Shown here: positions 1 through 11,461 of the stretch, one piece after another
How positions within the stretch are numbered: position 1 is the stretch's first letter
Layout: the number at the start of each line of letters is the position of its first letter
Source of the DNA: a virus
Taxonomy: Duplodnaviria; Heunggongvirae; Uroviricota; Caudoviricetes
Reading direction: 5' to 3' (one strand)
Virus record (IMG/VR): IMGVR_UViG_2565956612_000010
Length of the DNA: 11,461 nucleotides
The notes under the pieces: model-generated
What the model saw: the letters and a program-made list of their open reading frames with translations, nothing else
Told to the model about the DNA's origin: nothing
The model's database searches: none
Program-made: the position numbers and the translations under genes

Positions 1-141
1 CTACTGCTTACACTGTAAGAACGCCGCAAACTCCGCTCCCCAGAAGCTCATCCGTATTTCGCACAGCGAACCGTGCAGCATCCAGATGATGAGGATTGCC
101 GTCACGCAGAACGTGATGGCCGTAAGCGATTTTTGCGACAT
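1..141 (-). CDS. hok: Hok/Gef-family type I toxin, 46-aa small membrane peptide
   Basis: Reverse complement of 1..141 gives ATG..TAG encoding MSQKSLTAITFCVTAILIIWMLHGSLCEIRMSFWGAEFAAFLQCKQ. It has an N-terminal hydrophobic helix and the SLCE(I/L) and E-x-AAF-L-x-C-K motifs recalled from HokA/HokC/HokE. Below the 60-aa cutoff of the ORF track. Confidence 0.7.
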   Translation of the reverse strand: MSQKSLTAITFCVTAILIIWMLHGSLCEIRMSFWGAEFAAFLQCKQ

Positions 142-271
142 AGCACTTGCTCCTTTTCCGGAGAGGCGCTAACCTTTCACTTGTCAAGGTAATGCGGTTA
201 GGGCCTCGGTTAAACAGAGATGTTTTCCGGGGCCTTTCCACATCTGGCCTTCGGGTATTCCCTCCGACCAT
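8..271 (-). CDS. Putative mok-like reading frame overlapping hok in another frame
   Basis: 87-aa ORF with an ATG at 269..271 covers the whole hok ORF in a different frame, as mok does in hok/sok loci. The protein has no recognisable fold; the call rests on position only. Confidence 0.3.
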   Translation of the reverse strand: MVGGNTRRPDVERPRKTSLFNRGPNRITLTSERLAPLRKRSKCYVAKIAYGHHVLRDGNPHHLDAARFAVRNTDELLGSGVCGVLTV

Positions 272-331
272 CAGCCGAAAGGCACCCGCGCGTAATCTAT
301 CGCTTTTTTGTTACTCCGGCAATTCTGCCTG

Positions 332-592
332 TTAATTCTGAGGTAAAGGCAAACTCATCTGATTGTTTCCCCTGTGTGAAGCTGGCAGCTCATGCCACGG
401 GATACCATCTGAAGAGTGAACGCCGGAGGCGTGTTTCGATGTGAATTTATGGAAAGCTTCCAGTGTTGAGAAGCATACACCGCATTCCAGGTTGTTACAC
501 TGGTAATACTTTTGCCGCACGGTGTTTGAATCATTTTCCGGACGACTGGTGCGGATACGGGCAGATGCGCCACAAAGCGGACAACGGAACAT
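332..592 (-). CDS. ogr: Ogr/Delta-family zinc-finger late-gene transcriptional activator
   Basis: N-terminus MFRCPLCGASARIRTSR...YYQCNNLECGVCFST matches P2 Ogr (MFHCPLC...RTSR...YHQCQNVNCSATF) with four Cys in C-x2-C...C-x4-C spacing. Strong SD AAGGGAGG sits 5 nt upstream of the ATG on the - strand (593..605). The C-terminus is longer than P2 Ogr. Confidence 0.8.
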   Translation of the reverse strand: MFRCPLCGASARIRTSRPENDSNTVRQKYYQCNNLECGVCFSTLEAFHKFTSKHASGVHSSDGIPWHELPASHRGNNQMSLPLPQN

Positions 593-793
593 AGCGACCT
601 CCCTTAACGTGGTGCTGGTTCTATTTTAAGTTGTACTGGCTCAGACTCCAACAGCCACTCCGTCTTGAGCAAAAAGTTAGCGCAGGAGTGCATGTTTAAA
701 CCTAATTGCTTTAAATATAGTGATTCGGATAACCAGATGACTTGTGTTTATATATGATAACGGTAAAAATCTACTCTCTATGAGAATGTTGAT

Positions 794-1954
794 GTGAAAA
801 TGGTCACTATGAAGATAACTAAGACAAATTTTGGTATAACTATTAATGATACTTTAATAACGGATTTTCGCGATGTAGTTAATGAAAGAGATTTTGTTTA
901 TAGTTACTTCATAAACAGAAATGGTAAAAATCAGTTCAGCCCTATTTGTTCATGCATGGATTGGATTACTGTTTCTGTACGCTATCTTATGAACATCCCT
1001 GAAATATCTGAAGACATTGATATTAAAACTATGCAGATTTATACTATTATATCATCAATCGATATAATAGTGGAAGCGGTGCGGCAACTCCATCGTATTA
1101 TTGAAAGTGACAATAATTTTATGAAATGGCCTTTTAAAGGCTCTGTTGATATTTTTAAGGATAAAATACATTATCTTTCGCATGAGGATGATGACTCTTA
1201 TTTTAAGAGTATTCGCGCTATTTTTGGTGCTCACCCTACGAATCTTAAAAATAACCACGGGGAGAGATTATTTGCGAGCTGGCCTCATTTTTATGCACTT
1301 AATAATAATGATTTTACTATAAGTCTTTATAATAACAAACCCGGTGTGGATGATATTATTTTTGGTATTAAATTTAACGAGCTTATCTCATATGTTGAAA
1401 GTAGGTATAAATATCTAGAAAAACTAATGGACTCTATAGTGGTAATTCGTAACAACCATTACGATGTTTTGTCCGCGCAAGTTATATCATCCACCGATAA
1501 CATTTATGATGAGTTGAGGCTGCTTCTTTCAGAAGTCGCTATACGAGGTAATAATGATTATTACCGAATGCAATTAGAAGAGTTAATTCATTTGTTTGAT
1601 GGTTGTGTTAAAGAGAAGCATCTTCAAGATGAAGTAAATGAGTTTTTGAGTAAACTCTATCCGATCGTTTTAGAGATTAGAAATAATCTTCAGAAAATGA
1701 ATGTTGAAGATTTAACAACTACTTGTGATGTGATTATTTCGAGGCTTCCTACAGGTGAATTAAGTTATGTTCTTCAGAAGATGTTTTCTTGTCTCCACTC
1801 AGATAGGGATGATCCATTGAAGGATTATTACCTTGATACTTTAAATAAATATACTGAAGGTTGGTATAATTTTTGCTCTGCAGATAACGATAGTACAACC
1901 TTGCTAAAACTTAGAATGATGCTGTATCGGTATCATCAGCAAAAACTTGATTAA
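794..1954 (+). CDS. Hypothetical protein; AT-rich orphan accessory gene (moron), candidate anti-phage defence or abortive-infection protein, family unassigned
   Basis: Long uninterrupted ORF of 386 aa in a region visibly far more AT-rich than the flanking phage genes. N/I/K/D/Y-rich protein, no Walker A motif seen. Track start is GTG at 794; in-frame ATGs at 800 and 809 are alternative starts; no strong SD. It is antisense to the flanking ogr and D. Confidence 0.6.
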   Translation: MKMVTMKITKTNFGITINDTLITDFRDVVNERDFVYSYFINRNGKNQFSPICSCMDWITVSVRYLMNIPEISEDIDIKTMQIYTIISSIDIIVEAVRQLHRIIESDNNFMKWPFKGSVDIFKDKIHYLSHEDDDSYFKSIRAIFGAHPTNLKNNHGERLFASWPHFYALNNNDFTISLYNNKPGVDDIIFGIKFNELISYVESRYKYLEKLMDSIVVIRNNHYDVLSAQVISSTDNIYDELRLLLSEVAIRGNNDYYRMQLEELIHLFDGCVKEKHLQDEVNEFLSKLYPIVLEIRNNLQKMNVEDLTTTCDVIISRLPTGELSYVLQKMFSCLHSDRDDPLKDYYLDTLNKYTEGWYNFCSADNDSTTLLKLRMMLYRYHQQKLD

Positions 1955-2030
1955 CGATGAGAAATAATGTCAGCGGATTTTTTATAATCTTGCATATCAA
2001 TTCATCGTTAGGTTTATGATTCCTATTTCG

Positions 2031-2069
2031 GGCACAGAGCAAACAGGTATATTATGTTGGCTCTGTGCC
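2031..2069. other. Perfect 10-bp inverted repeat (GGCACAGAGC / GCTCTGTGCC) with 19-nt loop between convergent genes
   Basis: Read directly from the sequence; lies between the stop of the AT-rich ORF (1954) and the stop of D (2085). No U-run follows on either strand, so it is not a classical intrinsic terminator. Confidence 0.4.
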
Positions 2070-2084
2070 GTATCTTCCCACCAT

Positions 2085-3191
2085 TTAGGTCTGCGCAATC
2101 CATTCAGGGATTTTTGTTTCAAGTTCAAGCTGCGTGGTAAAGCCGCTGTTATCAATGGTGTGCTCGGCTTTTGCAATAATCCAGTCCTGATTATCAATCT
2201 CGCTTTTAAATCCTGTTACCGTGCCATGCATTTCGGGGTAGAGTTCTGCGCGTCCACGTGCCAGTGTGATGGAGAACGCTGCGGCTCCGCGTTGTAGCTG
2301 CTGCCACTTTGCCGCCGCTGCGCGTCTTGCTGCCTGCTCGTTCTGATAAGTCTTGCGTAACACAAACACATTGCCTTCCGCGCCTTCCATATAATCACCT
2401 TCACGGCTGCTGCTTTTCTCCTTTTTGGGTTTTGGCGGTTTACGGCGTTTTACGCTGACTTTTTTCTTTTTCCCGTAATTAAGATCAAGCCAGTAGGCGC
2501 GTACCCCCGTATACGCCTCGCGGTCAGCAATACGGAACTGATGGCGATCGCTGCTGCTGCGTGTAATGGCGAACGAGGGCAACGGCTGGCCCTGTGCGTT
2601 CACGCCACCACCTGGCATGATGAATAACAGATTGCCGCTTTTTACCGTGGTGATTGCGCCCAGCATTTCCGCCATGCGCGTAAGGAAGGACATGTCGCTT
2701 TCTTCGGTCTGGTCGGCGTGGTCGATTTCAATATCCATCAGCATTTCGCTGATTTGCGGTTTCAGGCCGTATCGGTGAGCAATTGCAGACACCACGCGTT
2801 CAACGGTCACATCATGCCAGGATACTTCGCGCTTGACGTTAAATTCATCCCGAAAATCTGCGCTTCTGGCTGAAATGGTCAGTCTGTCGGGCGGTCCTTC
2901 ATGAGCAATTTCATCAACAATGTAAGTGCCTTTTTCTGTCAGCGGTTCTCCTTTCCAGCCAATGAGAACCGTCAGGCGCGCGCCCCGTGGCGGTAGCTGC
3001 AACTGACCATCCGCATCATCCAGCGTGATGGTGAGCTGGTCCGCTTCAAATCCCCGGTTGTCGGTCAGTGACAGGCTCATCAGGCGCTCTGCCACGCCGG
3101 ACAGCGTTTCCCCCTCCGCGAGAATATCAAAATCCGGCATTTTCACGGGGTCTGTGCCCTGACTGAGCAATTGCATGGTGGTGTCGGTCAT
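2085..3191 (-). CDS. D: P2 gpD-like tail protein (late control gene D family)
   Basis: Matches P2 gpD at LTDNRGFEADQL, SWHD, FLTR and the lysine-rich KKKVSVKRRKPPKPKKEK stretch. Start placed at the internal ATG 3189..3191 (MTDTTMQ...) because it follows the strong SD GGGAGGG; the upstream ATG at 3210..3212 is the track start. Confidence 0.88.
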   Translation of the reverse strand: MTDTTMQLLSQGTDPVKMPDFDILAEGETLSGVAERLMSLSLTDNRGFEADQLTITLDDADGQLQLPPRGARLTVLIGWKGEPLTEKGTYIVDEIAHEGPPDRLTISARSADFRDEFNVKREVSWHDVTVERVVSAIAHRYGLKPQISEMLMDIEIDHADQTEESDMSFLTRMAEMLGAITTVKSGNLLFIMPGGGVNAQGQPLPSFAITRSSSDRHQFRIADREAYTGVRAYWLDLNYGKKKKVSVKRRKPPKPKKEKSSSREGDYMEGAEGNVFVLRKTYQNEQAARRAAAAKWQQLQRGAAAFSITLARGRAELYPEMHGTVTGFKSEIDNQDWIIAKAEHTIDNSGFTTQLELETKIPEWIAQT

Positions 3192-3347
3192 CTTTCCCTC
3201 CCTGTGCAGCATGGTCGCATGTGCGTGCGGAGGGGGTTACTGCTTTTTGTTGTCGCCGTGGCGGGAGAACGGCGCAGGGGTGAGATTACGCGCGTGGTGG
3301 GTGATGATTGTTGCCGAATCATTTAACGGATACAAGGGGCTGAAGCT

Positions 3348-4532
3348 ATGAGTGAAACTCGTTTTCATGGTGCCCGTGTTACGGAAAGTACCGACCTGGT
3401 AACAGCGATTAATGATGTTGATTCCAGTGTTATCGGTATCGTGGCAACGGCGGATGATGCGGATGCGGAGCTGTTCCCGCTGAACAAGCCCACACTGCTG
3501 ACCCGCGTCAATGACGTGCTGGGAAAATGCGGAACAACGGGGACGCTTTATCGTGCGCTTAAGGCCATCGCAGACCAGGTGAGCACAAAGGTGATCGTCG
3601 TTCGCGTGGCTGAACACAAAGAAGAAGACGGAAAAACGCAGGATCAACTGGTTATCGGTGGTTCTGAATCTGACGGCAGCTATACGGGGATGTATGCGCT
3701 GCTTGTTGCAGAGCAGGATGAAAGCATCGGATACCGTCCGCGTATTCTGGCCGCGCCGGAGCTGGACACGGAGGCGGTAACAAAATCCCTGTGCGTGATT
3801 GCGGGTAAACTGCGCGCGTTTGTGTATGCCTCATGTCACGGCTGTAACACGATGGCTGAGGCGATTACCTACCGCCAGAAATTCAACGAACGTGAGGTGA
3901 TGCTCTTATGGCCGGACTTCATCGCCTACAACCCGAAAAGTGGCAAAAACGAAACGTTCCCCGCGCCTGCCTATGCGTGCGGCCTTCGTGCGTACATTGA
4001 CCATGAGCAGGGCTGGCACAAATCGCTGTCCAACGTTCCGGTTAAAAATGTGCTGGGGATGTCCAGGCATGTGTTCTGGTCGTTGCAGGCCGAAGACAGT
4101 GATGCCAACAGCCTCAACAACAAAGAAATCACGACCATTATTCGTCGCAACGGGTTCCGCTTCTGGGGCAACCGCACCCCGGAAACGAACGCCTACATCT
4201 TTGAGGTGTATACCCGAACCGCACAGGTGCTGGCTGATTCAATTGCGGAAGCGCAGTTTGAAACCATCGACAGTCCACTGACGCCTGCGAACGTGAAAGA
4301 TGTTATCAGTGCCATCAGGGCAAAACTGGATTCACTGGTTACTGCCGGGAAACTGATTGGGGCGTCGTGCTGGTATGACGTGGTGGATAACGGCACCACG
4401 AATTTACGTCAGGGGCGCGTGCGTATTCGCTACAAATATACGCCTGTTCCCCCGCTGGAAGACATGGAGCTTTACCAGTCGTTTACTGATGAATTCTTTG
4501 GTCCCGCATTTGCGGTGCTGGGAGGTGCCTGA
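3348..4532 (+). CDS. FI: Contractile tail sheath protein (P2 gpFI family)
   Basis: 394 aa; conserved blocks shared with P2 FI (DADAE-FPLNKP, QGWHK-LSNV, IRR-GFRFWGNRT, YTPVPPLE). SD AAGGGG 8 nt upstream. Its stop overlaps the FII start (TGATG). Confidence 0.95.
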   Translation: MSETRFHGARVTESTDLVTAINDVDSSVIGIVATADDADAELFPLNKPTLLTRVNDVLGKCGTTGTLYRALKAIADQVSTKVIVVRVAEHKEEDGKTQDQLVIGGSESDGSYTGMYALLVAEQDESIGYRPRILAAPELDTEAVTKSLCVIAGKLRAFVYASCHGCNTMAEAITYRQKFNEREVMLLWPDFIAYNPKSGKNETFPAPAYACGLRAYIDHEQGWHKSLSNVPVKNVLGMSRHVFWSLQAEDSDANSLNNKEITTIIRRNGFRFWGNRTPETNAYIFEVYTRTAQVLADSIAEAQFETIDSPLTPANVKDVISAIRAKLDSLVTAGKLIGASCWYDVVDNGTTNLRQGRVRIRYKYTPVPPLEDMELYQSFTDEFFGPAFAVLGGA

Positions 4533-5044
4533 TGGCTGTACCAAAACATCTTCGCTTTTTTACGCTGTTTGTGGATGGTGAAAACGAAGTGGGTAAGGTG
4601 ACGTCTGTCACTCTACCTAAGCTGACGCGCAAAACCGACAGCTACCGGGGTGGTGGCATGATGGGTGCGGTAAGTATTGATCTCGGTCTGGACGACTCCG
4701 CGCTTGATGCGAGCTTTGTCATGGGGGGCGCAGTTCGTGAGCTGTTCCTTAAGTATGGCGGCACGATTGACGGCACGCTGCTGCGTTTTGCGGGTGAATA
4801 CTACACCGATGCAGAAAGCGACCTGTATGAAGTCGAAATGCGCGGACGTGTGACGGAAATTGATATGGGGGAAGCCAAACAGGGCGAAGCCACATCACAC
4901 ACTTACGCCATTAAAAACACCTACTACAAGCTGAGTGTTAACGATCGCCCGTTGTGGGAGATTGACCTGCTGAACTTCATTTACCGGAAGGACGGCAAGG
5001 ACATTGTGCCCGATCGCATCCGTTCCGCGCTCGGGCTTGGCTGA
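4532..5044 (+). CDS. FII: Tail tube protein (P2 gpFII family)
   Basis: 170 aa; SVTLPKLTRK, YRGGG and VEMRGR blocks match P2 FII; translationally coupled to FI. Confidence 0.95.
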   Translation: MAVPKHLRFFTLFVDGENEVGKVTSVTLPKLTRKTDSYRGGGMMGAVSIDLGLDDSALDASFVMGGAVRELFLKYGGTIDGTLLRFAGEYYTDAESDLYEVEMRGRVTEIDMGEAKQGEATSHTYAIKNTYYKLSVNDRPLWEIDLLNFIYRKDGKDIVPDRIRSALGLG

Positions 5045-5098
5045 TAAGTAATATGCAGGCGGCGCAGTGCGTCGCCTCTGACTGAAAGGAGTTTCCTG

Positions 5099-5464
5099 AT
5101 GAAAGAGACGAAAAACATCGATACCGAAAACACGGTAGTTACTGACACTGTGAAAGAAACCAGTGAGCGTGGCGTAAAACTTACCCAACCAATTGAGCGA
5201 GGCGGCGAAAAAATCACGTATGTGGAGATCACCGGGGCTATTGAGCAGGCTGGATCTCTGCGAGATTTGTCGCTGTCTGATGTGCTGAATCTGAAAGCGG
5301 AATCCATGTTTACGCTGCTGTCACGCGTGACATCACCGCGACTGGATGAAGTGACGATCAAAAAAATGGCATCCCGTGACTTTATTCAGTTATGTGTGGT
5401 TGCCGTAAATTTTTTGAGCGGTGCGGACTCTGGCGGGAAGAACGAACAGGCGACGGAAGCCTGA
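5099..5464 (+). CDS. E: Tail assembly chaperone gpE (zero-frame product)
   Basis: 121-aa ORF directly after FII with SD AAGGAG (5086..5091); it contains a slippery heptamer near its 3' end and is followed by an overlapping -1 frame ORF, the P2 E/E' arrangement. Confidence 0.85.
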   Translation: MKETKNIDTENTVVTDTVKETSERGVKLTQPIERGGEKITYVEITGAIEQAGSLRDLSLSDVLNLKAESMFTLLSRVTSPRLDEVTIKKMASRDFIQLCVVAVNFLSGADSGGKNEQATEA

Positions 5465-5628
5465 TCACGGTTGTGTGCTTTGAGCACATAGAAGACTTTG
5501 TGGCGGATATTGCCGCCATTTTTAACTGGTCGCCCGCCGAAATCTTCATGATGACGCCCGGCGAAGTGGTTAGCTGGCGTGAGCGGGCGGCACTTCGCAG
5601 CGGGAATGCAGACAATGAAGACTCTTGA
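5099..5628 (+). CDS. gpE+E' frameshift fusion chaperone (E codons 1-106, then 70 codons of the -1 frame; about 176 aa)
   Basis: Deduced from the slippery site and the open -1 frame; analogous to P2 E/E' and lambda G/GT. Its 3' end overlaps the start of T. Confidence 0.6.
5410..5416 (+). other. Programmed -1 ribosomal frameshift slippery site T_TTT_TTG
   Basis: Heptamer TTTTTTG in the E zero frame (codons TTT 5411..5413, TTG 5414..5416). The -1 frame opens at 5416 and runs to a stop at 5626..5628, the same frame as track ORF 5392..5628. Confidence 0.65.
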
Positions 5629-8422
5629 TATCCGGGTCGCTTTCAGCGCCGTTGACAGGCTGACCCGGCCTGCCGAAAACGCCCGCCGCCTGATGGGGCA
5701 GTTTGGTGACTCCATCCAGCGAACGCAGGGGGCGATCAAAAATCTCGAGCGTCAGGCGCGATCATTTGAGCGCGCCCGCGACGCTGTCAGTAAAGCGGAT
5801 GCGGGTATCGTGAAAGCACGACGCCAGCTTAACGCCCTTAATCAGTTACAACGCACGGGTACAGTGCTCAGCGAAAAACAACAAAAGCTGATGCAGCAGT
5901 TAAGCACCCGGCTTGAACGCCTGAATGAATCGCGCACACGGGAAATTCAGAAAATGCGGGAGCTTGGCGGAGAGCTGATACGCCACGGCATTTCCCTGAC
6001 AGGCAGCGATAACACCATCCAGCAGGCCATCAGACGCACCGAACAGTACAACAACCAGCTTGAACGCGAACGGCAGGCGCTTGCGCGTGTAACGCGGGCG
6101 CGTGAGCGGTATTCGCGCGCGCAGGAAACCGCGGGAAAACTGAAAACAGGTGGTGCGCTGGCAATTGGTGCGGCAGCGGCGGGCGGCTATGCTGCCGGGC
6201 GTTTTTTGCAGCCTGCGATCGGGTTCGGCAAAGAGATGTCCCGCGTTCAGGCACTGACGCGAATCGACAAAAACAGCCCGCAGTTTAAGGCGCTGCGTGA
6301 GCAGGCGTTAAAACTTGGCTCTGAAACACAGTTTACTGCGAGTGATGCCGCCAGTGGGCAGAGCTTTCTGGCAATGGCTGGTTTTACTCCGCAGGCCATT
6401 CAGGCCGCATTGCCCGGTGTTCTTAATATGGCGCTGGCAGGTGGCGTCGAACTCGGCGAGACGGCGGATATAGGCTCCAATATCCTCACACAGTTCAACC
6501 TGACAGCCGATCAAATGGACCGGGTGGGCGATACGCTGACAGCAGCATTTACCCGGACCAATACTGATTTACGCGCGCTGGGCGAAACCATGAAGTATAC
6601 CGGTCCGGTTGCCGCAAAACTTGGTATCAGTCTTGAAGAAGCGGCGGCCATGGCCGGGATGCTTGCCAATAATGGTCTTCGCGGAAGCGATGCTGGCACG
6701 GCCATGCGCGCAAGTCTGTCCCGCCTTGCATCACCGCCAAAAGCTGCGGCTGATGCACTGAAAGAGCTGGGGGTGTCAGTTGCTGACGCCAGAGGCAAAA
6801 TGCGCCCGATGGAGGATGTGCTGCTTGATCTCTATAAGGCGACACAAAAATACGGACAGGTGGACCAGGTCTCCTTCTTCAAGGACATCGCCGGAGAAGA
6901 GGCGTTCGTTGGTTTGCAGACGCTTGTTGCGGCGGCTGGTTCAGGAGAGCTGCAAAAACTGACCAGAGAACTGCAGGGGGCAAGGGGAGAGGCCGATCGC
7001 GTTGCAAAAGTAATGGCCGATAATCTTGATGGGGACCTGAAAAATCTCGACAGCGCATGGGAAGGTCTTCGTATTCGCATCAGTGATCTGGTTGACGGTC
7101 CGCTGCGTTCTGTCACGCAGTGGCTCACGCGGGTGCTTGAAAAAATCACCTCGCTGGCGCAGGCCCATCCGGTACTGACGCGCCAGCTACTGATAGCAGG
7201 CGGTGCGTTGCTGGCAATGACTGCAACGATTGGCTCGTTGTCGCTGGTTATTGGGGTGCTTTACGGAAAGCTGGCCACCCTGCGTCTTGGTTTTGACATT
7301 CTTACCCGGTCAATGAATGTCGTCCGGGTGTTGCCTGCGCTGTGGGGAATGCTGACGGGTTCTGTTTCTTTGCTGGGAGGCGCTATCGGGGCGCTGTTCA
7401 GTCCGGTTGGATTGATTGCTGCTGCGTTTGTGGCTGCGGCGGTTCTCATCTGGAAATACTGGGAACCCATTAAGGCGTTTTATGCCGGGGTGTTCAACGG
7501 GATTATGGAAAGGCTGACCCCGTTGCGCGAAACCTTTGAACGGTTTGGTCCTGTTTTTGACGCAATCGGAAGCGGGATCAGCCAGGTGTTTAACTGGTTT
7601 AAATCGCTGCTGTCACCGATGGAGTCCAGCAAGGAAACGCTGGATAAATGTACCAGTGCTGGCGAGATATTCGGTAACGTTCTTGGCGGTGCGTTACAAC
7701 TTGTTCTGACACCTGCAAAAATGCTACTGGATACGCTGGCGTGGATACTTGAAAAACTTGGCGTCCTTCCGGATGAAGCGGAAAGGGCACGCAAGGAAAT
7801 CGAAGACGCACAGCGTGCGGTCATTCTTCAGGACAAGGTTGCCTTACTTCAGGGGGACCTGGCGAAAATCAATCCGCCGAAGCCTGTGGAAAATGGCAAT
7901 GGCACCGGAGGTGATAAACCCAAAGACAACAAACCGCTCACAGACAGCAATACCGGGACGCTACGCAGACTCAGCAAAATTGCTGATAACACAGGTAAGC
8001 TGGTTGATGAGACGAAAAAACGCATTGGCCCCGGCGATATTGTCTTTAAGAACCTGCCCCGCGCACTTGCTGTTCGTGGGGAGTGGCAGGAGCGGAAGAT
8101 TGCGCAGGTCAGTAAGCCTGCCCCCGCAATTAATATCACACCCGTGGTCCCGGCTCCGCTGCCTCCGGCGCTGGTCCCTGTTGTTGCGGCCAGCTCCCGC
8201 CCGGTGGCGGAGGCCATACGATCTCCAGTGGCATCAGTTCCTGTAACTTCCCGTAACCGGGAGCCTGTTGCCTCCGGATTTGGTGGTGAAATTCATGTTC
8301 ATCTGCATAACGTTGTTACGCAGAATCCCCGCGAACTGGCGAAACTGGTCGGTGAAATGGTCAGGGCAGAAATGGAACGGCGCGCCCGTGCCGGGCGTGG
8401 CAGTTTTTACGATAAAGATTGA
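5615..8422 (+). CDS. T: Tail tape measure protein (P2 gpT family)
   Basis: About 935-aa ORF with a coiled-coil-rich N-terminal half, hydrophobic glycine-rich central segments and a Pro/Ala-rich C-terminus, in the tape-measure position between E/E' and U. Start is ambiguous: track GTG at 5579, ATG at 5606, and ATG at 5615, which has GGGA 9 nt upstream. Confidence 0.9.
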   Translation: MKTLDIRVAFSAVDRLTRPAENARRLMGQFGDSIQRTQGAIKNLERQARSFERARDAVSKADAGIVKARRQLNALNQLQRTGTVLSEKQQKLMQQLSTRLERLNESRTREIQKMRELGGELIRHGISLTGSDNTIQQAIRRTEQYNNQLERERQALARVTRARERYSRAQETAGKLKTGGALAIGAAAAGGYAAGRFLQPAIGFGKEMSRVQALTRIDKNSPQFKALREQALKLGSETQFTASDAASGQSFLAMAGFTPQAIQAALPGVLNMALAGGVELGETADIGSNILTQFNLTADQMDRVGDTLTAAFTRTNTDLRALGETMKYTGPVAAKLGISLEEAAAMAGMLANNGLRGSDAGTAMRASLSRLASPPKAAADALKELGVSVADARGKMRPMEDVLLDLYKATQKYGQVDQVSFFKDIAGEEAFVGLQTLVAAAGSGELQKLTRELQGARGEADRVAKVMADNLDGDLKNLDSAWEGLRIRISDLVDGPLRSVTQWLTRVLEKITSLAQAHPVLTRQLLIAGGALLAMTATIGSLSLVIGVLYGKLATLRLGFDILTRSMNVVRVLPALWGMLTGSVSLLGGAIGALFSPVGLIAAAFVAAAVLIWKYWEPIKAFYAGVFNGIMERLTPLRETFERFGPVFDAIGSGISQVFNWFKSLLSPMESSKETLDKCTSAGEIFGNVLGGALQLVLTPAKMLLDTLAWILEKLGVLPDEAERARKEIEDAQRAVILQDKVALLQGDLAKINPPKPVENGNGTGGDKPKDNKPLTDSNTGTLRRLSKIADNTGKLVDETKKRIGPGDIVFKNLPRALAVRGEWQERKIAQVSKPAPAINITPVVPAPLPPALVPVVAASSRPVAEAIRSPVASVPVTSRNREPVASGFGGEIHVHLHNVVTQNPRELAKLVGEMVRAEMERRARAGRGSFYDKD

Positions 8423-8434
8423 GGAGTCATGGCC

Positions 8435-8923
8435 ATGATGATGATCTACGGCATGTTTGTTTTTGAGCTGCGCACGCTGCCGCATCAGCAGTTACAGCAA
8501 AACAAAAGCTGGCGGCATGTGAAAAATGAACGCGTTAACCGTTCAGCAGGCTGGCAGTATATCGGCGCAGGTGATGATCGCATTGTGCTTTCCGGCGTGC
8601 TTTATCCTGAAATTACAGGTGGCGAAGTGTCGCTTTCGTTGCTGACCACGCAGGCATATACAGGACGCCCCTGGCCTCTGATTGATGGTGTCGGGCAGAT
8701 TTACGGCATGTATGTACTGACTGAAACGAATACGACCCGTTCCGAGTTTGATCGCTATGGTAAGGCGAAAAAGATAGAATTTTCACTGACTCTTGAACGC
8801 TGTGATGAGGATTTGCGGGAGCGCCTGCAATCCTCATCGTTCAGCGATATGCTGTCCGGCTTCAAAGATAAAGTGACATCATCTCTTAACAGCGCGGCCA
8901 GCTCCGTTAAAGGGCTGTTTTGA
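8435..8923 (+). CDS. U: Tail protein gpU
   Basis: MMMIYGMFVFELRTLPHQQLQ aligns with the P2 gpU N-terminus (MMMVLGLFVFQLKTLPYQQLQ). SD GAGGAG (8421..8426) lies 8 nt before the ATG at 8435; the track start at 8429 is too close to the SD. Confidence 0.9.
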   Translation: MMMIYGMFVFELRTLPHQQLQQNKSWRHVKNERVNRSAGWQYIGAGDDRIVLSGVLYPEITGGEVSLSLLTTQAYTGRPWPLIDGVGQIYGMYVLTETNTTRSEFDRYGKAKKIEFSLTLERCDEDLRERLQSSSFSDMLSGFKDKVTSSLNSAASSVKGLF

Positions 8924-8930
8924 TTAACGC

Positions 8931-8960
8931 AAAACCGCTAATGGTCAGATTAGCGGTTTT
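8931..8960. terminator. Putative bidirectional intrinsic terminator (12-bp perfect stem AAAACCGCTAAT / ATTAGCGGTTTT, 6-nt loop)
   Basis: Hairpin between convergent U (stop 8923) and the invertase (stop 8950..8952), flanked by T-rich and A-rich runs usable on both strands; the invertase stop codon lies inside the stem. Confidence 0.55.
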
Positions 8961-9549
8961 CATTTTCCTGAGTCTGCCTGGTTGTTTCTTCAGCCTGTAT
9001 ATCGCCTACAGGGTGATAACGATAAATCGTCGATATGCCGATGTCGTAAATGATCGCCAGTTGTTTCCTGTCATGACCGTTTTTAATCAGCCTCGCTATT
9101 TGCTCGTGTTGTTCTTTTGTCAACTTCGGGCGACGTCCGCCAATGCGTCCTTGTGCGCGTGCTGCTGCCAGCCCGGCCAGTGTACGCTCTACAATTAATT
9201 CACGTTCCATTTCGGCTAAAGCCCCCATGACGTGAAAAAAGAAACGCCCCATGGGTGTTGACGTGTCAATGCTGTCCGTCAGACTACGGAAATTAACACC
9301 TTTTTCCCGCAATTCCTCAATAAGCGTGATCAGGTGTTTCATACTTCTGCCCAGTCTGTCCAGCCTCCAGACAACCAGCGTATCTCCTTCTGATAGCGTT
9401 CTGAGCAGTTTTTTCAATCCCGGTCTGGTTGATTTCGTTCCGCTGATTTTATCTTCAAAAATCAGTTCACATCCTGCGCAGTTCAGTGCATTGCGTTGTA
9501 AATCCGTGTTCTGGTCGTTTGTTGACACACGAATATAGCCAATTTGCAT
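8950..9549 (-). CDS. Serine DNA invertase (Hin/Gin/Cin/Pin family)
   Basis: MQIGYIRVSTNDQNTDLQRNAL... has the catalytic Ser in the YIRVST motif, and the LVVWRLDRLGRS and DTSTPMGRFFFHVMGALAEMERELIVERT blocks are near-identical to Hin. Start at ATG 9547..9549 is preceded by SD AGAGGA; the 43-codon N-terminal extension in the track is an artefact. Confidence 0.93.
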   Translation of the reverse strand: MQIGYIRVSTNDQNTDLQRNALNCAGCELIFEDKISGTKSTRPGLKKLLRTLSEGDTLVVWRLDRLGRSMKHLITLIEELREKGVNFRSLTDSIDTSTPMGRFFFHVMGALAEMERELIVERTLAGLAAARAQGRIGGRRPKLTKEQHEQIARLIKNGHDRKQLAIIYDIGISTIYRYHPVGDIQAEETTRQTQENENR

Positions 9550-9603
9550 AAAAAACATCCTCTTTGTTTCGTGAAAAATACAGAGTTGGTATAGGTAGGG
9601 ATA

Positions 9604-9629
9604 AAAACGAAAACGTTGGTTTGGGGGAA
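9604..9629. other. Candidate 26-bp invertase crossover site, left (hix/gix/cix-like), core TT at 9616..9617
   Basis: AAAACGAAAACG-TT-GGTTTGGGGGAA. The inner half-site is the exact reverse complement of the inner half-site of the right-hand site; the ...AAACC-AA-GG... centre resembles hixL. Confidence 0.5.
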
Positions 9630-9838
9630 GGCTCTGCATTGCCTGTTGGTGTACCGGTTCCATGGCCCACCGCCACACCGCCAGCAGGCTGGTTACAGTG
9701 CAACGGAGCTACGTTCACCAAAGAACAATATCCTGTTCTGGCCAGAGCCTACCCGACCCTCCGTCTTCCCGATTTGCGCGGTGAGTTTATCCGTGGATGG
9801 GACGACGGGCGCAAGATTGACGAGGGGCGTAAGTTGCT
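9616..9838. repeat. Inverted repeat, left copy (about 220 bp), encoding the shared N-terminal part of the fibre-tip cassettes
   Basis: Aligned by eye to the reverse complement of 11010..11232; includes a 94-bp perfectly identical core at 9721..9814. Both copies encode GLGEGSALPVGVPVPWPTATPPAGWL...RGEFIRGWDDGRK. Confidence 0.85.
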
Positions 9839-10094
9839 TTCATGGCAGAAAGGTACACTGGTCGGCGGTCATGACGATAACGATTCTGCGCTTGATATCT
9901 CGTACATGAGTAACGGAAATAATATTGACTATGGCGGCGATAAGGTGTTTGCGGGGAATTACCGTAGCGATTATTTGTGGTACGCAATGCTGGGTGGAAC
10001 AAACAGTCGCGCAAAAGCCGAATTAAACGGAGCATTCTTTAACATAACCCGCCCCCGCAATATCGCGTTTAACTATATCGTGAGGGCGGCGTGA
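9618..10094 (+). CDS. Silent alternative tail-fibre C-terminal cassette (start-less; expressed only after inversion fuses it to H)
   Basis: Frame is open from the crossover core to a stop at 10092..10094; there is no ATG or SD, and the track 'start' at 9564 is TTG inside the invertase leader. The encoded tip shares the IR-encoded N-terminal block and the C-terminal RPR-IA-NYIVRA motif with the H tip but differs in between. Confidence 0.75.
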   Translation, partial: GLGEGSALPVGVPVPWPTATPPAGWLQCNGATFTKEQYPVLARAYPTLRLPDLRGEFIRGWDDGRKIDEGRKLLSWQKGTLVGGHDDNDSALDISYMSNGNNIDYGGDKVFAGNYRSDYLWYAMLGGTNSRAKAELNGAFFNITRPRNIAFNYIVRAA

Positions 10095-10100
10095 TACCGT

Positions 10101-10715
10101 TCAACTGGCAAGTGCCAGTGGCGCTTCCGGCCAGCTGATTTCAGGTGCCTTGCTGATATCCAGTGCGTTCAGCTCGTCGATATAATCCAGCACGGCGTTC
10201 AGTTTTGCCGTTTCTTCTGGTTTCAGACTGCGACCTGCCCGCAGTTTGAGGTTGATGGGGTCGATGGACTTCATCGCCTGATCCACCCGTTTCTGGCGTT
10301 GCAGTCTGGCAGTCTCCAGTTCTGCGGCTCGCTGCCGTTCAGTATCGGTTACCCACGCCTCACCGTTCCAGGTATCCCATGGCGTGGCTGGCTGTTTTGT
10401 GGTGGTGTCCGCCGGGTAATCACCCGGTTGGGTAATCAGAACAGGGTTACCGTTCTCCGTGCTGTATACCGTCTCGCCGCGGTGATCAGGCACATGCTCC
10501 CACCCGTTCAGCGTGGCAGTCCGGCAAACCACGTAACCCGAAATTGCCTCCGGCGGTGCATCGGCGCACGAATGTGCCGGAGTACCCACCCCAAGGGCGA
10601 GATACTCCACAGAGGATGAGGTGTATTCCCGGGTTTCCTCGTCATAGTGATATACAGTGATATCGCCCGCTACAGTGGCGATACCGTTTTCATCCAGAAC
10701 TGCAGTGTTACTCAT
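10101..10715 (-). CDS. Tail fibre assembly chaperone (Tfa, P2 gpG / Mu U-like)
   Basis: 204-aa ORF directly downstream of H with stop/start overlap TAATG at 10713..10717; composition and position are typical of Tfa proteins. Confidence 0.85.
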   Translation of the reverse strand: MSNTAVLDENGIATVAGDITVYHYDEETREYTSSSVEYLALGVGTPAHSCADAPPEAISGYVVCRTATLNGWEHVPDHRGETVYSTENGNPVLITQPGDYPADTTTKQPATPWDTWNGEAWVTDTERQRAAELETARLQRQKRVDQAMKSIDPINLKLRAGRSLKPEETAKLNAVLDYIDELNALDISKAPEISWPEAPLALAS

Positions 10716-11461
10716 TAAACTGCCCTCACAATGTAATTAAGTGCAATGCTACGGGGTCTGACAGTGATACCCTTCGCATACCCGCTTCTGATAGAGGTCA
10801 GAATAGTAGCCTGCATACCATTGTCTGACATTGTTATGACAGGATCGCTGAATGTTGTCCCGTCCGGCATTTTAAAGCTGCCCTCACGAAGGTCTGTAAT
10901 GGAATCTTCATTGTTGAATCCCATGCCGACTATCCCCGAGGTTCCCGTAGTGTCCTGGTTATAATAATCCAGCATTGCTGTTCTTAACAGCGTTGCCCCT
11001 TGTGCGGACAGCAACTTACGTCCTGTATCAACTTTGCGCCCGTCGTCCCATCCACGGATAAACTCACCGCGCAAATCGGGAAGACGGAGGGTCGGGTAGG
11101 CTCTGGCCAGAACAGGATATTGTTCTTTTGCAAAGGTGCGCCCGTCGCACTTTAACCAGCCTGCTGGCGGTGTGGCGGTGGGCCATGGAACAGGCACACC
11201 AACAGGCAGTGCAGAGCCTTCCCCCAAACCAAGGTAATTGAGGACATCTTTTATACTGCCCTTAGCGATAATAGCGCGACCAATAGCTGTAAGGGTTGCC
11301 AGCGCTGCGCGGTCTGCTCCGGTAAAATAAGGCAACCGATCTGCTGCAGTGGCAAGTCCTGCCAGAGCAGTGAGCGTGGCATCTGCCGGTTGTTTTCCGT
11401 TTGCCAGATCGTATGCAGCCTTGACCGCTTTCGGTGTGGCGGCCAGTATTTCAGACGTGCT
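10715..11461 (-). CDS. H: Tail fibre protein H, 3' portion (N-terminus beyond the window end)
   Basis: The reading frame stays open to the window edge (...STSEILAATPKAVKAAYDLANGKQPADATLTALAGLATAADRLPYFTGADR...); the track start at 11335 is TTG and artefactual. The C-terminal tip lies inside the invertible segment. Confidence 0.88.
   Translation of the reverse strand, partial: STSEILAATPKAVKAAYDLANGKQPADATLTALAGLATAADRLPYFTGADRAALATLTAIGRAIIAKGSIKDVLNYLGLGEGSALPVGVPVPWPTATPPAGWLKCDGRTFAKEQYPVLARAYPTLRLPDLRGEFIRGWDDGRKVDTGRKLLSAQGATLLRTAMLDYYNQDTTGTSGIVGMGFNNEDSITDLREGSFKMPDGTTFSDPVITMSDNGMQATILTSIRSGYAKGITVRPRSIALNYIVRAV
11010..11232. repeat. Inverted repeat, right copy (within H)
   Basis: Reverse complement aligns with 9616..9838; perfectly identical core at about 11034..11127. 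Confidence 0.85.
11219..11244. other. Candidate 26-bp invertase crossover site, right, core AA at 11231..11232
   Basis: TTCCCCCAAACC-AA-GGTAATTGAGGA. The inner half is identical to the reverse complement of the left site's inner half; the outer half belongs to the constant part of H. Confidence 0.5.

Follow-up and report, generated by a model that had tools for sequence, protein, structure and literature searches.

The window, by which we mean the whole 11,461-nt stretch of viral DNA that was analysed, opens with a hok toxin gene of 46 aa (MSQKSLTAITFCVTAILIIWMLHGSLCEIRMSFWGAEFAAFLQCKQ) at 1..141 on the minus strand. The initial annotation, made from the letters alone, had proposed a Hok-like peptide at this place. 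The ORF is indeed present, and in the comparison with Hok/Gef family profiles that the same annotation had singled out the peptide passed. It matches Pfam PF01848 (HOK_GEF) with 29.9 bits (cut-off 22, E-value 4e-7), residues 7-44 being aligned to positions 5-42 of the 42-position profile, and it matches phrog_251 of the PHROGs collection with an E-value of 1.3e-22. In an identical genome RefSeq names the 46-aa ORF 'Hok/Gef family protein' (WP_000078916.1), and the identical peptide is catalogued as 72_1621 in Table S2 of a recent survey of Hok homologs (Escalera-Maurer et al., 2026 preprint, bioRxiv 10.1101/2025.08.07.668861). The best NCBIfam match is HokA (NF007290) with 34 bits, below its cut-off of 89, and the Hok subfamily model (NF007279) gives 21.6 bits, below its cut-off of 73. 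Since the scores fall below both cut-offs, the window Hok belongs to a separate cluster (cluster 72) and is not HokA.

All seven residues of the family logo (M1, C16, T18, L30, C31, E32 and E41 in the numbering of the Hok preprint) have counterparts in the window peptide: M1, C12, T14, L26, C27, E28 and E37. In an alignment with HokB and HokC, to both of which the peptide is ∼25% identical, M1, C12, T14, E28 and E37 are invariant. Residues 6-22 (LTAITFCVTAILIIWML) read as hydrophobic, and an N-terminal helix is expected of the family. The dN/dS of hok against divergent relatives is 0.23-0.33; judged by sequence comparison, the 46-aa ORF is a genuine member of the Hok/Gef toxin family, an assignment far beyond chance, and its peptide is under purifying selection. 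A Shine-Dalgarno sequence (SD), GGAG, can be read 8 nt before the AUG (150..153, minus strand); Table S2 of the Hok preprint (10.1101/2025.08.07.668861) predicts the same SD ('GGAGC') for the identical peptide.

The hok locus was said in the initial annotation to lie just downstream of ogr, and this holds: a gene for an ogr/Delta-type late-gene activator of 86 aa is found at 332..592 on the minus strand (Pfam PF04606, Ogr_Delta, E-value 5.2e-14; also RefSeq), with 190 nt separating it from the hok ATG downstream. P88-like phages also have ogr and hok linked.

Farther into the window, an orphan ORF of 386 aa (794..1954, plus strand) lies between ogr and the gpD tail gene. Its GC content is 0.31-0.36 against ∼0.53 around it, and it gave no match in Pfam, PHROGs, NCBIfam or PADLOC. 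The ORF is absent from P88, and three small ORFs stand in its place in pZ1323PEC0009-2; the region 794..1954 looks like a variable cargo slot, possibly occupied by a defence or moron gene. The gpD-like tail gene itself (2085..3212, minus strand) is a 375-aa ORF matching PHROG 52 with an E-value of 4e-164. The gpD-like gene annotated by RefSeq in Escherichia coli strain 2D (L001 6084-6881) has 266 aa, with a pseudogene fragment adjoining, and its annotated start is probably too short.

Predicted messenger RNA, promoters and antisense RNA

Position 1 of the window is the last base of the hok stop codon, in agreement with the initial annotation, which had also placed the 3′ fold-back element of the mRNA outside the window. 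We recovered this element by reading the sequence left of the window from a 100%-identical E. coli genome; positions 2..800 of the window are 100% identical to several E. coli chromosomes, e.g. that of strain 2D. With both ends predicted, the complete hok mRNA has 409 nt, window positions 287 to 1 followed by 122 nt beyond the window.

The predicted 5′ leader of this mRNA (142..287, minus strand, with +1 at 287) is defined by a full-length alignment to Rfam model RF01794. Model positions 1-157 align to window 287..128 on the minus strand with 48.4 bits (E-value 1.1e-9), which is below the gathering score of 59. Six other loci of the cluster likewise gave full-length alignments to the hok strand, with all scores sub-threshold (31-50 bits). 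By these alignments the whole of the leader is homologous to the leaders of hokB and hokC, and cluster 72 forms a divergent branch that scores under the curated threshold of RF01794.

As controls, hokC and hokB of E. coli K-12 were matched by RF01794 on the hok strand with 118 and 110 bits, respectively (L017 402-554 and L018 567-718). In both, the match begins where the leader begins and finishes, at the final model position, on the G of the hok AUG. Thus, despite its 'sok' name, RF01794 models the hok leader in the sense orientation, and strand calls made with it indicate hok and not Sok. Taking the minus-strand 'sok' match in the window as the direction of Sok was rejected, given that the K-12 control matches the hok strand.

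Upstream of the leader we read a predicted hok promoter (294..322, minus strand) in which TTGCCG (322..317) is followed, after 17 nt, by TAGATT (299..294) and, 6 nt further, by G287. Most aligned relatives retain both hexamers at this distance; the exceptions are L010 and L016, where a clear −35 is absent, and in L016 the −10 is absent as well. On the opposite strand a predicted sok promoter (147..175, plus strand) consists of TTGCTC (147-152), 17 nt, TAACCT (170-175), 7 nt and G183. This geometry is that of the annotated sokB promoter (TTGCCG-17-TAAGAT-7-G) and close to that of sokC, and the hexamers are conserved in relatives. The predicted hok promoter matches 7 of 12 consensus positions and the predicted sok promoter 6 of 12. 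A consensus promoter scan reported neither at the locus, so both promoter calls rest on homology and not on signal strength.

The candidate sok promoter was found where the initial annotation had suggested searching, on the plus strand within the mok frame. The RNA itself had been expected at about 200..330 of the plus strand, and the prediction differs from this: the Sok-like antisense RNA, of ∼60 nt, is predicted at ∼183..242, partly outside the expected interval and for the most part upstream of it. Its ends follow from mapping sokB and sokC onto RF01794. Model position 106, which is window 183, is where sokC and sokB both have their annotated 5′ end; the 3′ end of SokC falls at about position 45, i.e. 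window ∼242. The predicted RNA would be made of a free 5′ tail of 17 nt, a hairpin at 200-236 (GGGCCUCGG...CCGGGGCC) and then UUUCC. Its predicted fold resembles those of SokB and SokC, and the 75-nt stretch around Sok has a z-score of −3.9. The hairpin was not flagged as a terminator by the terminator scan.

Folding of the minus-strand transcript, which had also been suggested, yields a structure of the type expected of hok mRNAs in the model. The minimum free energy (MFE) of the 409-nt mRNA is −178.4 kcal/mol (z = −8.17), and nt 1-15 are paired with nt 337-352, giving a predicted 5′-3′ closure. The partners are a tac-like 5′ element (GGGUGCCUUUCGGCU; 273..287, minus strand) and an fbi-like element that lies outside the window, 51-66 nt beyond the hok stop. 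The 3′ UTR beyond the window contains a hairpin and then AAGGCACCC, complementary to the 5′ end GGGUGCCUU; an intrinsic terminator was located by the terminator scan 21 nt past this AAGGCACCC element. A local hairpin (mRNA nt 117-147; 141..171, minus strand) is predicted in the MFE fold of the whole mRNA to sequester the SD and AUG of hok.

We compared these elements across 25 distinct relatives. The tac/fbi pair GGGUGCC and GGCACCC is present in 24 of the 25, with 95% of cells paired; in the SD/AUG hairpin 95% of cells are paired too, and the changes there are one-sided. Hardly any variation is seen in tac, fbi, the SD hairpin and the promoters where the coding sequence falls to 65-84% identity. 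Only 1 double-sided change per helix is seen among the 25 distinct mRNAs; with compensatory changes almost absent, the comparison gives no independent proof by covariation. The helices are conserved in sequence within the cluster, so it is this conservation, together with homology to the family at large, that supports the structure. The sampling available for covariation consisted of a species-level genome scan that gave only five loci and of the 80 best viral loci, all of which encode the identical peptide.

We also calculated how the fold may respond to loss of the fbi element. With forced structures, the closed state is favoured over the tac-stem state by 7.1 kcal/mol when fbi is present, and the two states are within 1 kcal/mol of each other when it is absent. 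In the ensemble the hok ribosome site is not clearly exposed on fbi loss, the median opening cost changing from 10.9 to 9.6 kcal/mol. A relay independent of mok, in which fbi loss would allow the tac stem to form, GAGGC to pair with GCCUC and the SD to open, finds support in the energies of forced structures and at some truncation points; we do not claim it, as ensemble accessibility barely changes.

The frame overlapping hok

A mok-like frame at 8..271 on the minus strand was part of the initial annotation. An 87-aa open frame overlapping hok does exist at these coordinates, but we judge that it is not a conserved gene. The frame has zero matches in Pfam, PHROG and NCBIfam. Its ATG at 271, mRNA nt +17, falls within the tac element and is not preceded by an SD. 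The frame is closed in P88, 933W, L010, L013 and L014, among others, with no start codon in either overlapping frame. A start is missing from both overlapping frames also in 20 of the 80 loci with the identical Hok peptide, and among these 80 loci the position of the stop of the 87-aa frame is polymorphic, from +83 to +134. When ATG, GTG and TTG starts in any frame are allowed, 26 of 90 related loci (P88 and 933W included) still have no ORF running from the leader through the hok SD. The through-ORFs of the remaining loci differ in starts and frames, and leader indels of 1 nt put alleles into different frames. As far as these alignments go, cluster 72 has no conserved mok frame, and the 87-aa ORF is allele-specific. 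A conserved short upstream ORF, beginning at the conserved AUG at mRNA nt 45, was considered as another candidate and rejected; its length ranges from 1 to >60 codons among alleles.

A shorter frame, starting at AUU 193..191 or UUG 187..185, could act as mok in the window allele. The window allele would then be of the classical R1 type, the overlapping frame serving as a working mok that starts perhaps at one of these two codons and not at ATG 271; Sok would block translation of mok, and it is this translation that would open the hok ribosome site. In favour of this, the window and 50 of the 90 sampled loci have the frame open with the same candidate starts, and the AUU follows a conserved GAGG at a distance of 10 nt, where the Rfam alignment has the mokC AUG. 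Moreover, the hairpin holding the hok SD and AUG is conserved and closed in silico, and in R1 such a site needs upstream translation to become available (PMC9841398). Against this, AUU is rare as a start codon, the UUG lies 16 nt from the GAGG, and ATG 271 lacks an SD and falls within the tac stem. The leader indels of 1 nt change the frame among alleles, and the 26 loci without a through-ORF, which include the viable phages P88 and 933W, keep a Hok under purifying selection. On balance we consider an R1-type working mok in this allele doubtful.

Carrier prophage and relatives of the locus

The ogr-hok segment is found at 96-98% identity in P2-family phages (Xuanwuvirus), namely P88, 500465-2, P884B11, Chuche and PhiR44_2. 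In E. coli strain 2D the gene order is pheT, ihfA, hok, ogr, ∼33 kb of P2-like genes with the integrase at the far end, and btuC. A 25-bp direct repeat, GGCCGCTCTGCGGCCTTTTTTCTTT, which is the ihfA terminator, brackets the 33-kb element (L003 417-441 and 34750-34774). The window is thus a P88-like (Xuanwuvirus, P2 family) E. coli prophage inserted at the ihfA terminator.

Comparison of prophage boundaries in related genomes, which the initial annotation had recommended for deciding between prophage cargo and host flank, gave a clear answer. In favour of a chromosomal gene next to attR and outside the prophage, hok is the last gene before ihfA, and many provirus predictions stop at the hok stop codon. 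The att core repeat, however, is reached only 264 bp beyond that codon, so that hok lies inside the left repeat. The ihfA-btuC spacer of K-12 is contiguous across the repeat sequence and has no hok, i.e. it is an empty site, and the genome of phage P88, like other sequenced phage genomes, contains the entire hok locus, terminator included. The position of hok inside the att repeats, the empty K-12 site and the presence of the locus in packaged phage genomes together establish hok as phage cargo, and a host-flank origin is so improbable that we give it practically no weight.

In 47 of 80 IMG/VR provirus loci (L019-L098) the contig breaks off precisely at the hok stop codon, so that the 264 bp up to the att core are missing. 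The start of the window at that codon is therefore an artefact of boundary calling. Provirus callers that stop there remove the 3′ UTR of the toxin mRNA, with the fbi element and the terminator, together with the att arm.

Two further features of the carrier were seen outside the window. The strain 2D prophage carries ParM and ParR-like partition genes beside its replication endonuclease (L003 25764-27039), and a P88-like phage with int, cox, ParM and hok has its complete genome deposited as a 34.5-kb circular 'plasmid' (NZ_CP148288.1, L099). The P88-like phage may persist as an episome; such persistence would fit a hok/sok maintenance module.

Of 5426 complete E. coli genomes, 1555 contain the hok locus family, and a single genome may have up to seven copies. 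When one genome per species was searched, the family was found almost only in Salmonella, besides records that resemble contaminated assemblies. Stx phages (Sp5, 933W) carry a relative of the locus beside lom (in 933W, L005 1501-1810, 82% nucleotide identity); this second hok is distinct from the studied hokW-sokW and is unannotated or called 'MokW-like'. The product name 'MokW-like host killing' in phage records is merely the name of PHROG 251. The lom-adjacent Stx-phage variant, whose locus has 82% nucleotide identity, is listed as 72_1589 in Table S2 of the Hok preprint (10.1101/2025.08.07.668861). In plasmid pEA5_1 of Escherichia albertii (L008) a hok copy at 84-221 has its second codon changed to a stop (ATG TAG), and a more divergent, intact Hok-like ORF (478-579) adjoins it. 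A further relative, with 85% nucleotide identity and a 45-aa peptide, is located upstream of trbA on the IncI1 plasmid CP098928.1 (L010 460-597). The occurrence of this relative on conjugative IncI1 plasmids indicates that the hok cluster moves between phages and plasmids.

Known hok systems and likely role

The Hok preprint (10.1101/2025.08.07.668861) reports that hok is enriched in prophages and that 42 of 45 tested Hok homologs are toxic. Both 72_1621 and 72_1589 were in the set cloned for toxicity (drop) assays, and neither is among the three exceptions named. The preprint covers the coding sequence only and explicitly leaves aside mok, Sok and mRNA structure; what we add to it for cluster 72 is a map of the mRNA, Sok and mok parts.

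Of the features of the hok/mok/sok system of plasmid R1 described in PMC9841398, the locus has a Hok/Gef peptide, a predicted cis-antisense RNA whose candidate promoter overlaps the hok SD region, the predicted tac/fbi closure of an mRNA of ∼400 nt, a terminator right after fbi and a hok ribosome site predicted to be closed. It differs from R1 in lacking a conserved mok frame across the cluster, in its distant Hok of 46 aa in place of 52 aa, and in its carrier, an integrating P2-like phage and not a low-copy plasmid. The likeness to hokB/sokB and hokC/sokC lies in the shared Rfam model, an alike Sok start, the promoter spacing and the Sok hairpin. The Rfam score is nevertheless 48 bits here against 110-118 for the K-12 pair, and whereas K-12 mokB and mokC have annotated AUG starts, the window cluster has no equivalent conserved start.

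Another hok/sok module carried by a prophage is hokW-sokW of the Stx2 prophage Sp5, which sets an experimental precedent for a function in the phage: induction was reported to lead to loss of Sok, synthesis of Hok, earlier lysis and a doubled release of phage (Takada et al. 2021, PMC8621323). HokW differs from the window Hok in having 51 aa, being HokD-like and beginning MKQQKAM, and its mRNA starts GGGUGCUUGAGG. We examined whether the locus is hokW-sokW and rejected this identification: the primers given in PMC8621323 show a HokD-like gene, and the 933W relative of our locus sits beside lom.

Taken together, we interpret the locus as a hok/sok-type type I toxin-antitoxin module of Hok cluster 72, which a P88-like prophage integrated at the ihfA terminator has as cargo at its ogr end, and we put the probability of this reading at roughly 0.85. 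By homology with R1, hokB and hokC, the weak promoter at 322..294 (minus strand) would make a stable mRNA of ∼409 nt. This message would be locked by tac/fbi pairing of its 5′ and 3′ ends and would hide the hok SD and AUG in a hairpin; slow trimming of the 3′ end would take the lock off. A short-lived Sok of ∼60 nt, starting at G183 on the plus strand, would pair with nt 46-105 of the mRNA, and the paired message would stay untranslated and open to RNase III. Once the supply of Sok stops, Hok would be made and would damage the inner membrane. Unlike in R1, translation would not be coupled by a conserved mok frame. The role most likely served by such a module would be stabilisation of the prophage, or of its episomal form, through the death of cells from which it has been lost; alternatively, it may help lysis at induction, as hokW-sokW does, or exclude other phages.

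The locus might instead be a silent relic, in which the ORF is intact and Hok is no longer made at harmful levels, as at the inactivated hok loci of K-12, so that it would be only a hitch-hiker of the prophage. A relic would be in keeping with the absence of a conserved mok, with two promoters that are both weak by consensus and with a ribosome site predicted to remain closed, and pseudogenised copies such as the one in L008 are known. The dN/dS of 0.23-0.33 argues the other way, and so does the near-invariance of tac, fbi, the SD hairpin and the promoters despite the divergence of the coding sequence. The presence of the locus family in 1555 of the 5426 E. coli genomes, in up to seven copies, also speaks against a relic, and the identical peptide belongs to the tested set of the preprint (10.1101/2025.08.07.668861) and stands outside its non-toxic exceptions. 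We therefore regard a silent relic as improbable and keep to the interpretation of a type I module given above.

The locus is, in these terms, a standard hok/sok-type module, already annotated and catalogued. Its value as a discovery is small, given that it is annotated in >1500 complete E. coli genomes and in several phage records; the practical gain is a set of predicted coordinates for the hok mRNA, promoter, Sok and fold-back element of cluster 72. The absence of a conserved mok in a prophage-borne cluster is the one point that is new, and only mildly so. We can suggest, tentatively and with less than even confidence, that cluster 72 hok loci work without mok, Sok acting through RNA refolding and RNase III only, or that translation takes a route so far undescribed for the hok family, e.g. 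by 5′ processing or through a standby site as in tisB/istR-1. The non-conserved mok poses a cheap, testable question on how far the R1 mechanism generalises. If control is indeed free of mok, the prophage-borne cluster 72 would be a regulatory variant of the hok paradigm.

Follow-up and report, generated by a model that had tools for sequence, protein, structure and literature searches.

The window analyzed here, 11,461 nucleotides of viral DNA, raises the question of what a single gene is doing between two conserved phage genes that are neighbors in relatives of this phage. The gene is flanked by ogr (332..592, minus strand), an ogr/Delta-like late transcription activator that forms the left border of the interval and is annotated as an "ogr/Delta-like zinc finger family protein" in the identical locus of E. 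coli M1/5, and by D (2085..3212, minus strand), a late control or tail protein gene that forms the right border. It lies on the strand opposite to both. In P2, as the original prediction stated, D and ogr are adjacent, separated by an 81-bp spacer with the ogr promoter inside it, and the two genes are likewise adjacent in phages P88 and PhiR44_2. The prophage itself had been taken for P2-like. The orientation of D, which is divergent from FI-U, makes it a P88-like phage (Peduoviridae, Xuanwuvirus) and not a strictly P2-like one. A reading of this arrangement as an inversion of the FI-U block relative to D was dropped because the divergent order of D and FI is native to P88, PhiR44_2, and Shae_phiSM. 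A hok/sok module adjoins the ogr-D interval. In this study, we found that the gene is a good candidate for an anti-phage system that consists of one protein and is built around a HEPN-like RNase core. The explanation that we favor is that it came in on a horizontally acquired ogr-D cassette and that its product is most likely a one-protein abortive-infection defense, for which we propose a HEPN-like RNase mechanism; we assign this explanation a probability of about one half.

The gene is genuine and evolves under purifying selection. The large open reading frame proposed on the strand opposite to ogr and D is present at 794..1954 (plus strand), with GTG794 as an alternative start; in the PGAP annotation and in the homologs the start is ATG800, which gives a gene at 800..1954 and a protein of 384 amino acids, a member of a large unnamed family. 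Its dN/dS is 0.12 in comparison with phi458, and its fold is predicted with confidence (AF2 model with pLDDT 90 and pTM 0.82). The gene is, as had been noticed, far more AT-rich than its neighbors: its GC content is 0.32, compared with 0.54 in the flanks, and its GC3 is 0.28, compared with 0.58 to 0.61 in D and FI, while along the DNA the GC content runs at 0.29 to 0.34 across positions 600 to 2000 and at 0.51 to 0.60 in the flanks. P88, PhiR44_2, and P2 lack the gene, as do more than 98% of the related E. coli prophages, and near-identical or related copies are found in other mobile elements. Because the composition is deviant, relatives lack the gene, and copies exist elsewhere, the separate horizontal acquisition put forward in the original prediction holds, and the 1.45-kb segment is a cassette of foreign origin that carries one gene and was acquired horizontally.

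The spacer between ogr and D is a genuine cargo slot of low occupancy, in line with the variable slot suggested in the original prediction. Of the complete E. coli genomes, about 27% contain a P88-like prophage; the ogr-D locus is found in about 1,450 E. coli genomes. The spacer is empty in most of them, with a length of 42 bp, and it is empty in P88 and PhiR44_2; among evenly sampled records, roughly a quarter of the slots are filled. Only 20 genomes (0.4%) among the 5,426 complete ones of E. coli carry the gene studied here, each time between ogr and D. Elsewhere at least eight other cargos of one gene each occupy the same spacer, and several are defense-like. They include PIN_4, DUF3800, and DUF2971 proteins, a ParA-like ATPase, a SEC-C protein, and a HEPN-like hypothetical protein, and two small hypotheticals are also among the single-gene candidates of the slot. 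The DUF2971 cargo is the PADLOC candidate PDC-S31 (E value of 5e-27), and the HEPN-like hypothetical has a subthreshold match to HEPN_RiboL-PSP. The slot alternates between being empty, as in most genomes, and carrying PDC-S31, PIN, HEPN-like, or other cargos. The cargos share the insertion site, the common ends, the single-gene format, and the low GC content, whereas the proteins of the DUF2971/PDC-S31, PIN_4, and HEPN_RiboL-PSP-like cargos are unrelated to the window protein; hhalign of the family against the HEPN_RiboL-PSP-like cargo was uninformative, with a probability below 1%. The hotspot papers that were consulted do not single out the ogr-D spacer, and a literature search returned no prior description of the protein accession or of the slot.

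The architecture of the cassette can be followed from one border to the other. Positions 593..633 are a remnant of the original D-ogr spacer, collinear with the 42-bp spacer of the empty slot in L083 and with all occupied slots, and end in TTTTAAGTTG, one copy of the TCTAAGTTG-type direct repeat. The remnant is followed by a left common region (634..675) that is common to cassettes with unrelated cargos, in keeping with the end sequences that the cassettes of the slot have in common. On the minus strand, TTGGAG (651-646) and TAAAAT (628-623), separated by a 17-nt spacer, form a weak, sigma-70-like candidate for the ogr promoter; its score of 8/12 is under the scan threshold, so we place the ogr promoter at 651-623 only by inference. 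The gene has, as predicted, an AT-rich upstream region of its own (676..799, plus strand), which is specific to this cargo and contains no consensus promoter and no small open reading frame. Downstream, a first hairpin (1951..2011, plus strand) overlaps the stop codon, and a second (2031..2069) lies between the convergent gene and D. The latter had been described as a perfect stem-loop. The stem-loop is real, its region folding with a z score of -3.85. Complementarity between the arms (2031-2045 and 2055-2069) is 93%, with a perfect core of 10 bp and one mismatch. It is homologous to a hairpin in the DUF2971 cassette, lacks a U-tract, and was not returned by the terminator scan; across the cassette, no promoter or terminator was found at the scan thresholds. 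At the right junction (2070..2093), the cassette runs directly into D, with about 29 bp of the usual right common end deleted, and the D protein ends in IAQT before its stop codon instead of the usual IAETE. The cassette contains no small open reading frame, antitoxin RNA, RNA family, or repeat array.

Sequence searches placed the protein in a family without providing a function. The window protein has no usable match, HEPN models included, in Pfam, NCBIfam, PADLOC, or PHROG, which agrees with the original statement that it could not be assigned to a family. Its sole Pfam match, Spore_Cse60 with an E value of 0.11, is a chance match, and PADLOC-DB v2.0.0 (2023) returned 0 families at an E value of 10 or less. 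A Pfam scan of 107 family members gave no recurrent family, and no HEPN family is among those listed. Profile searches against PDB sequences, run with a profile of the full length and with one of the core alone to which the Bacillota branch had been added, gave chance matches only; the AlphaFold model has no significant neighbor in the PDB, and comparing the family with an ApeA protein by hhalign yielded nothing informative. The gene had been called an orphan, which is true of its annotation only, because the family is large: it comprises 127 clusters at 90% identity and at least 687 representatives at 50% identity, and it spans Proteobacteria, Campylobacterota, Spirochaetota, Bacillota, Mycoplasmatota, and Lentisphaerota. 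Relatives in Bacillota have only the N-terminal core in common with the window protein, and their C termini differ. No relative carries a name, and all sources give "hypothetical," save for one UniRef label. That label belongs to P0471, a core-only member from Bacillota that hhalign connects to the family with a probability of 99.95%; its UniRef name, as given by the source, is "Cthe-2314-like HEPN," and the precomputed Pfam record of P0471 is empty. The N-terminal fusion partner of P0070, P0082, and P0084 is another unannotated family.

An indication of what the protein may do comes from its conserved N-terminal core (residues ~15 to 230; 842..1489, plus strand), a candidate HEPN-like catalytic domain. 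The predicted core consists of helices at residues 18-37, 46-64, 73-105, and 131-144, a three-stranded sheet at 156-190, and a helix at 192-226. Its most conserved block (1190..1234, plus strand) contains D131 (nt 1190-1192), which is invariant in 107 of 107 members, and the sequence RAIFGAH (nt 1214..1234), which is R139-x5-H145. H145 is present in all 107 members and R139 in 104 (97%), with K in two and H in one, and neither residue varies in an alignment of the core to which the Bacillota branch was added. Both AF2 models end helix 131-144 at A144, and H145 and P146 are the first residues of the nonhelical segment. The long helix 73-105 precedes the motif, with a long loop between them, and carries D88 (104/107) and E92 (93/107). 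HEPN domains are defined by a conserved R-x4-6-H motif that lies at the C terminus of a core helix and the start of the next loop, with a conserved acidic residue, typically in an E-x3-[KR] pattern, near the motif in the preceding core helix; the definition also includes a four-helix up-down bundle and metal-independent RNase activity that leaves 2',3'-cyclic phosphate ends (Anantharaman et al. 2013, PMC3710099). The predicted placement of the motif at the end of a helix matches this published layout. What had been offered as a weak HEPN hint is thereby strengthened: no other motif in the family is as well conserved as R139-x5-H145, and its position is HEPN-like. The C-terminal domain (residues ~231 to 384; 1490..1951, plus strand) is helical and less conserved, with near-invariant R249, Q298, and Y323, and we propose that it may be a regulatory or sensor part.

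The same core can be read in another way, as that of a defense or conflict gene without a HEPN domain: for example, a metal-dependent hydrolase built on D54, D88, D131, and H145, or a nonenzymatic sensor or adaptor, with DNA, nucleotides, or a phage protein as its target. All of the defense context described below applies equally to such a protein. There is no significant match to a HEPN model or a HEPN structure, and three invariant or near-invariant aspartates (D54, D88, and D131) beside a single invariant histidine would fit a metal-dependent enzyme. In HEPN domains the motif arginine is usually followed by a polar residue, N, D, or H (Anantharaman et al. 2013, PMC3710099); in this family that position (residue 140) departs from the usual pattern, with Ala in 92 of 107 members and Ser in 11. 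The E-x3-[KR] pattern is also absent. Finally, one lineage has the domain as an N-terminal extension of an AbiEi antitoxin, a position typical of sensors and regulators. We regard a non-HEPN core as unlikely. A bolder version, which we consider just as unlikely, holds that the core is an unseen catalytic fold (W55, D54, D88, D131, R139, and H145) and not a HEPN RNase. The family would then be a new class of single-protein abortive-infection effectors spread by phages, ICEs, and plasmids over many bacterial phyla, and the ogr-D spacer, with its common ends and TCTAAGTTG repeats, would be a dedicated site of cassette exchange, not a passive recombination scar.

The case for defense as such rests on the genomic neighborhoods of the relatives, which are carried by prophages, ICEs, conjugative plasmids, and defense islands. 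The most recurrent neighbors are GmrSD, type I restriction-modification systems, and recombinases. A Klebsiella relative lies in an island with Mrr and PDC-S06, one from Clostridia adjoins PDC-S02, and one from Bacillus adjoins Gabija; on pSC138-type plasmids a relative is found beside AbiH and a PIN protein, and on an E. coli plasmid beside a type II restriction-modification system and pinE. Another relative occupies hotspot 4 of SXT/R391. The designation "hotspot 5" for this traN-ssb interval was considered and rejected, since the literature gives it as hotspot 4 and places hotspot 5 at s026-traI. In a single lineage, that of the distant member P0235, the protein is joined to a complete AbiEi domain, and AbiEii follows. 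No neighbor is conserved over about 65 loci, which marks the family as stand-alone. In qualitative terms, the family is enriched beside defense genes and on mobile elements, and its distribution is sporadic. The original suggestion of a defense gene gains support from this repeated and independent association with defense genes and from the AbiEi fusion.

The gene could instead be accessory without being defensive, acting in phage counter-defense, in lysogenic conversion or host fitness, or in prophage regulation. The cargo slots of prophages hold nondefense morons too, no defense model matches the protein, many neighbors of the relatives are ordinary housekeeping genes, which surround some of the loci, and the sources label the protein "hypothetical." Recurrence beside varied defense systems on plasmids, ICEs, and chromosomal islands, fusion to an Abi component, the nuclease- and defense-like character of other cargos in the slot, and a sporadic spread that is typical of defense genes all argue against such a role, which we judge improbable. 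Far less probable still is that the gene is a selfish toxin or an addiction module, stabilizing its mobile element without any anti-phage role. HEPN-type proteins are often toxins, hok/sok lies beside the slot, and plasmids and ICEs carry the gene, but neither an antitoxin gene or RNA nor a repeat array is present in the window, the surveyed loci share no partner, and chromosomal copies of the gene are intact and evolve under purifying selection. That the gene is a core structural or housekeeping phage gene, as its position among tail and late-regulation genes might suggest, or a spurious frame in AT-rich DNA is refuted by its absence from P88, PhiR44_2, P2, and nearly all related E. coli prophages, its hundreds of conserved homologs in nonphage contexts, its dN/dS, and its confidently predicted fold.

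In the HEPN-like abortive-infection reading that we prefer, the N-terminal core would be a divergent HEPN-like domain in which R139-x5-H145, probably aided by D131, D88, and D54, forms a metal-independent RNase site that presumably spans a dimer interface. The C-terminal helical domain would hold the enzyme in check; once a phage component had been sensed, cleavage of RNA would halt translation and phage growth, as described for HepS and Tha. Expression in the lysogen, the defense phenotype, the RNase chemistry, oligomerization, and the sensor role of the C-terminal domain are what we infer within this scheme. HepS, the "HEPN solo" abortive-infection protein of the Salmonella Gifsy-1 prophage, is a constitutively made, autoinhibited HEPN RNase with an R-x4-6-H motif that is activated by a phage structural protein (PMC13043305). 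Both proteins are single, prophage-encoded products of an accessory locus without a partner gene, and by analogy the window protein may follow the same logic of an autoinhibited, phage-triggered HEPN RNase. No homology was found between the window protein and HepS, which has fewer than 250 amino acids, an R100-x4-H105 motif, and a tetrameric form.

Other known systems resemble the cassette or its product in part. The P2 morons (old, tin, and Z/fun) and the P2/P4 hotspots are likewise AT-rich foreign cargo that alternates at a fixed position (PMC9122126, PMC13586616, 10.1101/2024.10.15.618418). Their loci are the cos-proximal old/tin or the Z/fun positions, whereas the present cargo occupies the ogr-D spacer of P88-like phages, and Old, Tin, and Fun are unrelated to the window protein. 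The type IV toxin-antitoxin system AbiE (AbiEi/AbiEii) is linked to the family through P0235, whereas the window protein itself lacks an AbiEi domain and is flanked by ogr and D, not by AbiEii. The Cthe_2314-like HEPN family (Pfam HEPN_Cthe2314) is bacterial and conserves Rx4-6H, and no contextual association was found for it in 2013 (Anantharaman et al. 2013, PMC3710099). The likeness to it runs through the UniRef name of P0471, a label given by the source, and its Pfam model is reported neither for the window protein nor among the families listed for the 107 members. Our literature search found no experimental work on the family.

As a compact one-gene system in a culturable host with natural lysogens (E. 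coli SE11 and M1/5), the cassette makes the hypothesis cheap to test, and the ogr-D slot of P88-like prophages is a source of further single-gene candidates, such as PIN_4, DUF3800, DUF2971, and others. If the protein protects against phages, a widespread family of at least 687 clusters at 50% identity would join the catalogue of defense systems, and the HEPN reading, if true, would for the first time set the Cthe_2314-type HEPN group, so far purely computational, in a functional context.

We put at roughly even odds (about 0.5) the reading that the AT-rich gene between ogr and D encodes a stand-alone, Abi-type defense protein with an RNA-cleaving HEPN-like core that stays silent until a phage product is sensed. 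Taken alone, a role in defense or conflict is likely, and assignment of the core to HEPN is somewhat favored. In the mechanism that we propose, the core would cleave RNA through R139/H145 (residues counted from ATG800), the more variable C-terminal domain or oligomerization would keep the enzyme silent, and sensing of a phage product would release its activity. This silent-until-sensed logic is that shown for HepS, the HEPN Abi protein of the Salmonella Gifsy-1 prophage (PMC13043305).

The original prediction had offered the R-x5-H match RAIFGAH as a weak hint of a HEPN RNase. The motif proves to be the family signature, because R139 and H145 are conserved across the family. Among 107 sequences, which reach down to 23% identity, conservation peaks at residues 131-165; W55, D131, and H145 are invariant (107/107), followed by R139, D88, and R249 (104/107 each), D54 and S160 (102/107 each), and S51 (100/107). 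With the Bacillota branch added, D131, R139, and H145 are still invariant. AlphaFold2, run on a 56-sequence alignment, returned a confident model (pLDDT 90, pTM 0.82) in which a predicted N-terminal core (helices 18-37, 46-64, 73-105, and 131-144, a three-stranded sheet at 156-190, and helix 192-226) is followed by a helical C-terminal domain; the core modeled alone is of equal quality. In the published HEPN layout, helix-2 bears a conserved acidic residue, helices 2 and 3 are set apart by a variable insert, and in Csx1 a beta-hairpin directly follows the motif (PMC3710099). The predicted model is compatible with this layout: D88 and E92 lie in the long helix that precedes loop 106-130, helix 131-144 stops at A144, H145-P146 begin a loop, and a beta-sheet comes after the motif. 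A late lead is the Bacillus protein P0471 (231 aa), which comprises the core only and aligns with the family, motifs included, at an hhalign probability of 99.95% (E 3e-38). UniRef names it "Cthe-2314-like HEPN domain-containing protein"; its precomputed Pfam field has no entry, and the source-given name therefore counts as a lead only. Cthe_2314 is a HEPN family listed without contextual association in the 2013 analysis (PMC3710099), and we found no experimental work on it in the literature. A rival reading, a defense protein with some other chemistry or one acting as a sensor, we regard as unlikely.

No model in Pfam, NCBIfam, PADLOC, or PHROGs recognizes the protein, no Pfam family recurs among the 107 members, and all public names of members are "hypothetical." It is nevertheless not the orphan it had been taken for, as the family forms 127 clusters at 90% identity, and an exhaustive profile search at the 50% identity level returned 687 representatives, of which 500 reach E <= 1e-10. 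The family is represented in Enterobacterales, Vibrionales, Alteromonadales, Psychrobacter, Arcobacter, and Sphaerochaeta, in Clostridia, Bacilli, Acholeplasmataceae, Kiritimatiellae, and Lentisphaeraceae, on viral contigs, and on 30 plasmids, 22 of which are conjugative. Phage phi458 carries a copy (71% identity; dN/dS 0.12 against the gene) flanked by a tail-assembly gene and an invertase. Recent intergeneric transfer is shown by one cluster of at least 90% identity, whose members come from Edwardsiella, Pasteurella, Vibrio, Proteus, Shewanella, and Enterobacter. A 98%-identical copy with ogr, D, and FI neighbors appears in NZ_JBQPOM010000071.1 ("Vagococcus sp. WN89Y"), a GTDB representative of a Firmicute; this copy lies in an enterobacterial prophage, and the record is probably contaminated or mislabeled.

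Across about 65 family loci we found no conserved neighbor, and the gene therefore works alone. The surroundings of its relatives point repeatedly to conflict systems. Among 139 neighbors within two genes, GmrSD-type type IV restriction enzymes, serine recombinases/resolvases, and type I restriction-modification subunits recur most. Relatives lie in a Klebsiella and Enterobacter island of resolvase fragments with a PDC-S06 ATPase (E = 0) and Mrr, next to PDC-S02 in Clostridia, beside a PIN protein and an AbiH-family gene on pSC138-type conjugative plasmids, beside a type II restriction-modification pair and pinE on an E. coli plasmid, in a Bacillus at a distance of 1.4 kb from a Gabija-like pair, after the holin-amidase cassette of Bacillus prophages, and, in Edwardsiella, in hotspot 4 (traN-s063; numbering per the literature) of an SXT/R391 ICE. 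On a Lentisphaeraceae contig the family domain is fused N-terminally to a complete AbiEi (PADLOC E 3e-39), and the next gene is AbiEii. In three further members (P0070, P0082, and P0084; 623 to 626 aa), the N-terminal 250 aa belong to a second fusion partner, an unannotated family of about 245 aa that has more than 2,600 database matches but none in Pfam; a Thiothrix island contains it together with AIPR, ApeA_NTD1, PIN/PhD, and PemK genes, and it may be another uncharacterized conflict-system domain. A non-defense accessory or counter-defense function is unlikely, and a selfish toxin is highly improbable.

The large AT-rich ORF predicted between ogr (332..592, -) and D (2085..3212, -), on the opposite strand, is upheld by both the ORF scan and the GC profile (0.29 to 0.34 over 600-2000 versus 0.51 to 0.60 in both flanks); third-position GC is 0.28 in the gene, 0.58 in D, and 0.61 in FI. 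The ORF runs 794..1954 (+), but the 386 aa first proposed become 384, since ATG800 is the start in PGAP (at the 100%-identical E. coli M1/5 locus) and in all close homologs. The predicted stem-loop (2031..2069) is likewise real (region folding z = -3.85), though not perfect, having one mismatch in its 15-nt arms; it lacks a U-tract and drew no terminator call in the scan. A second hairpin lies at 1951-2011, and we found no credible second ORF, Rfam family, or repeat array within the cassette. P88, PhiR44_2, and most of the P88-like E. coli prophages have an ogr-D gap of only 42 bp. Of 5,426 complete E. coli genomes searched with ogr..D, 1,448 have the locus; the gene is present in only 20 of these, invariably in this spacer and with an identity of at least 98.7%. 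A spurious ORF and a core gene of the phage are both effectively excluded.

As predicted, the slot is variable: empty in most prophages and otherwise holding different single-gene cargos, with the spacer filled (by the gene or other cargo) in 16 of 60 evenly sampled records. Cargos occur in either orientation, have a GC of 0.33 to 0.43, and include a 500-aa PIN_4 protein, a DUF3800 protein, a ParA/AAA_31 ATPase, a SEC-C-motif protein, a 340-aa hypothetical with a weak, sub-threshold HEPN_RiboL-PSP match, two hypotheticals of about 220 aa without a match, and IS600. Another cargo is a DUF2971 protein that matches the PADLOC candidate PDC-S31 (E 5e-27). The cargos of loci L075-L082 are further single-gene candidates. 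Cassettes, delimited by a TCTAAGTTG-type direct repeat, share a left region of about 42 bp (634-675 in the window) and a right end of about 45 bp; the DUF2971 cassette contains a homolog of the 2031-2069 hairpin. The window lacks the right common end, and a deletion of about 29 bp fuses the cassette end to D, whose C terminus reads ..AQT* versus the usual ..AETE*. By its position, TTGGAG-17-TAAAAT on the minus strand of the left region may be a weak ogr promoter (score 8/12, below the scan threshold).

D lies adjacent to ogr in P2, as the original prediction stated (U-D-81-bp spacer with the ogr promoter-ogr). The P2 order T-U-D-ogr is collinear, whereas here D (-) diverges from FI-FII-E-E'-T-U (+) within 2085-8923, at junction 3213-3347. 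We rejected an inversion, as this layout is native to P88, PhiR44_2, and Shae_phiSM (Xuanwuvirus, Peduoviridae); its gene order marks the prophage as P88-like and the layout as a Xuanwuvirus lineage feature, and D must therefore have a transcript distinct from that of the FI operon. PGAP annotates D in many E. coli genomes (L075-L083, L001) as a "VgrG/Pvc8 family" contractile injection system protein of about 265 aa plus a small pseudo-fragment; the intact ORF of 366 to 375 aa is present there and annotated in full in others. The overlapping ORFs 5099..5464 and 5392..5628, which lie in separate reading frames ahead of the tape-measure gene, have the arrangement expected for the P2-like E/E' tail-chaperone programmed frameshift. 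At the ogr end lies a hok/gef toxin gene (1-141, -; assigned from the identical, annotated locus of M1/5) with a match to sok antitoxin RNA (128..287, -; E 5e-9; its 48.4 bits fall short of the gathering score, 59), a module found in every P88-like locus sampled and in P88 itself. At the other end, a DNA invertase (8950..9678, -) adjoins two oppositely oriented tail-fiber C-terminal segments (9564..10094, +, and 10715..11335, -), which are almost identical over an N-terminal stretch (..LGEGSALPVGVPVPWPTATPPAGWL..) and flank a tail-fiber assembly gene (10101..10715, -); 8950-11335 looks like an invertible host-range segment.

What appears to be new is the family itself, missing from Pfam, NCBIfam, PADLOC, and PHROGs, its broad spread and association with defense genes, and the use of the ogr-D spacer of P88-like phages as a cassette slot, which neither Rousset et al. 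nor the 2026 NAR survey describes. The gene is of an already known kind, single-gene cargo in a prophage hotspot that probably encodes an Abi of the HEPN type. It is a solid, easily testable defense candidate that would not surprise specialists.

Follow-up and report, generated by a model that had tools for sequence, protein, structure and literature searches.

Divergent D and FI genes in a P88-like prophage: a fixed lineage arrangement with a predicted two-way Ogr promoter

The annotated P2 record places H, G, Z/fun, FI, FII, E, E', T, U, D and ogr on one strand, in agreement with the order given in the initial annotation of the DNA described here. In P2, the F operon (FI FII E E' T U D) is expressed from pF. 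The annotated strands of the isolated phages P88, SEN4 and 3LV2017 show D and FI diverging from each other instead. P88, phiSM and PP4/KSP20 are active phages (PMC5285337, PMC6456863, PMC9826266). The divergent gene order is already visible in public annotations of P88-, SEN4- and 3LV2017-like phages; we found no statement of this gene order in the literature searched on P88-like and P2-related phages.

We analyzed an 11,461-nucleotide stretch of viral DNA (the window). Judged from these 11.5 kb, the window most probably represents the right arm of a prophage of the P88 type (Xuanwuvirus, Peduoviridae). Positions 2-9549, with the exception of a gap at a cargo gene, are 93.2% identical to P88 and 95.3% identical to 500465-2, and the tail module thus has the high nucleotide identity expected of a Xuanwuvirus member. 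The P88 annotation and a tblastn map show the same order in P88, with ogr and D on the minus strand, FI, FII, E, E', T and U on the plus strand and an invertase gene on the minus strand. The window is collinear with the phages phiSM, 500465-2, P884B11, PhiR44_2 and Chuche. A prophage in E. coli M1/5 is 99.6% identical to the window, and the remainder of this near-identical prophage is a P2-type genome. The open reading frame list and PHROG and Pfam matches bear out the strand pattern first described, with D and ogr opposed to FI-U:

332-592, minus strand: ogr, late activator type with an ogr/Delta-like zinc finger (annotation in the E. coli M1/5 prophage)
2085-3191, minus strand: D, tail/baseplate hub, Phage_GPD (PHROG 52 at 3.6e-164; Pfam Phage_GPD)
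3192-3347, no strand: divergent D/FI spacer of 156 bp, inferred two-way late promoter region (conserved blocks in an alignment of 43 distinct relatives)
3348-4532, plus strand: FI, tail sheath (PHROG 23 at 1.7e-125; Pfam sheath domains)
4532-5044, plus strand: FII, tail tube (Pfam Phage_tube at 7.5e-47)
5099-5628, plus strand: E and E', tail assembly chaperones (PHROG 103; E' of the GpE family in the M1/5 annotation)
5615-8422, plus strand: T, tape measure (PHROG 28 at 2e-216; Pfam PhageMin_Tail)
8429-8923, plus strand: U, tail protein and final gene of the plus-strand block (Pfam Phage_P2_GpU at 7.7e-39)
8950-9549, minus strand: Hin/Gin-type DNA invertase adjoining the block (PHROG 125 at 1.4e-99; Pfam Resolvase and HTH_7)
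10101-10715, minus strand: Tfa
from 10715, minus strand: C-terminus of H

The ogr product is 36% identical to P2 Ogr (tblastn). The start-codon column of D (3189-3191) is conserved in the alignment of 43 relatives. E stops at 5464 and E' at 5628, with a P2-type slippery TTTTTTG at 5410-5416 as the site of the -1 frameshift, and the ATG of T at 5615 overlaps the 3' end of E'. A low-GC cargo gene of 1.2 kb sits between D and ogr in the window; the protein it encodes (794-1954) has no Pfam, PHROG or PADLOC match.

We examined the distribution of the divergent layout and found it in every one of about 125 related loci from genomes and IMG/VR that contain both D and FI, with D identities of 60-98%. 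All 43 genome loci, from about 20 Enterobacterales genera, are divergent, as are 79 of 80 IMG/VR contigs. Of 5426 complete E. coli genomes, 1109, or approximately a fifth, carry the native D|FI junction (2692-3847) as one contiguous stretch. Co-linear order was found only in P2, Fels-2 and Cartapus, whose D identity is 49-53%. On these sequence comparisons, the divergent order is a fixed arrangement of a large, old P2-related sub-lineage in Enterobacterales, whose members have D at least 60% identical to that of the window.

The initial annotation described D and FI as diverging across 156 bp, which is confirmed at 3192-3347, and proposed that flipping approximately 3192-8949 would restore P2 order. 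The flipped order is indeed a known one, found in Fels-2 and Cartapus, with the invertase in the G/FI gap. Two origins had been offered, a stable lineage arrangement or a recent inversion, and the first holds while the second fails given the distribution of the layout in phages, genera and E. coli. The same annotation reasoned that finding this layout in all related functional phages would make it an ordinary lineage variant, and we found it in P88, SEN4, 3LV2017, prophages and IMG/VR contigs. A recent inversion, perhaps through illegitimate recombination, in this strain or within a narrow group of E. coli would be compatible with a block that is cleanly inverted relative to P2 and Fels-2 with every gene intact. 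We consider it very improbable, because the layout persists down to 60% D identity, across about 20 genera and three named phage genera, and because the spacer has conserved, adapted promoter elements. The only reason to suspect an assembly error at a junction would be the unusual order relative to P2, and its probability is negligible. Such an error is excluded by the unbroken junction in the 1109 complete E. coli genomes and in phage genomes that were sequenced independently.

The invertase gene adjoins the FI-U block, and a hairpin between this gene and U has AAAACC/GGTTTT in its arms. Both features would fit an active large invertible segment that is flipped by the Hin/Gin-type invertase, with the hairpin as a degenerate crossover site. 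A hix-pattern search found no hix-like sites in 3192-3347 or 8924-8960, so crossover sites are not present at both ends of the block. Across the window, the search returned 5 matches against 5.6 expected, a chance level, and is informative only because two matches coincide with the ends of a 229-nt inverted repeat. Hix-like sites lie only at 9611-9622 and 11226-11237, on either side of the tail-fibre tip cassette. A search for inverted repeats flanking 3192-8949 gave nothing beyond weak, chance-like pairs across the block. These pairs, for example 2794-2820 with 8509-8535 at 74%, were rejected as recombination sites. The P2-like flipped D|U junction was absent from all 1387 E. coli genomes matching either half, compared with 1109 carrying the native junction, and close relatives thus do not contain both orientations. 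Nor is the layout tied to the presence of an invertase, since many relatives that lack the gene, including most from other genera, keep the divergent order, and the hairpins after U in these relatives are of unrelated sequence. An active segment is highly improbable on this evidence. The invertase is a neighbour of the FI-U block, not its cause.

The hairpin itself was located with a terminator scan:

8931-8960, no strand: hairpin AAAACCGCTAAT-GGTCAG-ATTAGCGGTTTT, between the converging U and invertase genes

Its 12-bp stem has predicted energies of -15.8 kcal/mol on the plus strand and -16.9 kcal/mol on the minus strand (z -2.7 and -4.0), and the stop codon of the invertase (8950-8952) falls in the right arm. 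The hairpin is flanked by TTTT on both sides, giving each strand the predicted stem and T run of a two-way intrinsic terminator, with T runs that are short (4 nt) and a stem that has only 4 G-C pairs. Most relatives have a hairpin after U that is unrelated in sequence, including relatives without the invertase. We conclude that this element looks like a terminator common to the converging U and invertase genes. Thus, the hairpin first noted at this junction exists, but the relationship to hix suggested for it is not supported, as hix-like sites only bound the tip cassette.

We then considered how D and FI-U might be expressed from the spacer. The Ogr box consensus is TGT-N12-ACA (PMC3931495). 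An exact search of the whole window for this consensus gave one match, at 9565-9582, which is at chance level (2.8 expected), and none in the D/FI spacer. It took the alignment of relatives to reveal the spacer box, and this alignment supports the following elements:

3211-3219, minus strand: predicted D promoter, extended -10 TGcGACCAT, predicted start near 3204
3249-3270, no strand: Ogr-type box GTTGT-N12-AGAAC (TGT 3251-3253, AGA 3266-3268, centre 3259.5)
3303-3308, plus strand: predicted pF, -10 GATGAT, predicted start near 3315

The box has one mismatch to the consensus (AGA). TGT-N12-A[CG]A is present in 40 of the 43 relatives, many of which have exact ACA at the aligned position. No variation occurs in GTTGT and almost none at A3266 and C3270. 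P2 has a matching box at pO/pP, pF and pV, as does this prophage type in its O/P spacer. Apart from the single mismatch, the dyad is placed as expected for an Ogr-type late promoter, with its centre some 55 nt upstream of the predicted start, and the -10 hexamer spacing is that of mapped P2 late promoters. On the FI side, A3304, A3307 and T3308 are invariant, and the hexamer begins 52 nt after the TGT (position p) in nearly all relatives; a start placed at p+64 coincides with those annotated for P2 pO, pF and pV. On the D side, the TG, A2 and T6 are invariant or nearly so, and the element is fixed 40-41 nt from the TGT in about 30 relatives. The D-side hexamer GACCAT, at p-35, has the offset of the P2 pP hexamer, and the corresponding rule reproduces the annotated pP start, so that all four annotated P2 late start sites are recovered with these offsets. 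Conservation in the spacer is highest in the columns of the box and both -10 elements, and the spacing between them (+52 and -40/-41 nt from the TGT) is invariant although the start codons lie at varying distances. This geometry recurs in the O/P spacer of the same type of prophage, and P2 pF is without a leftward -10. As would be expected where promoters depend on an activator and lack a -35 element, a generic sigma-70 scan detected none in the D/FI spacer, a result that does not positively support the model. The D leader is predicted to be short, at about 13 nt. Two further conserved blocks, GCGCGCG (3221-3229) and CGAACTCA (3314-3321), fall outside what the promoter model explains.

From these elements we infer that one Ogr activator site would drive both D and FI-U, and such a shared site would explain how the split operon works. 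The separate transcription of D foreseen in the initial annotation is supported by this comparative evidence from predicted elements. The order could be fixed in the same way while D is driven by an Ogr-independent promoter or by another activator site, such as the GCGCGCG block. This alternative would give a role to the conserved GC-rich sequence just upstream of the D-side -10, and the extended -10 (TGn) could work without an activator; the consensus mismatch in the box also points in this direction. We consider it unlikely, because the -10 spacing is an invariant mirror image around the box and equals the mapped P2 pP/pO spacing, and D, as a late structural gene, is required alongside FI-U.

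Taken together, we assign a probability of roughly 90% to the reading that the order was fixed in a P88-like sub-lineage through one ancient inversion and no longer flips, with an inferred two-way Ogr promoter between D and FI. A single ancient inversion of the pF-FI...U segment would have broken up an ancestral F operon that ran FI FII E E' T U D. The spacer has one dyad-type Ogr box with a -10 element at equal distance on each side, and these equal distances would allow Ogr-recruited RNA polymerase to start both ways, near 3204 for leftward transcription of D and near 3315 for rightward transcription of FI-U. FI-U transcription would then end at the hairpin just 3' of U, which would also serve the converging invertase gene. 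It is reasonably probable that the dyad box became a two-way late promoter once pF-FI...U was inverted beside D, and that the leftward -10 was gained or fixed afterward. If so, the symmetry of the activator site let an essential operon be split with co-regulation kept, a natural case of this kind, and the spacer would join pP/pO as a second and independent case of a two-way late promoter.

The gene order itself has little significance, as it is standard for P88-like, SEN4-like and 3LV2017-like phages. P2 is not a safe synteny reference for every P2-related prophage, and annotators should not flag the divergent D|FI layout as a rearrangement or misassembly. A clear and testable prediction follows from the D/FI spacer, a second Ogr-dependent promoter working in both directions from starts near 3204 and 3315, which could interest students of P2-type late-gene activation.

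We compared the locus with described systems. The P2 F operon has the same gene set, the same E/E' slippery site and, upstream of FI, an Ogr-type box equally spaced from its -10, with protein identities of only 32-49%. D overlaps U as the final gene of the P2 operon, whereas in the window it lies on the opposite strand beside the pF box and has its own predicted -10. The P2 pP/pO pair likewise has one dyad box between two outward -10 hexamers at TGT offsets of -35 and +52, and a pair of this type has predicted start sites about 111 nt apart. P2 pP/pO was mapped experimentally and drives terminase/portal genes on one side and head genes on the other, whereas the predicted pair in the window would drive D and FI-U; the D side also has a TG extension, unlike P2 pP. 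In Fels-2 and Escherichia phage Cartapus, the invertase and invertible tail-fibre cassette occupy the position relative to H/G that they have in the window. Their FI...U-D-ogr genes are co-linear, and the window has their layout with pF-FI...U flipped. Salmonella phage SEN4 (Senquatrovirus) and Klebsiella phage 3LV2017 (Reginaelenavirus) share the divergent D|FI arrangement, but their D is only 63-69% identical, and tail-fibre genes converge directly on U with no invertase after it. P88 and the other Xuanwuvirus phages (500465-2, P884B11, phiSM, PhiR44_2 and Chuche) match the window in genes, strands and D/FI spacer and in having the invertase after U, with 92-95% identity over the module, and P88 has a 157-bp spacer. 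The window differs from these phages in its 1.2-kb low-GC cargo gene between D and ogr, and from P88 in a shorter tail-fibre tip cassette with one Tfa gene in place of two.

The gene calls of the initial annotation were confirmed by an ORF list and family scans, which place the following genes in the window.

Genes of the window (coordinates, strand, identity)
1-141, minus, hok/gef-type gene at the left edge (Hok/Gef-family toxin)
332-592, minus, ogr
2085-3191, minus, D
3348-4532, plus, FI
4532-5044, plus, FII
5099-5464, plus, E
5615-8422, plus, T
8429-8923, plus, U
8950-9549, minus, Hin/Gin-type invertase
10101-10715, minus, tail-fibre assembly gene (Tfa)
from 10715, minus, tail fibre H, C-terminal part

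A P2-type slippery TTTTTTG lies within E (5410-5416), and the E' frame stops at 5628, overlapping the start of T. The divergent D and FI genes are separated by 156 bp, and the stop codons of the convergent U and invertase genes lie 26 bp apart. The toxin gene is located at the end of the prophage, which adjoins ihfA in Escherichia coli M1/5, and about 300 bp at the left edge share 79-83% identity with many Stx-converting phages.

We compared this layout to those of known phages. The P2 record lists H, G, Z/fun, FI, FII, E/E', T, U, D and ogr on one strand throughout, and one pF start site is annotated as serving "FI, FII, E, E', T, U, D". Fels-2 and phage Cartapus share the P2 order, and in both the G/FI gap is occupied by an invertible tail-fibre cassette and an invertase. 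The inversion of the FI-U block relative to P2, noted initially, is therefore real, and these three gene orders bear out the accompanying statement that flipping approximately 3192-8949 would recreate a known order and put the invertase in the Z/fun slot.

We found the same divergent layout throughout the relatives of this prophage. The window is 92-95% identical to P88-group phages (genus Xuanwuvirus) and 99.6% identical to the M1/5 prophage, and the strands annotated in P88 match those in the window. With the D protein as query, we collected 47 loci from bacterial assemblies (one genome per species), including Salmonella, Citrobacter, Enterobacter, Klebsiella, Serratia, Erwinia, Pantoea, Pectobacterium, Brenneria, Edwardsiella and Symbiopectobacterium, along with 80 IMG/VR viral contigs, and placed tail genes on all of them by tblastn. 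U, T, E, FII and FI lay on one strand and D and ogr on the other in 43/43 genome loci with both D and FI and in 79 of the 80 contigs, the last being too short to tell. D identity to the window ranged from 98% down to 60% among these mapped relatives. Deposited phage genomes showed a bimodal distribution of D identity, with 49 records at or above 62% and 481 below 60%. SEN4 (Senquatrovirus, D 63%) and 3LV2017 (Reginaelenavirus, D 69%) are divergent, whereas Cartapus (53%), Fels-2 (53%) and P2 (49%) are co-linear. Judged from gene order, the spread of the layout across this identity range and the bimodal phage identities indicate that the block inversion is old and marks a whole Peduoviridae sub-lineage, which contains the active phages P88, phiSM and PP4/KSP20 (PMC5285337, PMC6456863, PMC9826266).

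Two Firmicutes-labelled loci, L007 (Vagococcus sp. WN89Y, with the entire tail module) and L048 (a Planococcaceae MAG), have a D gene with 97-98% identity to the window prophage, most likely through contamination of those assemblies. The phage records NC_049344 (520873) and NC_049341 (503458) have tail modules broken by IS100 (IS21-family) in the tape measure or sheath region and are probably defective prophages.

The FI-U arrangement is neither a recent inversion, an artefact nor an active switch. The initial annotation had left room for a recent event or an assembly error. The first is ruled out by a stable layout that spans many genera down to 60% D identity, and the second by a 1156-bp query across D/FI, which was contiguous in 1109/5426 complete E. 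coli genomes. An artificial P2-like junction, in which the 5' portion of D runs into reverse-complemented U, was contiguous in 0 of the 1387 E. coli genomes matching either query half. An inverted-repeat search found none flanking the block, hix-like sites occur only at 9611-9622 and 11226-11237, and many relatives with identical layout lack the invertase. To the extent that sequence data allow, these results rule out flipping of FI-U by the invertase.

The hix-like sites form the outer ends of a different element. The true invertible segment is 9611-11237, bounded by the 229-nt inverted-repeat arms of the tail-fibre tip cassette (9613-9841 and 11007-11235, 90% complementary) and found in the opposite orientation in the M1/5 prophage. 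It holds a single Tfa gene, compared with two in P88, so the alternative H tip (9564-10094, plus strand) lacks a co-oriented chaperone gene.

The arms of the hairpin between U and the invertase (8931-8960) had been noted to resemble hix half-site ends, at a spacing wrong for a crossover site. Relatives carry hairpins with quite different sequences after the U stop codon, and the hairpin does not fit a crossover relic. With a 12-bp stem, a 6-nt loop, four T on each strand and folding energies of -15.8 (plus) and -16.9 kcal/mol (minus), it fits a putative terminator of the FI-U unit common to the converging invertase, whose stop codon lies in the right arm.

A 386-aa ORF (794-1954, plus strand) lies between D and ogr, with a GC content of ~31-32% against ~55% around it and no Pfam, PHROG or PADLOC match. 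The distance from D to ogr is just ~45-55 bp in most relatives, and other E. coli prophages hold different genes here, such as one for a DUF3800 protein. Among E. coli members, the gap therefore appears to be a variable slot for cargo. A hairpin at 2031-2070 (GGCACAGAGC...GCTCTGTGCC), where the cargo ORF and D converge, is likely a terminator of both.

For 43 distinct relatives, we aligned the 200 nt preceding FI and profiled the information in each column. Among the best-conserved elements were GTTGT (3249-3253) and A.A.C (3266-3270), together TGT-N12-AGA/ACA. The published P2 late-promoter consensus is TGT-N12-ACA (PMC3931495); the window box reads AGA, one mismatch. The others were xAxxAT on the right (GATGAT, 3303-3308) and TGnxAxxAT on the minus strand (3219-3211, TGCGACCAT). 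Among relatives the right hexamer invariably begins 52 nt past the first T of TGT and the left element 40-41 nt before it, unlike the variable distances to the start codons. Both hexamers therefore start 43.5 nt from the dyad centre, in mirror image. This geometry recurs in the O/P spacer of the M1/5 prophage. Immediately upstream of the predicted D-side -10 is a conserved GCGCGCG-like block (3221-3229), and a comparable one is found ahead of the P-side -10 in an O/P spacer from this type of prophage (L002:34826-34836). At or just past the predicted pF start, nearly all relatives keep a CGAACTCA block (3314-3321, CCGAATCA in the window). The sequence at the mapped pF start of P2 is CCACTCA.

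In P2, one activator site is common to the divergent pP and pO promoters, whose start sites are 111 nt apart. A rule placing starts at p+64 rightward and p-47 leftward, where p is the first T of TGT, returned pO and pP exactly (3127 and 3016), pF at 5626 (annotated 5627-5629) and pV at 10307 (annotated 10308). Applied to the box in the window, the rule predicts starts near 3315 for pF and 3204 for D, giving D a leader of ~13 nt with a GGGAGGG ribosome-binding site. The left side of P2 pF reads CCTGCC, with no -10-like hexamer. The inversion may have brought the symmetric pF activator box beside D, and a leftward -10 would then have completed a second two-way late promoter. On this sequence-based model, the split operon is probably run by one Ogr-type box common to D and FI-U.

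The papers that full-text searches returned on P88, phiSM, SEN4/5, PP4/KSP20, P2-like diversity and P2 hotspots leave this gene order uncommented. Rearranged late operons are on record in other P2-like phages, Smp131 among them. Public annotations already show the divergent layout, which is the fixed and standard order of genes in a widespread phage lineage, and the predicted shared-box two-way promoter for D and FI-U is the only modestly new element.

Follow-up and report, generated by a model that had tools for sequence, protein, structure and literature searches.

The question raised by this locus is whether a prophage carrying two tail-fibre tips, only one of them joined to the fibre gene, exchanges them by site-specific inversion, and what such an exchange would mean for the virions it produces. 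The window, that is, the whole stretch of DNA analysed (11,461 nt), very probably holds a Din-family (Gin/Pin/Hin-type) inversion switch in a P88-like E. coli prophage, exchanging fibre tips. Textbooks describe Din-type inversion of tail fibres for Mu, P1 and e14, and tail-fibre inversion of this module type is already known; we are thus dealing with an ordinary, documented switch.

Sequence comparison assigns the host element to the P88-like E. coli prophages (Xuanwuvirus, P2-related, Peduoviridae). Positions 2-9549 share 92-95% nucleotide identity with phages 500465-2, P88, Shae_phiSM and P884B11 (93% with P88 over 2-9543), and the gene order is that of Xuanwuvirus relatives: hok, ogr, D (minus strand), FI-U (plus strand), invertase. 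The sequence-only reading had placed the switch within a P2-like tail module. The relationship to P2 stands, but the module is P88-like, its FI-U operon converging on the fibre operon, unlike the P2 order.

Anatomy of the invertible segment

The features discussed below are the following:

8931..8960, no strand: hairpin with a 12-bp stem and a 6-nt loop that separates the stop codons of gpU and the invertase, found by inverted repeat search
8950..9549, minus: DNA invertase, 199 aa, Gin/Pin/Hin (Din) serine-recombinase family, assigned by Pfam, structure match and PHROG
9465..9528, minus: putative enhancer region in the invertase gene (gene nt 22-85), aligning with gin, pin and P88
9604..9629: invertase-proximal 26-bp site, core TT at 9616-9617
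9613..9841, plus: left repeat arm, encoding the conserved start of the silent tip and most of its Collar domain
9618..10094, plus: silent tip cassette Hv2, 158 aa, GLGEGS...NYIVRAA, stop 10092-10094, Collar domain
10101..10715, minus: tail-fibre assembly gene tfa, 204 aa, Pfam Caudo_TAP (3.5e-27), PHROG 105
10715..11230, minus: expressed tip Hv1, 171 aa, GLGEGS...NYIVRAV, stop 10715-10717, Collar domain
11007..11235, minus: right repeat arm, conserved start of Hv1
11219..11244: H-side 26-bp site, inside gene H, core AA at 11231-11232
11233..11461, minus: constant part of tail-fibre gene H (...KDVLNYL), containing a Phage_fiber_2 repeat

Between the two core dinucleotides lie 1,617 bp (9616-11232), the invertible segment proper. 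Its inverted repeat arms (9613-9841 and 11007-11235) are 229 nt long and 90% complementary, with a 91-nt identical block, and the outer ends of this repeat are the 26-bp sites. The invertase-proximal site reads AAAACGAAAACG-TT-GGTTTGGGGGAA and the H-side site TTCCCCCAAACC-AA-GGTAATTGAGGA. Both are intact and imperfectly palindromic, they are inverted relative to each other, and they share the same non-palindromic 2-bp core (AA/TT), the core and the inner half-site being identical between the two. A consensus for which only Mu gix and e14 pix were used (TTCYNNNAAACCNNSGT) has exactly two matches in the window with no mismatch, both at these sites and in inverted orientation, where 0.18 chance matches would be expected at up to one mismatch. 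The proximal site agrees with e14 pixR at 19 of 26 positions and is separated from the invertase ATG by a gap of 54 nt. The hix-like sites proposed earlier as the borders of a segment of about 1.6 kb had been positioned right to the base, and by comparison they are pix/gix-like.

The H codon CTT (11233..11231) and the cassette codon GTT (9615..9617) place the core at the same codon phase, a claim of the sequence-only reading that proved exact; inversion therefore gives an in-frame tip exchange. When the segment is inverted in silico, the H frame reads ...KDVLNYLGLGEGS...NYIVRAA*, identical to the C-terminus of the annotated full-length H of strain M1/5 (574 aa), and the predicted in-frame fusion of the constant part of H to the cassette is thus found in an annotated protein. 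No start codon of H is present within the window, as the gene runs past the window end.

The ORF of the silent cassette is intact, with its Collar domain complete (Pfam Collar, 4.5e-16; PHROG 523, tail collar fibre, 4.8e-66) and a conserved C-terminal RPRNIAFNYIVRAA motif, and this cassette is the expressed tip in M1/5. Hv1 and Hv2 are 54% identical, with divergent central parts. Counts of synonymous and non-synonymous changes on the silent tip were uninformative, given that CMZE027 differs at only 3 codons; the same codon comparison revealed that the silent cassette of isolate U13A is a different tip. Scans of the whole window gave no Rfam match and no tRNA.

The invertase and a candidate enhancer

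The Hin/Gin-like invertase expected beside the segment is well supported by its Pfam domains (Resolvase, 3.6e-51; HTH_7, 1.3e-12), by PHROG 125 (DNA invertase, 4e-98) and by end-to-end alignment with the Gin structures 4M6F and 3UJ3 (E=6e-91 for 4M6F), with Ser9 present and YIRVSTNDQ conserved. Its amino acid identity is 72% to Gin, 81.5% to Pin and 78% to Fin, and lies at 72-82% across Gin, Pin, Fin and the P88 invertase. The GTG start of a longer ORF (8950-9678) was rejected and the start set at the ATG at 9549 (MQIGYIRVST...). The resulting ORF is full length, has all conserved motifs, and looks like a mosaic of a Pin-like N-terminus and a P88-like C-terminus. In comparison with the common allele WP_001375851.1 it carries K62R, two residues ahead of the conserved DRLGR motif; lysine occupies residue 62 in all relatives compared (Gin, Pin, Fin, SEN8, P88 and EPEC invertases, and WP_001375851.1).

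In regard to the control of inversion, a candidate enhancer was placed by reference to the Fis sites of hin and gin. The stretch 9465-9528 aligns with the region of the gin sis and hin recombinational enhancers and holds two G-N13-C 15-mers, spaced 49 bp from each other and at a distance of 88-152 bp from the middle of the proximal site; its Fis sites are predicted ones. The stretch is conserved, and its synonymous-codon identity is raised: the fraction of identical codons against the invertase genes of relatives is 0.5-0.7 in codons 1-40 and 0.2-0.4 downstream. In hin, the enhancer lies about 100 bp from hix (PMC3798978).

A scan of 8850-11461 for sigma-70 promoters found none, including for the invertase, and the hairpin at 8931-8960 has the appearance of a bidirectional terminator. 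The P2 Ogr-box pattern TGT-N12-ACA has one exact match, at 9565-9582, in the gap that separates the proximal site from the invertase start codon. This match was dropped because 2.8 chance matches are expected and its spacing is poor for either direction.

According to the mechanism proposed here, invertase dimers would bind the two 26-bp sites, one within gene H and the other just upstream of the promoterless tip cassette. The sites would then synapse, probably with Fis on the candidate enhancer near the start of the invertase gene, a step on which inversion would presumably depend. Cutting at the central AA/TT dinucleotide, rotation and religation would flip the 1,617 bp, so that the constant N-terminal part of H would be joined in frame either to Hv1 and tfa (the state of the window) or to Hv2 (the state of M1/5). 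A lysogen population could in this way make virions with either of two Collar-domain receptor-binding tips, as a bet-hedge on host range.

Both orientations in E. coli genomes

Inverted in silico at the core, the window differs from E. coli M1/5 by 4 mismatches in 11,461 nt, and positions 9613-11235 align in reverse to M1/5 at 99.75%. All of the 23 polymorphisms between the repeat arms switch sides together between the window and M1/5, which places the exchange within 9616-9638, the outermost 23 nt, containing the core. Among 5,426 complete E. coli genomes, about 13% carry the module, and the two orientations are about equally common (376 genomes as in the window and 357 opposite, counted by whole module). 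These counts replaced counts of the left junction (76 vs 222 genomes), which were rejected because their outcome varies with the tips present in a genome.

The near-isogenic isolates U13A and U14A, whose chromosome lengths differ by 1 bp, also hold opposite orientations. They differ in addition by a patch of 9 differences in the first 45 nt of one arm, which is either a gene conversion or an assembly artefact and not a clean site-specific event. Because of this patch the pair is not a clean single-event comparison, and it serves here only to show that near-isogenic isolates differ in orientation. The inversion that had been foreseen from one sequence thus occurs in nature in both orientations, with the exchange at the outer end of the repeat.

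Direct observation of the process comes from a closely related module. In EPEC O127:H6 E2348/69, Goldberg et al. described a tail-fibre module as shufflon-like; sequencing revealed its inversions and PCR confirmed them, the variants coexisted in single-colony cultures, and flipping was far more frequent than mutation (Goldberg et al. 2014, Genome Med 6:112; PMC4272514). That module (P2-like prophage, NC_011601 1891695-1893703) has the prophage type and the gene order of the window (I, H, tips, single tfa, invertase, gpU, tape measure), an invertase identical at 197 of 199 residues, a proximal site identical at 26/26 positions and an H-side site at 23/26. Its repeat arms, of about 215 nt, encode the same Collar-domain start, and its tips are likewise of the Collar type, ending in NYIVRxA, with one TfaE-type tfa. 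On the other hand, it has three repeats, three tips and four coexisting variants, whereas repeats and tips number two each in the window; the tips differ in their variable parts, and the arms share only about 71-77% nucleotide identity. Inversion in culture has thus been shown for a near-identical module, and the copy in the window is presumably active as well.

The long arms, with their high identity and the 91-nt block, could also suggest that RecA-dependent homologous recombination between them flips the segment, the adjoining invertase being uninvolved, and the extra patch in the arm of U13A/U14A resembles gene conversion. The co-movement of all 23 arm polymorphisms is hard to accommodate here, as it confines the exchange to the outermost 23 nt, away from the long block. 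Furthermore, hundreds of genomes preserve the invertase together with both 26-bp sites, and the flipping of the EPEC module is far faster than mutation (PMC4272514). We regard such a RecA-driven origin as extremely improbable. Scarcely more credible is that this copy is a frozen relic, with the invertase (K62R) or its expression defective and the orientation fixed, although K62R occurs in none of the relatives compared and no promoter-like site lies upstream of the gene. The substitution is conservative, the ORF retains its length and all conserved motifs, and both sites are intact with identical core and inner half-site. The rest of the prophage region shows only 3 other base differences from M1/5, and therefore little time in which to decay. 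A further possibility is action in trans by other resident Din invertases, cross-complementation among Din-family invertases being established.

Tip exchange with a single assembly gene

Several known systems share parts of this layout. One of them is the P segment of e14 in E. coli K-12, in which the inner half-site and core are nearly the same (pix TTCTCCCAAACC-AA against TTCCCCCAAACC-AA in the window) and the gap between the proximal site and the pin ATG is also 54 nt. Its Pin invertase is the 81.5% relative mentioned above, its TfaE is 58% identical to the tfa of the window, and its StfE is 46-53% identical to Hv1 and Hv2 and begins with the same VGLGEGSALPVGVPVPWP junction. Unlike the window, e14 is a defective lambdoid element with two assembly genes (tfaP and tfaE), and its second tip, StfP, is of an unrelated class. 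In Mu, as in the window, the invertase (Gin, 72% identical) adjoins the G segment, the crossover lies inside the fibre gene and the sites are 26 bp long; the gix core is, however, GA/TC instead of AA/TT, and each of the tips, which are of another class, has its own chaperone (S-U and U'-S'), in contrast to the one tfa in the window. The C segment of P1, with Cin, follows the same logic as Mu G.

P88 itself (type Xuanwuvirus) has the invertase beside gpU and a convergent H operon, and the C-terminal DNA-binding region of its invertase is nearly identical to that of the window, but its sites are gix-like with a GA core, its catalytic domain is Gin-like, and it has two tfa genes and different tips. 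Likewise, in the P2-like Salmonella phages Fels-2 (Fin) and SEN8 (Felsduovirus) an invertible region of the H/G-G'/H' type adjoins the gene of a Din invertase (78% identical). Their module, however, follows the P2 gene order in lying between G and FI, and it includes two assembly genes. The parallel that the sequence-only reading drew with Mu G, P1 C and e14 P therefore holds for the crossover within the fibre ORF and the in-frame exchange, and falls short in one respect, as two tips share a single assembly gene.

How a single tfa serves the tips in both orientations is the one point of some interest. The gene, whose product is 58-60% identical to e14 TfaE and HK97 Tfa (blastp), is the only Caudo_TAP gene in the segment and is linked to Hv1, its ATG overlapping the H stop (TAATG). 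Hv2 is without an assembly gene of its own; it ends 6 nt from the tfa stop, in convergent direction, and tfa is antisense to H in the Hv2 orientation. The single-tfa layout is common to the window, EPEC and CMZE027. One explanation would be that, owing to the position between convergent late operons, one chaperone is supplied to two (elsewhere three) tips independently of orientation, as a design feature of the Xuanwuvirus type. In the orientation of the window, tfa would be co-transcribed and translationally coupled with H, while in the flipped orientation only transcripts reading through from FI-U, past the 8931-8960 hairpin and the invertase gene in antisense, could reach it. We consider this explanation unlikely; alternatively, Collar-type tips may fold without Tfa.

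The same arrangement could mean that the inversion is real but works as an on/off switch, with Hv2 fibres poorly assembled or non-functional for want of a co-transcribed chaperone, and not as an exchange of host range. In favour of this are the single tfa, antisense to H in the Hv2 state, and the fact that similar tips are each followed by a co-oriented TfaE-type gene in HK97, e14 and NC_041848, a P2-like phage from E. coli O157:H43 T22. The Hv2 state might indeed be less productive. However, Hv2 keeps its intact ORF, full Collar domain and C-terminal motif, states with tfa pointing away from H are about as frequent as the tfa-linked state, and the tip expressed in the EPEC reference sequence is likewise without a co-oriented tfa. 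Relatives also retain two silent tips without tfa, which is hard to explain if these are useless, and Tfa could be supplied in trans by other modules, several related ones being usual in E. coli genomes (median 3-4 matching places per genome). An on/off role is therefore quite improbable in our view, and exchange between two working tips, which would alter host range, is preferred.

For the annotation of such prophages, calls of a partial phage tail protein or a pseudogene beside a recombinase mark silent cassettes and not decay. Related to this, assemblies of strains with this module represent one state of a mixed population, and predictions of prophage host range should weigh both tips.

The invertible segment and its recombination sites

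The window is tail-region DNA from a P2-related prophage of the P88 type (Peduoviridae, genus Xuanwuvirus). Positions 2-9549 share 92-95% identity with phages 500465-2, P88, Shae_phiSM and P884B11, and the top chromosomal match is E. coli M1/5 (99.6%), where the element adjoins ihfA/pheT.

Features of the window
1-141, minus strand: hok
332-592, minus strand: ogr
794-1954, plus strand: low-GC orphan ORF
2085-3212, minus strand: gpD
3348-8923, plus strand: FI, FII, E/E', tape measure, gpU
8931-8960: hairpin
8950-9549, minus strand: invertase
9618-10094, plus strand: silent tip cassette (Hv2)
10101-10715, minus strand: tail-fibre assembly gene tfa
10715 to past 11461, minus strand: tail-fibre gene H, joined here to the tip Hv1

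The inverted repeats that the sequence-only reading had placed around the segment were recovered as arms 9613-9841 and 11007-11235 (229 nt, 90% complementary), whose identity starts exactly at 9616/11232, the sequence beyond being unrelated on both sides. The 26-bp hix-like sites proposed at the outer repeat ends are likewise present, and both match the consensus of the Mu Gin (gix) and e14 Pin (pix) sites with 0 mismatches. This search consensus, TTCYNNNAAACCNNSGT, was derived from the Mu and e14 sites alone, taken from the Mu and e14 genome records, and has 2 matches in the window with 0 mismatches, at 9604-9629 and 11219-11244 in opposite orientations, while 0.18 matches would be expected by chance at ≤1 mismatch.

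Recombination sites of the window and comparison sites, with the core dinucleotide between hyphens
Proximal site (invertase side), 9604-9629: AAAACGAAAACG-TT-GGTTTGGGGGAA
H-side site, 11219-11244: TTCCCCCAAACC-AA-GGTAATTGAGGA
gixL (Mu): TTATCCAAAACC-TC-GGTTTACAGGAA
gixR (Mu): TTCCTGTAAACC-GA-GGTTTTGGATAA
pixL (e14): CTCTCGAAAACC-TT-GGTTTGGGAGAA
pixR (e14): TTCTCCCAAACC-AA-CGTTTATGAAAA

As had been claimed, the crossover core falls in the same codon phase in both copies (CTT at 11233..11231 in the H frame, GTT at 9615..9617 in the cassette frame), and the predicted in-frame fusion also stands, since the H frame fused in silico is the C-terminus of the annotated 574-aa H of M1/5.

Both orientations in E. 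coli genomes

In M1/5 the segment lies in the opposite orientation: window 9613-11235 matches it in reverse (99.75%), with collinear flanks (blastn). When the window was cut in silico at 9615/9616 and 11232/11233 and the middle was reverse-complemented, 4 of the 11,461 positions (1, 9365, 9711 and 10590) differed from M1/5. There are 23 positions at which the two arms disagree; all 23 moved together between the window and M1/5, and the exchange therefore took place between 9616 and 9638. This interval is the outermost tenth of the repeat, core included, and it lies outside the 91-nt identical block, the likeliest place for homologous recombination.

A related module is oppositely oriented in U13A and U14A, two urine isolates from one study with chromosome lengths differing by 1 bp. 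One arm also carries a patch of 9 differences between these isolates within its first 45 nt (U13A locus L003, 3074-3120, versus U14A locus L004, 4635-4680), which points to gene conversion from arm to arm or to an assembly/consensus artefact of a mixed-orientation population. When a 1.9-kb query across the whole module was run against 5,426 complete E. coli genomes (coverage ≥80%), the window orientation was found in 376 genomes and the M1/5 orientation in 357; the opposite orientation could attain no more than ~39% coverage on one strand, and these counts are therefore orientation-specific.

Goldberg et al. 2014 (PMC4272514) found inversion variants coexisting inside P2-like prophages when single colonies of EPEC E2348/69 were cultured, and confirmed them by PCR. 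One of the loci, NC_011601 1891695-1893703, has three 215-bp repeats, the printed sequence of which starts with ACCTTGGTTTGGGGGAAGGCTCTGCACTGCC. That locus has the gene order of the window, an invertase identical at 197/199 aa, the same proximal site (26/26, TTCCCCCAAACCAACGTTTTCGTTTT) and an H-side site identical at 23/26, yet it holds three Collar-type tips with a single tfa, whereas the window holds two tips with a single tfa. Strain CMZE027 shows a three-tip layout like that of EPEC E2348/69, with tips nearer to those of the window. The window thus represents, with its two tips, a smaller form of a module whose phase variation has already been demonstrated.

The invertase, its candidate enhancer and the neighbouring genes

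The invertase starts at ATG 9549 (MQIGYIRVSTNDQ...) and its 199-aa product contains the Pfam domains Resolvase and HTH_7. Residues 1-185 align with Gin crystal structures (E=6e-91), the catalytic serine motif is kept, and its identity with Gin (72%), Pin (81.5%), Fels-2 Fin (78%) and the P88 invertase (81%) bears out its description as Hin/Gin-like. The protein looks mosaic, with an N-terminal/catalytic half resembling Pin and Fin and a C-terminal DNA-binding part nearly that of P88 (window 8950-9549 versus L002 8251-8838 and L006 4686-5240). P88 has gix-like sites with a GA core, whereas the sites of the window are pix-like with an AA core; the gap of 54 nt between proximal site and ATG is as in e14. 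The sole difference from the widespread allele WP_001375851.1 is K62R (window 9365, codon 62), two positions ahead of the conserved DRLGR motif, at a position that is K in every compared relative (Gin, Pin, Fin, SEN8, P88 and EPEC invertases).

The first ~40 invertase codons align with the gin and hin segment in which the Fis-dependent enhancer lies, and the fraction of codons identical among window, gin, pin and fin is 0.5-0.7 there and 0.2-0.4 further downstream. Two G-N13-C 15-mers in the same stretch lie 49 bp apart and 88-152 bp from the site centre, a spacing that agrees with the enhancer-site distance of roughly 100 bp in hin (PMC3798978). Such features are consistent with a putative enhancer in the 5' stretch of the gene, without being proof of it.

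The sole exact TGT-N12-ACA in the window, at 9565-9582, separates the invertase ATG from the proximal site. This motif is the P2 Ogr-dependent late-promoter element; as 2.8 matches are expected by chance, the match at 9565-9582 is not significant.

In P2 the genes H G FI FII E T U D ogr are all co-directional, whereas in the window (2085-8923) gpD (and ogr) are encoded on one strand and FI-FII-E-T-U on the other, with the FI-U and H operons convergent. P88 has the same strand arrangement and convergence, which is therefore a genus trait and not a local rearrangement. The overlapping ORFs 5099-5464 and 5392-5628, 5' of the tape-measure gene (window 5099-5628), sit where P2 has the gpE / E+E' programmed frameshift pair, and M1/5 has a GpE-family protein annotated at this position. 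At the prophage end adjoining ihfA, 1-141 (minus strand) is a complete Hok/Gef-family toxin ORF of 46 aa; an Rfam search of the window gave no Sok-like RNA.

The orphan ORF 794-1954 (plus strand, 386 aa), located between ogr and gpD, has 31-33% GC against 52-58% in the prophage and occupies a slot that holds a DUF3800 gene in related prophages. It had no match in Pfam, PHROGs, NCBIfam, PADLOC or PDB sequences, and its 127 homologues, every one 'hypothetical', come from Enterobacterales, Vibrio, Moritella, Methylophaga, a spirochaete and Paraclostridium. Among its invariant residues are R141, G145-A146-H147-P148 and A161-S162-P164. The ORF may be a defence gene of HEPN-like type.

Exchangeable tips and a single tfa

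Both Hv1 (171 aa) and Hv2 (158 aa) contain a phage tail Collar domain. Their overall identity is 54%, and they have in common the C-terminal NYIVRA(A/V) as well as the junction motif GLGEGSALPVGVPVPWP. Identity to both tips ranges over 46-55% for e14 StfE and for the fibre C-termini of HK97 Stf and the P2-like phage of E. coli O157:H43 T22 (NC_041848), while e14 TfaE and HK97 Tfa are 58-60% identical to the tfa product of the window. In e14, HK97 and NC_041848 each tip of the Hv class is followed by a tfa, whereas Hv2 of the window is without one; likewise, Mu, e14, P88 and Fels-2 have two chaperone genes and the module of the window has one. One tfa (10101-10715) stands beside two tips (Hv2 at 9618-10094; compare L001 18614-19746 and L013 11640-13192), and beside three in EPEC E2348/69 and CMZE027.

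In the window orientation tfa starts with an ATG that overlaps the stop of H, whereas after the flip it is directed away from H; tfa is antisense to H in every state but that of the window. If Tfa is needed for Hv2, either other prophages could provide it in trans or it could be made by read-through of the convergent FI-U operon.

The observation made from sequence is confirmed, and its interpretation is supported: a standard Din-type (Hin/Gin/Cin/Pin family) invertase switch by which a P2-related tail fibre changes its receptor-binding tip. The switch is common in E. coli, where its RefSeq annotation is piecewise, and it has been demonstrated by experiment in a near-identical copy.

Follow-up and report, generated by a model that had tools for sequence, protein, structure and literature searches.

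A single tail fibre chaperone beside two alternative fibre tips: a probable minimal Min-type switch in a P88-like prophage of Escherichia coli

Canonical invertible tail fibre segments, such as Mu G, P1 C, e14 P and those of P88 and pro483, are symmetrical and hold two tip–chaperone pairs, so that each orientation brings its own Tfa. In the asymmetrical segment described here, a single Tfa gene lies between two alternative fibre tips. The question that this locus raises is how the second tip is supplied with a chaperone once the segment has been inverted, or whether it is supplied at all. The window, which is the whole stretch of 11,461 nt that was analysed, represents the tail end of a P2-related E. 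coli prophage as judged from its ORFs and domains (Table 1). The locus is probably the minimal two-cassette core of a Min-type (p15B-like) tail-fibre switch in a P88-like, P2-related prophage, a reading to which a probability of about 0.6 is assigned.

Layout of the invertible block and its single chaperone gene

DNA searches placed the window nearest to P88-like (Xuanwuvirus) prophages of E. coli. A 2.56-kb query matched 1202 of 5426 complete E. coli genomes, with 245 of these matching over at least 80% of the query. Phage P88 has the same genome position, gene order and unusual layout, in which the invertase adjoins gpU and the sheath-to-U block converges with the fibre operon. The FI promoter region agrees with the P2 pattern. 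The constant fibre part runs past the end of the window, and the full gene is seen in two related loci (L001 and L015).

Table 1. Features of the 11,461-nt window
Feature	Position	Strand	Remarks
ogr	332-592	-	
AT-rich ORF	794-1954	+	function not assigned
gpD	2085-3212	-	
Tail sheath, tube, E, tape measure, gpU	3348-8923	+	
Hairpin between convergent gene U and the invertase gene	8931..8960		12-bp stem, T runs on both sides; resembles a bidirectional intrinsic terminator
Serine DNA invertase, Gin/Hin/Cin/Pin/Min family	8950..9549	-	outside the invertible block; PF00239 Resolvase + PF02796 HTH_7; PHROG 125
TGT-N12-ACA dyad upstream of the invertase	9565..9582		only perfect copy in the window; 2.8 expected by chance
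Left 26-bp crossover site	9604..9629	+	AAAACGAAAACG TT GGTTTGGGGGAA; core TT 9616-9617
Left arm of inverted repeat	9613..9841		collar-coding 5' part of tip B
Silent tip B cassette	9618..10094	+	158 codons; collar domain, variable head, C-terminal RPRNIAFNYIVRAA; position B, convergent with Tfa; TGA at 10092-10094
Spacer TACCGT	10095..10100		6 bp between convergent stop codons; pivot of the block, no crossover site
Tfa, tail fibre assembly protein	10101..10715	-	204 aa; lambda Tfa / T4 gp38 type; PF02413 E 3.5e-27; PHROG 105 E 1.6e-87; stop codon at 10101-10103
Overlap of tip A stop and Tfa start	10713-10717	-	TAATG
Tip A cassette	10715..11230	-	171 codons; currently fused to the constant fibre part
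Right arm of inverted repeat	11007-11235		
Right 26-bp crossover site	11219..11244	-	TCCTCAATTACC TT GGTTTGGGGGAA; core 11231-11232
Constant part of tail fibre gene	11233..11461	-	P2 H-like; Phage_fiber_2 repeats, PF03406

The invertible block spans 1.6 kb between the two crossover sites and reads tip A, Tfa and, convergent with both, tip B. A Phage Tail Collar domain was recognised in both tips (PF07484, E about 5e-16), and the shared C-terminal motif RPR-IA-NYIVRA that had been noted in the initial annotation was confirmed in the form RPR(N/S)IA(F/L)NYIVRA(A/V). The arms of the inverted repeat (229 nt, 90% complementary) cover the collar-coding parts. A PF02413 chaperone gene follows tip A directly on the same strand, with overlapping stop and start codons, but does not follow tip B. 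Tfa has its own Shine–Dalgarno sequence, GAGGG, 7 nt upstream and within the conserved IVRA codons of tip A.

The initial annotation had counted one Tfa for two alternative tips, with a gap of 6 bp between the convergent stop codons and hence no room for a second chaperone. Both points held. A tblastn search with the Tfa query returned the self-match only, and profile HMMs built from seven and six Tfa sequences, run over all six frames of the window, gave a single match (E 1e-111), the next best having E 0.69. Queries from two to three other Tfa subfamilies likewise found no second Tfa in the six frames, and no Tfa remnant was detected in any frame of the window. In the closely related complete locus L001, no further Tfa was present as far as the baseplate gene V. 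In contrast to the two opposed tip–chaperone pairs typical of Mu G, P1 C and e14 P, there is one Tfa only here.

Inversion in nature and relation to known systems

Residues 1-185 of the invertase match the structures of Mu Gin (3UJ3/4M6F, E 1e-90; 3UJ3 alone, E 2.9e-90). The crossover motif CGTTGGTTTGGGGGAAGG occurs in exactly two copies in the window, against 0 expected in shuffles. The two sites are in inverted orientation with the same central dinucleotide and lie at the constant/variable junction of the fibre gene. The left site shares its inner half-site with a published site of the EC958 prophage Phi2, while the right site differs from the published 5' site of that prophage, TCCTCAATTACCTT GGTTTAGGAGAA, at 2 of 24 specified bases; both fit the crossover consensus quoted in the same report (PMC4134206).

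Inversion in silico joined the constant fibre part to tip B in frame. The product corresponds to the chromosome of E. coli M1/5, which matches the flipped window in one piece at 99.9% identity, above the best match to the window's own orientation (98.6%). In the M1/5 annotation the fibre gene is intact and ends in tip B, with tip A and Tfa antisense, which is exactly the state that the initial annotation had foreseen after inversion. Among E. coli genomes, 245 carry the orientation of the window and 233 the flipped one, a ratio of about 1:1. With a synthetic query joining the invertase, Tfa and the constant part, Tfa was sense in 14 genomes and antisense in 16. The isolates U13A and U14A, whose chromosomes differ in length by one base, have the locus at identical coordinates in opposite orientations. 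For related loci, both orientations of EC958 Phi2, with its near-identical 26-bp sites, were found in PacBio reads of one culture (PMC4134206), and four isomers with three alternative C-termini were detected by PCR in a P2-like prophage of EPEC E2348/69 (PMC4272514). The block therefore flips in nature and both states occur. A locus locked in one orientation, which would have removed the puzzle, is ruled out by the M1/5 form and by both genome counts.

The comparison with homologous segments proposed in the initial annotation changed the frame of reference. In close relatives of the window (L002-L005) the tip cassettes number three or four, yet there is again a single Tfa; the third cassette differs between L004 and L005. 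P1-like phage-plasmids have eight cassettes and one Tfa, which is sense to the fibre gene in L009 and antisense in L010. A survey was made of 143 Tfa genes of this Tfa family in the collected loci, a sample biased towards relatives of the window. A convergent second Tfa, the canonical arrangement, lies downstream of 42 of them; a convergent tip without a second Tfa, here called the pivot type and comprising 2-8 cassettes, follows 27; nothing convergent follows 59 (non-invertible); and 15 are at a contig end. All 27 sampled pivot-type loci, from P2-like prophages, P1-like plasmids and viral contigs, contain one Tfa, and only a few bases separate their convergent stop codons. The Mu U/U' and e14 tfaE/tfaP segments, against which the locus had originally been judged, are accordingly not its proper reference. 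The single chaperone is the normal state of the pivot-type family and not a loss, and the locus is an ordinary member of a known system present in hundreds of sequenced E. coli genomes.

Among the closest known systems is the multiple DNA inversion system Min of p15B, reportedly described by Sandmeier, Iida and Arber in 1990-92 and known since 1990. Like the window, p15B Min and its copies in P1/P7-like phage-plasmids have a Gin-family serine invertase adjoining the block, 3' fibre cassettes packed head to tail with a crossover site at the start of each, and collar-type tips ending NIAFNYIVRA around one pivot tfa. The invertase and first collar of the window have about 85-86% DNA identity to the versions in P1-like plasmids. 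A region of a P7-like plasmid has been reported to be 99% identical to the p15B min region; of the many small ORFs listed for it beside pin, one only is a tfaE (PMC5786510). The window differs from p15B Min in its P2-related (P88-like) prophage setting, as opposed to a P1-like plasmid, and in having two cassettes and two isomers only; its Tfa, 57% identical to that of the plasmids, is also linked to another head. Since it has exactly two sites, where Min-type inversion involves more, and since its close relatives carry 3-4 cassettes and P1-like plasmids 8, it is read as the core of a Min-type system and not as a multi-inversion system.

Two published loci are close to this arrangement. EC958 Phi2 (Forde 2014; PMC4134206) has, besides its similar sites, an inverted repeat of about 227 nt that matches the repeat of the window, and the shufflon of EPEC E2348/69 (Goldberg 2014; PMC4272514) has three repeats and four variants. 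Their blocks, of 2067 bp in EC958 Phi2 and about 2200/1800 bp in EPEC, are longer than that of the window and therefore carry at least three cassettes. Neither report comments on the single chaperone or on chaperone orientation.

The canonical Mu G, P1 C, e14 P and P88/pro483 segments share with the window an invertase of the Gin/Cin/Pin type, the position of the 26-bp sites at the constant/variable junction and the in-frame exchange of the fibre C-terminus. In the fibre systems of T4 (gp37/gp38), lambda and HK97 (both Stf/Tfa), too, the tip is followed immediately by a Tfa of about 200 aa whose start codon overlaps the stop codon of the tip, but these systems do not invert and each chaperone has a single tip. 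The pilV shufflon of R64 follows the same logic, with many alternative 3' cassettes shuffled onto one constant gene. It differs from the window in that the recombinase is the tyrosine recombinase Rci, the product is a pilus adhesin and no chaperone gene is involved.

A scaffold common to the tips and a probably generic Tfa

The closest structural match of the tips is to the receptor-binding tip of T4 gp37 (2XGF, E 4.6e-15) and takes in the C-terminal NIAFNYIVR, which in gp37 is a returning strand; their match to T4 gp12 is weaker. In the gp37 structure the chain exits the collar, builds the distal head and comes back to the collar. Such a path out and back would account for the conservation of both the collar and the last 15 residues of the tips around a variable middle. 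Identity among the tips is 63-95% in the collars and 67-80% in the C-termini, against 11-33% in the heads. The tips thus appear to be of the T4 gp37 type, with a common collar and C-terminal strand and with heads that alone differ.

T4 gp37 strictly requires gp38 (PMC9608196, PMC9659904). In the gp37-type receptor-binding protein family, an assembly gene for 184-207 aa is always directly downstream (PMC9659904), and lambda Tfa can stand in for T4 gp38 according to the citation of Montag 1989 in that paper. Tfa is described, in the citation of North 2019 in PMC9608196, as having a variable N-terminal domain that binds the fibre and a conserved C-terminal domain that trimerises. A sequence search of the PDB found no Tfa homologue. 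The Tfa of the window is 48-59% identical to those of HK97, EtG, pro483, a P2-like phage and a P1-like plasmid (57% for the last) over the full length, including the N-terminal domain, whereas the heads linked to these Tfa proteins are unrelated (11-19% identical). On these alignments Tfa does not co-vary with the head of the linked tip and so looks generic, common to all tips. As a chaperone of the lambda-Tfa/gp38 type, it probably recognises the shared tip scaffold and is generic for the tip class. If so, one gene would serve every cassette and a second would never have been needed.

Supply of Tfa after inversion

No crossover site separates tip A, Tfa and tip B in the window. The block is therefore indivisible, and whenever tip B is expressed, Tfa is antisense. 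An enumeration model, in which cassettes with a 5' site each were arranged around one Tfa, gave 240 isomers for six cassettes, equal to the published isomer number of p15B Min (PMC2481393). For any cassette number, tip A is always Tfa-sense and the tip at position B never is, while every other tip is Tfa-sense in half of its isomers, for example in the state constant part–X–A–Tfa of L002 and L003. Where Tfa is sense but a silent tip A separates it from the expressed tip, its translation must begin independently, for which the GAGGG described above is available. In the window, with its two cassettes, the only alternative tip is the tip at position B, which brings the chaperone puzzle to its sharpest form. 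With a generic Tfa at an indivisible pivot, half of the isomers and every position-B isomer lack Tfa in cis. It is tentatively suggested that the supply of Tfa is gated by orientation, so that the switch turns the fibre ON and OFF, or else that there is an orientation-independent route to Tfa that has not been described. In the literature accessible to search, discussion of neither a generic chaperone nor this position-B paradox was found.

The explanation considered first, although at somewhat less than even odds, is that tip B in the flipped state would still use Tfa, made by transcription from outside the fibre operon. The block sits between two convergent late operons, and the most plausible source here would be read-through of the strongly expressed FI-U operon. 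Such transcripts would have to get past the hairpin at 8931-8960, which is of moderate strength (-15.6 kcal/mol, z -2.9), then cross the invertase gene and enter the block to give sense tfa RNA. A weak promoter within tip A would be an alternative source. The read-through route cannot be general, since P1-like plasmids have no transcription that enters the block from the side of the invertase.

Promoter searches found no convincing promoter for Tfa in the flipped state. A strict sigma-70 scan found 0 sites. A weight-matrix scan returned TTAAGA-15-TATTAT and ATGTCA-17-TACTAT in tip A, no better than the background density, and no promoter reading in from the invertase side near the crossover site. 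Hits of a per-cassette scan were not conserved between families; the collar-region motif CTGGCA-17-TAAATT occurs in P1-like cassettes and is absent from the window's family. The dyad at 9565-9582 was considered as an Ogr-type late promoter and rejected: its single copy compares with 2.8 expected, no -10 element lies 55 nt away (the typical P2 late distance), and P1-like plasmids conserve the dyad as well although they have no Ogr. It is probably due to chance.

It is doubtful, though consistent with these negative scans, that the Tfa-antisense states are simply unproductive. On this account Tfa is not made, and tip B and the tips in flipped isomers misfold. About half of the isomers, and every one expressing tip B, would give fibre-defective particles, a loss that the phage would accept in return for many specificities in a very compact locus; the two-cassette form would have arisen by deletion, leaving a switch that turns the fibre ON and OFF. 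The enumeration agrees with this, and because any shufflon with a single Tfa must by its geometry contain a position B, selection is not needed for its presence. The two-cassette form could arise from the state seen in L002 by deletion between direct collar repeats, and the invertase is truncated by IS26 in some loci. Four lineages (L031, L033, L046 and L056) have a two-tip segment in which a pair of same-family Tfa genes is retained, which suggests that orientation matters or that the Tfa proteins are specialised. Against it, every cassette examined at position B is intact (26 of 26 loci), and at least five head types occur there. Two-cassette loci that retain an intact invertase are also found repeatedly, across several lineages and in either orientation, and a weak promoter could readily evolve as a remedy. 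The intact state of position B argues mildly that the position is used, but it may just reflect frequent recombination of heads between positions. In the pN/pS comparison of tip B with tip A plus Tfa there were few substitutions.

That Tfa is dedicated to the abutting tip A, with the other tips folding alone or with host chaperones and orientation being irrelevant, is unlikely. Tip A alone abuts Tfa, and up to seven cassettes have no chaperone of their own. T4 gp12 is a fibre of the collar type that needs gp57A but no gp38-type chaperone to fold, so collar tips are not always Tfa-dependent. A xenorhabdicin study found specificity to be redirected by a fibre gene alone and raised this possibility too (PMC13280938). 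Nevertheless, heads of the tip B type, with 73%, 71% and 55% identity to the head of tip B, lie directly upstream of Tfa in three phage contigs (L072, L073 and L074), and the Tfa-linked tip of HK97 resembles an unlinked cassette of the window's family. A collar tip immediately precedes 140 of the 143 surveyed Tfa genes, and Tfa is also present in non-invertible phages that have such tips. The lack of co-variation with the linked head and the strict dependence of gp37 on gp38 point the same way. The suggestion in the initial annotation that the alternative tip needs no chaperone is weakened by the three contigs and by the survey count, and is retained here as an alternative of low probability.

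It is highly improbable that the locus is a Mu/e14-type segment degenerated by loss of a second chaperone, as had also been envisaged in the initial annotation: P88, pro483 and Peduovirus magyaro do have two-Tfa segments at the same genome position, but the 27 sampled pivot-type loci have one Tfa without exception and with few bases between the convergent stops, the family reaches eight cassettes in this state, and the window holds no remnant.

Min-type inversion is already known and a single Tfa is normal for the family; what remains of interest in the locus, read as the two-cassette core of such a switch, is the likely generic chaperone and the position-B paradox. Such loci explain the many "phage tail protein" fragments annotated beside invertases in E. 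coli genomes. The asymmetry poses a testable question, namely whether chaperone orientation limits the productive isomers of a shufflon. If it is true that one Tfa folds up to eight tips with unrelated heads, matching chaperones are not needed, and gp37-type tips would be swappable onto P2-like phages, P1-like phages and tailocins, which would be useful for host-range engineering.

Conserved tip ends and Ogr-type dyads

The four IVRA codons (GTGAGGGC) are conserved at the 3' end of every fibre tip, both in the window and in all cassettes of the related loci (L002-L010), and they contain a Shine-Dalgarno-like GAGGG. Of these copies, only the one upstream of the chaperone gene Tfa has a suitably spaced start codon downstream.

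The window has a single perfect copy of the P2 Ogr-type late-promoter dyad, TGT-N12-ACA, located between the start of the invertase gene and the left crossover site. It is kept with two changes in the P1-like plasmids and is missing from phage P88. This dyad is probably due to chance or a piece of the invertase control region. A second element, TGTCGCCGTGGCGGGAGA, which differs from the dyad by one mismatch, lies ahead of the sheath gene, 55 nt upstream of a position that GATGAT precedes. The two motifs fit a candidate P2-type late promoter in the divergent gpD/sheath intergenic region.

Coordinates of the features described (window unless a related locus is named)
Feature	Position	Strand
Low-GC ORF	794-1954	+
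gpD to invertase	2085-9549	
TGTCGCCGTGGCGGGAGA	3251-3268	
GATGAT	3303-3308	
Sheath-tube-E-T-U block	3348-8923	+
Putative E/E' region	5099-5628	
ORF E	5099-5464	
Other-frame ORF	5392-5628	
Hairpin	8931-8960	
Perfect dyad	9565-9582	
IVRA codons/GAGGG, silent tip	10080-10094	
IVRA codons/GAGGG, upstream of Tfa	10716-10730	
L003, tip copies	3719-4225; 5853-6359	
L006, truncated invertase	4313-5372	
L008, cut cassette array	8194-8898	

Tail operon layout and the low-GC ORF

The sheath-tube-E-T-U block is inverted relative to P2. The fibre operon and the invertase gene converge on it, and the strand opposite to it carries gpD and ogr. Phage P88 has this layout too. The hairpin beyond the block looks like a bidirectional terminator. 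Within the block, ORF E is overlapped by an ORF in another frame, the layout expected for a putative tail-chaperone frameshift of the P2 E/E+E' type.

Between ogr and gpD is an ORF of 386 aa with a GC content of 31-33%, compared with 52-59% in the surrounding region. Searches of Pfam, PADLOC, PHROGs and NCBIfam gave no match for its product. The ORF looks like a moron and may have an anti-phage role or be cargo of another kind.

Duplicated and IS26-damaged relatives

The close relative L003 (E. coli MS8345) contains two copies of one 168-aa tip, one expressed and the other a silent inverted cassette. The tip may truly be duplicated, or the second copy may be an artefact of long-read assembly from mixed orientations, about which PMC4134206 cautions. 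IS26 has disrupted the locus in two P1-like plasmids, cutting short the invertase in L006 and severing the fibre side of the cassette array in L008; these copies are presumably frozen.
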